In this document: positions 1 through 64,000 of the stretch, one piece after another
Position numbering within the stretch: the first letter of the stretch is position 1
How the letters are laid out: every line of letters starts with the position of its first letter
Origin: Dehalococcoidia bacterium
Lineage (GTDB): Bacteria; Chloroflexota; Dehalococcoidia; UBA2979
Length of the DNA: 64,000 nt
Direction: 5' to 3'
Assembly (NCBI GenBank): GCA_050248355.1
Contig: JBFWSN010000004.1
Location: 196,569 to 260,568, forward strand
Notes under the pieces: model-generated
The model's input: only the letters and a program-made list of their open reading frames with translations
Databases searched by the model: none
Told to the model about the DNA's origin: nothing
Translations under genes and position numbers: made by a program

Positions 1-243
1 GACGGCCAGGGAAGGGTCTCGCTGCGCCCGGTGGAGCGCGACGGGCGGAGCGGTCTTGAGATTGTGGTGGCGGACGAGGGGCCCGGGATCGCGGACATCG
101 ACCTCGTGATGACAGAGGGGTACACCTCGGGGGAGGGCCTGGGCCTCGGGCTGTCGGGGACGAAGCGGCTGATGGACGAGATGGAGTTGGAGTCGACGGT
201 GGGGGAGGGGACCACGATCACGATCCGCAAGTGGCGCCGCTAA
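1..243 (+). CDS. rsbT: RsbT-type anti-sigma/Ser-Thr kinase (HATPase_c), 5'-truncated by window edge
   Basis: Frame is open from base 1. Motifs DEGPGI and GYTSGEGLGLGLSGTKRLMDEMELESTVGEGTTITIRKW are typical of RsbT. Confidence 0.85.
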   Translation, partial: DGQGRVSLRPVERDGRSGLEIVVADEGPGIADIDLVMTEGYTSGEGLGLGLSGTKRLMDEMELESTVGEGTTITIRKWRR

Positions 244-651
244 GTGCCGCAGGTCGTGGTGGCGGTGCGGACGCATGCGGACGTGTACGGGGTGACACGA
301 GCGGTCCGGGCGGCGGCAAGAGCGGCCGGGGTCGTGGATCCGGGCCGTCTCGAGGGGCTGGCGCTGGCGGCGACCGAGCTGGCGACGAACCTCGCGCGGT
401 ACGCCGAGCGTGGACGCGTGACGGTGACGGCCATCGACCGGGAGGGGCGTCACGGCGTCGAGGTGCGCGGGGACGATGAAGGGCCAGGCATCGCGGACCT
501 CGACCGGGCGCTGCGGGACGGCGAGAGCACGGCCGAGGGGAGCCTCGGCGGCGGGTTCGGGACGATGCGGCGGGGCGTCGATGAGTTTGCGATCGAAAGC
601 ACGGGGGCGGGGACGCACGTGGTGCTGAGGACATGGGCGGTCCGGCGCTGA
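244..651 (+). CDS. Second RsbT-like HATPase_c protein
   Basis: ATELATNLARYA (N-box), DDEGPGI (G1), GSLGGGFG (G2). GTG start directly follows the previous TAA. Confidence 0.8.
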   Translation: MPQVVVAVRTHADVYGVTRAVRAAARAAGVVDPGRLEGLALAATELATNLARYAERGRVTVTAIDREGRHGVEVRGDDEGPGIADLDRALRDGESTAEGSLGGGFGTMRRGVDEFAIESTGAGTHVVLRTWAVRR

Positions 652-1235
652 AGCCGCAGCTGGAGATCGCGGGCGCGTCGAGGCCGTTTCCGGGAGAAGC
701 CGAGAACGGCGACAGCTGGACGGTGTGGGAGAGCGTGCACGGCCGGCGTGTGGCGGTGATCGACGGACTGGGACACGGGCCGCTCGCGGCGGAGGCCGCG
801 GCGCAGTTACGACGGTTGCTCCTCGACGTGCCCGACGAGCGGCTTGAGCAGGTGGTGGAGCGGGCGGCCCGGCGGATGCAGGGGGGTCGTGGGGCTGTGG
901 CGGCAGTGGTCGAGGTGGGGGAGCGGCGGCTGACGTTCCTCGGGGTGGGGAACGTGGAGGGCCGACTGTGGCAGCCGGGCCGGGAGCAGCGGCTGGTGGG
1001 GGAGCGCGGGTTCTTCGGGGGGGTGCCGCGGAGCGCCCGGCCGCTCACGTTCGACGTGCCGGGGGCATGGTCGCTGTACCTGTACACGGACGGGGTCTCG
1101 TCGCGGTTTCCGCTACCTGTCGATGGGGGGCGACAGGAGCCGCAGGCGGTCGTGGACGCGATTCTCGAGGGGCACGCACGGGCGACGGACGACGCGACCG
1201 TGGTGATGGTGCGGGAGGCGGCGGGGGCCTCGTAG
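633..1235 (+). CDS. rsbX: RsbX-like PP2C/SpoIIE phosphatase (start uncertain: ATG 633 or CTG 648)
   Basis: ENGDS, VIDGLGHG, GVGNV, YTDGV and DDATVV PPM motifs; follows rsbT-like genes. Confidence 0.8.
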   Translation: MGGPALKPQLEIAGASRPFPGEAENGDSWTVWESVHGRRVAVIDGLGHGPLAAEAAAQLRRLLLDVPDERLEQVVERAARRMQGGRGAVAAVVEVGERRLTFLGVGNVEGRLWQPGREQRLVGERGFFGGVPRSARPLTFDVPGAWSLYLYTDGVSSRFPLPVDGGRQEPQAVVDAILEGHARATDDATVVMVREAAGAS

Positions 1236-1270
1236 CGGGTGCGGTGGCCGCGAGGCGTCCCCTGCCCGGA

Positions 1271-2059
1271 TCAACGGCCGTGGAACGACGGCGTGCGTTT
1301 CTCGGCGAAGGCGCGCATCGCCTCGATGCGGTCTTCGGTCGCGGCGAGCGCGGTCTGGGCGTCGTCCTCATGGGGGATGGCGTCCTCGAGGCGTGCGCGG
1401 CGGACGAGGAGCGCCTTGCTGGCGCGCACGGTGAGCGGGGGGTTCGCGGCGATCTCACGGGCGAGGTCGAGCGCTGCGTCCATGAGCTGGTCGTGGGGGA
1501 CGACGGCGTTGACCAGGCGCTTCTCGAGCGCCCATTGCGCGTCGACGAGACGGCCGGTGTAGGACATCTCGGCGGCGACGCCGAGGCCGACGAGGTCGGG
1601 GAGGGAGATGGAGGAACCGGTGTCGACGGCGATGCCGCGCTTCACGAAGATGCTGGCGAAGCGAGCCTGGTCGGAGGCGATGCGGATATCGGCGGCGAGG
1701 GAGATCGAGAAGCCGGCACCGGCGGCGATGCCGTTGACGGCGGCGATCACGGGCTGGGACTGGCGGCGGATGCGCGGGGCGAGCAGCTGGATGATGGCGC
1801 GACGGTCGTACGAGGGCCGCGCCTGCTCGCCATTGGCCGCGGCGACGGCGCGCTCGAGATCGGCACCGGAGCAGAAGCCTCGACCGTTGCCGGTGAGGAT
1901 GATGGCACGGACGTCGGGGAACGCGTCATCGAGGGCATCGAACACGTCGTTGAGGTCGCGGACGAGGCCGGGGTTGAGGGCGTTGAGGCGCTCGGGCCGG
2001 TTCATGCGGACGATGGCGACGTGGCCGTCGCGTTCGAGTTGCAGGTTGTCGTAGCTCAC
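1271..2059 (-). CDS. Enoyl-CoA hydratase/isomerase family protein
   Basis: NRPERLNAL, GRGFCSGADL, VNGIAAGAG, C-terminal AFAEKRTPSF. GGAGG RBS precedes GTG at 2059. Confidence 0.9.
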   Translation of the reverse strand: MSYDNLQLERDGHVAIVRMNRPERLNALNPGLVRDLNDVFDALDDAFPDVRAIILTGNGRGFCSGADLERAVAAANGEQARPSYDRRAIIQLLAPRIRRQSQPVIAAVNGIAAGAGFSISLAADIRIASDQARFASIFVKRGIAVDTGSSISLPDLVGLGVAAEMSYTGRLVDAQWALEKRLVNAVVPHDQLMDAALDLAREIAANPPLTVRASKALLVRRARLEDAIPHEDDAQTALAATEDRIEAMRAFAEKRTPSFHGR

Positions 2060-2166
2060 ATCGACCTCCGTCCGGCGCGCATCGTCGACGCACTGTAGCG
2101 CATCGATGTCATGGGGGCGTCGCCGCCGAGCGGTTCGCACCCTCGGCCCAAGACTAGAATGCCCGG

Positions 2167-2616
2167 ATGCGTGAGGAGCATTCCGTCGGCGCGCTCTGGA
2201 CGTCAATTCGTGGGGAACAGTCACGGCTTCGAACGATGCTCGACGGCGCGGGTGGGAGCGACCTGGCCCGACGCCCGCAGGGGGGTGGCTGGTCGATCCT
2301 CGAGGTGCTGCGGCACCTGCTCTTTGCCGAGGAGGCTCACCTCGGGAGGCACGAACCCGGACACACGGGATGGAGTCCGCTGGGCTACACGCCGGCGACG
2401 ATGCGGGACGCGAGGAAGGTCGGCGCGCGCGACGAGGACGAGCCGTCCGCGGACGAGGTGCTGGCGGAGTGGCAAGCAGTGCACGAACGCCTGGAGGAGG
2501 CGTTGAGGAGTCGTGACGACGAGCCGATGGCCGTGGCGCTCGAGCGGAATCTCAGGCATTTGCGTGCCCACATTCGGTCGATCGAGCGGGCATTGCGGCG
2601 CGGGAGCGAGAGGTAA
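2167..2616 (+). CDS. DinB/DinB_2 family protein
   Basis: GWSILEVLRHLLFAE and C-terminal HLRAHIRSI metal-binding His pattern. Confidence 0.75.
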   Translation: MREEHSVGALWTSIRGEQSRLRTMLDGAGGSDLARRPQGGGWSILEVLRHLLFAEEAHLGRHEPGHTGWSPLGYTPATMRDARKVGARDEDEPSADEVLAEWQAVHERLEEALRSRDDEPMAVALERNLRHLRAHIRSIERALRRGSER

Positions 2617-2692
2617 GCGCAGACCAGCGCCGCCGACGGAACCTCGACCGGCCGTCAGTACACCAGTTCTGCTAAGGTGCGTCAGCAGGTGC

Positions 2693-2721
2693 TTGACATC
2701 CTCGGAGGGTGGGCACATACT
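2693..2721 (+). promoter_or_regulatory. Sigma70-type promoter of nrdJ
   Basis: TTGACA (2693-2698), 17-bp spacer, CATACT (2716-2721). Confidence 0.75.
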
Positions 2722-2734
2722 GCCGATCCCGCAC

Positions 2735-2813
2735 GAACCATATGGTAACGCGGGTAAGCAGTTAAGCCCAAGATGTAGGGGATGCTCCGCGAAGCGACCA
2801 CAACCGGTCGTGG
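2735..2813. promoter_or_regulatory. Tandem NrdR-like boxes
   Basis: GCCCAAGATGTAGGGG (2766-2781) fits the acaCwAtATaTwGtgt consensus. Weaker copies start at 2735 and 2798, spaced 31 and 32 bp, upstream of an RNR gene. Confidence 0.7.
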
Positions 2814-2853
2814 GAGCGACTCCACCGGGGCCGTAGCCACGAAGGACCCTCCG

Positions 2854-5800
2854 ATGCGCATCGATCGCCACTTCACGACCGCTGGCCGCAGTCCGTACGC
2901 GGGCATCGAGTTCGCGCCGCGGGACTCTCGGATCGTCAACCCGGACGGGTCGGCGGTGTTCGAGGCGGCGGGGATCACGATGCCGGCCTCGTGGTCTCAG
3001 GTGGCGGTCGACATCATGGCGCAGAAGTACTTCCGGAAGGCGGGTGTGCCGTCCTCGCTGCGGCGGGTGGCGGAGGACGGGGTGCCGGAGTGGCTGTGGC
3101 CTTCGGAGCCGGTGGCGGGCTCCTCGGAGGGTGGGGAGACGGACGCGCGGCAGGTATTCGACCGGCTGGCGGGGACGTGGACGTACTGGGGCTGGAAGCA
3201 CGGGTACTTCGACGGGGTGGAGGACGCCTCGGCGTTCCATGACGAGTTGCGGTACATGATGGCGACGCAGCAGGCGGCGCCGAACTCGCCGCAGTGGTTC
3301 AACACGGGGCTGCACTGGGCGTACGGCATCACGGGGCCGGCGCAGGGGCACTGGTATGTGGAGCCGGCGACGCGGGAGCTGACGCGCTCGAGCAGCGCGT
3401 ACGAGCGCCCGCAGCCGCACGCGTGCTTCATCCAGTCGGTCTCGGACGACCTCGTGAACGAGGGCGGGATCATGGACCTGTGGACGCGCGAGGCGCGCAT
3501 CTTCAAGTACGGGTCCGGGACGGGGTCGAACTTCTCGAAGCTGCGGGGCGAGGGCGAGCGGCTGTCGGGGGGTGGGAAGTCCTCAGGGCTGATGTCGTTC
3601 CTGAAGATTGGTGACCGCGCGGCGGGGGCGATCAAGTCGGGCGGGACGACGCGGCGGGCGGCGAAGATGGTGATCGTCGACGCGGACCATCCGGACGTGG
3701 AGGCGTTCATCGACTGGAAGGTGAACGAAGAGCAGAAGGTGGCGGCGCTCGTGGCGGGGTCGCGGACGATCCGGCGAGGGTTGCGGGCGGTCCTCGATGC
3801 GGCGGCGGAGGGCCTCGACCCGCTGGCGAACCGGGGGCTGCGCAAGGCGGTGACGCGGGCGCGTCGCGACGGGGTGCCGGAGCCGTACGTCCAGCGGGTG
3901 CTGCAGCTGGCGGGCCAGGGCGTGACGGAGCTGGACTTCACGGAGTTCGACACGGACTGGCAGGGCGAGGCGTACATCACGGTCTCGGGGCAGAACTCGA
4001 ACAACTCGGTGCGCGTGGACGCGGGGTTCCTCGACGCGGTGCGCGCGGACGAGGAGTGGCAGCTGACGCGGCGTACGGACGGTGCGGTGCACAAGACGGT
4101 GCGGGCACGGGCGCTGTGGGAGCGCATCGCGCACGCGGCATGGCAGTCGGCGGACCCGGGGCTGCAGTACGACACGACGATCAACGAGTGGCACACGAGC
4201 CCGGCAGGGGGCCGCATCAACGGCTCGAATCCGTGCTCGGAGTACATGTTCCTCGATGACACGGCGTGCAACCTGGCGTCGCTGAACCTCCTCGAGTTCT
4301 ACGACCAGGAGTCGGAGCGGTTCGACGTGGAGGCGTACGAGCACGCCTCGCGGCTGTGGACGGTGGTGCTCGAGATCTCGGTGCTGATGGCGCAGTACCC
4401 GAGCCGGGACATCGCGGAGCTGTCGTACGAGTACCGAACGCTGGGGCTGGGATACGCGAACCTCGGCGCGCTGCTGATGGTGCAGGGGATTCCGTACGAC
4501 TCGCGGGAGGCGCTGGCGCAGACGGGAGCGCTGACGGCGATCCTGACGGGGGTGGCGTACGCGACCTCGGCGGAGATGGCGGCGGCGCTGGGCGCGTTCC
4601 CGCGGTACGAGGAGAACCGCGAGGCGATGCTGCGGGTGATGCGGAACCACCGACGGGCGGCGTACTCGGCAGCGGCCTTCGAGTACGAGGGGCTGACGGT
4701 GCTGCCGATGGGCATCGACGCGGCGCACTGCCCGGCGGAGTTGCTCGCGGCGGCGCGGCGGTCATGGGACGAGGCGCTGCGGCTGGGCGAGGCGCACGGG
4801 TACCGGAACGCGCAGACGACGCTGATCGCGCCGACGGGGACGATCGGGCTGCTGATGGACTGCGACACCACGGGGGTGGAGCCGGACTTCGCGCTGGTGA
4901 AGTTCAAGAAGCTGGCGGGCGGCGGGTACTTCCGCATCATCAACCAGTCGGTGCCTGGAGCCCTCGCGCGGCTGGGGTACACGGCGGCGGAGGCCGAGGC
5001 GATCGTGGCGTACTGTGCGGGGACGGGCCGCCTGTCGGGCGCGCCGCATATCAACCGCGAGTCGCTGGGGGCGCGCGGGTTCTCCTCGCAGCTGCTGGAT
5101 GAGATCGACGCGGCGCTGCCTTCGGCGTTCGACGTCACGTTCGCGTTCAACCGGTATGCGCTGGGCGACGAGTTCTGCCGCGACGTCCTCGGGTTCAGCG
5201 AGGCGCAGCTGGCTGACCCGATGTTCTCCGTCCTCGAGGGGCTGGGGTTCACGCGGACGCAGATCGAGGAGGCGAACGACTTCATCGTCGGGCGGATGAC
5301 GACGGAGGGGGCGCCGCACCTGCGCGAGGAGCACTACGCGGTGTTCGACTGCGCGAACCGGTGCGGGAGGTACGGGACGCGGTACATCGCGCCGATGGCG
5401 CACGTGCGGATCATGGCGGCGGCACAGCCGTTCATCTCCGGGGCGATCAGCAAGACGATCAACATGCCGGCGGACGCGACGGTGGCGGACGTGGCGGACG
5501 TGTACATGGCGGCGGCGGACTCGATGGTGAAGGCGCTGGCGCTGTACCGCGACGGGTCGAAGCTGTCGCAGCCGCTGTCGTCCTCGGTGTTCGCGGCGTT
5601 CGAGGACGATGACGATGACGAGGAGCCGCTGGGACCAGCGGCGGCGGCGTCGCACCCGGCGGTGATCGCGGCGGAGGAGGTGCTGCGGGGGCTGCGTCGG
5701 GGGGCTCGGGAGTCGCTGCCGGCGCGGCGGCGCGGGTACGCGCAGAAGGCGACGGTGGGCGGGCACTCGATCTACCTGCACACGGGGGACTTCAGCGAGC

Positions 5801-6450
5801 CGAACGGGGACGGGTCGCCGCGGCTGGGCGAGATCTTCGTGTCGATGTCAAAGGAGGGGGCGTCGTTCGGGGCGCTGATGAACTGCTTCGCGATCGCGGT
5901 GTCGATCGGGCTGCAGCACGGGGTGCCGCTGGACGCGTACGTGGACTCGTTCATCTTCCAGAAGTTCGAGCCGAACGGTCTGGTGACAGGCCACGAGCGG
6001 ATCCACATGGCGACCTCGATCATCGACTACATCTTCCGGGAGCTGGCGGTGTCGTACCTCGGGCGGGACGACCTGGCGCACTTTGGGCCGGCGGACGAGG
6101 ACGAGGACGGGGGCATCGAGGACCATGCGTCGGCGTTCCCGCCGGCGGTGGTGCCGGGGGCGGCGTACGCGTTCGAGGCGGGGGACGCGCCGGGCGCGGC
6201 CGCAGCGGCGTCGGCATCGGTAGCGACCGCCTCGGTGGGGGTTGTGACCTCGGAGGCGCCGCGGCTGGCGCCGGGCCTGGCGGCGACGACGGTGGTGGAG
6301 CTGCGGTCGACGCAGGAGGTGCGGGTGTTGCAGGCGCGTCAGAAGGGGTTCGAGGGGGACCCGTGCGATGAGTGCGGGCAGCTGATGATGGTGCGCAACG
6401 GGACGTGCCTGAAGTGCATGAACTGCGGGGCTACGAGCGGGTGTAGTTAG
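2854..6450 (+). CDS. nrdJ: Class II (adenosylcobalamin-dependent) ribonucleotide reductase, long form with TSCPD-like domain and C-terminal Zn ribbon
   Basis: PNSPQWFN, ACFIQSV, GSNPCSEY, ACNLAS, IAPTGTI, ISGAISKTINM, terminal CDECG..CMNCGATSGCS. Start taken at MRIDRHFT. Confidence 0.97.
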   Translation: MRIDRHFTTAGRSPYAGIEFAPRDSRIVNPDGSAVFEAAGITMPASWSQVAVDIMAQKYFRKAGVPSSLRRVAEDGVPEWLWPSEPVAGSSEGGETDARQVFDRLAGTWTYWGWKHGYFDGVEDASAFHDELRYMMATQQAAPNSPQWFNTGLHWAYGITGPAQGHWYVEPATRELTRSSSAYERPQPHACFIQSVSDDLVNEGGIMDLWTREARIFKYGSGTGSNFSKLRGEGERLSGGGKSSGLMSFLKIGDRAAGAIKSGGTTRRAAKMVIVDADHPDVEAFIDWKVNEEQKVAALVAGSRTIRRGLRAVLDAAAEGLDPLANRGLRKAVTRARRDGVPEPYVQRVLQLAGQGVTELDFTEFDTDWQGEAYITVSGQNSNNSVRVDAGFLDAVRADEEWQLTRRTDGAVHKTVRARALWERIAHAAWQSADPGLQYDTTINEWHTSPAGGRINGSNPCSEYMFLDDTACNLASLNLLEFYDQESERFDVEAYEHASRLWTVVLEISVLMAQYPSRDIAELSYEYRTLGLGYANLGALLMVQGIPYDSREALAQTGALTAILTGVAYATSAEMAAALGAFPRYEENREAMLRVMRNHRRAAYSAAAFEYEGLTVLPMGIDAAHCPAELLAAARRSWDEALRLGEAHGYRNAQTTLIAPTGTIGLLMDCDTTGVEPDFALVKFKKLAGGGYFRIINQSVPGALARLGYTAAEAEAIVAYCAGTGRLSGAPHINRESLGARGFSSQLLDEIDAALPSAFDVTFAFNRYALGDEFCRDVLGFSEAQLADPMFSVLEGLGFTRTQIEEANDFIVGRMTTEGAPHLREEHYAVFDCANRCGRYGTRYIAPMAHVRIMAAAQPFISGAISKTINMPADATVADVADVYMAAADSMVKALALYRDGSKLSQPLSSSVFAAFEDDDDDEEPLGPAAAASHPAVIAAEEVLRGLRRGARESLPARRRGYAQKATVGGHSIYLHTGDFSEPNGDGSPRLGEIFVSMSKEGASFGALMNCFAIAVSIGLQHGVPLDAYVDSFIFQKFEPNGLVTGHERIHMATSIIDYIFRELAVSYLGRDDLAHFGPADEDEDGGIEDHASAFPPAVVPGAAYAFEAGDAPGAAAAASASVATASVGVVTSEAPRLAPGLAATTVVELRSTQEVRVLQARQKGFEGDPCDECGQLMMVRNGTCLKCMNCGATSGCS

Positions 6451-6473
6451 CTATTTCGAGGAGTACGAACAGC

Positions 6474-6517
6474 GAGGCCCACCCGGGGCGCCGTGGAAAG
6501 CAGTCCGGGTGGGCCTC
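6474..6517. terminator. Stem-loop after nrdJ
   Basis: 13-bp inverted repeat GAGGCCCACCCGG/CCGGGTGGGCCTC; no U-tract. Confidence 0.5.
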
Positions 6518-6635
6518 AGACGGTGAAGAGGACGAACCCCCTCGGCTTCCAATATGCTCGAAGCTGAGTCGCTGATTCCTTCCCTTCTCCGCACAGTTGC
6601 GAACGGCCTTTCAACGCCGTCGGAAGGGACTTCGA

Positions 6636-7019
6636 ATGCTGCGACGGTTTGTAGTGTGGCGCGAGGGTTTCGTCCCCCGGCCGAGAGGGAACCGTCCTCC
6701 CCGCGGCCTGAAGCCGAATCAACTCCCGAAGCTGGATCTCGATCTGCTCCGCGTCGTCGATGAGTTGAGCTTAGGGGAGTGGGACGTGATTCAGGACGGC
6801 GTGCTCGTCTTCTACACGTACCAGCCGCCATCGACGGTGGCGGAGCGTATCGATGCCGTCGCGGCGCAGGCCGGCAGCGATATCAAGACGCTCGTGACCG
6901 GCGAGCTCGGGGCCGACAACCGCTTCCTCTACTCGGAAGCGCTAGAGGAAGCGCAGCGTCGCTGGGTGAGGGACGGGTTGAACGAAGAATGGTCGCGGAA
7001 GGATGCCGCGCAAGGTTAG
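6636..7019 (+). CDS. Hypothetical protein
   Basis: Protein-like composition (LDLDLLRVVDEL...VLVFYTY) in a lower-GC patch; no family recognised. Confidence 0.5.
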   Translation: MLRRFVVWREGFVPRPRGNRPPRGLKPNQLPKLDLDLLRVVDELSLGEWDVIQDGVLVFYTYQPPSTVAERIDAVAAQAGSDIKTLVTGELGADNRFLYSEALEEAQRRWVRDGLNEEWSRKDAAQG

Positions 7020-7120
7020 CGTCCGGACCGCGTACCCCGCGACCGATACTGCGGGCTATCCGTTCCTGGTAGCTCGCGGGAGCCATTCAACGCACATGTA
7101 CAGGAAGTGGAGGAACAGCG

Positions 7121-7267
7121 ATGGCAAACAGCAAAAAGGTCACATCCTCGGCCGCCGCGAGGGCGGCGAGTGCGGTTCTCCGGAACCCGCGGTCGTCCAC
7201 CGAGGCGAAGACTGCGGCGGCGAGCGCGCTTTCGCAGACACCGAGCTACCGCAAGAAGTCGAAGTAA
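7121..7267 (+). CDS. Small basic 48-aa protein, missed by the ORF track
   Basis: GGAGGA RBS, then ATG 7121: MANSKKVTSSAAARAASAVLRNPRSSTEAKTAAASALSQTPSYRKKSK*. Confidence 0.7.
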   Translation: MANSKKVTSSAAARAASAVLRNPRSSTEAKTAAASALSQTPSYRKKSK

Positions 7268-7343
7268 CGGAGGAAGGTTGGGGAGGGCGGATCCTGCCTG
7301 CCCCAACCTTCCGAGCTCAACCTGTCGAGTGGACGCCGCCTGA

Positions 7344-7468
7344 GATACTGTGCGCAGAGCCACCTCGCGAGGTGTGGGCGTGCACAATCGGTATCCGTTT
7401 CCTCGGCTGTATGAGGCGTACCAGGACTCCACCGGGGTGAGCACGCCCTCCGCGATCCATGCGCTAAC
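7344..7468 (+). repeat. Direct repeat copy 1: promoter, RBS and first ~30 codons of the DnaD-domain gene (truncated duplicate)
   Basis: Aligns with 8290-8412 (GATACTG..CCACCTCGCGAGGTG..GTGCACAATCGGTATCCGTTT..GGCTGTATGAGGCGTAC..GGGGTGAGCACGCC). Confidence 0.9.
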
Positions 7469-7552
7469 GAGGCGGCCACGAGCCCTCGCGGCCGCCTCGC
7501 GTACGGGGTGCAGAGCGGGGAGGAGCCGCTGCCTCTGGCATTTGAGTTTGTT

Positions 7553-7581
7553 CACAGTTACACAACCATTGTGTAACTGTG
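7553..7581. promoter_or_regulatory. Probable TA autoregulatory operator
   Basis: Perfect 13-bp inverted repeat CACAGTTACACAA-cca-TTGTGTAACTGTG, 14 bp upstream of the antitoxin ATG. Confidence 0.8.
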
Positions 7582-7595
7582 CTAACGTGCTGGAC

Positions 7596-7835
7596 ATGAA
7601 GAACATCACCGTGTCCGTGCCGGACGAGGTGTACCGGGTCGCGCGGATCCGGGCGGCGGAGCAGGGGCGGTCGGTGAGTGCGTTGGTGGCCGAGTTCCTC
7701 GAGGGGCTTTCGGGGCAGGACGCGGAGTTCGCGCGGCTCGAGGCGTTGCAGCGTCGGGTGCAGGCGGAGGTGACGCGGTTCCGGGGCGGGGACCGCGTCG
7801 GGCGGGATGAACTGCACGACCGTGCGGTTCGTTGA
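7596..7835 (+). CDS. vapB: Ribbon-helix-helix antitoxin (VapB-like)
   Basis: MKNITVSVPDEVYRVARIRAAEQGRSVSALVAEFL RHH pattern; overlaps the PIN gene. Confidence 0.85.
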   Translation: MKNITVSVPDEVYRVARIRAAEQGRSVSALVAEFLEGLSGQDAEFARLEALQRRVQAEVTRFRGGDRVGRDELHDRAVR

Positions 7836-8220
7836 TACGAACGTCCTGCTGTACGCGATCTCGACGGACCCATCTGAACGGGTGAAGCGCGAGGTGGCGG
7901 ACGGACTCCTCGGAGGACGCGACCTCGCGCTGTCGGTGCAAGTGCTGCAAGAGTTCTACGTCCAGGCTACGCGGGCGGACGCGCTGACGCACCAGCAGGC
8001 GGCTGACCTGGTCACGTCGTTCACGCGATTCACGGTGCAGTCGACGACGACCGACCTGGTGCTGGGTGCGATGGCGACGCGTCAGCGGTTCGGGCTGTCG
8101 TACTGGGATGCGGCGATCGTCGAGGCGGCGCGGATGCTCGGGTGTGACGAGGTGCTGTCGGAAGACCTGAGCGATGGGCGCGACTACGGCGGCGTGCGGG
8201 TGGTCAACCCGTTCGTCTGA
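7822..8220 (+). CDS. vapC: PIN-domain toxin (VapC-like)
   Basis: FVDTNVLLYA, SVQVLQEF, SYWDAAIV, SEDL, VVNPF. Confidence 0.92.
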   Translation: MRFVDTNVLLYAISTDPSERVKREVADGLLGGRDLALSVQVLQEFYVQATRADALTHQQAADLVTSFTRFTVQSTTTDLVLGAMATRQRFGLSYWDAAIVEAARMLGCDEVLSEDLSDGRDYGGVRVVNPFV

Positions 8221-8289
8221 CGAGGCCCGCCAGTCGGGGGTGCTACCTCGACGGTGGCGGCGGGCGGGGGTTGTCTGGACAGCGGTTGC

Positions 8290-8412
8290 GATACTGGAGC
8301 GAGACCACCTCGCGAGGTGTTGCGTGCACAATCGGTATCCGTTTCCGCGGCTGTATGAGGCGTACGAGGATACGATCGGGGTGAGCACGCCGGCGGTGAT
8401 CTATGCGTTGAA
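8290..8412 (+). repeat. Direct repeat copy 2 (5' end of intact DnaD-domain gene)
   Basis: Aligns with 7344-7468. Confidence 0.9.
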
Positions 8413-8554
8413 CGCGGCGGCGGAGCGGTGGCCGCACCAGTGGATCGTGGAGGCGCTGCGGCAGGCGGCGTTGCAGGGGCAGCCTTCGTGGCGGTATGCG
8501 GAGGGGTTGCTGCGGCGTCGGGAGCGGGATGAGCCGCTGCCGCCCTCGGCGTGA
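8324..8554 (+). CDS. Stand-alone DnaD/DnaB_2 domain protein (76 aa)
   Basis: LYEAYEDTIG..P.......WIVEALRQAA....SWRYAEGLLRR resembles the DnaD C-terminal YxxxILxxW domain. GAGGTG RBS. Confidence 0.7.
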   Translation: MHNRYPFPRLYEAYEDTIGVSTPAVIYALNAAAERWPHQWIVEALRQAALQGQPSWRYAEGLLRRRERDEPLPPSA

Positions 8555-8812
8555 GGGACGGGATGCACCCGGCGGGGCGAGTAGCCGCCTCCAGAGACAG
8601 ACGTAGCGGCGCCTGCGGCGTGGGCCGCGGTGGCAGGGGAACTCCGGGTTCCTCGACGCGTGTCGTGGCATCACTCGTCGAAGTCTCACTTGTACCGACT
8701 CGAAGGCTTGTAATCCTTCGTTCACATCGTGGATGTTGAATCTCCTCGGACGCCGGAGTGCGGCGCCCGACTCTGGTGCAGTCCGGTCGACGCACCGAAG
8801 GAGGAGAGTTCG

Positions 8813-9121
8813 ATGTTGTTCCAGGTGACGCATGTCCACACGAGTGACCAGTGTCCCGGCGCTGATGACGAGCTCGGAGCGAGCATGGGCCAGTGGTGGG
8901 CGGGGCTGAAGGACACGCCGGGTATCACGGTGCTGGCCGGGTATGTCTCGCCGATGGACCACACGCTGTACATCACGGTGGAGGCGGACGAGATCGGGCC
9001 GCTGCTGCGGGGCCTCGGACCGCTGAACGCGATCGGGAGCGGGTACACCACGCCGATCATCTCGCTCGACCAGGCGATGCCGCTGGTCGACGAGGGCGTG
9101 TTCCAGCTGCCGGAGGAGTAG
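8813..9121 (+). CDS. Small hypothetical protein (dimeric alpha-beta barrel/DUF3303-like)
   Basis: AAGGAGGAG RBS; MLFQVTHVHTSDQCP, HTLYITVEAD. Confidence 0.7.
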   Translation: MLFQVTHVHTSDQCPGADDELGASMGQWWAGLKDTPGITVLAGYVSPMDHTLYITVEADEIGPLLRGLGPLNAIGSGYTTPIISLDQAMPLVDEGVFQLPEE

Positions 9122-9219
9122 CGGGCAGCAGGGGTCCCGTCGACACTCGGGGGACCGAGCGAGGCGCTCGGGTGGGGTGACCGCTCGGGCGCCTCGATGT
9201 TTCCAGGGGAGGTGCGCGA

Positions 9220-9618
9220 GTGGACGAGTTCGATGCGGAGGGGTTCGCGCGGGCCTGGGTGCGGGACTGGAATGCGCGGGACCTCGAGGCGGTGGTGGGG
9301 CACTTCACGGAGGACGCGCAGTTCTTCAGCCCACGGGCGGAGGAAGTGACGGGGAGCCCAGTGGTGCAGGGCCGGGAGGCGCTGCGGGCGTACTGGCAGG
9401 CGGGCACGGGGCACCTCGACCGGTTGCAGTTCACGCTGGACCACGTGGTGTGGGACGGGGTAGAGCGGCTGGCGATCGTCTACAACAGCGAGGTGGGGGA
9501 GCGTCGGCGGCGGGCGGTGGAGCTGCTCGTGATCGATGTTGCCTCGGGGCGGGCGCGGTACGGCGAGGCGATGTACGGGGCGGAGCTGCGCTCGACGGGG
9601 ATGGCGCGTCCGGGGTAG
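9220..9618 (+). CDS. SnoaL/NTF2-like protein
   Basis: WVRDWNARDLEAVVGHFTEDAQFFSP...GREALRAYW. Confidence 0.85.
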   Translation: MDEFDAEGFARAWVRDWNARDLEAVVGHFTEDAQFFSPRAEEVTGSPVVQGREALRAYWQAGTGHLDRLQFTLDHVVWDGVERLAIVYNSEVGERRRRAVELLVIDVASGRARYGEAMYGAELRSTGMARPG

Positions 9619-9649
9619 CACTCCGGGGGGCGGCCTGGGAGTGCCGGGG

Positions 9650-10003
9650 TTACCTCGACGGCGGACTCGAGCGGCCGCGCCTCAGCTGGAGGAGCGCGTA
9701 GACGAGCAGGCCGGTCGACAGGCCGATGCCGATCCAGAGTGGCTGGCCGGTGGCGGCGAAGAGGGAGACCCCGGCGGCCATGCCGGCGGCGACGGGGAGA
9801 CCTCGACTGAGGCGGCTTTCGTCGCGGCCGCGAGGGGCATGGCCATCGCCGAGGATGCCTGCGGCGAGCCAGAAGGTGACGGCGATTGCCGCGCCCATGC
9901 CGACCCAGAACGCCTCGCCGCTGATGATCGCGGCGAGGAGGCCGAGGAGCGCGCCGGCGATGGCAGCGGCAACGACTGAGGCGATCGGGTGTGTATGAGC
10001 CAT
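9650..10003 (-). CDS. Small 4-TM membrane protein
   Basis: Four hydrophobic segments with an internal repeat (FWVGMG/LWIGIG). Confidence 0.6.
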   Translation of the reverse strand: MAHTHPIASVVAAAIAGALLGLLAAIISGEAFWVGMGAAIAVTFWLAAGILGDGHAPRGRDESRLSRGLPVAAGMAAGVSLFAATGQPLWIGIGLSTGLLVYALLQLRRGRSSPPSR

Positions 10004-10095
10004 GTCTCCACGCTGGATCCTCGGACGTTGCGCGCGCACAACAGGGCGGCGCGGGATATCACGGCAACGGAACGGCGCGGGCGATGCCTCTACAG

Positions 10096-11553
10096 CTATT
10101 TCGAGGGGGTCTGATTCGACTCGGTGCTCTTGATGTCGAGCTTGAGGCGGGTGGTCGCGTCCTCGAGGCGTTTCAGGAGGAGGGTGGGAGACAGGCCGAA
10201 GATGGCGGCCAGGACGATGGCGATGGGGTAGGTCTCGAAGTCGAAGACGGACTCGAGGCGGACATCGTTGGCTGAGCCATCGAGCGCCTCGGGAGCGGGC
10301 GTGGTGGCGGTGGGTACGGCTGTGGGGATGGGGGCGGCAGCCACGGGCGAGGCGGTGGCCGCGGGCTGGTTCGAAGCGGCCGCGCCGACCGGCACGAGGT
10401 CCGAGTTGTTGATGGCGGCGATGCCGTACACGGTGACGACGACGCCGAGGAGGGCGGCCACGCCCGAGGCGACGACGGTCTGTGCGACGCGCGCCATATA
10501 GAGGCCGTAGTCCTCGACGTCCGAGCCGACCTCGGACTGGATGAGGAGGCGGGCGAAGACGCCGACGGCGGCGCCGACGGCGAAGAGGATGGCGGCGTAG
10601 AGCAGCGTGTCGTGCTTGATGTCGAAGAGTAGCGTCCAGACGAGGACTACGTAGAGGATGGCGCCGGTGGCGGCAGTGGAGGCGCGGGCGCGGTCGCGCT
10701 GGTGGATGAGGCCCTCGAAGGTGCGGTCGCGGAAGGCGTCGAGGGCCATGCGGACGGAGCGAACGCGGAAGCGATTCTCCTCGGAGGGCGTGGGGTCGGC
10801 AGGTGCGGCAGCGGACGGCGCCGCGGCGGGGGTTGCGGCGATGGTGCCCTTCGGACGGGCGAAGAAGGTGGCCGGGTCGAGACCGAGGTCGGCGACGCTG
10901 CGCTCCAGGTTGTACTGGAGGGTGTCGGCGCCGGGGACATGGGAGTCAGTAAGGGCGAGGTAGTCCTCGTGGATGGCGGCGAGGAGCTCGGCGCGATCGT
11001 AGAGCAGGAGGAGGTCGGCCTGAATGGCGTGGACGCGCTTGTAGCACTCGTTGTAGCCAGCGCTGCGCAGCCAGTCGACCCGGCCGCTGAGGGCGACGGC
11101 GTTCTCGGGAGCGCCCGGGTCTTCCACGCCGAGCACGGCGCGGACGGAGCGGAGCTGGTCGCGTATTCGGGCGATGAGGGCGCGGTCGGCCTCGGAGGTG
11201 CGGTGGACTTCGACGCGGGCGAGGGCGTCCTCGGTCTCGGCGCAGTGGTTGAGGAGGTTGAGGTAGGCGCGGGGAGTGGCGGTCTCGGGGTTGCCGCGGG
11301 TGGCGAGGAGGATGGAGCTGCCGAGCCACGCGAGGGCGATGGCAGCGGCGGCGAGGAGTAGGGCGCGACCGCTGCCGACGGCCTGCTGGTCGAAGGCGAG
11401 GTATGCGCCGACGGCGACGAGAGCGGCGAGGAGGATGACGACGGGGGCAATCATGCCAGCGGCGGCTGTGAAGCGCGTGAGCGCGCGCCCGAAGTCGGGA
11501 CGGTCGCGGGAAGCGGCGTCGGCTGGTGCGGCACGGTCGGCGAGGTGGGTCAC
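10096..11553 (-). CDS. Multi-pass membrane protein of unknown function
   Basis: GAGGAG RBS before GTG 11553. Two N-terminal TMs, a soluble helical middle, about four C-terminal TMs and Ala/Pro linkers. Confidence 0.75.
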   Translation of the reverse strand: MTHLADRAAPADAASRDRPDFGRALTRFTAAAGMIAPVVILLAALVAVGAYLAFDQQAVGSGRALLLAAAAIALAWLGSSILLATRGNPETATPRAYLNLLNHCAETEDALARVEVHRTSEADRALIARIRDQLRSVRAVLGVEDPGAPENAVALSGRVDWLRSAGYNECYKRVHAIQADLLLLYDRAELLAAIHEDYLALTDSHVPGADTLQYNLERSVADLGLDPATFFARPKGTIAATPAAAPSAAAPADPTPSEENRFRVRSVRMALDAFRDRTFEGLIHQRDRARASTAATGAILYVVLVWTLLFDIKHDTLLYAAILFAVGAAVGVFARLLIQSEVGSDVEDYGLYMARVAQTVVASGVAALLGVVVTVYGIAAINNSDLVPVGAAASNQPAATASPVAAAPIPTAVPTATTPAPEALDGSANDVRLESVFDFETYPIAIVLAAIFGLSPTLLLKRLEDATTRLKLDIKSTESNQTPSK

Positions 11554-11672
11554 GGCGCTCCTCGGGCGGCATCGTAGAGGGCCAGGGAGGTTTCTACAAA
11601 CATGGGAGTGGCGGGCCGCCCGCGGCCCCGCGTTGGCGCGTGCATAATCGTGCGGGCGGGAGGGGAGTGGCG

Positions 11673-12293
11673 ATGATCTGGCGTCGATGGTGGGCGGGGG
11701 CGGCGTTGTCATTACTCGTCGGATGCGGTGGCGGATCGCCGTCAACGGATGCGTCGCCGTCGACCGCTTCGAGCGGGGTCAGTGCGACCGCGACCAGCGT
11801 CGCGATCGGGCCGGCCGGTCTCATTTCGCCCTCGGCGAATGCGGGTGCAAGCGGAACCGCTACCGCGCCAGCCGCGACGCTCACGGCGACCGCAACTCGG
11901 ACGCCGCGTCCGACGCCAACGACCGATCCGACGGCACCCCGGCAACCGGCTCTGGCGCCGCTGTTGGAGGCGCTGAACACGCGCGACTACGCGACGATCG
12001 CGGCCCGCATGGCGCCGGTGGTGAGCTTCACGATTGAGTCGACCGGGTGCTGCGTGCCCGGGACTCCGGACTCGGTCGTCGGAAACCTGAGCTGGCTCAA
12101 CCAGGGGACGCCGCCGTGGAGCTTCGACCAGAGCCATCCGCGGGTGGTCTCGATCAAGAGCCGTTACGCCTCGACGCACGGTGGTTCGATGATGGCGTTT
12201 TCGACGAACGGGATCATCGCCGCGTTCTGGTTTGACGAGGCGGGGCGAATCGAGGCGATCCGGGCGGCGAACGGACGACTGTTCGACCCTTGA
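11673..12293 (+). CDS. Putative lipoprotein
   Basis: Signal peptide with lipobox LLVGC, long Ser/Thr/Pro/Ala linker, small C-terminal domain. Confidence 0.7.
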   Translation: MIWRRWWAGAALSLLVGCGGGSPSTDASPSTASSGVSATATSVAIGPAGLISPSANAGASGTATAPAATLTATATRTPRPTPTTDPTAPRQPALAPLLEALNTRDYATIAARMAPVVSFTIESTGCCVPGTPDSVVGNLSWLNQGTPPWSFDQSHPRVVSIKSRYASTHGGSMMAFSTNGIIAAFWFDEAGRIEAIRAANGRLFDP

Positions 12294-12363
12294 GGTAACG
12301 GCGGTGCAATCCCGGGGTCGGGGGGGCAGCTCGCCCCCCCAAGTCCGGTGCGGGCCGCCTCGA

Positions 12364-13158
12364 TCAGGGGATGTCTTGGAGCCAGTAGCGGATCTTGTGG
12401 TCGAAGACGATGTTGCCGGTGTACTCGGCGGGCTGCTTCGCGATCCAGGTCGCGGCTTTGCCCATCCAGTCGGCGCTGCCGAAGTCGAGGCGCGGGTTGT
12501 TGGGGTCGTTGCGGGCGAAGATGTTGCCGGGCGTCTCGATGACATAAGCGAGCGAAAGGACGTTGGCGGCGATGCGGTCCTTCTGGAGGTCCTGGGCGAG
12601 GCTCTGCGTGAAGCGCTCAAGGCCAGCCTTGACCATGCCGTAGAAGAGGCCGCCGGTGCTGGGGTCCTCGTAGGGCCCGGGGCCGGGGAAGATCGCGACG
12701 CCCGAGGAGATATTGATGATGTGGCCTCCGCCGGCGGCGCGGAGGTGGGGGACGGCGGCCTTGCACATGAGGACGGGGCCGCGGAGGTCGACCTGCCACA
12801 TCAGGTCGAGGTGGCGGTCCTCGACGCTCTCGATGTCGCCGGGGACGAGGATGGCGGCGTTGTTGACGACGATGTCGACGCGGCCGAACTCCTTCACGGT
12901 GGTGTCGACGCAGGCGTAGATGCTGTCGGGGTCGCGGAGGTTGGTGACGAGGGGGAAGGCTTTGCCGCCCTCGGCCTCGATGGCGGCGGCGACGGAGTGG
13001 ATGGTGCCGGGGAGGCGGGGGTCGGAGACCTCCTCGGTGCGTGCGGCGACGACGACGGTGGCGCCGTTGCGGGCGAAGGAGCGGGCGATGGCCTCGCCGA
13101 TGCCGCGGCTAGAGCCGGTGACGATTGCGACTTTGCCCTCGAGTGGTTTGTCTGCCAC
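12364..13158 (-). CDS. SDR family oxidoreductase
   Basis: TGSSRGIG, VNNAA, INISS, YGMVK. Confidence 0.92.
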   Translation of the reverse strand: MADKPLEGKVAIVTGSSRGIGEAIARSFARNGATVVVAARTEEVSDPRLPGTIHSVAAAIEAEGGKAFPLVTNLRDPDSIYACVDTTVKEFGRVDIVVNNAAILVPGDIESVEDRHLDLMWQVDLRGPVLMCKAAVPHLRAAGGGHIINISSGVAIFPGPGPYEDPSTGGLFYGMVKAGLERFTQSLAQDLQKDRIAANVLSLAYVIETPGNIFARNDPNNPRLDFGSADWMGKAATWIAKQPAEYTGNIVFDHKIRYWLQDIP

Positions 13159-13281
13159 GGATGTACCTCCTCGTGCGCTTGAACCTCGGAGGGATGCATA
13201 TCACGGACGGGGTTGGAGGCGCTACGAGGGGCGCCGCGCAGCGATAGCGTCTCGGCACTCGGGGTGGTAGGTTGAGGCCAA

Positions 13282-13377
13282 CTGAGGGGGAGTAGTCCAC
13301 CTCGCGACCGTCGACATGCTCCCTCCGGTGGAGGGCGGCGGCGCGGCCCCGGCTGCCGGGGCGGACGAGACTCTCGG
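13282..13377 (+). ncRNA. yybP-ykoY (Mn2+) riboswitch
   Basis: GGGGAGTAG...CGTCGACA...GGACGAGAC signature with closing stem TGAGGG/CTCTCG, upstream of a UPF0016 gene. Confidence 0.8.
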
Positions 13378-13483
13378 CCCGATGCCACGCAGGTGCTGCG
13401 CGGAAGGGCCGAGGCGTCTGTTTACCCCGTGTAGGGCAGCTCCCGGCACTCCGACGCAGCACTCCAGACCGATTGGAGTGTGC

Positions 13484-14053
13484 ATGTCCTCATTCCTGTT
13501 GTCCGCGTTCTTGATCTTCGTCGCCGAGCTCGGCGACAAGTCGCAACTCGTGGCCCTGTGGTTCTCGACGCGCTACCGATGGTGGACGGTGATCGCGGGG
13601 GTCGCCACCGCGACGCTCGTGGTCCATCTCGGATCCGTGGGGGCGGGCCGGGCGCTCGACGGTCTGGTGGCGGAGGTGTGGCTGCGACTGGCAGTGGGCG
13701 CGTCCTTCCTGGGATTCGCCTGGTGGAGCCTGCGGGGCGATGTGATGGATGAGTCCGACACGCGTCGCCGGGGTTTGCCGCTGCTCGGCACGTTCGGGGT
13801 GGTGGCCGCAGCGTTCTTCCTCTCGGAAATTGGCGACAAGACGCAGCTTGCCACGGTCTCACTGGCGGGGCGGGACGCGGGCTGGACCGGGGTGTGGCTG
13901 GGTTCCACTGTTGGGATGGTGCTTGCGGACGCGCTGGCGATCGGCGTGGGCCTTGTCCTCGGCAAACAGCTGCCGCCACGCCGCGTGGCGCAGGCGGCGG
14001 CGGTGCTGTTCGTGGCGTTCGGCCTGGTGACCATGGCGAGCGCGCTTCTGTAG
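13484..14053 (+). CDS. TMEM165/GDT1 (UPF0016) Mn2+/Ca2+ exporter
   Basis: Two E-x-G-D-K-[ST]-Q motifs (AELGDKSQL, SEIGDKTQL). Confidence 0.93.
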   Translation: MSSFLLSAFLIFVAELGDKSQLVALWFSTRYRWWTVIAGVATATLVVHLGSVGAGRALDGLVAEVWLRLAVGASFLGFAWWSLRGDVMDESDTRRRGLPLLGTFGVVAAAFFLSEIGDKTQLATVSLAGRDAGWTGVWLGSTVGMVLADALAIGVGLVLGKQLPPRRVAQAAAVLFVAFGLVTMASALL

Positions 14054-14226
14054 CCGATGGCCGGGACTTCGAGAGGTAGTTACCGCGCGGCGCTGCGCCG
14101 GTATCTGGAGATCGCGCTCGTGCCGGGCGGCGACGTGCCGATCTACTCGATGGGGATCGCAGAGCGACCCTCGGGGAGGCAGGCGACGCGTCCCTCAGCT
14201 GAAGCGGGACTGGTACCTCGTCGGCC

Positions 14227-14643
14227 TTACGCCTCGGCGGCGCGCTTGAAGCCCTCGTTCTCCTTCTTGATGGCGTTGTGGATGGGGCCGCGGAGCAGTA
14301 GTCCGAGGACGGGGGCGAGGGGGCCCTCGATGTCGACGGTGAGGCGATTGGTGGTGCCGGCCGCGGTCTCGGTGAGGTGGTGGCCGCCGGTCATACGGTT
14401 CCCCATGAGCTTCGTCGCCCAGGCGAAGCGGCGGCGGGGCTCGAGGGTGGTGACGGTCCAGACCTTCGTGCCCTGGGCGGGCTGCTTGATGCGGGCCTGC
14501 GAGCCGATGGCCATGGGGCCGGCGTCGAGGCGTTCGACGCGGGTGATGGTGGGGGTGAGCTGCGGCCAGTGCTCGACATCGAGGGTGAGATCCCAGACGC
14601 GGTCGACGGGGGCGGCGATGTCGATGGTGTGTTCGATGCGCAT
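14227..14643 (-). CDS. SRPBCC/polyketide cyclase family protein
   Basis: IDIAAPVDRVW...DVEHWPQL; GAGGAGG RBS. Confidence 0.88.
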   Translation of the reverse strand: MRIEHTIDIAAPVDRVWDLTLDVEHWPQLTPTITRVERLDAGPMAIGSQARIKQPAQGTKVWTVTTLEPRRRFAWATKLMGNRMTGGHHLTETAAGTTNRLTVDIEGPLAPVLGLLLRGPIHNAIKKENEGFKRAAEA

Positions 14644-14671
14644 TGCGGTTCCTCCTCGCGCTACGGGGTTA

Positions 14672-14689
14672 GTGTACCATATGGTACAC
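14672..14689. promoter_or_regulatory. Probable TetR operator
   Basis: Perfect 18-bp palindrome GTGTACCATATGGTACAC between divergent SRPBCC and tetR genes. Confidence 0.8.
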
Positions 14690-14709
14690 GCGCGGTGAAG
14701 GGATGCGGA

Positions 14710-15237
14710 ATGGACGAAGCGCGGACGCAGTTGCTCGAGCGGATCCTGGCGGAGGTGAGCGCGAACGGGCTGGCGGACCGGAGTCTGCGCGAGCTGGCCT
14801 CGGCGATCGGGTCGAGCCACCGGATGCTGCATTACCACTTCGGGTCGCGCGCGGGCCTCGTGGCGGCAGTGGTGGAGGCGGTCGAGGGCGCGCAGCGGGC
14901 GCTGCTGAGCGAACTGGCGGGGGAGATCGACGACCCGGTGGAGCTGGCGCGGGCGCTGTGGGTGCGGACGGTCGCGCCGGAGATGCTGCCGTTCGTGCGG
15001 CTGTTCTTCGAGTGCGTGGGGCTGACGGGCGGGCAGGGACTAACGGACCCGTGGCTGGCGCTGTCCTCGGAGGTCGGCGAGCGCATCGGCGTGGCGACGG
15101 ACGAGGACGAGTTGCGGCTCGGGGTGGCGGTGACGCGGGGGCTGCTGATCGACGTGCTGGCGAGCGGGGACGCGATCGACGCGACGCGGTCGTTCGAGCG
15201 GTTCCTGGCGATGTGGGTGGCGACGCGGGAGGGATAG
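14710..15237 (+). CDS. TetR/AcrR family regulator
   Basis: SLRELASAIGSSHRMLHYHFGSRAGL HTH. Confidence 0.92.
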   Translation: MDEARTQLLERILAEVSANGLADRSLRELASAIGSSHRMLHYHFGSRAGLVAAVVEAVEGAQRALLSELAGEIDDPVELARALWVRTVAPEMLPFVRLFFECVGLTGGQGLTDPWLALSSEVGERIGVATDEDELRLGVAVTRGLLIDVLASGDAIDATRSFERFLAMWVATREG

Positions 15238-15262
15238 GGTCAAGGAGAACGGTCGGGCGGGG

Positions 15263-15298
15263 GTCCCGAAGAACTCGCACGTGCGGGTTCTTCGGGAC
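15263..15298. terminator. Long hairpin between convergent genes
   Basis: GTCCCGAAGAACTCGCAC/GTGCGGGTTCTTCGGGAC, near-perfect. Confidence 0.65.
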
Positions 15299-15311
15299 TC
15301 TCGAGGGCTGA

Positions 15312-16826
15312 CTAGGTCAGCATCACGCCACCGATGGGCGTGACGATGACGCCGAGGATGTTCGGGTTGCCGGTAGGGGCGCTGGAGTTGACCGTGACCC
15401 TGCCGCTGCTGTCGAACGACACATCGTGGGTCCAGCCGCCGCTGCCGCTCGCCTCGAAGAAGGGGAAGATGCCGGCCTCGGCGGCCGCCTTGAAGCTGGT
15501 CTGCGAAGAGGCGTCGAAGCTGGCGTTCGACGTGGTCTTGATTTCGATGCCGTCGACGACGACGAGGGCGCTGGCGGTGCGGAGCATGTTGCCGCCGGGG
15601 CCGAAGGTGTTGTCCCAGGTGGGCGGGGTGTGCTTCCAGACCACGTTGTTGTTGTTCTGGTAGGCGAGATTGAGCGCCGCCGAGCTGTACCAGGGCTGGT
15701 ACTGGGACAGGATGGGGTCCGTGCTGGGCCTCGCAAGGGGCCCGGAGCTGAACGTAACGAGGCGGGTGAAGCTGGCCTCGATCGTGAGGCCGGAGTCGAT
15801 GAGCGACATCGTGAGCTGCTCGTACTCAGACTGAGCGGCGCCGCCGAAGATGTCGAACCAGCCGCCGACCTCGGCCTTCGCCCACGTGTGGCTGATGTCG
15901 CTGGAGGCGGAGGCGGAGTTCAGCGTCACCGAGGCGCCGGGGGCGGCGGCGAGGGCGTTCTGCAGCTGGGTGATCGTGGCGTTGTACGCTTTCGTGCCTC
16001 CGGTGCCGCCTCCGGCGGCCAACCACATCTGCATGGCAACGGGGACGACGCCCTGCGACACCTGCTGGTAGGCGGTGTAGGCGGCCTGTGCCTGGTCGGG
16101 CGGCATGTGCAGGGCCGACCAGTTCTGGAAGAGGGCGAGGATCCCGCCCTGTGGGATCGTGGGGCTGGTGTTCAGGTAGCTGACCCACTGCCCGTAGTAA
16201 TCGCCCATGGCGCTCTGGAATGAGCCGGCGTTCTGCGGGTTCAGGTTGGCGATGACGGCGCCGTAGTCCGTGGAGAAGACGTTGCCCTGTGAGGGGTTGT
16301 AGAGGTTGCTGATCGAGAGCGGCGGGACGGCGTCGAAGATGTTCCAGAGAGCCTCGGAGGTGGAGCCGAGGGGGGAGTTGCCCTGGACCAGCTGGAAGGT
16401 GGCGGGGTCGAGGTGGCAGCCGGTGACGATGGCGTTGTACCACTGGGCGGTGAGGGTGGCCATCGCCTGGGCGGCCTCCGAATTGTCGTCGCCGGCTGCG
16501 AAGGCCATGGTCGACGCACGCCGGAGGACGCGGGCTGCCTCGTTCTCGAGCACCGGAGCGTGTTCGAGGGCGGCGCCGTTGTCCCAGAGGACCTGGACCA
16601 TCGACGGCGCGCCGTTGGCGATCATCCCGGCCTGTCCGTTGACGGCGAAGTTGACGGTCTGGCCGACGTTGATGGCCTGGATCTGGAGCGCCCCGCCGTT
16701 CGGCTGCCAGCCGACGTTGCCGGCGCCGTTGTATCCCTGGCCGGTGCGGTAGACATGGGCGGTGCCCTGGATCTGGTTGGCGGCGACGTTCATCACGTTC
16801 CCCGGCTGGAGGTTCTGTACTGGCAT
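15312..16826 (-). CDS. Hypothetical 504-aa protein, possible pore-forming-toxin-like fold
   Basis: Strong GC3 coding bias from MPVQNLQ. Rich in Q/N/G/S/T, with two Gly/aromatic amphipathic segments. The function is inference only. Confidence 0.85.
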   Translation of the reverse strand: MPVQNLQPGNVMNVAANQIQGTAHVYRTGQGYNGAGNVGWQPNGGALQIQAINVGQTVNFAVNGQAGMIANGAPSMVQVLWDNGAALEHAPVLENEAARVLRRASTMAFAAGDDNSEAAQAMATLTAQWYNAIVTGCHLDPATFQLVQGNSPLGSTSEALWNIFDAVPPLSISNLYNPSQGNVFSTDYGAVIANLNPQNAGSFQSAMGDYYGQWVSYLNTSPTIPQGGILALFQNWSALHMPPDQAQAAYTAYQQVSQGVVPVAMQMWLAAGGGTGGTKAYNATITQLQNALAAAPGASVTLNSASASSDISHTWAKAEVGGWFDIFGGAAQSEYEQLTMSLIDSGLTIEASFTRLVTFSSGPLARPSTDPILSQYQPWYSSAALNLAYQNNNNVVWKHTPPTWDNTFGPGGNMLRTASALVVVDGIEIKTTSNASFDASSQTSFKAAAEAGIFPFFEASGSGGWTHDVSFDSSGRVTVNSSAPTGNPNILGVIVTPIGGVMLT

Positions 16827-17136
16827 GTGAGGCGCCTTTCTGGACCCGTTCCGATGGGGTTGTGGGGAGCGCACCGATGATTCCCGCCGGTGAGACGCAT
16901 GCCTATCGGAGACAGTCCAGCCTCGATGGCGATGCGGAGGCCAGATGTGCCGAGCGCCGCTGCCGCTGCGCAGCGGGATGGTAGTGGGGCCTCGTCGGCG
17001 AACAACGACGAGCAGGCCGTCGATGGGGTGGGCGCATGGGACGATGGTCGAGATGGAGGCAGCGATCCGTTTGGCGAATCGACGACATGCGCATCGTGGG
17101 ATGTGGGGTCTGGCGGCGGTTGAGAGGGGCGCCGCG

Positions 17137-17787
17137 TCACTCCTCGAGGAGCAGGCCCTGACGGCTGGCGATGATGCCGAGCTGCACGCGATTGGCCGCC
17201 GCGGTCTTGCGGAGGAGCGCGCCGACGTGCGAGTGGACGGTGGTGCGGGCGACGCCGAGGGCGCGTCCAATCTCCTGGTCGGTCAGGCCGCGGGCGAGCA
17301 ACTGGAGGACCTCGGACTCCCGATGCGTGAGGACGGCGGAGTGAAGCTGTCGCGGCTTTCCGTTGAGGAGATCGAGGAGCAGGCCCTGGTCGAGGATGCT
17401 GGCACGAGAGCGTGCGACGAGGTGGGCGGCGTTCAGCAAAAAGGGGCCCGAGAGGCGCGTCTTGACGAGGATGGCCTGAGCCCCGGCATCCGCGGCGCGC
17501 AGCAGGAGCTCACGCTCGGGGTGGCTCGTGAGGAGGAGCAGCGCGGCCCCGGGGTGGGCGGCGCGCACAGCGCGAAGCTGAGCCAGATCCGGGTCGCCGC
17601 CGGTGTCGGAGTCGACGATGGCGATGTCGATGTCAGCTTTGAGCCTCGTCGCGCCCAGTGTGTCGGCGGATGGCAGGTCCGCGACAACGGTGAAGCGTGC
17701 GTCCGTCTGGAATGAGGCACGACAACCGGATCGGAAGATCTCGTTCGGGTCGATGATGAGAACCGCAAGGCGGCGCGCGACCGTCAT
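17137..17787 (-). CDS. NarL/LuxR family response regulator
   Basis: REC-like N-terminus (LIIDP...IVDSD...LLT...VK) and LTHRESEVLQLLARGLTDQEIG..L...RTTVHSHV HTH; GAAGGAAGG RBS. Confidence 0.9.
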   Translation of the reverse strand: MTVARRLAVLIIDPNEIFRSGCRASFQTDARFTVVADLPSADTLGATRLKADIDIAIVDSDTGGDPDLAQLRAVRAAHPGAALLLLTSHPERELLLRAADAGAQAILVKTRLSGPFLLNAAHLVARSRASILDQGLLLDLLNGKPRQLHSAVLTHRESEVLQLLARGLTDQEIGRALGVARTTVHSHVGALLRKTAAANRVQLGIIASRQGLLLEE

Positions 17788-18142
17788 CAGGGCCTTCCTT
17801 CATGGCGCCTCCAGGCAGGGAGCGGCGGGGACGGGGGAGCAGCGGCCGACGTCCCCGTCGGCCGCCGGCGTGGATGCCATGGATTGAGACGACGATGTCG
17901 TCCTCGCGGGCGACTCGCGGCGCGCGGTACGGTGCCCACTTGCGAGTGAAGCGCACCCGCCACCGTCGCGGACCGTGTAAGAGACTAACGCATCGCGAGG
18001 CGTCTGATGCGCGAGCGGACCGGGACGGACGATGCAGGCAGTGTCAGATCGGCGCTCAGCGTGACCGGCTCGCGTCGAGGCCGCGGCGTGACGGCATTCC
18101 CGGGCTCGAGGAACGCGCGTCAATCCGGGCCGACGGGATCGG

Positions 18143-18430
18143 TCAGACGCCCAGGAACGGGTCCGGCGGGAGTACGTCCCAGTGGTGGGCGCAGGCGCGG
18201 CAGCGAAGCGTGACGATAGGGTCGCGCTCCGGACGGGGAGCGGCGACTGCCTCGGGCGTCCCGACGCCGCAGCGTGGGCAGTGTGGCGTGAGGAGACGAG
18301 CCGCGGCGTGGAGGAGGCCTGCTCGACACGCGGCAACGACGGCGCGAGGCGCGTCCGGCAATGCGGCGACGCTGGCAACCCGGCCCCGCGCGGCGGTGCC
18401 ATCGGGCGGCCGGTCGGCGAACTCCATCAT
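18143..18430 (-). CDS. Small putative zinc-ribbon protein
   Basis: CPRCG...LRCRACAHHW; GAGGGG RBS. Confidence 0.5.
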   Translation of the reverse strand: MMEFADRPPDGTAARGRVASVAALPDAPRAVVAACRAGLLHAAARLLTPHCPRCGVGTPEAVAAPRPERDPIVTLRCRACAHHWDVLPPDPFLGV

Positions 18431-18698
18431 GCGGCTGCTTCCCCTCGCGGTGGCGTGCGCGGCGCTGGTGGGATCGATGGTGTGGCGCGCGGGTAACCGT
18501 CCGCTTAGCGAGCGGGGAATGTCTCGTTAACGTATCCGCGACGGGCGGTGCGCCTCGGCGTGCGGCGGCTGCTCCCGCGGCTGCCGCTGCGCCGGCCCAT
18601 CTGCCCGATGCGTTGCAAGGCGGTGGCAACCCAGACGCGACGTCGCGCGAGGCGTTGCCGATGCGTCGGGGCAGAAGAGCAGGGGCACGCGGATCCTC

Positions 18699-19125
18699 GT
18701 GGCGATTGTGGCGATTGCCCTCGACGACGCAACCTCGGAGCGCGCCTTACCCGTGGTGGAGCGGATGGCGGCGGAGTCGGGCGGTGGCGAGCTCGTGCTT
18801 GTGGCAGTGGGCGAGCGAGCGGCGGAGACCTCGCGGCATCGGGAGGCGGCCGCTGAGCAGATGGGACAGCGGTTGTCCGCGCTGGCGTTACGAGTGCAGA
18901 CGGTGCCGGTGCGGACGCATGTCGCGCTGGACGGGGATCCGGCGCGCGGCATTGTGGAGGCGGCCGGCGAGGAGCAGGTGGACCGCATCGTGATGGCGCG
19001 GGAGCAGCATGGGCGATGGGAGACGCTCCTCGGGGCAGTCGAGCCTGTCTCGGAGGATGTGGCGGCGGCCGTCTCCGCCGGTGTACGTGGTGGACGAGCA
19101 GGGGACGGTCAGCGCGGCAGACTGA
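18699..19125 (+). pseudogene. Universal stress protein, frameshifted near the 3' end
   Basis: (RILVA)IVAIALDD...GDPARGIVEAA....DRIVM. The expected PVYVV end lies in another frame from ~19078, stop at 19125. Confidence 0.65.
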
Positions 19126-19350
19126 TGGCGCCGCCCGCCATGTATGAGTTGCCGGCCGAGAGCGGGCTTCGATGTGATCAGGAGCGTCGGTTGGCGGGCG
19201 GAGCGCTGCCTCGGCAGGCGGGACGGGGCCAGGCCGTCTTCGGGGCTGTCCGGGGGAAGCTGGTCTCGGGCCGGCGAGCCACGTTGCCGGTTGCCGTTGG
19301 ATGGGCTAGGTTTCCGCCGAGCCAGTGCCCAAGGAACACCGAGGTGAAGC

Positions 19351-19839
19351 GTGACAGAGACAGAGCGACAGGCCTTCCTCGTGCGTCCGGGCGATGGGCC
19401 GTCCGTATGGTCGCTCGGCGGGCGGTTCACGACGAAGCTCGGCAAGGCGGCCGCTGAGGGCCGCTTCGCGGTGGTCGAAGCGCTTGCGCTCCAGAGCACC
19501 GAACCACCGCTTCACATCCATCACAACGAGGACGAGGCGTGGTATGTGCTGGACGGGCAGATGACGTTCTATGTCGGCGACGAGGTGCTGGAGGCCTCCA
19601 CAGGGTCGTTCGTGTTCGCGCCGCGCGGGCTGCCGCATACCTTCACCGTCGATATCGAGCCGACGCGCGTGCTGGTCTTCGCGAGCCCCGCGGGGTTTGA
19701 GCAGTTCGCCGAGGAGCTGGGTGAGCCGGCAGATGGGGACGTGGCCCCAGCGGACCTCGCCATGCCCGGACCGGAGGTGCTGGGGCCGGTCGCGCACCGG
19801 TACGGCATCGAGGTGGTCGGGCCACCGAAGCGGCACTAG
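19351..19839 (+). CDS. Cupin (quercetin 2,3-dioxygenase-like)
   Basis: PPLHIHHNEDEAWYVLDG...GSFVFAPRGLPHTF. Confidence 0.9.
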   Translation: MTETERQAFLVRPGDGPSVWSLGGRFTTKLGKAAAEGRFAVVEALALQSTEPPLHIHHNEDEAWYVLDGQMTFYVGDEVLEASTGSFVFAPRGLPHTFTVDIEPTRVLVFASPAGFEQFAEELGEPADGDVAPADLAMPGPEVLGPVAHRYGIEVVGPPKRH

Positions 19840-19879
19840 GCGGGGCGGGCGACGGGGGGCGGGGACTCGGACTGCCACG

Positions 19880-20356
19880 CTACCGCGTCGTGCGGACGTG
19901 GGGGAGGAACCTCGGTGTGCGGCGGGCGTATTCCGCGTAGTCGGGGAAGTGCCTCGAAAGCTGGCGCTCCTCGTACGGGGCTTTGAGGGCGAGGAGCGTC
20001 AGGAGCGCGCCAACGATGGCTGCGGCTCGGACCGTGCCGGCGACGACTGCCGTGCCTGCGGCCCACAGCAGCAGGCCGGCATAGATGGGGTGCCGCACGT
20101 GGCGGTAGAGGCCGTCCGTACGGAGCTCGGCTGCTGCGCCCGGCGCGGGGTGGGGGTGGAGGGAACGTCCGAGCTGGACGCCCGCGACGGCCATGAGTCC
20201 CACCCCGCTCGCGGCGAGGAGACCGCCGGCGCACCGGCGGAGCGGACTGGCACGCCACACGCCGCGTAGCTCGGCCAGCAGTGTGGCGGCGAGGGCGAGC
20301 TGTACGACGACGAGGAGCCAGCCGAGCGCTGAGCGATGTGTGTCGGGACTGGTCAA
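19880..20356 (-). CDS. Isoprenylcysteine carboxyl methyltransferase/PEMT family membrane protein
   Basis: LRTDGLYRHVRHPIY...EERQL...Y.EY.RRTPRFLP. Confidence 0.85.
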   Translation of the reverse strand: MTSPDTHRSALGWLLVVVQLALAATLLAELRGVWRASPLRRCAGGLLAASGVGLMAVAGVQLGRSLHPHPAPGAAAELRTDGLYRHVRHPIYAGLLLWAAGTAVVAGTVRAAAIVGALLTLLALKAPYEERQLSRHFPDYAEYARRTPRFLPHVRTTR

Positions 20357-20411
20357 TCGCCGGTTCCCCTCAATCAGCCAGAGATCGATCCGACCCCGCG
20401 AGGCAGCGCGC

Positions 20412-21323
20412 CTACGTCGAAGCGAGTTCCCTGAGCGCCAGGTGCTGGCGCAGGAATGCGCCGGCACGGTCGATCGCCTCCTGACCTTCGGGGATCACGG
20501 GGGCGTAGCTCTGGAAGACGTGGATCATGTCGGGCCAGACCTCGAGCGTGACATCGACGCCGGCCTCGCGCGCGCGGCCGGCGAGCGTGGTCGAGTCGTC
20601 GAGGAAGGCCTCGGCCTCGCCGACCTGGACCATGAGCGGAGGGAGTCCGGTGAGGTCCGCATAGACAGGCGAGGCGAGCGGGTGGCGGGGGTCGGCGCCG
20701 CCGAGGTAGGCGGCGGCCATCGTGTGGAGGTTGCCGGCGCCGAAGCGGACGTACGATTCGCCTGAGGCGAGCATGTCGGCCCATGGGGACATCAGCAGGC
20801 CGGCGCGAGGCAGCGGCAGACCGCGGTCGCGCACGTTGACCAGCGTGGCAAGGGCGAGCCCCCCGCCGGCGGAGTCGCCAGCGACGGCCAGCGCGGCGGC
20901 CGGTGATTCCTCGTCAGGACCGTGAGCGCGCATCCAGGCCAGGGCGTGGAACGCGTCGTCGACGGCGGCGGGGAACGGGGTTTCGGGAGCGAGGCGGTAG
21001 TCGAGGAGGAGGACGGCGGCACTGGACGCGTGGGACAACCGGCCGGCCAGTTCGCGGTGGGTCGTCGGCGAACCCATGACGTAGCCTCCCCCATGGAGGA
21101 AGAGGAGGCGGTGGGCGGTGTCGGCATCCGGCGCGCAGATCCACTCGCCTCGGACCCCGTCGACCTCGACGGGCTGCACCTGGGCGGTGCCGCTGAGCGG
21201 GAAGGAGCGGGACTCCATCGCCGCACGCATGGCGGCGAAGTCCGGGGGGTCCGCCAGCGGTGGGGCGGCGGCCTGGACTGCCTGGAGGCGTTCGAGCAGT
21301 TGCTTGAATTCGTCGGACGGCAT
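20412..21323 (-). CDS. Alpha/beta hydrolase (HSL/Aes family esterase)
   Basis: HGGGY, DYRLAPE, GDSAGG, terminal MIHVF. Confidence 0.93.
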   Translation of the reverse strand: MPSDEFKQLLERLQAVQAAAPPLADPPDFAAMRAAMESRSFPLSGTAQVQPVEVDGVRGEWICAPDADTAHRLLFLHGGGYVMGSPTTHRELAGRLSHASSAAVLLLDYRLAPETPFPAAVDDAFHALAWMRAHGPDEESPAAALAVAGDSAGGGLALATLVNVRDRGLPLPRAGLLMSPWADMLASGESYVRFGAGNLHTMAAAYLGGADPRHPLASPVYADLTGLPPLMVQVGEAEAFLDDSTTLAGRAREAGVDVTLEVWPDMIHVFQSYAPVIPEGQEAIDRAGAFLRQHLALRELAST

Positions 21324-21593
21324 GCGGTGCTCCTCTGGTGCTGAGGGGGATGTTGTACCTCCGACGGTGGCGTTTTCAAGGGCCGTCGTGGGGCGTTGGT
21401 TGTCGAGGCGCGGCCGGGCAGCATCGGTCGCGTACGACGTGTCCTCGGTACGCGCACCGCGGGGGCGCGTCGGCGGCCTTTCGGGGGTTCAGCGGGGCCT
21501 CGTCTCCGTACGGACGTTGATGCGGCGCGGGCTCAGGCGGGGCCAGGCAGGTATTTAACGGCGCGCTCACACTGGCGCGACACGATCGGGCTC

Positions 21594-22172
21594 ATGTTGC
21601 GGATCGGGCTGGACTTCGACGGCGTGGTGCACGACGTGACGGGCGTGAAGCAACGCTACGCGCGCGACGCGCACGGGCTCGACCTCGGGCGCGCGGACGT
21701 GTGGCCTCCGCTTGTGCACGACTATCTGACGGTGGCGGAGCACGCGGAACTCGTGCGTGTGTCGCACCTGACGCCGCTGAGCGGGGAGCGCGAGGCGATG
21801 GCCGGCGCGCTGGAGGCGATTGTCCGGCTCGCGCGCGAGCACGAGCTGTTCATCATCACGGCGCGAACCGACGAGGAGGCCCACCTCGCTCGGGAGTGGC
21901 TGCGCGTGCTGGGGCTTCCGCTCCGCGCGGTGCATCACACGAGCGGCGCGTCGAAGCTGAGTGTGTGCCGAGCCGTCGGCGTGTCGTTGCTGCTCGATGA
22001 CAGCCCGCGCGTGACGCGTGAGGTCTCGCAGCCGGACGTGCAGGCGGTGTTGTTCTCGACGCCGTACAACGATGGCGAGGAGCTGCCGGCGGAGGCGTGT
22101 TCGGTGGCGGACTGGCCGAGCTTCGTTGCGCTGTGTGAGATGGCGGCGGAGCTGGCACCCGCGAGTCGCTGA
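21594..22172 (+). CDS. HAD-family phosphatase (5'(3')-deoxyribonucleotidase-like)
   Basis: IGLDFDGVV, ITAR, K, LLDDS motifs I-IV. Confidence 0.8.
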   Translation: MLRIGLDFDGVVHDVTGVKQRYARDAHGLDLGRADVWPPLVHDYLTVAEHAELVRVSHLTPLSGEREAMAGALEAIVRLAREHELFIITARTDEEAHLAREWLRVLGLPLRAVHHTSGASKLSVCRAVGVSLLLDDSPRVTREVSQPDVQAVLFSTPYNDGEELPAEACSVADWPSFVALCEMAAELAPASR

Positions 22173-22280
22173 GCGCGCCGATCTCGGTGACCCCACCGCA
22201 TTGGCGCGCGGATCGCGGGCGGCAAGGCACGTACGAGATGGATGGGCCTCGGCTCTTCGATGCCCACTCGTGGGGTTACA

Positions 22281-22308
22281 CGGAAGCCCGCCGTGGGGCG
22301 GGCTTCCG
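22281..22308. terminator. Hairpin downstream of ssrA
   Basis: CGGAAGCCCGCC-gtgg-GGCGGGCTTCCG, 7 bp after the CCA end. Confidence 0.7.
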
Positions 22309-22315
22309 GAGAGTC

Positions 22316-22669
22316 TGGTGGAGACGGGGGAGAATTGAACTCCCCGTCCAGTGAACCTTCGTCGAGGATCTACTACGGGTGTAGCCAGCGGTTGATCTCG
22401 CTGCGTGTACTCCACTGGCCAGGGGCCACGCAGCCAGTCTCAGTGGTCTTAGCCGCCTGGGCCTGAGGCGCACCTCGGCGGAGCGGCCCGGCTTGTCGTC
22501 GCTTCCATCCAGCCCACCGGGCTGAGGCTGGCGGAAACGTCACTGCTTAGTTAGGCAGCGAGGGCGAGTTTGCGTTCGCCAGTTACTGTTTGCCACCTGA
22601 TTAGCGAGGGTGATGGCACCTCGACCCGCAATCCGCGTCCGTCAGCCCCTGTCGAGTCCTTTCGTCCCC
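22316..22669 (-). ncRNA. ssrA: tmRNA; tag (A)GERKLALAA at 22580-22551
   Basis: 5' GGGGACGAAAGGACTCGAC, 3' GGAGTTCAATTCTCCCCCGTCTCCACCA, G3-U pair, resume context TAACT-GGC; adjacent to smpB. Confidence 0.96.
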
Positions 22670-22694
22670 AGGTTGGTGTTGCCTCGAGCGCTGC

Positions 22695-23165
22695 TCACCG
22701 CTGTGCGTGGCGCAACGCGCGCTGCATCGAGCGCTCCGACTCGCGTTTGGCAATGGCCTGGCGCTTGTCGTAGCTCTTTCGCCCTCGGACCAGGCCGAGT
22801 TCCGCCTTGGCGAGGCCTTCGTGCAGGTACAGTCTGAGCGGGACGATGGTCGTCCGCGGCTGTTCCCGCAGTTCCTGCTCCAACCGGTCGAGTTCACGTC
22901 GATGGAGGAGCAGACGCCGAGGCCTCAGTGGCTCGTGGTTCTCGCGTGCCGGGAGGTACGGGGCGATGTGCACATTATACAGCCACAGCTCACCGTCCCG
23001 AAACCGGGCGTAACCTTCCGCGATGTTCGCCTTGCCCTCGCGGATGGACTTGATCTCGGAGCCGACGAGGGAGATGCCGGCCTCGAGTTCGTCGAGGACG
23101 TCGTACTCGTAGCGGGCGCGCCGGTTCGCGGCGACGGTGGTGCCTCGAGGCTCTCGCTTTGGCAC
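22695..23165 (-). CDS. smpB: SsrA-binding protein
   Basis: NRRARYEY, EAGISLVGSEIKSIR, RLLLHRRE, GRKSYDKR. Confidence 0.97.
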   Translation of the reverse strand: MPKREPRGTTVAANRRARYEYDVLDELEAGISLVGSEIKSIREGKANIAEGYARFRDGELWLYNVHIAPYLPARENHEPLRPRRLLLHRRELDRLEQELREQPRTTIVPLRLYLHEGLAKAELGLVRGRKSYDKRQAIAKRESERSMQRALRHAQR

Positions 23166-23210
23166 GGATCCCTTTCGGGGGAGGGCGGGGGCCCTCCCGT
23201 TTACATCATG

Positions 23211-24473
23211 CTAGCGGGCCGTCTGGGCCGGCGTGCCGCCGCGCAGGGTGTCGATGGCACGGTAGATGGCGACGTCGCGCTGCTCCTCGATGTCCTCAGG
23301 GGTGAGCGTGACGAGGACATCCGGTTCGACGCCCGCGCCCTCGATCTGATTGCCGTCCGGGGTGAGCCAGCGGGCGATGGAGACGTAGACGGCTCCTCCG
23401 TTGTCGAGCTCGCGGACGTGGTTCACGGTGCCTTTGCCGAACGAGCGGGAGCCGACGACGGTGGCACGGCCGTTCTCCTGCAGGGCGGCGGCGAGGACCT
23501 CGGAGCCTGAGGCGGAGAACTCGTCCTGGACGATGACGATGGGGAGGTTGGTCAGGGTCCCGGGCCGCGCATCGAAGCGCTGCTCGGTGCCGTCGCGGTC
23601 GACCTGGGTGAGCATCGCCCCGCGGTCGAGGAACATATCGGCGATCTGCAGGGTCTCGTTGAGGAGGCCGCCGGGGTTACCTCGGACGTCAATGAGGAGG
23701 CCCTTCACGTTGCGGCTCAGGGCGCTGTTGATCTCGTTCTGCAGCTCGGCCGGGGTGCGGGAGGTGAAGGAGCTGATGCGGATGTAGGCGTAGTCGGTCA
23801 CCTCGGCGCCGGAGGCGTCGCGCAGGGTACCGCCGGGCGGGATGGTGTCGACGGAAGCGACGAGGACGTCGTCGCGGACGAGGGCGTAGGTCTGGACGGA
23901 TCCGTCCTGGTGCTGCAGCTTCAGCTCGACGGTGGAGCCTCGGGGACCGCGGATCTTGAGGACGGCCTTCTCGACGCTCCAGCCGGTGGCGTCCTCGCCG
24001 TCCACAGCGAGGAGCCGATCGCCGCCCTGGATGCCGGCGCGGTCGGCGGGCGTGTCGGGGAGGGGTCGGACGATCACGACATAATCGCCTTCCTTGGCGA
24101 CAGTGGCGCCGATGCCCTGAAAGGCGCCTGAGAAGTCGTCCTTGGAGAGGGCGTAGGTCCTGGGGTCGATGTAGGTGGAGTGGGGATCGTTGAGCTGAGT
24201 GAAGATGCCCTGGATGGCGCCCTGGTAGAGGAGTTCGGGGTCGATACGAGAGGGGTCGACGAAGTCGTCCTCGAGGATGGAGATGATCTCGTCAAGGATG
24301 TCGGAGTTGACCTCGCCGGGCTCGAGGGCCTGGCCGGCGGTGGTAGCCGGGGTGGCATCCTCGTGGTCAGGCTCGACGACGACGCGCGTCAGGAAGCCGA
24401 CCGCGAAGAGCATGGTCGCGATGAGGACGGAGATGACCGCCAGCATGACGTTACGTACGCCGTTCTGGCCCAT
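23211..24473 (-). CDS. ctpA: Carboxyl-terminal processing protease (S41, PDZ)
   Basis: N-terminal TM, DPHSTY, GIGA PDZ, DVRGNPGG, SASGSE, SFGKG. Confidence 0.93.
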   Translation of the reverse strand: MGQNGVRNVMLAVISVLIATMLFAVGFLTRVVVEPDHEDATPATTAGQALEPGEVNSDILDEIISILEDDFVDPSRIDPELLYQGAIQGIFTQLNDPHSTYIDPRTYALSKDDFSGAFQGIGATVAKEGDYVVIVRPLPDTPADRAGIQGGDRLLAVDGEDATGWSVEKAVLKIRGPRGSTVELKLQHQDGSVQTYALVRDDVLVASVDTIPPGGTLRDASGAEVTDYAYIRISSFTSRTPAELQNEINSALSRNVKGLLIDVRGNPGGLLNETLQIADMFLDRGAMLTQVDRDGTEQRFDARPGTLTNLPIVIVQDEFSASGSEVLAAALQENGRATVVGSRSFGKGTVNHVRELDNGGAVYVSIARWLTPDGNQIEGAGVEPDVLVTLTPEDIEEQRDVAIYRAIDTLRGGTPAQTAR

Positions 24474-24853
24474 ACGGGTGCTCCTTTGGTCGGCGGGGCC
24501 GAGCGTGGGGTGCGGCCTCTTGAGTCTAGCACTCCTTTCCCGTGGGGCAGCGGGCGCTGGGGCCCCACGATATTGCGCCCTATCTCTGTTATGTATGACT
24601 CACGGAGAAGGCCACCGAAAAGGCATGTCAGGGACGCCCGGTCGCGGGTTCTGGTCCGCAGCCAGATGTCGACGCTGCGGTCGTCGATCGCCGGCCGCGC
24701 GTCCTATGCGACGCGATTCCTCCGCGAGGTGGTGGAGGCGTCCGGGGCTGCGCCCGTCTCGAGCCATCTCGTCGCCTCGGCGCTTCCGCGGCGGCGCCTG
24801 CGGAACGGCCAGCCGGACTCGCCCTCCCCTGCCGCGATGCTTGTGCTTGGGTC

Positions 24854-24904
24854 TTGACCAAGTACCCCATAGGGGTATAATCACGGCATACCTATACCGG
24901 GTAT
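24854..24904 (+). promoter_or_regulatory. Promoter TTGACC-N16-TATAAT overlapped by CsoR/RcnR-type operators
   Basis: TACCCC-ATA-GGGGTA (24863-24877) and ATACC-TATACCG-GGTAT (24888-24904). Confidence 0.65.
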
Positions 24905-24932
24905 CCGGTGGGTACGGACAGGAGGAATCACG

Positions 24933-25151
24933 ATGTGGACGTTGCGAGGCGAATTGCGGTGCCTCGCCTGTGGGCGCTACCTGGGGGACTTCGAGTCGCA
25001 CCCCGAGCGACACGGCAAGGATGACCTGCATGTAGTGGAGCCGGCGTTCGGGGCGCTGCGCGACCACGCGGTGAAGACGACCCACGGCCTGCAGTGCTCG
25101 CACTGCGGCGGACGCGTGCTGACGGAGCTTCACGAGCGGATCGCGGCGTAA
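24933..25151 (+). CDS. Small zinc-ribbon/His-rich protein
   Basis: AGGAGG RBS; CLACG...HPERHGKDDLH...CSHCGG. Confidence 0.85.
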   Translation: MWTLRGELRCLACGRYLGDFESHPERHGKDDLHVVEPAFGALRDHAVKTTHGLQCSHCGGRVLTELHERIAA

Positions 25152-25227
25152 CGCCGCCCCGCCTGGCCATGCCTGCGACGCCGGCGCATACGCGCCGGCG
25201 TTTACTTTGTCCTCCTGAAACGGGGCC

Positions 25228-25701
25228 CTAGGAACTGGACCGCAGCGCGTTGAGGACGGCTTCGCCATGGCCTTCGGCGCGGGCCCGCTTCCATACCTTC
25301 TGGAGGGCACCATCGGGGCCGATGATGAAGGTCGAGCGGGTCATGCCCACCGAGCGCCGGCCGTACAGCACCTTGTCGCCCCAGGCGCCATAGGCGGATG
25401 AAACCTCGGCGCCATCGTCGACGAGGAGGGGGAATGGCAGCTCGTACTTCGTCCGAAAGCGCCGGTGTGACTCGGCGGAGTCCGCGGAGACGCCGAGGAT
25501 GACGGCGCCGGCAGCGCGGATGGCGAGCTCGTTGTCACGGAAGGAGCACGCTTCTTTCGTGCAACCTGGCGTGTCGTCCTTCGGGTAGAAGTAGAGGACC
25601 ACGGTCCGGCCTCGATAGTCCACGAGGCGGTGGCGCGTCCCGTCCTGGTCGGGGAGGTCGAAGTCGGGGGCGAGGTCGCCGGCGTCGAGGGTGACGGGCA
25701 T
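25228..25701 (-). CDS. bcp: Peroxiredoxin Bcp
   Basis: YFYPKDDTPGCTKEAC. Confidence 0.95.
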   Translation of the reverse strand: MPVTLDAGDLAPDFDLPDQDGTRHRLVDYRGRTVVLYFYPKDDTPGCTKEACSFRDNELAIRAAGAVILGVSADSAESHRRFRTKYELPFPLLVDDGAEVSSAYGAWGDKVLYGRRSVGMTRSTFIIGPDGALQKVWKRARAEGHGEAVLNALRSSS

Positions 25702-25705
25702 GGGG

Positions 25706-25942
25706 CTACTCGTTCGGGAAGGCGACGAGCGAGGTCGTCGATTGGATGCCGTCCACGGTGCGGATGCGGTCGGAGAGGATGGGCGGGATGTCTGTGAGGG
25801 TGTCCGTGACAAGCTCGACGACGATGTCGTAGGGCCCCATGACCTCGTGCACGGACTGGATGCCGGGGACGTCGCGCAGGCGGTCGAGGACGGTGCGGGT
25901 CGAGCCGGGGTTGGTGACGATGAGAACGTAGGCCTTGACCAT
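25706..25942 (-). CDS. Lrp/AsnC ligand-binding domain protein (no HTH)
   Basis: VHEVMGPYDIVV...IRTVDGIQSTTS. Confidence 0.85.
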   Translation of the reverse strand: MVKAYVLIVTNPGSTRTVLDRLRDVPGIQSVHEVMGPYDIVVELVTDTLTDIPPILSDRIRTVDGIQSTTSLVAFPNE

Positions 25943-26201
25943 GATTTTGCCCTCCGCGGGGTCTCTTTTGCGCCAACGGGGCGGTGTTATGATAGCCGCG
26001 CAATCGGCTTCGGGCATGTTGAACGTAATCTGTCGGGAGTCGGATACTTGCGGAGTTTGGGGGGAGCCTCGCGGCTCCGCGGCAGGTAACGGATGGTCAG
26101 CCGTGCCGGCGGCCGAGAGGCTGTACGGTTCGTGCTGGCCACGCGTGCGATAGCCGGTCCCGAGGCGCGTTTCGGGTAAACAGGTAAGGTCAGAGCGATC
26201 C

Positions 26202-27914
26202 ATGGGTACAGACCTCGTAGTCCGTTTCGCCGGTGAAGGTGGGCAGGGACAGGTAACCGCGGCGGAGGGCCTCGCGCAGGCGGCGGCACGTGTGGGCTAT
26301 CACGTGCAGACGTTCGCGACGTACCCCTCGCAGATCGAAGGCGGCCCTGTATGGGCGCAGACGCGGGTGTCTACCAACAAGATCCTGACGCAGGGCGACC
26401 AGCTGGACGTCCTCGTGGCGTTGAACCGGCAGGCGTACGAGACGCACATCAGCGACCTGCGTGACGGCGGGGTGCTGATCTACAACTCGCGCGACTTCGA
26501 CACGGAGCCTCCCGGCAACGTCATCGGCCTGGACGCCGAGGCGCTGGCGCGTGAGACAGGCAACCCGCGCGCGGCGAACATCATCATGATCGGGGCGGTG
26601 GCGGAACTGGCCTCGATGCGGGCGGACTACTTCGTCGACTGGATCAAAGAGCGGTTTACGCGAGGGCGGCCGAACGACGCCGAGATCATCGGCGGCAACG
26701 TGAAGGCGCTCGAGGTGGGGATCCAGGCGGCGCAGTCGAGCGGGTACTCGGTCGAGGCGCTGGACGAGGCGACTCCGAGCGAGCGGCAGCGCATCCTGGT
26801 CAACGGGAACAGCTTCCTGGCGCTGGGCGCGCTGGCGGCCGGCCTCGAAACGTTCTACGGCTACCCGATCTCTCCCGCTACGACGATCCTCGTATACATG
26901 GAGAGCAACCTGAACGGGCCGGACAGCTTCGTCGGTCAGGCGAGCTCTGAAATCGAATCGATCGCGGCGATCATCGGCGCGGGGTACGCGGGCCGGAAGG
27001 CGATGACCTCGACGGCCGGCCCCGGGCTGAGCCTGATGGGCGAGGGCCTGGGCCTCGCATGGATGGCCGAGATCCCGTGCGTTGTCGTGGACGTGCAGCG
27101 CGGTGGCCCGGCGACGGGTCTGCCGACGAAGACCGAGCAGTCGGACCTCCTCACGGCGTTGAACCCGGGCCATGGCGACATGCGTATCCCGGTGATCGCG
27201 CCCGGCTCGGTCGCCGAGTGCTTCCAGGCCGGCGTCGATGCCCTGAACTGGGCGGAGCGCTACCAGGGCCCCGTGATCCTGCTGACCGAGATGTCGATCG
27301 CCGAGCGGAACGAGGACGTGGACCGGCCGGACCTGAGCCAGGTACAGGCCGAGCGGCGGGTCGTCTCGGACGGCTCGATGGGCAACCGGCGGTACGAAGG
27401 GCGCGAGTTGACGCCGTTCCCGGTGCCAGGGAACCCTGGCGCTTATGTCGCGAACGCGAGCGAGCACGATGAGCAGGGTGACACGACGCACCAGCCCTAC
27501 GTGCACGTGAACATGATGGAGCGGCGGTTCAACAAGCTGAAGCTGCTCGAGGACGGGACGTACGAGGCCGAGCGGACCGAGGCCAGCGTGGCGATCATGC
27601 CCTGGGGCGGCTCGAAGGGGCCGGCGCGGGCGGCGTTCAACCGCCTGGTCGAGGCCGGTGAGGACGTGGCGTGGTACTTCACGATGTACCTGAACCCGCT
27701 GCCGCCGGCGCTGGTCGAGGAACTGAAGAAGAAGGACCTCGTGATCGTCCCGGAGCTGAACTACCTCGGGCAGTTCTCTAGTATCCTGCGATCGATGGGA
27801 ATTAACGCAGTCTCCGTTACGCAATACACCGGCCTGCCCTTCAAGGAGCAGTTCCTGGTTGAGCAAGTCCGGGAGCACCTGCGGAGCACAAGCGGAAGGC
27901 TGGCTGCAGTATGA
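26202..27914 (+). CDS. korA: 2-oxoacid:ferredoxin oxidoreductase alpha subunit (gamma-alpha fusion)
   Basis: GEGGQG, GYPISPAT, SEIESI, TSTAGPG, QRGGPATGLPTKTEQSD, ELNYLGQ. Confidence 0.93.
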   Translation: MGTDLVVRFAGEGGQGQVTAAEGLAQAAARVGYHVQTFATYPSQIEGGPVWAQTRVSTNKILTQGDQLDVLVALNRQAYETHISDLRDGGVLIYNSRDFDTEPPGNVIGLDAEALARETGNPRAANIIMIGAVAELASMRADYFVDWIKERFTRGRPNDAEIIGGNVKALEVGIQAAQSSGYSVEALDEATPSERQRILVNGNSFLALGALAAGLETFYGYPISPATTILVYMESNLNGPDSFVGQASSEIESIAAIIGAGYAGRKAMTSTAGPGLSLMGEGLGLAWMAEIPCVVVDVQRGGPATGLPTKTEQSDLLTALNPGHGDMRIPVIAPGSVAECFQAGVDALNWAERYQGPVILLTEMSIAERNEDVDRPDLSQVQAERRVVSDGSMGNRRYEGRELTPFPVPGNPGAYVANASEHDEQGDTTHQPYVHVNMMERRFNKLKLLEDGTYEAERTEASVAIMPWGGSKGPARAAFNRLVEAGEDVAWYFTMYLNPLPPALVEELKKKDLVIVPELNYLGQFSSILRSMGINAVSVTQYTGLPFKEQFLVEQVREHLRSTSGRLAAV

Positions 27915-28783
27915 GCAAGCGCAATCCCGAGTACGACTTCAAGTGGTGCCCCGGCTGCGGTGACTTCGGTGTCGTGCGCGGCATCGAGCTGGCGCTGGCC
28001 GACCGGGTGAACCGACTGAAGGAGCCGATCGAGAACACGGTGCTGGTCGCCGGCATCGGGTGCTCGGGCAACCTGGTGCACCTGCAGGAGGGGCCGCAGC
28101 CGTACGGGTTCCACGGTATCCACGGGCGCACGCTGCCCATCGCATGGGGTGTGAAGACCTCGCGGCCGGACTTGAACGTGCTGGTCGCGGCCGGCGACGG
28201 CGACTTCTTGAGCATTGGCGGCGAGCACATCGGGCCGCAGGCGAAGCGCAACCTCGACGTGACGGTCGTGGTGATGGACAACGGCATCTACGGCCTGACG
28301 AAGGGTCAGGCGTCGCCGACGACCGCGCTCGGCGAGATCACGCCCACGACGCCGTACGGGAAGCTCGAGGAGGCGATGCGGCCGCTCGACCTGTACCTGG
28401 CGCTGGGGGTGTCATTCGTGGCCTCGGCGGTGTCGTCGCGGCCGAAGGATCTGGCGCAGTACATCTCGCAGGCGATGGACCACCGCGGATTCTCGATCGT
28501 CCACGTGCAGTCGCCGTGCACGACGTACAACGACACGTACGAGGCGCTGAAGGGCAACCCGGCGAAAGGCATTGAGCCGGCGGCGTACCCGGTGCCGGCC
28601 GACCACGACCCGGGGGACCTGGAGGCGGCGATGCGGCTCGTGCGGCAGAAGGGCATCCCGGTCGGGCTGGTGTACCAGAACCCGAACAGCGTCCCGCTGC
28701 AGGACCGGCTCGCTGAGGCGCGCGAGCGCACGAAGGTGCGCGTCCGCGACGTAGACGCGCTGCTGACGGGGCTGCACATTTAG
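27911..28783 (+). CDS. korB: 2-oxoacid:ferredoxin oxidoreductase beta subunit
   Basis: WCPGCGD, GIGCS, HGR, GDGD..SIGG, DNGIYGLTKGQASPT, SPC. Confidence 0.95.
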   Translation: MSKRNPEYDFKWCPGCGDFGVVRGIELALADRVNRLKEPIENTVLVAGIGCSGNLVHLQEGPQPYGFHGIHGRTLPIAWGVKTSRPDLNVLVAAGDGDFLSIGGEHIGPQAKRNLDVTVVVMDNGIYGLTKGQASPTTALGEITPTTPYGKLEEAMRPLDLYLALGVSFVASAVSSRPKDLAQYISQAMDHRGFSIVHVQSPCTTYNDTYEALKGNPAKGIEPAAYPVPADHDPGDLEAAMRLVRQKGIPVGLVYQNPNSVPLQDRLAEARERTKVRVRDVDALLTGLHI

Positions 28784-28814
28784 CGGCCCGCGCGAACGCA
28801 CGTCACGCCTATTC

Positions 28815-28846
28815 CACGAGGGCAGCTCCAACGAGCTGCCCTCGTG
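28815..28846. terminator. Hairpin after korB
   Basis: CACGAGGGCAGCTC-caac-GAGCTGCCCTCGTG. Confidence 0.65.
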
Positions 28847-28906
28847 CTGTCTGGACGGCGCCGAGGGTCTCGCGATAAGTGGACTGGGGAGTCGGAAGGC
28901 GGCCAG

Positions 28907-29266
28907 ATGAGCGAGCTGCAGGGCATCGTCCGGTTCAGGTTCCACGCAGGCAAGGTCGAGGAATTCAAGCGCCTCTCGGCGCAGGCGATGGAGATCGTGC
29001 GGGCGCAGGACCGCGGGACGCTGCAGTACGAGACGTACTTCAACGCGGACGAGTCGGAGGCGCTGGTCCTCGAGCGGTTTCGGGACTCGGACGCCCTGAT
29101 CGAGCACGGTGAGCACATGGCCGCGCTGATGGAGCCGATCCTGGCGACGGGCACGGTCACGGGCGAGCTCTGCGGCGAGCTGAGCCCGGAGCTGCGCGCA
29201 CGGATCACGGGCGACAACCCGCAGCTGTTCACGCTGTTCATGTCGTTGCAGGCGGGGGCGCGATGA
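28907..29266 (+). CDS. Antibiotic biosynthesis monooxygenase (ABM) family protein
   Basis: GTLQYE.YFN......VLERFRDSDALIEH. Confidence 0.8.
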   Translation: MSELQGIVRFRFHAGKVEEFKRLSAQAMEIVRAQDRGTLQYETYFNADESEALVLERFRDSDALIEHGEHMAALMEPILATGTVTGELCGELSPELRARITGDNPQLFTLFMSLQAGAR

Positions 29267-29760
29267 CCTCCGAGTATCACGTCACGGTGGAGGGGGTGCG
29301 GCTGCGGTTCGCGGCCGCGCATATGGCGACGCTGGGCGACGAACTAGAGCCGCTGCACGGGCACAACTACGAGGTGCGCTGTCGCGTGGAGGGCGGGCTG
29401 ACCTCGGACCGGTGGGTGATCGACTTCGGGGTGCTGAAGCGGCTGGCGCGGGAGGCGTGCGAGGCGCTGGACCACCGGTTCCTGCTGCAGCGAGCCTCGA
29501 CACTCCTCGACATCGAGGAGGGGGACGGGCGCTGGACGGTGCGGTTTGGGGAGCGAACGTACGTGTTCCCGGCCTCGGACGTGGCTGCCCTGCCGATCGA
29601 GAACACGACTGCGGAGCTGCTCGCGCGGTGGATCTGGGAGCGGATCGCGGCGGGCCTCGAAGGCGGTGGCGGGCACTCGAACATCGGGGTGCTGGCGGTG
29701 GACGTCGAGGAGATGCCGGGGCAGGCCGCGGGGTATCGGGCGGCACTGGGCGGCGATTGA
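29263..29760 (+). CDS. 6-pyruvoyl-tetrahydropterin synthase family (PTPS-III-like)
   Basis: FAAAH...EPLHGHNY...IDFG.LK....LDHRFL...NTTAE. Confidence 0.88.
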   Translation: MTSEYHVTVEGVRLRFAAAHMATLGDELEPLHGHNYEVRCRVEGGLTSDRWVIDFGVLKRLAREACEALDHRFLLQRASTLLDIEEGDGRWTVRFGERTYVFPASDVAALPIENTTAELLARWIWERIAAGLEGGGGHSNIGVLAVDVEEMPGQAAGYRAALGGD

Positions 29761-29811
29761 CACGAGGTAGGCCCGCCGTAGGATCGGGGAAACGGGCTGA
29801 GGGAGCCGAGG

Positions 29812-30357
29812 ATGCAAATCAACTGGGAAGAAGCGATCAATCGGATCTTCGCCGACCACCTCGTGTGCCCTCGGTGCGAGCAGACGTTCGAGACGCTCGT
29901 GGTGGGGTACTCGCGGAAGCCGACGCTGAACGCGTTCGCGCCGCGGCATCGGAACTGTCCGCGGGGCGAGGAGTGCGAGGCGCGGAAGCTGATCACGCTC
30001 TGCACGGAGTGCGCGCGGATCGAGCGGCTGCGCGGCACGCCCGTCGATGCGTCGCAGGCCCTCGAGACGTACATGCTGGACTGCCGGCGTGACCTCGAGG
30101 AGTCGCTGGACTACCTGGCGGAGTACTGGCGCGACGAGGTGGAGCTGCCGGATGAGGACATCGACCGTCCGCTGGAGGAGGTCGACCCGGACGCGTTCCG
30201 CGAGGAGACCGAGTGGCGTCAGCGGCTCGAGGAGGAGTACCTGATGTACCACCACGAGTTCCGTGAGCGAAACCGCCGTATCCCCTCGCCGGGCTGGCGC
30301 TCAGAGTACGTGGAGGAGATCCGGGACCTGGGGTACGACACGCTGCTGGGCGACTAG
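29812..30357 (+). CDS. Hypothetical Cys-rich/acidic protein
   Basis: CPRC, HRNC, C..., CTEC then an acidic helical C-terminus; strong coding bias. Confidence 0.85.
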   Translation: MQINWEEAINRIFADHLVCPRCEQTFETLVVGYSRKPTLNAFAPRHRNCPRGEECEARKLITLCTECARIERLRGTPVDASQALETYMLDCRRDLEESLDYLAEYWRDEVELPDEDIDRPLEEVDPDAFREETEWRQRLEEEYLMYHHEFRERNRRIPSPGWRSEYVEEIRDLGYDTLLGD

Positions 30358-30450
30358 CGGGCGACTGAGGGCCGGGGCTGACCGCTCGGCGGCCACTCCC
30401 CTGCCGGGAAGTAGACGACCGGCCGCAGTGATGCGGCCTGTATCGTTATG

Positions 30451-30714
30451 TCATCCGCCGCCGATGGCGGGGAGGATCTGGACTTCGGCCTCGTCAGGGA
30501 CTTTCGCCATGAGGCCGGTGGTGGCGATCTCGCCGTTGATGGCGAGGGCGAGGCCGGGGCGGACGCGGCCGTCCTGCACGACGAGGTCCTTGATGCCGGG
30601 GTAGCGCGCGTCGAGGTTGTCGACGACCTGGCGCAGCGTGGCGCCTTCGACCTGCACGCGATCCTGGTTCTCGGTCATGTTGCGCATCAGGGATGGGATA
30701 AAGACGAGCGGCAT
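30451..30714 (-). CDS. MoaD/ThiS sulfur carrier
   Basis: VFIPSLMR...ILPAIGGG C-terminus. Confidence 0.9.
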   Translation of the reverse strand: MPLVFIPSLMRNMTENQDRVQVEGATLRQVVDNLDARYPGIKDLVVQDGRVRPGLALAINGEIATTGLMAKVPDEAEVQILPAIGGG

Positions 30715-30818
30715 GGCCTCAGTCTACCTCTCGTGGGCGGTCTGCGGGGATCGCGCGAGGGGCACGGCTGCTGCCATGCCCCTCGCGGTGTGTTCCCGAG
30801 TGGAACGTCGACGACCGA

Positions 30819-33083
30819 CTAGGCCTCCGGCGGGAGCAGCTCCTCGAGGAGGTTGCGCGGGTTCGCCGGGAGCTTGTGCACGCGGACACCGGTCGCGTGG
30901 TAGATCGCGTTGGCGACGGCCGCCAGCGGCGGGACGATCGGGACTTCACCGACGCCACGGACACCGTAGGGGTGGCCGGGGTTCGGGACCTCGACGAGGA
31001 TCGTGTCGATCATCGGGAGGTCGAGCGCGGTGGGCATGCGGTAGTCGAGGAGGCTCGAGTTCCGCATGACACCGTTGTCGTCGTAGAAGTACTCCTCGCT
31101 GAGCGCCATGCCGATGCCCTGCGAAGCGCCACCCTGGATCTGGCCCTCGACGTAGGAGGGGTGCACCGCGGTGCCGACGTCCTGGACGGCGGTGTAGCGG
31201 AGGATGGTGACCTTGCCGGTGTCGGGGTCGACCTCGACGTCGCAGATGTGGCCGGCGAAGGCCGCACCGACGGTGGTCGGGTTGACGTCCGCGTGGCCGG
31301 CGATGGTGCCGCCGGTGTGCGGCAGCTGGGCAGCGAGCTCCTTGAAGGTGAACGTCTTGCCCTCGGGGCCGTGGACGGCACCGTTCTCGTAGCGGACGTG
31401 CTCGCGGTCGACTTCCCAGATCTTGGCGGCGCGCTCCTCCATCTGGACACGGATGTCCATGGCGGCCTCGTAGACGGCCCAGCCGCCCGCGAAGGTCGTG
31501 CGGCTACCGCCGGTGACGCCGGTCCAGCCGATGGAGTCGGTGTCGACCACGTGCGGCTTGACGTCGTCGTAGGGGATGCCGAGGGTCTCGGCGAGCTGCA
31601 TGGCGTGGGTGGCGCGGGTTCCGCCGATGTCGGTGGCGCCGGTGACCAAGGCGACGGTGCCGTCAGAGACGACGGTCGCGTAGGCCGCGGACTCCATGCC
31701 AGCGTTGAACCAGAAGCCCATGGCGACGCCACGGCCGCGGTTCTCACCCTGGAGCTCCGACTTGTAGTGGGGGCTGTCCTTAATGGCCTCCATGACCTGC
31801 ACGTTGCCGATGACGCCCATGGTGGCGCCGTCCGGGCGCCGGGTGCCCTCGACGGCCGCGTTCTTCAGGCGGAAGTCCATCGGGTCCATGTCGAGCTGCT
31901 CGGCGATCTCGTCGATGACCGACTCCACCGCGTACTCGGCCGCGGGCGCACCGGGGGCGCGGTAGGCGGCGACCTTCGGGCGGTTCACGACGACATCGAA
32001 GCCCTCAACGAAGGCGTTCGGGATCGTGTAGGGGCCAAGGGCGCACATGGCGCCGGCGCCGACGGGCGAGCCGGGGAAGCCACCGGCCTCGAAAGCCAGG
32101 TGCACCTTCGCAGACACGAGGGTGCCGTCACGCTTGGCGCCGATCTTGACGCGGGCGAAGGTGCCGGAGGTGGGGCCGCTGGCCTCGAGGACCTCCTCGC
32201 GGGTCATCCACATCTTGACGGGGGCGCCGGTCTTCTTCGAGAGGAGCGCCGCGTGGGGCTCCAGGTAGACCGGAATCTTGCCGCCGAAGCCGCCGCCGAT
32301 CTCCATCGGGACGACTTTGATCTGGGAGACCGGGACGCCGAGGATCATCGCGCTGGCGGTCCGCACCGCGAACGTGCCCTGCGTGCTGGTCCAGATGGTG
32401 ATGTCGTCGTCCTTGTTCCAGAGGACGGTGGCGTTGTGCGGCTCGATGTAGCCCTGGTGGTACATCGCGGTCTCGAACTCGCGCTCGACGACGACGTCGG
32501 CCGAGGCGAAGCCTGCCTCGATGTCACCCATCTCGAACTCGACGCGGTTGGCGATGTTCGAGGGGCGCTTGCCCATGTCGGCCGCGGTGAGGCCGCCGGT
32601 GAGCTGGTCGCCGTGGATGAGGGGCGCCGACTCCAGCATGGCGTCACGGACGTTCATGACCGGCGGGAGCACCTCGTACTCGACCTCGATGAGGTTGAGG
32701 GCGTCCTCAGCGGTGTGGAGGTCAGTGGCGGCGACGGAGGCCACGGCGTGGCCCTTGTAGACGACTTTGTCGCTCGCGCAGACGTTGTCGAGCATGAACT
32801 TGAGGTTGACCGGGGGGCCCTCACCGATGTCGATGAGTCCGGGGCCGGCCGCGCGGAAGTCGGCGCGGGTGACGACGGCCTTCACGCCGGGGAGGGCGAG
32901 GGCCTTCGAGGCGTCGATGCTCTTGATGATGGCGTGGGCGTGCGGGCTGCGCTTGACGCGCGCGTAGAGCATACCGGGGAGCTTGATGTCCGAGCCGTAG
33001 TTGGCACGTCCGGTGACCTTGTCCACCCCGTCCGGGCGAACAGGACGCGTGCCGACGATCTTGTATGGCTCAGTCGCGACCAT
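30819..33083 (-). CDS. Xanthine dehydrogenase family molybdopterin-binding large subunit
   Basis: DKVTGRANY, GYIEPH, GGGFGGK, AYRAPG, GQIQGG, RGVGE. Confidence 0.95.
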   Translation of the reverse strand: MVATEPYKIVGTRPVRPDGVDKVTGRANYGSDIKLPGMLYARVKRSPHAHAIIKSIDASKALALPGVKAVVTRADFRAAGPGLIDIGEGPPVNLKFMLDNVCASDKVVYKGHAVASVAATDLHTAEDALNLIEVEYEVLPPVMNVRDAMLESAPLIHGDQLTGGLTAADMGKRPSNIANRVEFEMGDIEAGFASADVVVEREFETAMYHQGYIEPHNATVLWNKDDDITIWTSTQGTFAVRTASAMILGVPVSQIKVVPMEIGGGFGGKIPVYLEPHAALLSKKTGAPVKMWMTREEVLEASGPTSGTFARVKIGAKRDGTLVSAKVHLAFEAGGFPGSPVGAGAMCALGPYTIPNAFVEGFDVVVNRPKVAAYRAPGAPAAEYAVESVIDEIAEQLDMDPMDFRLKNAAVEGTRRPDGATMGVIGNVQVMEAIKDSPHYKSELQGENRGRGVAMGFWFNAGMESAAYATVVSDGTVALVTGATDIGGTRATHAMQLAETLGIPYDDVKPHVVDTDSIGWTGVTGGSRTTFAGGWAVYEAAMDIRVQMEERAAKIWEVDREHVRYENGAVHGPEGKTFTFKELAAQLPHTGGTIAGHADVNPTTVGAAFAGHICDVEVDPDTGKVTILRYTAVQDVGTAVHPSYVEGQIQGGASQGIGMALSEEYFYDDNGVMRNSSLLDYRMPTALDLPMIDTILVEVPNPGHPYGVRGVGEVPIVPPLAAVANAIYHATGVRVHKLPANPRNLLEELLPPEA

Positions 33084-33200
33084 GCAGGAGTCTCCTAACG
33101 TCGAATTGAGCGAGTGCCGGTTTCGATAGCCGACATTCTACTGGATATGGTGCGTTTATTCGACGCACCATATCCATGCACTACAGATGTGTTTTGGCCG

Positions 33201-33674
33201 CTACGCGGAGCGTTCGGCGGCGTGCTGCACGGCCCGGATGATCTTGTCGTAGCCGGTGCAGCGGCAGAGGTTCCCGGCCAGCCAATAGCGGATCTCGTGC
33301 TCGGTGGGATGCGGGTTCTGCTCGAGGAGAGCGGTGGCCGCGACGAGGAAGCCGGGGGTGCAGATGCCGCACTGGAGGGCGGCGTCCTCGAGGAAGGTCT
33401 CCTGGAGGGGGGTGAGCTCACCGCCCTTTGCGAGGCCTTCGACCGTGGTGATGTCAGCGCCTTCGACCTCGGCGGCCATGACGCAGCAGGAGTTCACCAG
33501 ACGGCCGTCCATGATGACGGCGCAGGCGCCGCAGTTGCCGTTGTTGCATCCTTCTTTGACGCCGGTAAGGCCGATGCGCTCGCGGAGCGCCTCGAGGAGG
33601 CTGTCACGCTCGTCGGCGAGGAACTCGGTGGGCTCCCCGTTGATGACGGTGTTGATGATGATGCGGTTGCTCAA
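33201..33674 (-). CDS. Xanthine dehydrogenase family 2Fe-2S small subunit
   Basis: GCNNGNCGAC...C, QCGICTPG, GNLCRCTGY. Confidence 0.95.
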   Translation of the reverse strand: MSNRIIINTVINGEPTEFLADERDSLLEALRERIGLTGVKEGCNNGNCGACAVIMDGRLVNSCCVMAAEVEGADITTVEGLAKGGELTPLQETFLEDAALQCGICTPGFLVAATALLEQNPHPTEHEIRYWLAGNLCRCTGYDKIIRAVQHAAERSA

Positions 33675-33677
33675 GGC

Positions 33678-34559
33678 TTAGTGCTCCAAGGTTTCACCGC
33701 GGGCGCGGCGAGCCGCGTCACGGATGGTCCGCTCGGTGAGGACGTAGGCGAGGTGCTTGCGCTGGCGGACAGAGCCGCGCATGTCGTCGATGGGCGTGGC
33801 CGCATCGCGCGACGCGTTGGCGGCGGCGGCGATGGTCTCGTCCGTCAGGGGCTTGCCGACGAGGGCGTCGCCGGCGGCGGGGACGAAGAGCGGCGTGGGG
33901 GCCACGGCACCGATGGCGATGCGGGCGGCGGCGACCGTGTCACCCTCGAAGCGGAGGGCGGTGGCCGCGTTCACGACAGCGATGTCCATCTCGTTCCGGG
34001 GGATGAAGCGGAGGAAGCGCGCGCCGCTGTTCGGCTGGGGTGCGGGGAAGCTCAGCGAGACGAGGATCTCGCCAGCCTCGAGGACGTTGCGGCCGGGGGC
34101 GGTGCAGAAGTCCTCGACCGCGACCGTGCGCTCACCGTTGGGTCCGACGATGCGGGCCTTGCCCTCGAGGACGATGAGCGACGGGATGCTGTCCGCGGCG
34201 GGGCCGGAGTTGCAGAGGTTGCCGCCGAAGCTGGCGCGGCCCTGAATCGCGGTGCCGCCAATGAGCGACGCGGAGTCGACGAGGCAAGGGTAGAGCCGCT
34301 GGATCGTCTCGTCCCGGTAGATCTGATAGAGAGGGGTGGCCGCGCCGAGGGTGAGGCCCTCACTCGCGTCGAAGCGAATGCCGGTCAGTTCCGGGATGGC
34401 CTTGATGTCGACGAACATGCTGGTGTCGCGACGCCGCTCGCGCGCCATGACGATGATGTCCGTGCCGCCCGCGAGGACGCGAGCCGTGGGGCCGTTGTCC
34501 CTGAGCAGTTGGACCGCCTCTTGCAAGGTGGCGGGCCGACGGTAAGTGACGTCCTGCAA
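33678..34559 (-). CDS. Xanthine dehydrogenase family FAD medium subunit
   Basis: LAGGTD, ASFGGNLCNSGPAADS, DDMRGS..R; AAGGAG RBS before TTG. Confidence 0.93.
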   Translation of the reverse strand: MQDVTYRRPATLQEAVQLLRDNGPTARVLAGGTDIIVMARERRRDTSMFVDIKAIPELTGIRFDASEGLTLGAATPLYQIYRDETIQRLYPCLVDSASLIGGTAIQGRASFGGNLCNSGPAADSIPSLIVLEGKARIVGPNGERTVAVEDFCTAPGRNVLEAGEILVSLSFPAPQPNSGARFLRFIPRNEMDIAVVNAATALRFEGDTVAAARIAIGAVAPTPLFVPAAGDALVGKPLTDETIAAAANASRDAATPIDDMRGSVRQRKHLAYVLTERTIRDAARRARGETLEH

Positions 34560-34746
34560 ATCGCCTCTCCTTCTCGTGCTGCACGGCCCTCCGGGCCGCC
34601 GAGCAGCATACACCGATCTGACCTGAGTAATACGACGGGCGTAGTCTGCCACGTCGACGCATCGTCCGCTACTGACCTTCGTCCCACTGGGGGCGTTCGC
34701 TGTACGCGATTGCCTGCCGCCCGTAGGATGAAGCTAGGGAGACGCC

Positions 34747-35007
34747 GTGAACGAACGACAGCAGTTGCGCTTCGCGCTGGGGGCGCTGGCGGCGGGGCTT
34801 GCTTGGGGGTACCTGCGACATCGCGGCGGGAGGCACCCGTTCACGCACGCGGTGCTGCAGGGCGTGGAGTGGTTCGTGGCGTACGGGGGAGCCGTGGCGC
34901 TCATCTCGGGCCTGCGCGAGCGGCTGCAGGACGTGGAGCCGGAGATCGAGGAGCGGATCACGCACTTCCGGCAGGTGATCACCGACCACACCGGCACTGA
35001 CGGTTAG
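34747..35007 (+). CDS. Small membrane protein
   Basis: Two hydrophobic segments; GGGAG RBS; co-oriented with wrbA. Confidence 0.65.
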   Translation: MNERQQLRFALGALAAGLAWGYLRHRGGRHPFTHAVLQGVEWFVAYGGAVALISGLRERLQDVEPEIEERITHFRQVITDHTGTDG

Positions 35008-35010
35008 ACC

Positions 35011-35517
35011 ATGACCGCGACGGTCCTCGTCCTGTACGACAGCCGTGAGGGGCTCGTGGCTGAACTGGCGCGCGCCGTGTGTGCGGGCGTGGAAGGTGTG
35101 GCGGGCATCGAGTTGCGCGCACGGACCGTCGACGAAGCGCGGCCGGACGAGCTGTTGACGGCGGACGGGTTGATCCTCGGATCGCCGAACTGGACGGGGA
35201 TCACGGGGAAGCTGAAGGACTGGATGGACCGGAGCGGCGACCTGTGGGAGTCGGGCGAGCTGGCGGGGAAGCCCGGCGGTGCGTTCACCGCGGGATGGTC
35301 ACCGCACGGCGGGCTGGAGGCGACGCTGCTGCAGCTGATGCACCTGGTGCTGGGCCACGGAATGGTCTTCGTGGGTCTGCCGTGGTCGGCGCAGATGCGG
35401 CGGTCGGGCTCCTACTACGGGGCGACCGCGCACGCGGAGGTCACGGATGACGACCGAGAGCAGGCGCGCGCCCTCGGGCGGCGCGTCGCGGAGTTCGCGC
35501 TGAGGCTGCAGTCGTGA
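35011..35517 (+). CDS. WrbA-like flavodoxin/NAD(P)H:quinone oxidoreductase
   Basis: ILGSPNW.G....KDWMD, GKPGGAF, HGGLEATL, YGA. Confidence 0.88.
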   Translation: MTATVLVLYDSREGLVAELARAVCAGVEGVAGIELRARTVDEARPDELLTADGLILGSPNWTGITGKLKDWMDRSGDLWESGELAGKPGGAFTAGWSPHGGLEATLLQLMHLVLGHGMVFVGLPWSAQMRRSGSYYGATAHAEVTDDDREQARALGRRVAEFALRLQS

Positions 35518-36356
35518 CGTCGATCGAGGAGCCGGGGGAGCGTCGGGCGGCGGTGGCGGCGCGAGCGCTCCTCGATGCGGCGCCGTGGGACGAGGTCGCG
35601 TCGCGGGCGCTGCTGGTGCTCGTACGACCGCCCGCAGTGGAGTGGGCGCGCACCGACGCGCCGCCGCTGCTCTGGTTGATCCTCGATGGGCCCGAGGCGC
35701 GGGCGTTGCGGCCTGAGCTGCGAAACCCGCTCGTGCGAGACGGGTCGACGATGGTGCACGTGCGGCCGACGGACGTCGTGCCGGCGATGCAGCTGGCCGT
35801 GCTCACCTCGGAGGCAGTGGGGCGGCACCTCGAGGGGGTGACACGGCGGTCGCTCGAGATGAAGTGGCTGGCGCGGCACGGCCAAGCGCTGCACGACCCA
35901 CTGCACCGCTTCGACTCGCTGGTGGGGATGGCGGCGCGACTGCCGTCCGACGCTCTCGAGCGAGTGGCCCGGCCGCTGTACGTGCAGGCCGCGCAGTCGC
36001 TGGAGGCGCTCGCGGGGGCGCCCCTCGGCGCCGAGGACGCCGACCGAGGGGCCATCCTGTCGGCGGCGGAGGCGGCGGCATCGGTGTGCCGGCTTGCGTG
36101 CGTCCTCGACGGGGGTTCGCACCCGCCGGCGGAGTGGCTGCTCGCCGCAGCGCGGGAGACGGCGCTGGGGAAACGAGTCGCGTCGTGGCTCGACGACGTG
36201 CCGTCCGCCTTCGCGGGTGAGCCGCGGGCCGCGAGATGGATTCGCGACAGCGGCGGCGGCGTGCTGCGGGAGGCGGCCGCGGCGCTGCGCGCAGAGTTCG
36301 CGGGTCGGGACTGGCTCGACGACCCGATCGCGCAGACGGTCCGCGCCGCACGGTAA
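35514..36356 (+). CDS. Hypothetical protein (possibly degenerate nucleotidyltransferase-like)
   Basis: Coupled GTGA start; LHDP..RF..L and HPPAEWL segments. Confidence 0.7.
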   Translation: MTSIEEPGERRAAVAARALLDAAPWDEVASRALLVLVRPPAVEWARTDAPPLLWLILDGPEARALRPELRNPLVRDGSTMVHVRPTDVVPAMQLAVLTSEAVGRHLEGVTRRSLEMKWLARHGQALHDPLHRFDSLVGMAARLPSDALERVARPLYVQAAQSLEALAGAPLGAEDADRGAILSAAEAAASVCRLACVLDGGSHPPAEWLLAAARETALGKRVASWLDDVPSAFAGEPRAARWIRDSGGGVLREAAAALRAEFAGRDWLDDPIAQTVRAAR

Positions 36357-36371
36357 CGCTGGCGGCTGCCG

Positions 36372-37619
36372 ATGGATGCCGCAGACCTCGACTGGCTGCA
36401 GACGGAGGACGGCCGCGCGGCCGCCGACGATGCATCGATGCTCCTCGAACGGTCGGGTGAGCTGACGGCGTTACGACGCCTGGGGCAGCGGTACACGGCC
36501 GAGCAGGCACGGGCCGCTGTGGCGCTTGCGGCCGGACGCCGGGCGGCACGGGGGAAGATCGAGGACGCCCACGTGCTGTTCTGCGACCGCGAGGCGGCGG
36601 AACAGGCCAGCCCGGACCTCGTCGCGCGGCACATCGCGGAGCGGTTCCCGGGATTCGAGACGGTCGCCGACCTCGGTTGCGGGATGGGCGGGGACGCGCT
36701 TGCGATTGCGCGCGTCGCCCGAGTGCTGGCGGTCGACCGTGATGAGACGCGGCTGGCGATGGTGCGCGCGAACGCCTCGGTGCGCGGGGTGACGGGGCGC
36801 GTCGAAACGCTGCGCGCGGACCTCGACGGGTGGTCGCCGCCGACTGGCATCGAGGCGGTATGGGCGGACCCAGCCCGTCGGGACGCGGCCGGACGCCGGC
36901 TGGAGCCGGAGCGCTGGTCGCCGTCGCTGCGGCGCGTGGTCGAGATCGCCTCGGGGCGGCGCGGCGCGGGGATCAAGCTGGCGCCCGGGATCGACCTCGA
37001 ACGGCTGCCAGCGGGGGGCGAGATCGAGTTCGTTTCGGTCGGCCGGGAGCTGAAAGCCGCGGTGCTGTGGGTCGGGGAGCTGACGCGGGCGTCGCGGACG
37101 GCGACGGTGCTGGAGCCCTCGCGTTCGCTATCCGGGGAGCCGGATGCCGGGCGGACGGTGACCGGGGAGCCGGGGTTGTATCTGTACGACCCGGACCCGG
37201 CGGTCGGACGCGCGGGGCTCGTCGACGCGCTGGCGGAGCAGCTCGGGGCGTGGAAGCTCGACGAGCGGATCGCGTACCTGACCTCGGACGCTGTCGTGGA
37301 GTCGCCGTTCGCACGGCGGTTCCGAGTGATCGAATGGTCCGCGTTTTCCGCGCGGCGGATCGAGGAGCGGCTGCGGGCACTCGGGTTCGGGCGGGTTGAG
37401 GTGGGGCGGCGGGGGTCTCCCGTGGAGACGAACGACCTCGAGCGGCGGTTGAACCGCGGGTTGTCGAGGCGACCGACGCCGGTGCGGACCCCCCACCCCC
37501 ACCCTCCCGCCGCGCGGGTGAAGGGCAGCCCGGGAGCGGGGGGGCGGGTGGCGAGCGCGATCCTCACGCGGGTGCGGGGGGAGCATGTGGCGCTGATCTG
37601 CGAGCGCGAGCGGGACTAG
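36372..37619 (+). CDS. Class I SAM methyltransferase with THUMP-like C-terminus
   Basis: EQAS, DLGCGMGGD, ADPARR, IKLAPG, YLYDPDPAV.RAG. Confidence 0.9.
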   Translation: MDAADLDWLQTEDGRAAADDASMLLERSGELTALRRLGQRYTAEQARAAVALAAGRRAARGKIEDAHVLFCDREAAEQASPDLVARHIAERFPGFETVADLGCGMGGDALAIARVARVLAVDRDETRLAMVRANASVRGVTGRVETLRADLDGWSPPTGIEAVWADPARRDAAGRRLEPERWSPSLRRVVEIASGRRGAGIKLAPGIDLERLPAGGEIEFVSVGRELKAAVLWVGELTRASRTATVLEPSRSLSGEPDAGRTVTGEPGLYLYDPDPAVGRAGLVDALAEQLGAWKLDERIAYLTSDAVVESPFARRFRVIEWSAFSARRIEERLRALGFGRVEVGRRGSPVETNDLERRLNRGLSRRPTPVRTPHPHPPAARVKGSPGAGGRVASAILTRVRGEHVALICERERD

Positions 37620-38869
37620 GCCGGCGCCGTCACCTCGGGGTGGACGCCGAACATCTCGAAGGCCAGGCGACGGCGGAGGGTGTCGACGCCCCAGCCCTCG
37701 GTGGCGGAGACGACCACTGCGGCGCCGGGCGCCGGGCTCGCGATGTCAACGTGCGCCAGATCCGCCTCGGAGGCGACGGGCTGGCCGTCCGCACGCGTGA
37801 GGCCGTCGGCCTTGTTGAGCACGGTGAGCATCGGCCGGTCGGCCAGGCCGAGCGTGTTGAGCGTCTCCATGACCGTGGCCCACTGCGCCTCGATGGCGGG
37901 GGACGTGGCGTCGACGACGTGCAGGAGGAGGTCGGCGCTCTCCAACTCCTCGAGGGTGGCGCGGAAGGCCGAGATCAGCTGAGTGGGGAGCTTCTGGATG
38001 AAGCCGACGGTGTCGGTGACGAGGACCGTCTCGTTGCCGGGCAGCCCGACCCGGCGCGTGAGCGGGTCGAGCGTTGCGAAGAGCGTGTCGGCTGCGAGCA
38101 CGTCGGCGCCGGCGAGCGTGCGGAGCAGCGAGGACTTGCCGGCGTTCGTGTAGCCGACGAGGGCGATGACGGGGACGCCCTCGCGGGTGCGGCGGCGGCG
38201 GTGGAGGGCGCGCTGGCGGCGGACGGCGTCGATCTCACGCTTGAGGCGGGCGATGCGCTGGCCGATCAGGCGGCGGTCGGTCTCGAGCTGGGTCTCACCG
38301 GGACCGCGAAGGCCGACGGCGCCCTCCATGCGCTCGAGGTGTTGCCACTGGCCGCGCAGACGCGGCAGCAGGTACTCGTGCTGGGCGAGCTCGACCTGGA
38401 GGCGGGCCTCACGGGTGCGGGCGCGGCTCGCGAAGATGTCGAGGATGAGCGCGCTGCGGTCGAGGACTTTCACCTCGAGCGCGGACTCGAGGCGGAGCTG
38501 CTGGGCGGGCGACAGCTGCTCGTCGAAGACGACGAGGCTGTAGTCCGTGCGCTCGCGCGCGTCCTTGATCTCCTCGAGCTTGCCGGAACCGACGTAGGTG
38601 GCGGGGTCGGGGTGCTGGCGGCGCTGCACGCTCTGCCCGACGACCACGGTGCCCGCCGTCCTGGCGAGACGGGCCAGCTCGCGGAGCGACTCTTCCTCGG
38701 ACATGAGGCCGTTCTGGCCGTGGTCGAGGCCGACGAGGTAGGCGCGCTCTTTGACCGGGGCTGTCGAGACACCATCACCGCGGGCGCCGTTGCGCCTCGA
38801 GACACGGGCGCGGTCTCCGTTGTCCCCGGCAGGTATGTCGTTGGTACGAAACGGGCGACGTCGAGGAAT
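37616..38869 (-). CDS. hflX: GTPase HflX (start probably non-canonical, upstream of ATG 38704)
   Basis: GPGETQLETDRR, VGYTNAGKS, LFATLD, DTVGFI, NKAD. The conserved ERAYLVG lies upstream of the first ATG. Confidence 0.93.
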   Translation of the reverse strand: MPRRRPFRTNDIPAGDNGDRARVSRRNGARGDGVSTAPVKERAYLVGLDHGQNGLMSEEESLRELARLARTAGTVVVGQSVQRRQHPDPATYVGSGKLEEIKDARERTDYSLVVFDEQLSPAQQLRLESALEVKVLDRSALILDIFASRARTREARLQVELAQHEYLLPRLRGQWQHLERMEGAVGLRGPGETQLETDRRLIGQRIARLKREIDAVRRQRALHRRRRTREGVPVIALVGYTNAGKSSLLRTLAGADVLAADTLFATLDPLTRRVGLPGNETVLVTDTVGFIQKLPTQLISAFRATLEELESADLLLHVVDATSPAIEAQWATVMETLNTLGLADRPMLTVLNKADGLTRADGQPVASEADLAHVDIASPAPGAAVVVSATEGWGVDTLRRRLAFEMFGVHPEVTAPA

Positions 38870-38917
38870 CAGCGGCCTCCGGAACTCACGGGATGACCTC
38901 GATCGTAGCGCATCTCG

Positions 38918-40102
38918 TCAGGCGTCGAGCACCTGCTCGCCGCGGGCGAAGGCGGAGAGGCGGCGGAGGCCCTCTTCGACGCGGTCGTCCGGGAGGGTCA
39001 GCGAGAGGCGGATGTAGCCCTCCCCTGCCGCGCCGTAGCTGACGCCGGGGGTGACGACGACGCCGGTGGCATCGATGAGACGGCCGGCGTAGTCGGCGGA
39101 GGACCGCTCACCCTCGGGAAGGCGGGCCCAGACGTACAGCGACGCCTTCGGGGGCTCGACGCGGAGGCCCAGCTGGTGGAGCACCTCGACGACGCGGTCG
39201 CGGCGGCGGCGGTATATGTCGTTATGTGAAGTAATCGCCTCGGAGGGGCCGTCGAGGGCGGTGATGGCCATTTGCTGGACGGCCTGCGGGACGCCACTGT
39301 CGAGGTTGGACTTCACGCGGCGGAGGGCGTCGACGAGGGTGGCGTTGCCGACGGCCATCCCGATGCGCCAGCCGGTCATGTTGAACGACTTGGACAGCGA
39401 GTTGAACTCGATGGCGACATCGCGGGCGCCGTCGACCTCAAGGATCGACGGGGCGACGTAGCCGTCGAAGGTGACCTCGGAGTAGGCGAGGTCGTGGGCG
39501 ATGACCACGTCGTGGGCCTTCGCCCAGGCGACGGCCAGTTCGTAGAAGGCCAGGTCGGCGACGGCGCCCGTGGGGTTGTTGGGGTAGTTGAGCCAGATGA
39601 TCTTCGCGCGGTCGGCGACGTCGGCGGGGATGTCCTCGAGGCGGGGCAGCCAGCCGTCCTCCTCGCGCAGGGGGACTTTGATGGACTCGCCGCCGCAGAA
39701 CATCGTACCGATCTCGTAGACGGGGTAGCCGGGATCGGTAATGAGGACGACGTCGCCGGGGTCGACCAGGCAGAGCGGGAGGTGACCGATGCCCTCCTTC
39801 GAGCCGATGAGGGAGACGACCTCGCGCTCGGGGTCGAGCTGGACGCCGTGGCGGCGCTCGTACCAGCGGGCGACGGCCTGGCGGAATTGGGGGAGGCCCT
39901 CGGTCTCGGGGTAGCGGTGGTTCACCGGTTCGCCGGCAGCCTCCCTGAGACTGTCGAGGATGTAGCCGGGTGTCGGGAGGTCAGGGTCACCAATGCCGAA
40001 GGAGATGACGTCGACGCCGGCGGCGCGCTTCGCGGCGATGAGTTCGGAGATGCGAGCGAAGAGGTAGGGCGGCAGTTGCTCGACGCGACGAGCGAGTTTC
40101 AT
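38918..40102 (-). CDS. dapL: LL-diaminopimelate aminotransferase
   Basis: LPPYLF, IGDPD, IGSKEG, NYPNNPTG, DLAY, SLSKSFNMTGWRIG; in an operon with dapF. Confidence 0.85.
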   Translation of the reverse strand: MKLARRVEQLPPYLFARISELIAAKRAAGVDVISFGIGDPDLPTPGYILDSLREAAGEPVNHRYPETEGLPQFRQAVARWYERRHGVQLDPEREVVSLIGSKEGIGHLPLCLVDPGDVVLITDPGYPVYEIGTMFCGGESIKVPLREEDGWLPRLEDIPADVADRAKIIWLNYPNNPTGAVADLAFYELAVAWAKAHDVVIAHDLAYSEVTFDGYVAPSILEVDGARDVAIEFNSLSKSFNMTGWRIGMAVGNATLVDALRRVKSNLDSGVPQAVQQMAITALDGPSEAITSHNDIYRRRRDRVVEVLHQLGLRVEPPKASLYVWARLPEGERSSADYAGRLIDATGVVVTPGVSYGAAGEGYIRLSLTLPDDRVEEGLRRLSAFARGEQVLDA

Positions 40103-40210
40103 GTTGCCTCCGTCAGTGAGACCTCGATGGTGCGACGAAAGAGTGCCTGAGCGAGCGTCCGTGCGCCAGCGCGGGCGACGATTCTCAGCGGCTGTGCATT
40201 GCGTGCCGGG

Positions 40211-41095
40211 TCAGCGCCATTCGCCGAAGCGGACCTTCATCCCCTGGATGTGCCGCTGCTCGCGACGCTCCTTGTTCGCACGCTCGTCGAGCGAGCGGCG
40301 GAACTCGGTGCCGCTGTGACCGGGGCGGTAGCCGACGCGGCGAGCGGTGTCGATGGAGCCGGGGACGTCGGGGCGGGCGGTGGCGACGAGGCGGCGCGCG
40401 CCGGTCGCGGCGAGCTGGTACGCGGCGGCCTGCAGCATGGTCGAGCCGAGCTGCCCGCCGCGCGCCTCGGGGGCGACGCCGAGGGAGAGCGTGCGGCCGA
40501 GATTGCCGTCGACGGCGGCGTTGATGGCGTAGGCGACGACCTCGCCATCCTCCTCAATCACGCCGGTCCACGGGCCGGCCTCGAAGCGGGCGGCGGTCAC
40601 CTCGGGGCCGTCGGAGAAGGGGCCGTACGAGGCGGCCTCGATCTCGAGAATGCGGGGGAGGTCCCCGGCGGCAGCGCGGCGGATGCGGAGGCCGGCCGGG
40701 AGCTCAGGCGGGACGATGTCGGCGGGGTCGCGGTGCTCCATCTCGGTCCAGCCGCCCTGGAGGAGGAAGTCGGCCTCGTCGAGCATGTGGTCGATCCACT
40801 CGCGGACGGGGAAGGCGACGAGGTCGAAGCGGCAGTACCGGTAGGACTTGAAGCGCTTGAGCTTTGGCTTGAGGGCCGTCCACATCGGGTTGAAGGCGGC
40901 CTTCATCACCTCGTTGGAATCGAAGGCGAACATCAGGTGGAGCTGCCCGTCGCGGACGACGAGGGCCATCTCGCCGCCATCGACCTCGACGGCCTCGGTG
41001 TCGTCGTCGTCGAGGATGGCTTCCCAGTCGCGCGGCTTGAGCGGGGTGTTTCGCACGGCGGCGCGGGTCTCGATTATGCGGCGGTCCTGGGTCAC
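40211..41095 (-). CDS. GNAT family N-acetyltransferase
   Basis: C-terminal LGVAPEARGGQLGSTML acetyl-CoA motif; GTGA overlap with dapF. Confidence 0.8.
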   Translation of the reverse strand: MTQDRRIIETRAAVRNTPLKPRDWEAILDDDDTEAVEVDGGEMALVVRDGQLHLMFAFDSNEVMKAAFNPMWTALKPKLKRFKSYRYCRFDLVAFPVREWIDHMLDEADFLLQGGWTEMEHRDPADIVPPELPAGLRIRRAAAGDLPRILEIEAASYGPFSDGPEVTAARFEAGPWTGVIEEDGEVVAYAINAAVDGNLGRTLSLGVAPEARGGQLGSTMLQAAAYQLAATGARRLVATARPDVPGSIDTARRVGYRPGHSGTEFRRSLDERANKERREQRHIQGMKVRFGEWR

Positions 41096-41955
41096 TCGGC
41101 GTCCTCCCAGACGGATGCGAACACTTTGACGGCGGGCCCTTCGAGGTAGACATCGCCCTCGCCGTCCCACTCGAGGCGGAGCGGACCGCCGGGGACGCGT
41201 ACCTCGACGGAGTCGCCGACGAGGCCGTGGAGGCGGCCGGCGACGACGACGGCGGCGGCGCCGGTGCCGCAGGCGAGGGTGATGCCCGCGCCGCGTTCCC
41301 AGACGCGCATCTCGACGTGGTCGCGGTCGAGGACGCGTGCGACCTCGAAGTTGGTGCGGTGAGCGAAGAGCGGGTCATGCTCGACGGTCGGGCCGATGCG
41401 CTCGAGGTCGAAGTCGGCGGGCGCGGTGTCGAGGAAGGCAACGGCGTGGGGGTTGCCCATCGAGACGAGGTTCAGCTTGAGGGGCTCGCCGGCGGCGGTC
41501 AGGGGTAGGTCGAGCACGGGCGCCTGCGCCTCGACGAGGGCGCCGATGTCCTGCGGGCGGAAGCGGGGCGGGCCGAGGCTCACGCGAACCGACTCGACGC
41601 GGCCGGTATCGTTGCGCGTGGCGCGCGCCTCGAGGATGCCCGCGCCCGTCTCCACGGTGAGGACACCGTCGGGCGCGTCGACGATGCTGCGGTCGAGGAC
41701 GTACTTCACGAAGCAGCGGATGCCGTTGCCGCACATCTCAGCCTCGGAGCCATCCGGGTTGAAGATGCGCATGCGGCGTGCGGCGACATCGGACGGCAGG
41801 ACGAAGATGAGGCCGTCCGCGCCGACGCCGAAGTGCCGGTCGCAGACGCGCCGGGCAAGGGCAGGCCACGCGGGGTCGTCGGCCACGTCCGCCTCCGCCA
41901 GGACGAAGTCGTTGCCGGTGCCGTGGAGCTTCCAGAAGGGGAACGCCGTCGCCAT
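41092..41955 (-). CDS. dapF: Diaminopimelate epimerase
   Basis: HGTGNDF, EMCGNGIRC, GNPH, ERGAGITLACGTG. Confidence 0.97.
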   Translation of the reverse strand: MATAFPFWKLHGTGNDFVLAEADVADDPAWPALARRVCDRHFGVGADGLIFVLPSDVAARRMRIFNPDGSEAEMCGNGIRCFVKYVLDRSIVDAPDGVLTVETGAGILEARATRNDTGRVESVRVSLGPPRFRPQDIGALVEAQAPVLDLPLTAAGEPLKLNLVSMGNPHAVAFLDTAPADFDLERIGPTVEHDPLFAHRTNFEVARVLDRDHVEMRVWERGAGITLACGTGAAAVVVAGRLHGLVGDSVEVRVPGGPLRLEWDGEGDVYLEGPAVKVFASVWEDAE

Positions 41956-41959
41956 CGGA

Positions 41960-42892
41960 TCATCCTACGCGCGAGGCGGACGCCTCCTCAACCGCGCGCA
42001 CGAGATCCGCGACGTGTTCGCCGTCGACCCAGCGGATACGAGGATCGTCTACGCGGAACCACGTCGCCTGCATGCGAATCAGCCGGTGCGTCTCGATTCG
42101 CGTGCGCTCGATCGCTGTCACGAGATCCCATTCGCCGCGGAGGACGCGGGCAGCCTCGGCGTAGCCGATGGACTGGAAGGCTGGGAGGTCCGGCGGGTAG
42201 CGGTCGAGGAGGGCGCGCGTCTCCTCGAGGAGTCCGGCGGCGTACATCGCTTCCACGCGCGCGTCCGCGCGGGCGTGCAGCCGCTCGCGGTCCCAGCGGA
42301 GGCCGACGACCGCGGACGTGAAGTCGGGTGGCTGTGCGGCGGCCACGTGGCCGGCACCGACGGCCGAAGCGCGGGCGACCTCGATGGCGCGGATGAGACG
42401 GCGCGGATTGCGCTGGTCGACACGGGCGAGGGCGGCGGGATTGAGATCTCGCAGTTCCTCGATGAGGGGGGCGGGCCCGCTGCGGGCCGCCTCCTCCTCG
42501 AGGCGGGCGCGGAGGACGGGGTCCGGGGACACGGCGGGCGGCTGCCAGCCCTCGAGAAGCGCCCAGACGTACTGTCCGGTGCCGCCGACGATGAGCGGGA
42601 GCCTGCCGCGGTTCCAGACTTCCTTGAGGGCTGCGCGGGCGCGGGCGAGGAACTCGGCGAGCGACCAGGGGGCGTCGGGCGTGACGATGCCTACCAGGTG
42701 GTGGGGAACGGCGGCGAGTTCGTCGTCGACAGGGGCGGCGGTGCCGATGCGCATTTCCGCGCGCACCTGGCGGGAGTCCGCCGAAACGACCTCGACGGGG
42801 AGGCGACGGGCGACCTCGAGAGCGGCGGCCGTCTTGCCGGAGGCCGTGGCGCCGACGAGGGCAACGACGTGGCCTCGGAAAGGGGCGGTCAC
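41960..42892 (-). CDS. miaA: tRNA dimethylallyltransferase
   Basis: GATASGKT, SADSRQV, GGTGQY, RRLIRAIE, QSIGY, QATWFR. Confidence 0.95.
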   Translation of the reverse strand: MTAPFRGHVVALVGATASGKTAAALEVARRLPVEVVSADSRQVRAEMRIGTAAPVDDELAAVPHHLVGIVTPDAPWSLAEFLARARAALKEVWNRGRLPLIVGGTGQYVWALLEGWQPPAVSPDPVLRARLEEEAARSGPAPLIEELRDLNPAALARVDQRNPRRLIRAIEVARASAVGAGHVAAAQPPDFTSAVVGLRWDRERLHARADARVEAMYAAGLLEETRALLDRYPPDLPAFQSIGYAEAARVLRGEWDLVTAIERTRIETHRLIRMQATWFRVDDPRIRWVDGEHVADLVRAVEEASASRVG

Positions 42893-43659
42893 GAGCCCTT
42901 CGCGTCGGCGACGGCGCGGCAGATGGCCGCGAACGCCTCGGCGTTCAGGGACGCGCCACCGACGAGGAGGCCGTCGATGTCGGGCCCAGCGGCGAGGGCG
43001 GCCGCGTTTTCGGCGTTCACCGAGCCGCCGTACTGGATGCGGCAGGCCTCGGCCGTCGCGTCTCCGAAGCGCTGGCCGAGGATGCGGCGGACGTCGGCGC
43101 ACGCCTGCTGGGCGGTCTCGGGTGTGGCGGTCAGGCCCGTGCCGATCGCCCAGACCGGCTCGTAGGCCACGACGAAGTCCGCGGGGAGACGGTTGACATC
43201 CGCGAAGGCGGCGAGCAGCTGGCGTTCGAGGACATGCGGCGTCCGTCCGGCCTCCCGCTCCTCGCGCAGTTCGCCGACGGCGAGGATTGGGCGCATGCCG
43301 AGGCCGAGGACGGCGTCGAGCTTCTTCGCGGTCTCCTCGTCCGTCTCGCCGAAGACGTGGCGGCGCTCGGAGTGGCCGATGATCACGTAGTCGACGAGGC
43401 CGGCGAGCATCGCGGCGCTCACCTCGCCGGTGTAGGCGCCGTGCGGTTCCCAGTAGACGTTCTGCACGCCGACCTCGAGGGTGCTGCCGCGGAGGTGGTC
43501 GGCCGTGTCGGGCAGCCAGGGCAGCGGCGGACAGAGGACGACGTCGATGCCGGCGAGGCCATCGAGCGCGCCGCGGAGCGCTGTTACGAGATCGGCCGCG
43601 GCGGAGCGGTCGAGATGCATCTTCCAGTTGCCGGCGACGATCGGGCGGCGGGCGGGCAT
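42889..43659 (-). CDS. tpiA: Triosephosphate isomerase
   Basis: AGNWKMH, GAYTGEVS, IGHSERR, AYEPVWAIGTG, YGGSV, LVGGASL. Confidence 0.98.
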   Translation of the reverse strand: MPARRPIVAGNWKMHLDRSAAADLVTALRGALDGLAGIDVVLCPPLPWLPDTADHLRGSTLEVGVQNVYWEPHGAYTGEVSAAMLAGLVDYVIIGHSERRHVFGETDEETAKKLDAVLGLGMRPILAVGELREEREAGRTPHVLERQLLAAFADVNRLPADFVVAYEPVWAIGTGLTATPETAQQACADVRRILGQRFGDATAEACRIQYGGSVNAENAAALAAGPDIDGLLVGGASLNAEAFAAICRAVADAKGS

Positions 43660-44861
43660 CAGGCGCCGTACTTGGTCATGCGGCCCGCGTGGGCGAAGGC
43701 GAGCGGCAGGACCTCTTTCGCGGGGAAGGTACCGAATCCCCCGCGCGCGCACTCGACCTCGTTGAAGCGGTTCGCGGCGTCGATGCGGACGTTGTCGCCC
43801 CGGAGGAGGAAGGGGACGGGATGCCACGAATGCGCGGCCATCACCGAGGGCGTCGAGTGGTCGCCGGTGACGACCAGGACGTTTGGCTTCAGCGCCTGGA
43901 GCGCCGGCACGCAGGCATCGAAGTCGCGGATGGCCTGCTGCTTGCGCGCGAAGTCACCGTCTTCGCCGGCGGAATCCGTGTACTTGTAGTGGAGGAAGAA
44001 GAAGTCGTACTGGTCCCAGTGGCGGCGGAGCGCCTCGACCTGAGAGTCCATGTTGGCGCCGGCGTCGAGGACGTCCATACCGACGAGGCGGGCGAGTCCC
44101 CGGTACATCGGGTAGACGGCGACGGCGGCGGCGCGGAGCTTCCAGAGCTCGGGCATCTGCGGGAGGTCGGGGCGCCGGGCCCAGCCGCGGAGGGTCATGC
44201 CGTTGGCCTGGTCGCGCTTCGCGAGGAGGCGACCGGCGTCGGCGACGAACTGGTTGACCAGCTCGGCGGTGCGGGAGGCCTCGATGGTCTTCGCCTCGGC
44301 GCGGCGGGGTCGGACGCCCTCGCGCTGAGGGTCGGTCTCGGTGATGGCGTCGCTCAGGCCCTCGCCGCGGAGGACCAGCACGAAGCGGTGTTCGCGGACC
44401 GGCCGGACGAAGACGCGCACGCCGGGGAGCGAGATCGACGACTCGAGCTCGGCGCAGATCTCGGCGGTGACCTCGGTGGCGACGCGGCCGGCGCGCCGGT
44501 CGACGATCACGCCCTCGGCGTCGACGGTGCAGAAGTTGCCGCGGGCGGCGAGGTCGTCGCCCTGGAGGGCGAAGTCGATACCGGTGGCCTCGAGGACGCC
44601 GCGGCCGACCTCGTGGGTGAGCGGGTCGTAGCCGAAGAGCGCGAGATGTCCGGGACCGGAGCCGGGGGTGATGCCGTAGCCGACGGGGATCGTCTGGCCG
44701 ACGGCGCCCTCCTCGGCGAGGCGGTCGAGGTGACGGGGATGCGCCTCCTCGAGCTCGCTGCGGCCTCGCGGGCCGGGGAGGCCGCCGAGACCGTCGAGCA
44801 CGCACAGAAGCACTTTGGACTCTCCCGGGATGGAGAGCCGGCGGATGAGGTCAATGTCCAT
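43659..44861 (-). CDS. apgM: 2,3-BPG-independent phosphoglycerate mutase (archaeal type)
   Basis: LDGLG, PGSGPGHLALFGYDP, DRRAGR, TDSAGEDG, GDHSTP, HSWHPVP. Confidence 0.93.
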   Translation of the reverse strand: MDIDLIRRLSIPGESKVLLCVLDGLGGLPGPRGRSELEEAHPRHLDRLAEEGAVGQTIPVGYGITPGSGPGHLALFGYDPLTHEVGRGVLEATGIDFALQGDDLAARGNFCTVDAEGVIVDRRAGRVATEVTAEICAELESSISLPGVRVFVRPVREHRFVLVLRGEGLSDAITETDPQREGVRPRRAEAKTIEASRTAELVNQFVADAGRLLAKRDQANGMTLRGWARRPDLPQMPELWKLRAAAVAVYPMYRGLARLVGMDVLDAGANMDSQVEALRRHWDQYDFFFLHYKYTDSAGEDGDFARKQQAIRDFDACVPALQALKPNVLVVTGDHSTPSVMAAHSWHPVPFLLRGDNVRIDAANRFNEVECARGGFGTFPAKEVLPLAFAHAGRMTKYGA

Positions 44862-44893
44862 GACGCTATGCTACCGGGCCGCCTCGCCGGGCG

Positions 44894-46096
44894 TCACGCA
44901 TCGAGCAGCGCGTCCACGGCGGGGAGGGGCTTGCCCTGCAGCATCGCGAGTGACGCGCCGCCACCGGTTGAGACGTGCGAGATGCGTTCGGCGACGTGCG
45001 CGCGGCGGAGGGCGGCGACGGTCTCGCCGCCCCCGACCACGGTGGTGGCGGAGCGGAGCTCGCCCAGGACGCGCGCGACGGCCATCGATCCGCGGTCGAA
45101 GGGCTCGCGTTCGAAGAGGCCCATGGGGCCGTTCCAGACGACGGTCTTGCAGCGCTGGAGAGCGCTGGCGAAGGACTGCACCGTGCCGGGGCCGACATCG
45201 AGGATGCGCCAATTCACCGGCACCTGGGCGACGGAGACGGTGCGCACGAGCGCCCCCTCGGCGCCGCCGAAGGCGACAACCACGTCCGATGGGAGGACGA
45301 TCTCGATGTCTCCTCGATGCTCGGCGAGCGCCATGATGTAGCGGGCTCCGGCCAGGCCGTCGTTCTCGACGAGCGAGTCGGCAACATCGATGCCGCGTGC
45401 CTTGAGGAACGTGTTGGCGATCGCACCGCCGATGCAGATGACGTCGGCGCAGCGCGTGAGGTTTTCGAGGATGGCGATCTTGTCGGAGACCTTGGAGCCG
45501 CCGAGAACGATGCCGAAGGGGCGTTCGGGGCTGTCCGTGACCTTCGTGAGGTAGTCGACTTCGCGCTCGAGCAACAGGCCGGCGACGGAGGGCAGGTACT
45601 TCGTGACGCCCACGGTGGAGGCGTGGGCGCGGTGGGCGGTGCCAAAGGCGTCATTCACGAAGACGTCGCCGACGCGGGCGAGGGCCCGCGCGAACTCATC
45701 GTTGTTGGCTTCCTCCTCGGGATGGAAGCGGACGTTCTCGAGCATCAGGACATCGCCGGGCCGCAGGGCGGCGGCCTGGGCCTCGGCCTCGGGGCCGATG
45801 CAATCCTGGGTGGTGCGGACGGGGACCCCAAGCATCTCGGTGAGGTGGAGGGCCACGGGGGCATTGCGGAGCGACTCGTCGATACCGCCGCGAGGGCGCC
45901 CTCGGTGGGAGCAGACGATGACGCAGGCGCCGGCCTTGCGTAGCTCATGGATGGTGGGAAGCGACTCGCGGAGCCGCGTATCGTCGACGATACGACCGTT
46001 TTCCACCTGGACGTTGTAGTCGACCCGGAGGAGGACGCGCTTACCCTGCAGGTCGATATCGCGGATGGTCTTCTTCTTCACCACGCTCTCCAGCAT
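44894..46096 (-). CDS. pgk: Phosphoglycerate kinase
   Basis: RVDYNV, SHRGRP, LENVRF, NDAFGTAHRAHAS, WNGPMG, STGGGASL. Confidence 0.97.
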   Translation of the reverse strand: MLESVVKKKTIRDIDLQGKRVLLRVDYNVQVENGRIVDDTRLRESLPTIHELRKAGACVIVCSHRGRPRGGIDESLRNAPVALHLTEMLGVPVRTTQDCIGPEAEAQAAALRPGDVLMLENVRFHPEEEANNDEFARALARVGDVFVNDAFGTAHRAHASTVGVTKYLPSVAGLLLEREVDYLTKVTDSPERPFGIVLGGSKVSDKIAILENLTRCADVICIGGAIANTFLKARGIDVADSLVENDGLAGARYIMALAEHRGDIEIVLPSDVVVAFGGAEGALVRTVSVAQVPVNWRILDVGPGTVQSFASALQRCKTVVWNGPMGLFEREPFDRGSMAVARVLGELRSATTVVGGGETVAALRRAHVAERISHVSTGGGASLAMLQGKPLPAVDALLDA

Positions 46097-46187
46097 CCAG
46101 CGGCCGAGGCCGCGACCGTCTCAATCGACGCTAGCACATCGACGGCTACTGGCCAGATTGTCGCGGTGCTGTCCATCGCTCTGACGT

Positions 46188-47204
46188 TCAGCGGACGCGG
46201 GTCGAGGCGAGGCGGGCGAATTCCTCGAAGAGGGCTTCTGCGGCATGGGGCAGCGCCGCCGTGCGGAGCGCGGCGAGGGCGGACTCGACGGCGCTCTGCA
46301 TGAAGTGCTCGGTGTGGGTGCGGCCCTCGCCCTCGACGACCAGCTCGCGCAGGGCTTCGACGGTGGCAGCGGGGTCCGCGTAGGCCTCGACCAGGGCCGC
46401 GCCGACGGCGGGCGAGGCCATGGCGGCGATCACGGGGTAGGTCATCTTGCGGGAGGCAAGGTCGTCGCCGACGGGCTTCCCGGTGACCTCGGGCTCACCC
46501 CAGATGCCGAGGATGTCGTCCATGGCCTGGAAGGCGAGGCCGACGTGGTAGCCGAACTCGCGGAAGGCGGTGACGAGGTCGCCGGAAGCTCCGCCGAGGA
46601 GCGCGCCGATGGCGAAGGGCGCGGAGAACATCGCGGCGGTCTTGCCGGCGGTCATCGCCAGGTACTCGGCACGCGTCACATCGTTGCGGTCCTCGAAGGA
46701 GATGTCGAGGTACTGCCCCTCGACGAGGCGGAGGCAGGCCTCGTCGAGCTCTCGCATCGATTCGATGACACGGCGTTCCTCGAGGCCGGCCTCGAGGAGA
46801 CGGTGCATCGCCAGGCGGGCGAGGGTGTACATGCCGTCGCCGGTGTTGATGGCCTGGGGCACGCCGGCGAACGTCCACAGGGCGGGCCGGTCATGGCGGC
46901 GCACGCTGCGATCCTCGACGTCGTCATGGAGCAACGAGAAGTTGTGCACGAGTTCTATCGCGGCAGCGGCGGGCAGGGCCTCCTCGATGGCGCCGTCGAC
47001 GACATCGGTCGCCAGCAGGAGCGCCGAGGGGCGCAGGAGCTTGCCCGACGCGCCGCCCAGTGGCTTGCCGGCGGCGTCCTCCCAGCCGAGGTGATAGCGC
47101 ATCCATGCGGACAGTTGCATGGCGTCGTCGCCGACGACCGCGCGCATCTCGTCGACGATCAGCGGGCGGTAGCGGTCGAAGCGGCCGGCAAGGGACTGGG
47201 TCAT
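46188..47204 (-). CDS. Polyprenyl (GGPP-type) synthetase
   Basis: GKLLRP, FSLLHDDVED, GQYLD, KTA, FQAMDDILG, GKPVGDD. Confidence 0.93.
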   Translation of the reverse strand: MTQSLAGRFDRYRPLIVDEMRAVVGDDAMQLSAWMRYHLGWEDAAGKPLGGASGKLLRPSALLLATDVVDGAIEEALPAAAAIELVHNFSLLHDDVEDRSVRRHDRPALWTFAGVPQAINTGDGMYTLARLAMHRLLEAGLEERRVIESMRELDEACLRLVEGQYLDISFEDRNDVTRAEYLAMTAGKTAAMFSAPFAIGALLGGASGDLVTAFREFGYHVGLAFQAMDDILGIWGEPEVTGKPVGDDLASRKMTYPVIAAMASPAVGAALVEAYADPAATVEALRELVVEGEGRTHTEHFMQSAVESALAALRTAALPHAAEALFEEFARLASTRVR

Positions 47205-49552
47205 GCGGGCTCCAGACGCAGGCGGTGCTCTGCTGCCGCCTCGATCGCCTCCGGAGAGTACAGCAGCGGACGGTAGCGTCCGGCCACGAATTCCTCGATG
47301 CAGTCGTCGTAGCGGGGGTGGCCGGGGATCCCTGAGTTGCCCGTCGCGAGCTGGAAGACGGAGCGGTCGAAGTCTGCCAGGTCGATCACCTGGCGGTAGC
47401 CGGGAAGGACCGTCACGCGGCCCGCACGCGCGCCGATGTTGTAGGCCGTCTGGAGCACGGTGTTGCCGTCTCCGGGGAGGGGGTAAGGCCCTCGGGAGTA
47501 CCAGCGGCCGAGGCCGGGGACGTGCTCGAGGAGGTGGGGAAGCGGCCAGCGGTGGACGTCGCCCCATCGCCACCGCGAGCGTGCCGGGCCGAGCTCGCTC
47601 TCAAGCGAGTGGAGTGCGCCCTGCAGGGCGGACCTGAGGGCGCGGTCGCGATCGGCGGCACCGGCGAAGCGAGGAGGCTCGGGGCTGGCGAGGGCAGTAA
47701 GGACGGTGCCCTGGAGGCGGTATCCGAAGGAACCACCGCCGATAACGCCGAGGCCGCTGCCCAGTGCCGTCGGTGCGTGGGGGCCGACGAGCCGGGTCGC
47801 CAGCCCGCGGGCGAGGTGCTGGTAGGTGCGGGCGACGAGGGCCGCGGGCGCGCTGTCCACACTCAACGTGCCATCCCAGGCGGCGAGGAAGCGGCGTGTG
47901 TCATCCTCGGGTGGGAGGGCATCGATCAGGAAGTCGCGGAAGCGGGCGAGGGCGCTGGAGTGGACATCGGTCTGGATGGCCTGGAACGAGGCGATGGAGT
48001 GCGCGGGCGTGGCCTCGAGCAACGCGACGACGCGCTCGACGCGCCACGGTTCGCACCAGTCCGCGCCAAGCTCGTGTGCGCCTCCCGGGGCATTGTTGGC
48101 GTTCGCGACGAAGCCGATCGCGGGGTCGAGGAGGCGGGGCATGTCCTCGGGGTCGAGGCACGGGGGCGGGCCGGGTGAGCGCGCGCCATCCTGGGGCAGT
48201 AAGCCCTCACCGTGCTCGCGCCTGGGGATGCGGCCCGACATGCGGTAGCCGATGCGGCCGTCGCGGGCGGCGTAGACGTAGTTGAAGGGGACGCCTGGCC
48301 GCCGCCCGACGGCGGCATCGAACTCCTCGACGGTGGTGGCGCGAGTGAGGTCGAGGACAGGGCCGAGCGGGTCGCCCGGCTCGAGGGCCGTGGAACGGAG
48401 CGCTACTGCGCGGTTCTCACCTCGGACCGCGGGGCCGATGACCGGCCCGTGCCGCGTTTCGAGGACGCGCTCCTCGACGGTACGACCGCCGCGTACGCGG
48501 ATGCGCTCGACGCGCGTGCGTCCGGTACGCCAGCCCTCGGGCGTGAGGTAGCGCGTGGGGTCGGCCGGGTCAACGCTCTCGACGTAGCAGTCGCTGACGT
48601 CGGCGAGGCCCGCGGTGATGCCCCATGCGACGTCGCGGCTGTGGCCCATCGCGATGCCGGGAACACCGGCCACGCCCGCGCCGATGCAGTCGAAGCGCCC
48701 GCCTCGAATATGGGAGACGTGCAACAAGCCAGGCATGCGGGACTCGAGGTGGGGGTCGCTGGCGAGGAGCGGAGCGCCGGTGGTCGTGCGCCGAGCGGTG
48801 ACGGCCCAGGCATTCGACGCGCCGTCGACGTCGAGGCCCGCTTCGAGGGCGGCCTCGTAGGCGCCGAGCAACCGCTCGGCGGCGGGGACGATCGGGACGC
48901 CGGCGGAGGCGTAGGCGTGCTCGGGGTAGGCGGAGTCGATGAGCGCCGCGCGTCGGGGGCCGAGACCGCGGAGGACGCGCTCGCGGAGCAGCTCGGTATC
49001 CCAGTTCACGGCGAACGAGAAGAGCACGAAGCGTCCGAGCAACATCGAGTGCTCGGGGTGCCAAGGGTCGGGCTTCGTGCCGAGGACTGCGTACTCCGGC
49101 GGCAGCGCCGGGAGTGTACGGACGGCGGCGTTCACACCCCGGGCGTAGGCGAACAGGAGGTCGCGCTGTTCGTCACCAGTGGCGGCGAGGTCGCGGCCGG
49201 CGATGTCGACGAAGCCGAGGCGGCGCATGAAGCGGTCCGCTTCGAGACCAGCGCGGCCGGCCCACTCGGAGATACGTCCGGCGGCGGCATGGCGCATGGC
49301 GTCCATCTGGAACAGGCGGTCCTGAGCGTGGACGAACCCCTGGCCGAAGAACACATCGCGCTCGGTGGTGGCGACGATGTGGGGGACGCCGTAGTGGTCG
49401 CGAAGTACGTCGACCGCCCCGTCGAGGCCGGCGACGCCGAGCGTGCCGTCCTCGACGGGGTGCGCGGCCTTACGCAGCGTGATGTACGTAGCGCGGGCGA
49501 CGCCGGCAGCGAGGCGGGCGGCATCGAGTCCGCGTGACCAGTCGAGGGGCAT
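47201..49552 (-). CDS. Penicillin acylase family (Ntn hydrolase)
   Basis: RD.YGVPHI, QDRLFQMD, catalytic ASNAWAV, LASDPHL, ANAN, GNSG.PGHPRY.D. Confidence 0.93.
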   Translation of the reverse strand: MPLDWSRGLDAARLAAGVARATYITLRKAAHPVEDGTLGVAGLDGAVDVLRDHYGVPHIVATTERDVFFGQGFVHAQDRLFQMDAMRHAAAGRISEWAGRAGLEADRFMRRLGFVDIAGRDLAATGDEQRDLLFAYARGVNAAVRTLPALPPEYAVLGTKPDPWHPEHSMLLGRFVLFSFAVNWDTELLRERVLRGLGPRRAALIDSAYPEHAYASAGVPIVPAAERLLGAYEAALEAGLDVDGASNAWAVTARRTTTGAPLLASDPHLESRMPGLLHVSHIRGGRFDCIGAGVAGVPGIAMGHSRDVAWGITAGLADVSDCYVESVDPADPTRYLTPEGWRTGRTRVERIRVRGGRTVEERVLETRHGPVIGPAVRGENRAVALRSTALEPGDPLGPVLDLTRATTVEEFDAAVGRRPGVPFNYVYAARDGRIGYRMSGRIPRREHGEGLLPQDGARSPGPPPCLDPEDMPRLLDPAIGFVANANNAPGGAHELGADWCEPWRVERVVALLEATPAHSIASFQAIQTDVHSSALARFRDFLIDALPPEDDTRRFLAAWDGTLSVDSAPAALVARTYQHLARGLATRLVGPHAPTALGSGLGVIGGGSFGYRLQGTVLTALASPEPPRFAGAADRDRALRSALQGALHSLESELGPARSRWRWGDVHRWPLPHLLEHVPGLGRWYSRGPYPLPGDGNTVLQTAYNIGARAGRVTVLPGYRQVIDLADFDRSVFQLATGNSGIPGHPRYDDCIEEFVAGRYRPLLYSPEAIEAAAEHRLRLEPA

Positions 49553-49554
49553 CG

Positions 49555-49998
49555 TCAGTCGGGGCGGTCGACCGCGTTGATCTTGTCGACGCGCCGCTGG
49601 TGACGCCCGCCCTCGAAGGTGGCCTCGCGGAAGGCGCGGAGGATCTCGGAGGCAGCGCCGCGGCCGATGGCCCAGGAACCGAGGCAGAGGATGTTGGCAT
49701 CGGTGTGCTGGCGGGCGCGCTTCGCGGAGAAGACATCATGGCAGAGGGCGGCGCGGATGCCGTGGACCTTGTTCGCCGCGATCGACGGCCCGACGCCGTT
49801 CGAGCAGATCAGGATGCCGAAGTCGTGCTCGTTGCGCGCGACGGCGTTCGCGAGCGGGACGGCGATGTCCGGGTAGTCCACGGAGTCCTCGGAGTGCGTG
49901 CCGAAGTCGGCGACCTCGTCGCCGAGGTCCTCGAGCTCTCTGCGGAGGATCTCTTTGAGCGCGAACCCCGCGTGGTCGGCGCCGATCGCGATGCGCAT
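49555..49998 (-). CDS. rpiB: Ribose-5-phosphate isomerase B
   Basis: GADHAG, DYPD, ICSNGVG..IAANKV.GIRAA, FEGGRHQRR. Confidence 0.95.
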   Translation of the reverse strand: MRIAIGADHAGFALKEILRRELEDLGDEVADFGTHSEDSVDYPDIAVPLANAVARNEHDFGILICSNGVGPSIAANKVHGIRAALCHDVFSAKRARQHTDANILCLGSWAIGRGAASEILRAFREATFEGGRHQRRVDKINAVDRPD

Positions 49999-50149
49999 GC
50001 CTGCCTCGTCCGGTGTCTTGTGTGGGCTTCCCCGATCGTACACGAAGTCGCCCCAATGGCTCAGTGGCGTCGCGGGCTCGGAGCGGGCGGGAGGCGTGGT
50101 TGGCGCGTGGCAAACAGCGCGTCAGCATCCGAAGCGGGTCGCGTTGCGG

Positions 50150-50761
50150 TCATCGAGGCTCGTCGGTCGCCTGTGTGAGGCCAAGCTGCCGGGCGGTGAG
50201 GGGGCCTTCACGGAGGACACGCGGCGGGTCCTCGGCGAGGTCGATCACGGTCGAGGCAGCGTCGCCGCGAGGGCCGGCGTCGAGGACGGGGAGATCGTCG
50301 CCGAAGGCGGCGATGACCTCGGCGGCGGTGGAGGCAGCGGGCTGGCCGTGGAGGTTCGCGCTCGTGACGGCGAGCATGCCGCCGCAGCGGCGGAGCAGCT
50401 CGCGGGTGAGGGGATCGTCAGGCTGGCGCAGGCCGATGGCGCCCCTCGGGACGAGGAGCGGGACGAAGGCGTCCGGGCGAGCGGGGACGATGAGCGTGAG
50501 CGCACCGGGCCAGAAGGCGGCGAGGCGGTGGAACACCTCGGGCAGGTCGATGAGGGGAGCGACTGCCTCCAGCGCGTCGAAGAGGACGGCGATCGGCTGT
50601 TGCGGGTCGCGGCCCTTCAACGTCGCGAGGCGCGTAATGGCCTCGGGGTCGTCGACGCGGGCGGCGAGGCCGTAGACGGTGTCGGTGGGGATGCCGACGA
50701 CCTCCCCGGCGAGCAGCAGGCGAGTGACATCCTCGAGGCGGCCGGGCGGGATCAGGGGCAT
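50150..50761 (-). CDS. tsaC: L-threonylcarbamoyladenylate synthase (Sua5/YrdC)
   Basis: PTDTVYGL, KGR, FWPGALT, TSANLHG, STVIDL. Confidence 0.92.
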   Translation of the reverse strand: MPLIPPGRLEDVTRLLLAGEVVGIPTDTVYGLAARVDDPEAITRLATLKGRDPQQPIAVLFDALEAVAPLIDLPEVFHRLAAFWPGALTLIVPARPDAFVPLLVPRGAIGLRQPDDPLTRELLRRCGGMLAVTSANLHGQPAASTAAEVIAAFGDDLPVLDAGPRGDAASTVIDLAEDPPRVLREGPLTARQLGLTQATDEPR

Positions 50762-50795
50762 CGGCGCGCCATGCGGAGCGGGGGTGCGGGGTTCA

Positions 50796-50824
50796 TTGAC
50801 CGCACTATAGGGCCTCGATACGAT
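50796..50824 (+). promoter_or_regulatory. Putative sigma70 promoter of the guaA-pur operon
   Basis: TTGACC-N17-TACGAT. Confidence 0.55.
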
Positions 50825-50862
50825 CCGGCCCTAGCGGCGTCTTCCCCCCGAATCCGAGCGCA

Positions 50863-52530
50863 ATGACTGACACCAACGAGGCAGCAGGCGCGCCTCCCAG
50901 GATTCGCGCTTCCGGCGACAGCGAGGTCGGGACGTACCTCGAGATCGCGTCCGACAGGGAGCCCGGCCAGATCTTCACGCCCGCCCCGAACGCGCCCGAG
51001 GCGATCGTGGTCCTCGACTACGGGTCGCAGTTCTCCATGCTGATCGCGCGGCGCATCCGCGAGGCCGGCGTGTACTCGGAGCTGGTGCCGTGGGACGCGA
51101 GGCCCGAGGACCTGAACCACCTGCGGGTGAAGGGCTTCGTGCTGTCGGGCGGGCCGGCCTCGGTGTACGAGGAGGGCGCGCCCGCACTGCCCTCGTACGT
51201 GATCGCCTCGAGGCTACCGGTGCTCGGCATCTGTTACGGGATGCAGCTGCTGGCGCATACCCTGGGCGGGCGGGTGGTGCCGGCCTCGGTGCGTGAGTAC
51301 GGGCACGCCGTGATCACGCTGTCGGACGCCACAAACCCGCTGCTGCGCGGGCTGCCACCCTCGATGCCGGTGTGGATGTCGCACGGCGACCACGTCGTCG
51401 AGTTGCCGCCGGGGTTTCGCTCGATCGCGCAGTCGGAGTCGTCGCCGGTGGCGGTGATGGCGGACGCCGAGGGGCACCTCGGGATCCAGTTCCACCCGGA
51501 GGTGGTGCACACGCCGCAGGGCGACCACCTGATCCGCAACTTCGTGCTCGACGTCGCGGGGTGCAGCGGTGACTGGACCGCCTCGAACTTCATCGAGGAG
51601 TCGGTGGAGCACATCCGCGAGCGCGTAGGCGACGGCAAGGTCATCTGCGCGCTGTCGGGCGGGGTCGACTCGGCCGTGGCGGCGACGCTCGTCCACCGGG
51701 CGATCGGCGACCAGCTGACGTGCATCTTCGTGGACAACGGGCTGCTGCGCCTCGGCGAGGCGGAACGCGTCGTGAGCACGTTCCGGCAGCACATGGCGAT
51801 GAACCTCATCCACGTCGACTCGACCGACCGGTTTATGTCCGAACTAGCCGAGGTGACGGCGCCTGAAACCAAACGCAAGCGGATCGGCGAGACGTTCATC
51901 CGCGTCTTCGAGGCGGAAGCGACGCACCTCGGTACGGTCGACTTCATCTGCCAGGGCACGACGTACCCGGACGTCATCGAATCGGCGTCCACGGGGAGCA
52001 GCGCGGCGGCGAAGATCAAAACGCATCACAACGTCGGCGGGCTGCCGAAAGACATGCAGTTCACGCTCATCGAGCCGCTGCGCAACCTGTTCAAGGACGA
52101 GGTGCGGCGGGTGGGCAAGGAGCTGGGGCTACCCGACGAGATGGTGTACCGGCAGCCGTTCCCCGGTCCCGGCCTCGCGATCCGCGTGATCGGCGAGGTG
52201 ACGCGGGAGAAGCTCGACATCCTGCGGGCGGCGGACTGGATCGTGATGGACGAGATCCGGAACGCGGCGCTGTACTACGACCTCTGGCAGTCGTTCGCGG
52301 TGCTGACGGACACCAAGACGGTGGGCGTGCAGGGCGACTTCCGCACGTACGGCTACTGCGTGGCGCTGCGCTGCGTAACCGCCGAGGACGCGATGACGGC
52401 GGACTGGGCGCGGCTCCCGTACGACCTGCTGGGGCGCATCTCGACGCGAATCGTGAATGAGGTGCCGGGGGTGAACCGCGTGGTGTACGACATCACCTCG
52501 AAGCCGCCCGGCACCATCGAGTGGGAGTAG
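50863..52530 (+). CDS. guaA: GMP synthase (glutamine-hydrolysing)
   Basis: [41 protein letters not shown]. Confidence 0.98.
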
Positions 52531-52555
52531 GGCCGGTGGGAGTAGGTTGCTCCCG

Positions 52556-53848
52556 ATGACGGGCATGAGCGTCGTGCTGCTCGGGTCGGGCGGGCGGGAG
52601 CACGCGATTGCGTGGAAGCTCGCGCAGTCTTCGATGCTCGCGAAGCTGTGGATTGCGCCGGGGAACGCCGGGACGGCGGATTTCGGCGAGAACGTCGACG
52701 TGCGCGCGACGGACGTCGAGGGGGTCGTGAGGCTGGCGCAGCGGGTGCGCGCGGACCTCGTGATCGTGGCGCCGGACGACCCGCTCGCGGCGGGCGTCGT
52801 CGATGCGCTGGCTGCCGCGGGGATCGCGGCGTTCGGGCCGACCAGGGCCGCCGCGGAACTCGAATGGTCGAAGTCGTTCGCGAAGCAGGTCATGCGGGAG
52901 GCGGGGATCCCGACCGCCGAGTCCCGCGTGTTCGAGGACGCGGGCGAGGCAAGGCTATACGTCGAGGGCCTCGGCGGGCCGTGCGTCGTGAAGGCGGACG
53001 GGCTGGCGCTCGGCAAGGGCGTCACGGTGTGCGACGACGTGTCGCAGGCCCTCGCGGCGATCGACGAGATGATGGTCCGGCGGGCGTTCGGGGACGCCGG
53101 CGCGCGCGTCGTGATCGAGGAGCGGATGCGGGGACCTGAGACCTCGGCGCATGCGTTCTCGGATGGCGTGACGGTGCGGCACATGCCGTTCTCGTGCGAC
53201 CACAAGCCGGCGTTCGACGGCAACCTCGGGCCGAACACCGGGGGGATGGGCGTGTATTCGCCGCCGGGCTGGCTCAGCGCCGAGCACGCTTCGTTCATCG
53301 AGCGCGAAGTGACCGAGGCGGCCGTGCGGGCGATGGCGGGTGCGGGGCGGCCGTATCGAGGGGTGTTGTACCCGGGGATGATGGTGACCGACTCGGGGCC
53401 GCGGGTGGTGGAGTTCAACTGCCGCTTCGGCGACCCGGAGACCGAGGCGTTGTTGCCTCGGCTGCGGTCCGACCTCCTCGCGATCTGCGACGCCGTGGCG
53501 CACGGCCGCCTGGCGGACGTGCCGGTCGAGTGGAGCGAGGCGGCGACCGTGGGTGTCGTGCTCGCCTCGGGCGGGTACCCGGGGGCGTACGAGACGGGCT
53601 TCCCCATCGAGGGCGTTGGGGACGTCGATGCAGACGTACAGGTGTTCCTCGCGGGGGCGAAGCGCGATGACGCAGGGGTGCTGCGCACCTCGGGCGGGCG
53701 GGTGCTGTGCGTCGTCGCGAGCGGGGCGACGGTGGCGGAGGCGCGGGCGCGCGCGTACGACAACGTGCGGCGCATCCACTTCGAGGGGATGCACTACCGA
53801 ACGGACATCGGGGTGACGGCGGACGCGCCGATTGGCTCCCGACCGTGA
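52556..53848 (+). CDS. purD: Phosphoribosylamine-glycine ligase
   Basis: GSGGREHA, KADGLALGKGV, GPNTGGMG, EFNCRFGDPE, HYRTDIG. Confidence 0.97.
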   Translation: MTGMSVVLLGSGGREHAIAWKLAQSSMLAKLWIAPGNAGTADFGENVDVRATDVEGVVRLAQRVRADLVIVAPDDPLAAGVVDALAAAGIAAFGPTRAAAELEWSKSFAKQVMREAGIPTAESRVFEDAGEARLYVEGLGGPCVVKADGLALGKGVTVCDDVSQALAAIDEMMVRRAFGDAGARVVIEERMRGPETSAHAFSDGVTVRHMPFSCDHKPAFDGNLGPNTGGMGVYSPPGWLSAEHASFIEREVTEAAVRAMAGAGRPYRGVLYPGMMVTDSGPRVVEFNCRFGDPETEALLPRLRSDLLAICDAVAHGRLADVPVEWSEAATVGVVLASGGYPGAYETGFPIEGVGDVDADVQVFLAGAKRDDAGVLRTSGGRVLCVVASGATVAEARARAYDNVRRIHFEGMHYRTDIGVTADAPIGSRP

Positions 53849-54234
53849 CCTCGGTGCGGTGCCCGATGCGGGAGTGCCGGCGGTCGATTGACCTCGATGC
53901 GCTGCCGGCGTGGCCGGAGCGACCGGCCGCGGCGCCATGTCTGCACTTCATCGCGGCGTGGGGCGAGGGGCGCGAGTCGATGGGCCTCGAGGTGCTGCAT
54001 GCGCTCGAGGGGAACCGGGAGCTGGTGATCCGCAACGTGCGGCCGCCTGAGATCTCGCGCGCACTGCTCGAGGAGCACCGCGAGCGCATCGAGGGGGCGA
54101 TCGCGGCGTTCGCGCACGTTGTCGACGGCGTGGCGTTGTTCGGCGACCAACATGAGCGGGACGCGGTGAGCCGCGAACTGGCGCAGATACTCATCGGGCC
54201 GGACCCGATGGTGAGCAGACTGGCGGCAGGATGA
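53845..54234 (+). CDS. Hypothetical protein with putative Zn-binding CPxxxC...CxH
   Basis: GTGA/ATGA-coupled on both sides within the pur operon. Confidence 0.75.
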   Translation: MTSVRCPMRECRRSIDLDALPAWPERPAAAPCLHFIAAWGEGRESMGLEVLHALEGNRELVIRNVRPPEISRALLEEHRERIEGAIAAFAHVVDGVALFGDQHERDAVSRELAQILIGPDPMVSRLAAG

Positions 54235-54575
54235 GCGAGTTTCGGACGAAGACGTACGCGGCGGTGCCCGTGCACGACGCCTTCCCCGGCGTCGTGCGGC
54301 GGACGCTGGCCTCCGGTGAGCGGCTGACGATGGTGGAGATCCGCATCGCGCCAGGGTCGAACGTGCCCGAGCACACGCATCCGCACGAACAGGCGGGGCA
54401 CGTGGCGGCGGGGCAGGTGCGCTTCCGCATCGGGAGCGAGGAGTTCGAGCTCGAGGCGGGGGACTCGTATCTGATCCCGAGCGGGCTGCCTCATTATGTC
54501 GAGGCGATCGACGCCGCGATCCTCATCGAAGTGTTCGCGCCGGTGCGCGAGGACTTCGTGGACGACGCGCCGTGA
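54231..54575 (+). CDS. Cupin domain protein
   Basis: PEHTHPHEQAG...PSGLPHYV...EVFAPVRED. Confidence 0.9.
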   Translation: MSEFRTKTYAAVPVHDAFPGVVRRTLASGERLTMVEIRIAPGSNVPEHTHPHEQAGHVAAGQVRFRIGSEEFELEAGDSYLIPSGLPHYVEAIDAAILIEVFAPVREDFVDDAP

Positions 54576-55873
54576 TTCCTCGATACAGCCGGCCGGAGAT
54601 GACGGCGATCTGGGCCGACGACTACAAGTTCCAGCGCTGGCTGGACGTCGAGATCGCGGTCGTGCAGGCGTGGGCGGACGTCGGCGTCGTACCTGCCGAG
54701 GACGCGCGGCTGATCGCCTCGAACGCCCGCATCAACATCGGGGACATCGACCGGTACATCGCGGAGACGCACCACGACGTGACGGCGTTCCTGCGCTCGG
54801 TCGCGGACTCGCTGGGGCCTGAATCGAGGTGGGTACACCTCGGGCTGACGTCCTCGGACGTGTGGGACACGGCGACGAGCCTCCAGCTTGTCGCCGCGAC
54901 GGACCTGCTGCTCGCGCAGCTCGCGCGGCTGCGCGAGGTCGTCGGGCGGCGGGCGGTGGAGCACAAAGACACGATCTGCGTCGGACGGACGCACGGCGTG
55001 CACGCGGAGCCGACGACGTTCGGGCTCAAGCTTGCGGTGTGGGTGGCGGAGATCGCGCGGCACGAGGAGCGACTGCGCGCGGCGCGGGCGACGGTGGCTG
55101 TGGGACAGATGTCGGGGCCGGTGGGGACGCACGCGACGGTGCCGCCCGCGGTGGAGGAGCAGGCGTGCGCGCACCTCGGGCTGGCGGTGGCGGAGGTGAC
55201 GACGCAGATCATCCAGCGCGACCGGCACGCGCACTTCCTCGCGGTGCTGGCGGGTGCGGGGGCGTCGCTCGAGAAGTTCGCGACGGAGATCCGGGGGCTG
55301 CAGCGCACGGAGATCCTCGAGGCCGAGGAGCCGTTCGAGGCGGGGCAGACGGGGTCGTCCTCGATGCCGCACAAGCGGAACCCGGAGCTGTGCGAGCGCG
55401 TGTGCGGCCTGGCACGGACGCTGCGCGGGTACGCGGTGACGGGCCTGGAGAACGTGGCGCTGTGGCACGAGCGGGACATCTCGCACTCGGGGGCGGAGCG
55501 CATCATCCTCCCCGACGCGACCGGGCTGCTCGCGTACATGCTGCACATCTTCACCGGCGTGATGGATGGCCTCGTGGTGTACCCGCAGCGGATGCGCGCG
55601 AACCTCGAGCGGACGCAGGGCCTCGTGTTCTCGCAGAAGGTGCTGCTCGCGCTGATCGAGACGGGGCTGACGCGCGAGGCGGCGTACCAGATCGTGCAGC
55701 GCCACTCGATGGCGGCGTGGGAGCAGCAGACGCCGCTGCGCGGGCTGCTCGAAGCGGACCCCGAGGTGACGGGGCGCCTCGACGCGGCGCGGCTGGACGC
55801 GGTCTTCGACTACGGGGCGTACCTCGTGCATGTGGACGAGTCGTTCCGGCGCATCGGACTGCTGCCGGCATGA
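54572..55873 (+). CDS. purB: Adenylosuccinate lyase
   Basis: MIPRYSRPEM, GRTHGVHAEP, GSSSMPHKRNP, LWHERDISHS. Confidence 0.98.
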   Translation: MIPRYSRPEMTAIWADDYKFQRWLDVEIAVVQAWADVGVVPAEDARLIASNARINIGDIDRYIAETHHDVTAFLRSVADSLGPESRWVHLGLTSSDVWDTATSLQLVAATDLLLAQLARLREVVGRRAVEHKDTICVGRTHGVHAEPTTFGLKLAVWVAEIARHEERLRAARATVAVGQMSGPVGTHATVPPAVEEQACAHLGLAVAEVTTQIIQRDRHAHFLAVLAGAGASLEKFATEIRGLQRTEILEAEEPFEAGQTGSSSMPHKRNPELCERVCGLARTLRGYAVTGLENVALWHERDISHSGAERIILPDATGLLAYMLHIFTGVMDGLVVYPQRMRANLERTQGLVFSQKVLLALIETGLTREAAYQIVQRHSMAAWEQQTPLRGLLEADPEVTGRLDAARLDAVFDYGAYLVHVDESFRRIGLLPA

Positions 55874-56766
55874 GCGAGGTGCTGCTGACGACGGAGCGGC
55901 CGGGGCTGCTGCACCGAGGCAAGGTGCGCGACCTGTACGAGCTGCCGGGCGACCGGATGCTGATGGTGGCGACCGACCGCATCTCCGCATTCGACGTGGT
56001 GATGCCGCAGGGCATCCCGCGCAAGGGGGAGGTGCTGACGCGGCTGTCGGCGTACTGGTTCGACCGCACTGCGGCGGTGGTGCCGAACCACATGGTCGCG
56101 GTGCTCGATGCGGCGAACGCCTCGGAGCTGGGGGTGGACGCGGACGCGTCGTTCTTCGGACGGTCGATGGTGGTGCGGAAGGCCGAGCCGCTGCCGGTGG
56201 AGTGCGTGGTGCGCGGCTACCTCGCGGGGTCGGGGTGGGCGGACTACCAGGCGACGGGGCGCGTGAGCGGTGTCGACCTGCCGCCGGGCCTGGTGCAGTG
56301 CGACCGGCTGTTCGAGCCGGTCTTCACGCCGTCCTCGAAGGCCGCGGTGGGGCAGCACGACGAGCCGATCAGCTATGCGGACGTCGAGGCGCTGGTGGGG
56401 CCGGACCGCGCGCACGTGATGCGGCTGCGGTCGCTGGCGCTGTACCGCTACGCGGCGGAAGTGGCGCTGGAGCGCGGCATCATCATCGCGGACACGAAGT
56501 TCGAGTTCGGGATGCTCGACGGCGAGGTGGTGCTGATCGACGAGGCGCTGACGCCTGACTCCTCCCGGTTCTGGCCGGTGGAGCAGTACCAGCCGGGACG
56601 CGACCAGCCGTCCTTCGACAAGCAGCCGCTGCGCGACTGGCTGACGGCGTCGGGGTGGGCGAAGCGGCCGCCGGCGCCGGAGCTGCCGCCCGAGGTGGTG
56701 CAGGCGACCTCGGCGCGCTATCTCGAAGCCTACCGCCTCCTCACGGGGGCGGGCCTGCCCGACTAG
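55870..56766 (+). CDS. purC: SAICAR synthase
   Basis: GKVRDLY, TDRISAFD, ECVVRGYLAGS, ADTKFEFG, TPDSSRFW, SFDKQ. Confidence 0.97.
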   Translation: MSEVLLTTERPGLLHRGKVRDLYELPGDRMLMVATDRISAFDVVMPQGIPRKGEVLTRLSAYWFDRTAAVVPNHMVAVLDAANASELGVDADASFFGRSMVVRKAEPLPVECVVRGYLAGSGWADYQATGRVSGVDLPPGLVQCDRLFEPVFTPSSKAAVGQHDEPISYADVEALVGPDRAHVMRLRSLALYRYAAEVALERGIIIADTKFEFGMLDGEVVLIDEALTPDSSRFWPVEQYQPGRDQPSFDKQPLRDWLTASGWAKRPPAPELPPEVVQATSARYLEAYRLLTGAGLPD

Positions 56767-56792
56767 CCAGCAAGAGACAGCGAGGAGCCCTC

Positions 56793-57056
56793 GTGCCGAC
56801 CTTTCAAGCGCGAATCAACGTGATGCTGAAGCCGCTGGTGAACGACCCGCAGGGGCTGGCGGTGCGGGACGGGCTGCACACGCTGGGCTTCGAGGGCGTG
56901 AGCACCGTGCGCGTGGGGAAGCGCGTCGAGGTGACGCTGGAGGCCTCGGACGCGGGAGCGGCGGAGGCGGCGATCCGCTCGATGTGTGAGCAGTTGCTGG
57001 CGAACCCGGTGATCGAGGACTTCCGGTTTGAGGTGGGGGAGGTTGTGGCGGGGTAG
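56793..57056 (+). CDS. purS: FGAM synthase subunit PurS
   Basis: NDPQG, VRVGK, LLANPVIE; GAGGAG RBS. Confidence 0.95.
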   Translation: MPTFQARINVMLKPLVNDPQGLAVRDGLHTLGFEGVSTVRVGKRVEVTLEASDAGAAEAAIRSMCEQLLANPVIEDFRFEVGEVVAG

Positions 57057-57266
57057 GGGTTGCGCGCCTACGCATACCGCTGGTCGAAGAGCAGCGGGTC
57101 GCGGCTGATGAAGCGGCCGAGCGTGGGGTCGTAGTTGCGGGCGCGGAGGAGTAGTAGCCGGTGTCGCCGGTGGCGTGGTCGAGCTGCTCGCCGGTGAAGA
57201 GCCAGTAGTTGCTGCTCGGGCCGGAGCGCGAGGTGACCGCGCCGGACACATCGTAGACGGAGGTGT
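57057..57266 (-). pseudogene. RHS-core remnant with frameshift and in-frame stop, no C-terminal tip
   Basis: NYWLFTGEQLD..GYY(fs)LRAR.YDPTLGRFISRDPLLFDQRYA*ARNP; 1-nt deletion at ~57150, TAG at 57070-57068. Confidence 0.9.
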
Positions 57267-57381
57267 GAGCATCACTAGTCTGATGCCCTTGGCTGGCGAA
57301 AAGCCCGAACCCTGGAGACGCACCTAGTGTCGTGATCACCGGTAGAATATCGTCAGGCGCGCCGAGTACGGGAAGTATGAA

Positions 57382-57567
57382 ATGTATGAGACGTTCAGCG
57401 CTATCATAATCGTTTCGATACATCTCGCACTGATCGCGATTTGCGCGCGGATGACGGACGAGAAAGCTCGTGGTCTGACCCTCGGCATATGGCTCGGCGG
57501 ACTTCTGTCTCTGGTCGGCCTGCTCATCGTCGTACTTATCCCGCCGAAGAACAGCGGCGAATCGTGA
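57382..57567 (+). CDS. Small 2-TM membrane protein
   Basis: Hydrophobic, K.RG...GIWLG.LL..VGLLIVVLIP pattern; lower GC. Confidence 0.6.
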   Translation: MYETFSAIIIVSIHLALIAICARMTDEKARGLTLGIWLGGLLSLVGLLIVVLIPPKNSGES

Positions 57568-57584
57568 GTGTGCGCGGTGTGCGA

Positions 57585-57905
57585 TTACGACGAGAGCGTC
57601 AGGCGCGCGAGGACGAACGCGAGGAGAAGGCAGCACACCACATTAACCGTCGCCCTGATCACTGTTCGTCGACGTTGCGCGGGACCTGGTTCACGCGTCC
57701 GTGCCGGCATCACGAGCAGCCATATCGCGAGTCCGAAGGCCTCGACTGACACGATTCCGGCGAGGACTGCCACAAATCGATACGCTGCCGTTGAAGTTGG
57801 ATTCGACCAGTTGCTCAAGGCCACCCAGAGCAGGAGCGCACCTGCGCCAGCACTGGTCGCAGCGGCGCGTACCGTCTGTGCGCGGGTGGCACGATCCTGG
57901 CTCAT
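57585..57905 (-). CDS. Small 3-TM membrane protein (possible orphan immunity)
   Basis: Three hydrophobic segments; GGAG RBS; co-oriented with the RHS array. Confidence 0.6.
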   Translation of the reverse strand: MSQDRATRAQTVRAAATSAGAGALLLWVALSNWSNPTSTAAYRFVAVLAGIVSVEAFGLAIWLLVMPARTREPGPAQRRRTVIRATVNVVCCLLLAFVLARLTLSS

Positions 57906-58025
57906 CGGCTGATACTCCGTCCTCGAGTCCGGGAGCGGAAGCGTCCTCCACGGTGCGGGGAACGCTGGAGACTTGCGTTGACACTAGTGACCGGTGGCGA
58001 TCGGTCGCCCCCGCGACGGTGAAGA

Positions 58026-58658
58026 TCAAACTACTGACACAGCATCACCGTCTGGAATCGTGGTCAGGTAAAGCGAGTGCCGTCGTAGGTAGACATAGGG
58101 TGCGATGAACCACCTCCAGCCGGCGATAAGCGATCCGCACTCAAGTCGGGTCGCTTCTCCGGGGCGAAGATCGACGGCCAACACCGGGCTGCGCTCCGAC
58201 TGGAACCGAATCTGGATCTCATGGTGACCAGGATGAACCTCGAACTGTACGGCTTCACCATCGCTAGCCGACGCAGCCCAAAGCCCGTCGAGATAGATTT
58301 CCATACTTCCGAGCCGGTTCATCCACTGGCGCCTCCTCTCGATGACGACCGCACATCTCTCGGGACTCGGCGGGAGGATCACTCCACTACTGATAGTGCC
58401 TCGGATCAGACGGTGGTAGCCAGGATACGCCCCGGGGGCCCGGAAGACGGGGCTATCGCGATCAGACGATCGTATCGCCTCACGAGCGATCACCAATGCC
58501 AAACCGAGGGCGAAGAACGAAATTAACCACGCAAGCGTGACTCTCAATAGGTTCAGGTTCTCAATGCCTGTCCAACCGATAGCGAATGTGAAGGCCGCAC
58601 ACAGGACCACGACGATGGCGAGCATGACACGCATCAGACGGACGGTGAGGTCTGTCAC
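58026..58658 (-). CDS. 2-TM + beta-sandwich protein, putative immunity B
   Basis: GGAGGGGGAG RBS; clear paralogue of 60036-60659 (ERR.QW..RLG.M.I..DG...RLECG...GWR....PY..LRRHSLYLT). Confidence 0.75.
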   Translation of the reverse strand: MTDLTVRLMRVMLAIVVVLCAAFTFAIGWTGIENLNLLRVTLAWLISFFALGLALVIAREAIRSSDRDSPVFRAPGAYPGYHRLIRGTISSGVILPPSPERCAVVIERRRQWMNRLGSMEIYLDGLWAASASDGEAVQFEVHPGHHEIQIRFQSERSPVLAVDLRPGEATRLECGSLIAGWRWFIAPYVYLRRHSLYLTTIPDGDAVSVV

Positions 58659-58829
58659 TTGCTCCCCCTCCGAATCGCATTCCACGATCGAGTAGCTCGG
58701 GGGTTGTACGCCGTCTCTCTCCGAAGGCGAGGACTAGTCCACCGCCGACGAAGAGTGGCATCCCCCGCATACCGATAGCCCGCGGGAGGGAAGGCAAGAT
58801 AGCCTGCAAGTCGACTGAGAAGCATCACC

Positions 58830-59988
58830 CTAACTCACCAACTCCACGAGTACAGGCCCACAGCTTAGTGTTAGCTCTTCAGCCTGCCCCATAGCCTGGA
58901 CGGCAAACTCGAGGCCCGCGATCTCGGCGACCGCCGCAGCTCCCACTCCCGATGCTGCAACAGGGGCGGCCGTCCAGATGACGACCCCAGCGATCACTGC
59001 CAGCCTCAACTCGCATTCGGACTCGATGTACACCTCAGCGATGGCCTTCGCAAGAGGGGCGCTCCCCTCGGCGCTGGCGGCCTCGAGCTCGTAGAGAAGT
59101 TCGTATCCGTCACCTATTGCCGTACCGACCGCATCGCCGACTCCCTCGACGGTTGACTCACCGCCGTCGACTGTGCTCTGGATGGCCTGGGCGACCTGCC
59201 AGCCGCAGTCGAGCAAGTCAAGAGCGCTGCACAACCCGGACGGATCAATGAACAGGAGCGGATTACTGCCCGCGTACACGTACCGCTGGTCGAAGAGCAG
59301 CGGGTCGCGGCTGATGAAGCGGCCGAGGGTGGGGTCGTAGTAGCGGGCGCGGAGGAAGTAGTAGCCGGTGTCGCCCGTCGCCTGGTCGATCTGCTCGCCG
59401 GTGAAGAGCCAGTAGTTCGTGCTCGGGCCGGAATGCGAGGTGATCGTGCCGAACACGTCGTAGACGTAGGTGTCGGTCACGGCCCCGGCGCCGTTGGTGA
59501 GGTCGCTCACGGAGCCGACGGCGTCGTAGGAGAAGTAGCTCTGGTTGCCCGATCCGTCGGTGGCGGAGATGAGGTCGAGGCCGTAGACGTACGTCCTCGT
59601 GCCGTCCTGGAGCACGACGGGCAGGCCCGCGTTGACGTCCCAGACGTAGGTGGTCGTGGAGCCGTTGACGGTGTGGGAGCGACGCACGCCGGCGCCGTCG
59701 TAGACGGAGGAAGAGGTGGTGCTGCTGACGACGGACTGCGTGAGGCGGTTCTCGTGGTCGAAGCTGAAGCCGTCGGAGTCGCGGCTGACCTGGTTGCCGT
59801 TGTCGTCGTATCCATAGGAGACGCCGTTCACCGACGTAAGCTCGTCGGCGTCGTTGTAGGTGTACGTGTCGGTGTTCTTCGCCGTGCGGTTGCCGTTGGC
59901 GTCGTAGGTGTAGGTGTCGGTCACGGGGCCGGGGTAGGTCACCTGGGTGAGCCGGTACACGTCATCGTACTGCAGGGTGGTCGTGCCG
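58830..59988 (-). CDS. Orphan RHS cassette B (partial YD repeats + RHS core + C-terminal tip), no convincing start
   Basis: YD repeats, FTGEQ.D..TGYYFLRARYYDP.LGRFISRDP, IDPSG. Homology to cassette A begins at 59988. Confidence 0.9.
59236..59988 (-). repeat. ~750-bp high-identity direct repeat with 61193-61947
   Basis: Collinear with offset 1957-1959; most visible differences are synonymous. Confidence 0.95.
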
Positions 59989-60035
59989 AGGATTTGGGGG
60001 GGTCCGTAAGGTCGTATTGCTCGGTCGCAGACGGA

Positions 60036-60659
60036 TCAGGTCTCTGACCTGACTGGATCATCGCCGACCAGGGTCAGATAGAGCGAGTGGCGGCGAAGAG
60101 CGATATATGGTCCAAGGAGCATCCTCCAACCCGTGCCTTTGAAACCGCATTCCAGTCGCACGACTTCTCCAGGATGCAACTGGAGGTTCACTGGTGGGCT
60201 GCTCGAAGCGTCGGCGCGCACTTGGACCTCACGGCGGCCGGATTCCGCGATCAGACGTGCGGTCTCGCCGGCTCCCACGAACGCTAGCCGGATTCCGTCG
60301 ACGTGGATGTCCATGTATCCGAGTCTACCTACCCACTGATTCCTCCGCTCCACGACGATCTCTCCTCGATTCTCCAGGGCGGTTGGATTCGCCTGCACTC
60401 GAGTGCTGGACTCCTGAGGGAGTTCGGGGAGCGCGACATGAACGATTTCGCCGCGCTGAGCACCCTGACGGAGCGCCTGGCCGGCGATCAACAGGGATAT
60501 CCCGAATACGAAGATCGCGAAAAGCCATGAGACAATAAAAAGGAATGGCTCGAGGTTCACGAGGGCCGCCAGGCCAAGAAGAAACAGCAGCACCGCCGTC
60601 ACGAAAGTGAAAGCGGCGAGTTGAAGGTAGAACAGGCGACCGGCCCAGCGCTTGAGCAA
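60036..60659 (-). CDS. 2-TM + beta-sandwich protein, putative immunity A
   Basis: AAGGAGGAG RBS before TTG; paralogue of 58026-58658. Confidence 0.75.
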   Translation of the reverse strand: MLKRWAGRLFYLQLAAFTFVTAVLLFLLGLAALVNLEPFLFIVSWLFAIFVFGISLLIAGQALRQGAQRGEIVHVALPELPQESSTRVQANPTALENRGEIVVERRNQWVGRLGYMDIHVDGIRLAFVGAGETARLIAESGRREVQVRADASSSPPVNLQLHPGEVVRLECGFKGTGWRMLLGPYIALRRHSLYLTLVGDDPVRSET

Positions 60660-60774
60660 TTGCCTTCACTCCTCCTTCACGGTGGAGAGACGGGGGCACC
60701 TCGAACCCGGGTTTCCCGTGACGCGCGTCGTTGCACCGGAAGCCAGCCCGTCGCGCAAGGAAATCCGGACACGT

Positions 60775-62338
60775 CTAGCCAACTGCATCGCTCACCAATT
60801 CCACGACCACGGGGCCACACGCCATCACGAGCTCCTCGTACTGCCCAAGGACCTGCGCCTCGAGCTCAACGCCAGCGGTGATCGCGGCAGCGGTGTAAGC
60901 GCCGGCGGTCGGAGCAGCAGCGACGAAGGTCACCGTAACTACTCCCGCGATCACGGCAATTCGTACGGCGCACTCCTGCTCGACAAAGGTAGTCGCAAGG
61001 GCCGCTGAAAGATCGGCGCTCCCCTCGGCTTTGGCGGCCTCGAGCTCATAGAGGAGTTCGTAGCCACCGATGACCGCGTCACCGACTGCGTCAGCGCCCC
61101 CGGCGATTGCGCCACCTACCGCCTGAGCTCCGTTGAGTAGCGCTCCACCCGCGTTATCCGGACAGTTCCACGGTTCAGTCCAACCACAAAGACCGGACGG
61201 GTCGACAAGCAACAGGGGATTACTGCCCGCATACGCATACCGCTGGTCGAAGAGCAGGGGGTCGCGGCTGATGAAGCGGCCGAGGGCGGGGTCGTAGTAG
61301 CGGGCGCGGAGGAAGTAATAGCCCGTGTCGCCGGTGGCCCGGTCCTGCTGCTCCCCGGTGAACAGCCAGTAGTTCGTGCTCGGGCCCGAGTGCGAGGTGA
61401 TCGTGCCGAACACGTCGTAGACGTAGGTGTCGGTGACGGTGCCCGAGCCGTCGGTGAGGTCGGTGACGGAGCCGACGGCGTCGTACGAGAAGTAGGTCTG
61501 GCTGCCGGAGCCATCCGTCGCCGAGATGAGGTCGAGGCCGTAGACGTAGGTCCTCGTGCCGTCCTGGAGCACCACCGGCAGGCCGGCGTTGACGTCCCAG
61601 ACGTAGGTGGTCGTCGAGCCGTTCACGGTGTGCGAGCGGCGGACGCCGGTGCCGTAGTACTCGGAGGAAGACGTCGTCCCTCCGACCACCGACTGCGTCA
61701 GGCGGTTCTCGTGGTCGAACGTGAAGCCGTCGGTCCCCCGGCTGGTCTGGTTCCCGTTGTTGTCGTAGCCATAGGAGACGCCGTTCACGGCAGTGAGCTC
61801 ATCGGCGTCGTTGTAGGTGTATGTGTCGGTGTTCTTCGTTAGTGCGGTTGCCGTTTGCGTCGTAGCTGTAGGTGTCGGTCACGGGGGCCGGGGTAGGTCA
61901 CCTGGGTGAGCCGGTACACGTCGTCGTACTGCAGGGTGGTCGTGCCGGCGTTGTCGACGACCTGGGTGCGGTTGCCGACGTCGTCGAGCGTGTAGGTGAA
62001 GCTCGAGAAGGTACTGCCGTTGTCGTTGTCGATGGCGGTGAGGCGGTCGGCGCCGTCGTAGGTGACGGTGGCGCTGACGCCGTTGGGGTAGCTCGTGACC
62101 TCGAGCTTGCCAGCGTCGTCGTAGGTGTAGGCGGTCTGGTTGGTGAGCCAGTCGGTCACGGTGCTCATGCGGTGGTTGCCGTCGTAGGTGTAGTCGACCG
62201 TCTTCGTGTCAGGGTACGTGATCCGGGTGCGGTCGCCCACTTCGTCGTAGGTGTAGCCGACGGTGACGGAGCCAGGGGAGGTGACGCTGGTGATGCAGTT
62301 GAGCGCGTCGTAGGCGGTGGTCGTGGTGCCGGTGTCAG
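60775..62338 (-). pseudogene. RHS cassette A (longer YD run + core + tip), N-terminally truncated, two +1 frameshifts
   Basis: Extra G in the run at 61883-61887 and an extra base at ~61840 relative to cassette B; VDPSG motif; tip intact. Confidence 0.88.
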
Positions 62339-62482
62339 GCCCCGAGAATCCGCGACACCGCCTCATGCAAAACGCCGTTTGAGGTGATGCAGTGGCCGGC
62401 GTCGATGCGCGCGACGCCCTCGATGTCTGTCAGGCGGCCGCCGGCTTTTTCGACGATGGCCAGGAGGGCGGCGATGTCGGAA
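62335..62482 (-). pseudogene. C-terminal fragment of an inositol-monophosphatase/HisN-family gene
   Basis: DIAALLAIVEKAGGRLTDIEG..RIDAGHCITSNGVLHEAV matches the IMPase (W)DiAA..IV.EAGG..TD...asNG.LH motif; the 5' part is absent. Confidence 0.7.
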
Positions 62483-62511
62483 GGGGGGTGGGCGCGGGTA
62501 GGATGGGCGGC

Positions 62512-63588
62512 ATGGGGCGGCGGGCGGTGTTGTTTGTGACGCGGAAGTATCCGCCCAGCCGGGGCGGGATGGAGGAGTTCTCCTCGCGGCTCCTGGAGGG
62601 GTTTCCGGGGGCGAGCTACCGGGTGGTGCTGCGGGGGAGCCAGTGGGGGCTGCCGCTGCTGGTGGCGCGGGGGCTGGCGACGGCGATGCGGCACCGGGGG
62701 CGCATCGGCGTGGTGCACCTCGGCGACGGGTTGCTGGCGATGTTCGCGCCGCTCTTTCGCGCGGCGGCGGGGGCGCCGGTGTCGGTGACGCTGCACGGCC
62801 GCGAGGTCGAACGCGACCGGCTCGCGTACCGGGCGCTGGTGCGCCGGGGGCTGCGCTACGTCGATGGGCCGTTGATTGCGGTCAGCGCGTATACGGCGGG
62901 ACGGGCGCGGGAGCTGTTCGGGGTCTCGGCGGTGGTGGTGCACAACGGCGTCGACACCGTGCGCTTCACCGATGGCCCGCGGGCGACGGACGCCGCCGGG
63001 GCGCGGGCGCGCCTGGGGCTGACGCCGGAGGCGAAGGTCGTGGTCACGGTGGGGCGGCTGGAGCGTCGAAAGGGCGTCGCCTGGTTCATCGGGCACGTGC
63101 TGCCGGGGCTGCCCTCGGACGTCGTGTACCTCGTGGCGGGGGACGGGCCGCATCGGGAGGCGGTGGCGGAAGCGGCGGCGGGCGACGCGCGGGTGCGGCT
63201 GCTGGGGCTGTGCAGCGACGAGGCGATCGAGGACCTGTACGCGTGCGCGGACCTGTTCGTGGCGCCGAACATCCGCGTGCCTCGGGACCCCGAGGGGTAC
63301 GGCATCGCGCCCGCGGAAGCGGCCGCGGCGGGAGCACCGGTGCTGGTGGCGGACCTGCAGGGGCTGAGCGACGCCGCAGCGGAGTGCGGGGTGCCGGCGG
63401 TGGCCCCGGAGGACGTCGACGCGTGGGTGAGCGCGGTCCGGCGGGCGCTCGACGAGCCTCGATGGGCGGTGGCGCAGCGGCCGCCGCGGACGTGGGCGGC
63501 GGTGGCCGCCGACTACGCGCGGTTGTTCGAGACGTTGACGGACGTTGAACGTCGCGACCGCGCGAGGTGGGCCTCGCCGAAGACGTAG
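62512..63588 (+). CDS. Glycosyltransferase family 4
   Basis: YPP..GGMEE, VHNGVD, VGRLERRKG, EGYGIAPAEA. Confidence 0.92.
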   Translation: MGRRAVLFVTRKYPPSRGGMEEFSSRLLEGFPGASYRVVLRGSQWGLPLLVARGLATAMRHRGRIGVVHLGDGLLAMFAPLFRAAAGAPVSVTLHGREVERDRLAYRALVRRGLRYVDGPLIAVSAYTAGRARELFGVSAVVVHNGVDTVRFTDGPRATDAAGARARLGLTPEAKVVVTVGRLERRKGVAWFIGHVLPGLPSDVVYLVAGDGPHREAVAEAAAGDARVRLLGLCSDEAIEDLYACADLFVAPNIRVPRDPEGYGIAPAEAAAAGAPVLVADLQGLSDAAAECGVPAVAPEDVDAWVSAVRRALDEPRWAVAQRPPRTWAAVAADYARLFETLTDVERRDRARWASPKT

Positions 63589-64000
63589 TGGCTGCCGAGG
63601 AGGATGTCTGCGAGGACGTTCGCGGCCCTCGCCACGATCGCCGCCTGCAGCGCCTGGTCGGGGCCGACGAGGGGGCCGAGGAGGGAGACGATGATCGCCT
63701 CGCGGACGCCCGCGCCGGCGGGGGCGAAGGGCACCAGCCAGCCGGAGAAGGCGGCGAGGCCGAAGACGAAGAGCGTCACGCCCGCGTCCTCGATGCCCCA
63801 TCCGGCGACGGAGACGGCCACGAAGTGGAAGGCCAGCCCCCCGAGCGCGGCGCCGGCGACGAGCAGGAGGGCGGGGGCGACGAGCTCGCGGCGCAGCGGC
63901 GCGCGCACGGACGCCTGGTCCGCCACCCCGAGCGCGCGATGCAGGAGCCGGAACAGAAGCGGGGTGGCCCCCGGGAGCACTGCGACGCCGGTCGCGCTCA
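63513..64000 (-). CDS. Lysylphosphatidylglycerol-synthase-TM/flippase-like membrane protein (5' end outside window)
   Basis: PFAPAGAGVREA...AAIVAR; hydrophobic; convergent with GT4. Confidence 0.8.
   Translation of the reverse strand, partial: SATGVAVLPGATPLLFRLLHRALGVADQASVRAPLRRELVAPALLLVAGAALGGLAFHFVAVSVAGWGIEDAGVTLFVFGLAAFSGWLVPFAPAGAGVREAIIVSLLGPLVGPDQALQAAIVARAANVLADILLGSHYVFGEAHLARSRRSTSVNVSNNRA

Follow-up and report, generated by a model that had tools for sequence, protein, structure and literature searches.

A truncated orphan array of RHS cassettes in a Dehalococcoidia genome, with a rare tip family and putative membrane immunity proteins

WapA of Bacillus subtilis is a Sec-exported RHS toxin of Gram-positives; the WapA tips known so far act as nucleases, and the immunity proteins against them are soluble. 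In Enterobacteria, orphan arrays are made up of tandem 3' fragments of core, tip and immunity gene that lie downstream of the main rhs gene. Such orphan rhs-CT/immunity arrays, described from Salmonella, E. coli and Dickeya, can become active when they recombine with the main gene (PMC3967940, PMC3150448). In single-membrane bacteria, RHS/YD-repeat toxins are reported to be exported with no T6SS involved (PMC12704120). Tse5 (RhsP1) of Pseudomonas aeruginosa has a 149-aa RHS tip behind a DPxGL self-cleavage motif, with no enzyme motif but with predicted transmembrane and amphipathic helices; once inserted into a membrane, this tip makes ion-selective pores (PMC9637101; PMC10684867). The immunity protein, Tsi5, has two predicted transmembrane (TM) regions, and pairs of a pore-forming RHS tip and a two-TM immunity protein are thus a described kind (PMC9637101). 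In the T7SS of Staphylococcus aureus, the membrane immunity protein TsaI neutralises the membrane-depolarising polymorphic toxin TspA, and the genome contains strings of non-identical paralogous immunity genes (PMC9484751).

Structure and boundaries of the island

The window analysed here is a stretch of 64,000 nucleotides from a Dehalococcoidia bacterium. Positions 57060-62334 of it, on the minus strand, comprise two cassettes in tandem, with a third reduced to a stump. In each of the two, an RHS core and a DPSGL motif are followed by a tip of 133-137 aa and then by a 2-TM/beta-sandwich protein of 207-219 aa, here called the partner. This stretch of about 5.3 kb is a foreign, variable island, bordered by purS on one side and by a duplicated gene fragment on the other, and it carries the damaged 3' end of an RHS toxin locus. 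Its features are listed from the upstream border, with the basis of each assignment in brackets.

62335..62488, minus: duplicated 3' fragment of an inositol-monophosphatase-like gene, about 45 codons and stop (upstream island boundary)
61839..62334, called as ORF 61839-62366, minus: unit A, 5'-truncated RHS/YD repeats (Pfam RHS_repeat)
61839..61887, minus: unit A, two one-base insertions that break the frame (DNA alignment with unit B and sequence)
61189..61838, minus: unit A RHS core, ending ...RDPLLFDQRYAYAGSNPLLLVDPSGL (NCBIfam TIGR03696)
60775..61188, minus: tip 1, 137 aa, within ORF 60775-61788 (homology to tip 2)
60036..60659, minus: partner A, 207 aa, 2-TM hairpin then beta-sandwich, putative immunity protein (homology to partner B)
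59232..59990, minus: unit B RHS repeats and core (TIGR03696 and homology to unit A)
58830..59231, minus: tip 2, 133 aa, within ORF 58830-59960 (homology to tip 1)
58026..58685, minus: partner B, 219 aa, 2-TM hairpin then beta-sandwich, putative immunity protein (AF2 model)
57585..57905, minus: 106-aa hydrophobic ORF, uncertain as a gene (two hydrophobic segments)
57382..57567, plus: 61-aa ORF, uncertain as a gene (two hydrophobic segments)
57060..57267 (approximate), minus: third RHS core remnant (tblastn to unit B and sequence)

Six stretches of unit A match Pfam RHS_repeat (1.2e-20). The RHS-associated core domain (TIGR03696, Rhs_assc_core, NCBIfam) is found in unit A (3.8e-18, residues 124-200 of ORF 60775-61788) and in unit B (1.2e-17, residues 167-243), and stops exactly at the tip junction. 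The repetition of the cassette is far beyond chance; BLASTP gives E=9e-168 between the two RHS ORFs and 2e-39 between the two partners. The homology of unit B to unit A starts about 45 nt past the partner A stop. In 60-nt blocks, the DNA of the units is 80-97% identical as far as DPSGL and about 50% identical beyond it. Protein identity also drops sharply at this motif: the cores are 89% identical, the tips 47% (61 of 133 aligned residues) and the partners 35%. The codon usage of the cores matches that of the host (GC3 of 0.91 in the unit A repeats, 0.94 in the unit A core and 0.95 in unit B, against 0.92-0.95 in host genes), while that of the tips (0.67 in tip 1, 0.72 in tip 2) and partners (0.65-0.67) is foreign.

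A sequence-only reading of this DNA had proposed two tandem units of RHS core, DPSG motif, tip and membrane gene, and all of these pieces are found on the minus strand. Its description of unit A as truncated repeats plus core missed two frameshifts relative to unit B, one in a run of five C at 61883-61887 and the other a one-base insertion at 61841, which produces a TAA stop. The inserted letters are also present in runs X1 and X2, where 323-nt contigs match 61591-61913 without a single difference or gap; these runs may be the source sample. The third, tipless core that it listed is present but is itself frameshifted and ends at QRYA and a stop before reaching DPxGL, abutting the purS stop codon; in tblastn it is 75% (residues 163-202) and 84% (residues 202-234) identical to unit B, with one internal TAG. 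The small membrane ORFs do follow unit B, but they are mechanical ORF calls for which no relatives were found. The 106-aa ORF has no family match in Pfam, NCBIfam or PADLOC and is not clearly gene-like in GC by codon position (0.65/0.58/0.66); the 61-aa ORF, also with no family match, is weakly gene-like (0.56/0.42/0.68).

At the upstream border the gene fragment reads ...DIAALLAIVEKAGGRLTDIEGVARIDAGHCITSNGVLHEAVSRILGA followed by a stop codon, which lies directly against RHS sequence that begins mid-repeat. Some 5 kb beyond it, a 79%-identical copy forms the end of the full inositol-monophosphatase-like gene. In G003, a genome of the same genus, two copies are found in the same layout, and homology to G003 stops at 57059. 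The array is cut at both island borders, its N-terminal delivery part is absent, and in the genome, which is 91% complete, there is no compatible full-length RHS gene; the sole other RHS-repeat gene is a TcB/TcC-type fusion of 29% identity. The array is therefore an orphan relic, what is left at the 3' end of an RHS polymorphic-toxin locus, a state that the earlier reading overlooked. With no delivery part, no matching full-length RHS and a frameshifted unit A, the toxins are undeliverable in this genome.

Tips, partners and related loci

The two tips are diverged homologues with four Cys common to both, and their composition is acidic, Gly/Ala/Val-rich and hydrophobic, all as had been described from the letters. 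Net charge is -15 in tip 1 and -18 in tip 2, with no His, two Lys+Arg, and 43-49% Ala+Gly+Val. A hydrophobic segment of 30-38 residues is retained in three of three independent members of the tip family (Kyte-Doolittle 19-residue means of 1.9, 2.2 and 2.75); in the two window tips it is Ala/Gly-rich with a moderate peak (1.9-2.2), and in tip 1 the hydrophobic stretch comprises residues 71-97. Over four tip-family sequences the invariant columns are Gly, Ala, Val, Leu, Tyr, Glu, Ser and Cys, with no conserved polar constellation. The AF2 tip model is all-helical but unusable (pLDDT 38.8).

The tips have no match in Pfam, NCBIfam, PADLOC or the PDB sequences, and among 1.84 billion (1.84e9) representative proteins their only relatives are one near-identical variant and one 95-aa fragment. 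Judged by sequence comparison they are a very rare, new family, which agrees with their earlier description as uncharacterised. Both tip frames are intact. A strain variant of tip 2, seen as protein P0003 and in runs X1 and X3 on contigs, has 21 nt inserted in frame behind 59125 and differs further by a few substitutions. The joint divergence of tips and partners proposed earlier is seen, and it has proceeded as coding sequence: dN/dS is 0.23 between the tips and 0.39 between the partners, dS being saturated.

Both partners have two long hydrophobic helices followed by a beta-sandwich. In the AF2 model of partner B (pLDDT 66.9) the helices span residues 6-43 and 46-75, and strands are spread across 93-209. 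The N-terminal tails carry charges of +3 and +6 and the loop is neutral and seven residues long, a positive-inside pattern that predicts both ends inside the cell and a cytoplasmic C-terminal beta-sandwich. A Foldseek search with partner B returned generic small beta-sandwiches only. In an Atlas structure search the look-alikes of partner A were hypothetical proteins of about 200 aa and DUF2846-like folds; for partner residues 93-200, small hypothetical proteins reached a TM by row of 0.85-0.87 and a DUF2846 cluster 0.59. All Pfam matches of the partners are sub-threshold. The genome holds a third partner paralogue, alone on contig C2 after rimM with no tip upstream, and all three paralogues have intact frames. 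TM-less relatives of the partner C-terminal domain adjoin unrelated genes. The possibility, raised at the outset, that partner homologues elsewhere would lack linkage to RHS tips thus holds for these relatives and for the C2 paralogue, but only for part of the homologues overall.

The same RHS lineage occurs in two genomes of the same family, G451 and G031, with cores 58-70% identical. Four of their five tips have a hydrophobic segment, the fifth being cut to 30 aa, and all five are followed by an ORF with at least two hydrophobic segments; these ORFs are purely membrane proteins without a soluble domain. A full-length relative in G031, 58% identical, has an N-terminal signal-peptide-like segment and DUF6531. 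Among more distant cores (28-38% identical, in Actinomycetota MAGs), six of the seven inspected loci lack a clear downstream TM ORF.

Co-folding of tip 2 with partner B, a check suggested by the sequence-only reading, gave an ipSAE of 0.60 (the median of 0.62, 0.60 and 0.01), with 0.00 for the best of three controls. Of 80 solved complexes, 58 reach the mark, as do 2 of 110 mismatched pairs, but this value lies in a weak band, as an ipSAE of 0.60 or below was given by only 7 of the 80 solved complexes and by both mismatched pairs that passed; with our own four-row alignments as input, these calibration counts hold roughly. The runs share at least 13% of contacts, and partner pLDDT is at least 60. 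The modelling lends weak support to binding of tip 2 by partner B.

A candidate function and its alternatives

We give a probability of about one half to the reading that the cassettes encode membrane-inserting RHS toxins of a new sequence family together with their membrane immunity proteins, resembling Tse5-CT/Tsi5 functionally but not in sequence; toxicity, membrane target and immunity are the parts that we infer. The cassettes retain the end of an RHS shell with its self-cleavage motif (DPLLF...DPSGL), the tip and the downstream membrane protein. The full-length parent would have been a Sec-exported, WapA-like RHS protein of a single-membrane lineage, and its tip would be cut off after DPSGL. 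The hydrophobic segment of the released tip, as a helical hairpin, would insert into the cytoplasmic membrane of the target and dissipate the membrane potential. The partner, predicted to be a 2-TM hairpin with a DUF2846-like cytoplasmic beta-sandwich, probably guards against its tip as the cognate immunity protein, and may hold or block it within the membrane. The two cassettes would then be diverged alleles of one toxin/immunity family on a host-like core. Their present role is probably immunity only, or that of a silent reserve: the intact partner genes, including the lone C2 paralogue, may protect, and the cassettes may be kept for tip switching.

The membrane-acting toxin proposed earlier is plausible: the tips have a hydrophobic hairpin and lack catalytic-type residues, the partner has two TM, the co-fold passes weakly and related loci show the same pattern. 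Toxins of this kind have already been described, with Tse5-CT/Tsi5 (PMC9637101). Weighing against the membrane reading are the moderate, Ala/Gly-rich hydrophobic peak, the unusable tip model, the co-fold run at 0.01, the partner relatives found apart from RHS and the rarity of a clear downstream TM ORF at loci with more distant cores. Nothing was found in support of the kin-recognition role proposed alongside it. Tips that are new-fold toxins of a cytoplasmic target, acting by binding or catalysis, with the beta-sandwich neutralising them and the 2-TM hairpin merely an anchor, are possible but unlikely. A cytoplasmic target would also fit, because the best-conserved partner region is the predicted cytoplasmic domain and not the TM hairpin: partner A is identical to P0010 at 90 of 100 positions in this domain and 27 of 44 in the TM region, and to partner B at 45 of 100 and 18 of 59. 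Strong acidity, a feature of many soluble proteins, is moreover unusual for proteins entering anionic bacterial membranes. Tips with no His, two basic residues, no conserved polar constellation and no enzyme family or solved relative (Pfam, NCBIfam, PDB sequences) nevertheless speak against such a toxin, as do the hydrophobic segment kept in three independent tips and the coupling of hydrophobic tips to purely membrane ORFs in related loci, and an extra import step would be needed in a single-membrane lineage without T6SS genes.

It is distinctly unlikely, in our view, that the island is decaying junk whose tips and partners are now functionless, their frames still open only through recent decay. 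The two frameshifts of unit A, the stump of the third core, the cut ends of the array and the missing full-length RHS would all agree with this, as would the count of promoter-like sites (0 found, 0.6 expected by chance, the test being weak in this organism). Against it stand intact frames in both tips and all three partner paralogues, dN/dS below 1 and the in-frame nature of the strain variant, and orphan immunity genes are known to be kept for protection elsewhere (PMC10539506). It seems very improbable that the partner acts as a membrane effector in its own right, as a two-TM protein of holin-like or SLATT-like type, or that it is an unrelated membrane accessory travelling with the cassette. 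One paralogue is indeed lone and tipless, and the TM hairpin gives sub-threshold matches to Phage_holin_3_6 (E=0.017, Pfam), SLATT_5 (0.035, NCBIfam) and RTasSLATT (0.0046, PADLOC), but these are far below curated cut-offs and cover hydrophobic helices only, where chance similarity is common. Lying right after each tip and co-diverging with it, the partners show the pattern that is classical for immunity genes, and the co-fold weakly supports binding.

Comparison with known systems

Among the described systems Tse5-CT/Tsi5 offers a functional parallel to the membrane-inserting reading: the window tips, of similar length, have one hydrophobic hairpin and are followed by a 2-TM partner. They differ from the Tse5 tip in their strong acidity, and a search of PDB sequences with the tip profile, run to an E of 10, brought up no RHS chain, in a copy that may not include the Tse5 entry. 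Tse5 has a PAAR-like N-terminus and belongs to the T6SS of a double-membrane cell, whereas no T6SS sheath gene and no Omp85/BamA were seen in the window's genome and the full-length G031 relative opens with a signal-peptide-like segment. Unlike Tsi5, the partner has an extra C-terminal beta-sandwich of about 110 aa. In three of five family members each, this domain matches DUF2846 (PF11008; best E 0.018) and BiPBP_C (PF06832; 0.0034), but all scores are below the Pfam gathering cut-offs, and we know of no immunity role for either family.

The tandem core/tip/immunity fragments, the sharp identity break at the core end and the differing base composition of tip and immunity gene are shared with the orphan arrays of Enterobacteria. 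Those arrays accompany a main rhs gene, while here no main gene of matching core is present and the array is truncated at both borders. Neighbouring tips in Enterobacteria are usually unrelated, and the adjacent tips of the window, as had been pointed out from the letters, depart from this in being homologous. A parallel with WapA/WapI lies in the N-terminal hydrophobic signal-like segment and DUF6531 of the G031 relative, but the tips here are hydrophobic, the partners are membrane proteins, and the N-terminal part has been lost from the window. Although delivery (T7SS/LXG) and families differ, the proposed membrane-depolarising toxin with a membrane immunity protein in several paralogues also resembles TspA/TsaI.

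The cassette array and its genomic setting

The sequence-only reading proposed a cassette array in which RHS repeats, a core, a DPSG motif and a tip are followed by a membrane gene, and this organization was confirmed by Pfam and NCBIfam matches together with the ORF layout. The island consists of two tandem cassettes, units A and B, each with a tip (a putative toxin) and a downstream partner (a putative immunity protein), and a third piece of core, all on the minus strand within 57060-62334.

Features of the RHS island and its border (window coordinates)
62335-62488: duplicated 3' fragment (last ~45 codons) of an inositol-monophosphatase-like gene, bordering the RHS island
61839-62366, minus strand: unit A, RHS-repeat ORF
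60775-61788, minus strand: unit A, ORF with core and tip 1
60775-61188, minus strand: tip 1, 137 aa
60036-60659, minus strand: partner A, 207 aa
58830-59960, minus strand: unit B, single ORF with repeats, core and tip 2
58830-59231, minus strand: tip 2, 133 aa
58026-58685, minus strand: partner B, 219 aa
57585-57905, minus strand: small hydrophobic ORF past unit B
57382-57567, plus strand: small hydrophobic ORF past unit B
About 57060-57267: third core piece, frameshifted, with a stop after QRYA that precedes DPxGL; abuts the purS stop codon

RHS/YD repeats (PF05593, Pfam) were identified in the first ORF of unit A (1.2e-20) and in unit B (3.5e-09), and the match in the second ORF of unit A (5.7e-4) is slightly below the cut-off. 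The RHS-associated core (TIGR03696, NCBIfam; cut-off 32.5 bits) scored above threshold in both units (1.2e-17 and 3.8e-18), and its match stops exactly at DPSGL, directly before the variable tip. The first cleavage-site motif is DPLLF, in which the Gly is replaced and both Asp are kept. The downstream gene is found behind both tips (2/2) and diverges along with them.

GC content is 0.59-0.68 over the island compared with 0.69-0.78 in the flanks. GC3 of the core (0.91-0.95) equals that of host genes (0.92-0.95), while it is 0.67 and 0.72 in the tips and 0.65 and 0.67 in the partners. The tips and partners are foreign in composition and the core is host-like.

The RHS sequence opens mid-repeat at 62334, right after the stop codon of the gene fragment that borders it. 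The full inositol-monophosphatase-like gene lies ~5 kb further on in the same genome (G000:C4, equivalent to window 67485-68300), and glycosyltransferase, membrane and acyltransferase genes are found between fragment and gene. In G003, a closed genome of the same genus (PurC 95% identical), homology ends at 57059 and the slot carries other low-GC cargo in the form of a 1394-aa ORF, after which the duplicated fragment recurs. The fragment-plus-gene layout is also the same in this genome, with a PIN-like ORF in between. The 3' end of the inositol-monophosphatase-like gene thus looks like an integration hot spot. The swapped cargo and the stop of homology in G003, together with the mid-repeat start, suggest that the array sits in a variable hot spot, and it is cut at both ends.

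No further copy of the core was found in the window's genome (91% complete), and the sole other RHS-repeat gene there, a 2319-aa SpvB/TcdB/RHS fusion adjoining a TcA-like gene, is only 29% identical. The cassettes are therefore orphans, and delivery of their tips is impossible in this genome. The full-length shell (>1000 aa) and the N-terminal delivery/export part are absent from unit A, which is also frameshifted. A scan for promoters and terminators was uninformative: it found no promoter-like site where 0.6 were expected, and 2 terminator-like sites where 2.0 were expected. The stretch is contained in three DNA sequencing runs, X1-X3, all from one study, and no RNA run is among those listed as containing it.

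Two further observations concern other contigs of this genome. The fusion gene belongs to a Tc (ABC) toxin-like locus (G000:C23:698-12769, L054:99-12170), in which a 2319-aa frame of TcB-TcC type, with SpvB, TcdB middle regions, FG-GAP and RHS repeats, is followed by a 1704-aa frame with a TcA C-terminal TcB-binding domain and an ABC_toxin_N region. Window positions 62220-62270, in the RHS repeat of unit A, recur as an exact 51-nt copy at G000:C2:246933-246983; the copy is intergenic, with a long minus-strand frame on one side, an ABC-transporter ATPase-like gene on the other and no other RHS sequence nearby.

Divergence of the two copies and the tip family

The RHS ORFs of units A and B align at E=9e-168. 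Identical residues number 173/195 in the cores, 61/133 in the tips and 73/192 in the partners. At the DNA level, identity per block is 48-58/60 nt up to DPSGL and past this motif falls to 25-36/60 nt in most blocks, with one block at 44/60. Such an abrupt break at the core/tip junction is the hallmark of RHS tip replacement. Homology of unit B to unit A begins ~45 nt past the stop codon of partner A, as would be expected for stacked orphan cassettes. The adjacency of two homologous tips is unusual. Relative to unit B, unit A has two 1-base insertions, one in a C5 run (61883-61887) and one at 61841 that makes a stop; the same insertion letters are present in contigs of X1 and X2, runs that are possibly the source sample itself. 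Contigs in X1-X3 depart from the core into other sequence at 59611 and 61589.

The two tips have net charges of -18 and -15, no His, 2 Lys+Arg and an Ala+Gly+Val content of 43-49%. They have four Cys in common, one of them immediately past the cleavage site. In all three independent members of the family there is a hydrophobic segment of 26-38 residues (Kyte-Doolittle 19-residue means of 1.9, 2.2 and 2.75). The AF2 model of the tip is all-helical, but with a pLDDT of 38.8 from a 4-row alignment it is unusable, and we therefore make no fold claim. In a protein Atlas the best-scoring neighbours of the tip reached 0.84-0.86, with low recognition, and provided no lead.

The claim that the tips are an uncharacterised family was supported. 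At E up to 1, Pfam gave no match for either tip, colicin-type pore-forming and glycine-zipper toxin families included, nor is there a match in NCBIfam or PADLOC. Against all PDB chain sequences (E up to 10) the tip profile found 10 unrelated chains and zero RHS proteins, in a copy where the cryo-EM entry of Tse5 (PMC10684867) is expected. Judged by these family and structure libraries, the tip family appears to be undescribed. The tip HMM found nearly no relatives in 1.84e9 representative proteins, where there were five hits (P0002-P0006). One is the window's own protein (P0002), one is a near-identical tip 2 variant with a 7-residue insertion (P0003), and P0004, a 95-aa fragment that is 39% identical, is the sole true further relative. 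P0005 and P0006 are repetitive proteins that match via many short stretches, and we rejected them as spurious. A full-length RHS protein with such a tip might be concealed where representatives are taken at 50% identity, so longer proteins, metagenomes and genomes of the class were also searched. Among longer proteins, a word-based search recovered none but the window's own two ORFs. JGI metagenome contigs yielded no tips, and among 400 genomes of the class, searched in six frames, there was a single borderline match (E=0.0045).

The P0003 variant corresponds to an in-frame 21-nt insertion at window 59125, which adds one Gly/Ala/Val-rich unit in the N-terminal part of tip 2 and also occurs in one contig each of X1 and X3. 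The tip's N-terminal portion may vary in its number of repeats.

The partners and relatives of the cassettes

In the AF2 model of the partner (pLDDT 66.9) two long helices (6-43 and 46-75) precede a beta-sandwich (93-209), and from the charge pattern the two ends, and thus the beta-sandwich, are predicted to face the cytoplasm. Foldseek retrieved just generic small beta-sandwiches. The Pfam cut-offs for DUF2846 (13.2 bits at best vs 34.3) and BiPBP_C (14.3 vs 26.8) were not reached; three of the five family members match DUF2846 and three of the five BiPBP_C, only at E 0.0034-0.1. Neighbours in the Atlas were Actinomycetota hypothetical proteins of ~200 aa (score 0.92) and DUF2846-like folds. 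These likenesses are leads only. The hairpin scored below the cut-offs of SLATT_5 (NCBIfam, 13.6 bits vs 60) and Phage_holin_3_6 (Pfam, 15.6 vs 28.4), and its match to RTasSLATT of PADLOC (E=0.0046) is not above the curated cut-off.

A search with partner B alone recovered only P0001, a 98%-identical variant. A profile search added P0011, which lacks the TM region, and P0010, an NCBI protein with the full architecture. P0010, whose MAG bears the label Dehalococcoidia bacterium, is the sole partner relative with a named source, and its C-terminal domain is identical to that of partner A at 90/100 residues. Neither a genome-contig scan with P0010 nor a metagenome-contig scan with the partner profile A6 gave a match. 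The full architecture is found in 1/99 genomes of the order, the window's own, and 4/400 other genomes of the class match in the C-terminal domain only. A third paralogue in the window's genome (G000:C2:86594-87289, L007:1480-2175, minus strand, 231 aa) is 56% identical to partner A, with a GC3 of 0.73; it is a lone gene, placed immediately after rpsP, a KH-domain gene and rimM and without an upstream tip, and was not found in the other 98 genomes searched in the order. The proposed linkage of partners to RHS tips therefore stands in part: partners A and B lie directly behind tips, but this paralogue has no RHS tip and the TM-less relatives of the C-terminal domain are without RHS linkage.

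A co-fold of the cognate pair, tip 2 with partner B, gave weak support, with an ipSAE of 0.60 (runs 0.62, 0.60 and 0.01) compared with 0.00 for the best of three controls; the runs share at least 13% of contacts and the partner pLDDT is at least 60. The mark was attained by 58/80 solved complexes and 2/110 mismatched pairs, and an ipSAE of 0.60 or less by just 7 of those 80 solved complexes plus both mismatched pairs that passed, counts that hold roughly since our own shallow alignments were used. Because gene position had already made binding likely, the co-fold adds modest support.

Actinomycetota MAGs supply the nearest cores among species-representative genomes, at 28-38% identity. In the related genome G451, of the window's order, an array of four cassettes (67-70% identical) lies at a contig end. 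G031, also of this order, contains a full-length gene of 1855 aa (58% identical), whose protein starts with a signal-peptide-like hydrophobic segment and bears DUF6531. In these two genomes 4/5 tips have a hydrophobic segment, the fifth being cut to 30 aa, and behind each of the five comes an ORF in which at least two segments are hydrophobic. No homology of these tips to those of the window could be demonstrated. The G031 tip was not accepted as a family member, as its match to P0004 (BLASTP 1e-4 over 44 columns in a single comparison; hhalign probability 11% over 25 columns) is too weak for this, and all-against-all BLASTP of the G451 and G031 tips and membrane ORFs gave short matches that look driven by composition. 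No Omp85 and no T6SS sheath gene was found in the window's genome, which fits a single-membrane cell that exports RHS proteins via Sec.

We also note features of RHS loci elsewhere. In the G451 array (L049, G451:C4:221000-232642, read as the reverse complement and running to the contig end) each cassette has DPxGLC and a different tip, three of them hydrophobic and Gly/Ala/Cys-rich; an ORF of 90-186 aa with several hydrophobic segments follows each tip, and the three full-length tips and the frame continuing from the truncated one all terminate in Lys-Glu. In five RHS loci from Solirubrobacteraceae MAGs (L023, L025, L026, L027 and L028) the tips are 103-153 aa, acidic and, by eye, helical-looking, and two have a Gly-rich hydrophobic stretch. 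All five end in a Cys with acidic residues after it, a loose reminder, homology not being demonstrated, of the CGPVxVELVS ending of the window's tips.

Possible functions and known systems

We interpret the island as an orphan RHS tip/immunity array with a new, very rare family of putative membrane-inserting toxins and their putative cognate membrane immunity proteins, a reading to which we give a probability of about 0.5. The extreme acidity of the tips speaks against action in the membrane, as does the predicted cytoplasmic position of the best-conserved partner domain. The tips may instead be putative toxins that act in the cytoplasm, which we consider unlikely; every independent tip member has the long hydrophobic segment. 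The existence of partner relatives without RHS linkage also counts against the membrane reading. That the partner is a protein other than an immunity protein seems very improbable, and a partner gene directly follows each tip of the array. The island could also be a pure relic, which we consider improbable. The frameshifts of unit A speak for it, and dN/dS below 1 speaks against it: the values are 0.15 (core), 0.23 (tip) and 0.39 (partner), dS being saturated in tip and partner. The suggestion that the tips may be a kin-recognition signal was rejected, as no feature supports it.

For the membrane-toxin reading we tentatively put forward a more specific version. A Sec-exported RHS protein of a single-membrane, high-GC lineage would deliver unrecognised small, acidic, Cys-bearing helical-hairpin toxins that insert from outside into the target membrane. 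Immunity would rest on a new protein architecture in which a 2-TM hairpin, recognising the toxin within the membrane, is joined to a cytoplasmic DUF2846-like beta-sandwich. The two cassettes and the lone third immunity paralogue would be a record of toxin and immunity co-diversifying allele by allele. In the window's genome the cassettes would at present confer immunity or keep tips in silent reserve.

Should the tips prove to be membrane toxins, a sequence family without known relatives would join the short list of pore-forming polymorphic toxins. Its source would be a poorly studied single-membrane lineage, in which no outer membrane stands between the toxin and its target. The two diverged tip/partner pairs and the third paralogue are a ready set for asking what sets immunity specificity, the TM hairpin or the soluble domain. 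From the standpoint of annotation this is an ordinary kind of locus: orphan RHS cassettes in a variable island, with the classical contrast between a host-like core and foreign tips.

Activation of orphan RHS tips by recombination, and orphan immunity, are described in PMC3967940 and PMC10539506. The closest functional precedent would be Tse5-CT with Tsi5; according to PMC9637101, the RHS tip Tse5-CT, of 149 aa, forms pores, and Tsi5, which confers immunity to it, is predicted to have two TM regions. By AF2, Pfam and NCBIfam the window's tips are similar in having predicted hydrophobic/amphipathic helices, no enzyme motif and a 2-TM partner, but the profile search of PDB sequences gave no sequence relation between them and Tse5-CT. 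RHS orphan cassettes, and a pore-forming RHS tip with a TM immunity protein, are of a known kind, whereas the tip family, the partner architecture of a 2-TM hairpin with a DUF2846-like domain, and the neighbouring homologous tips are new.
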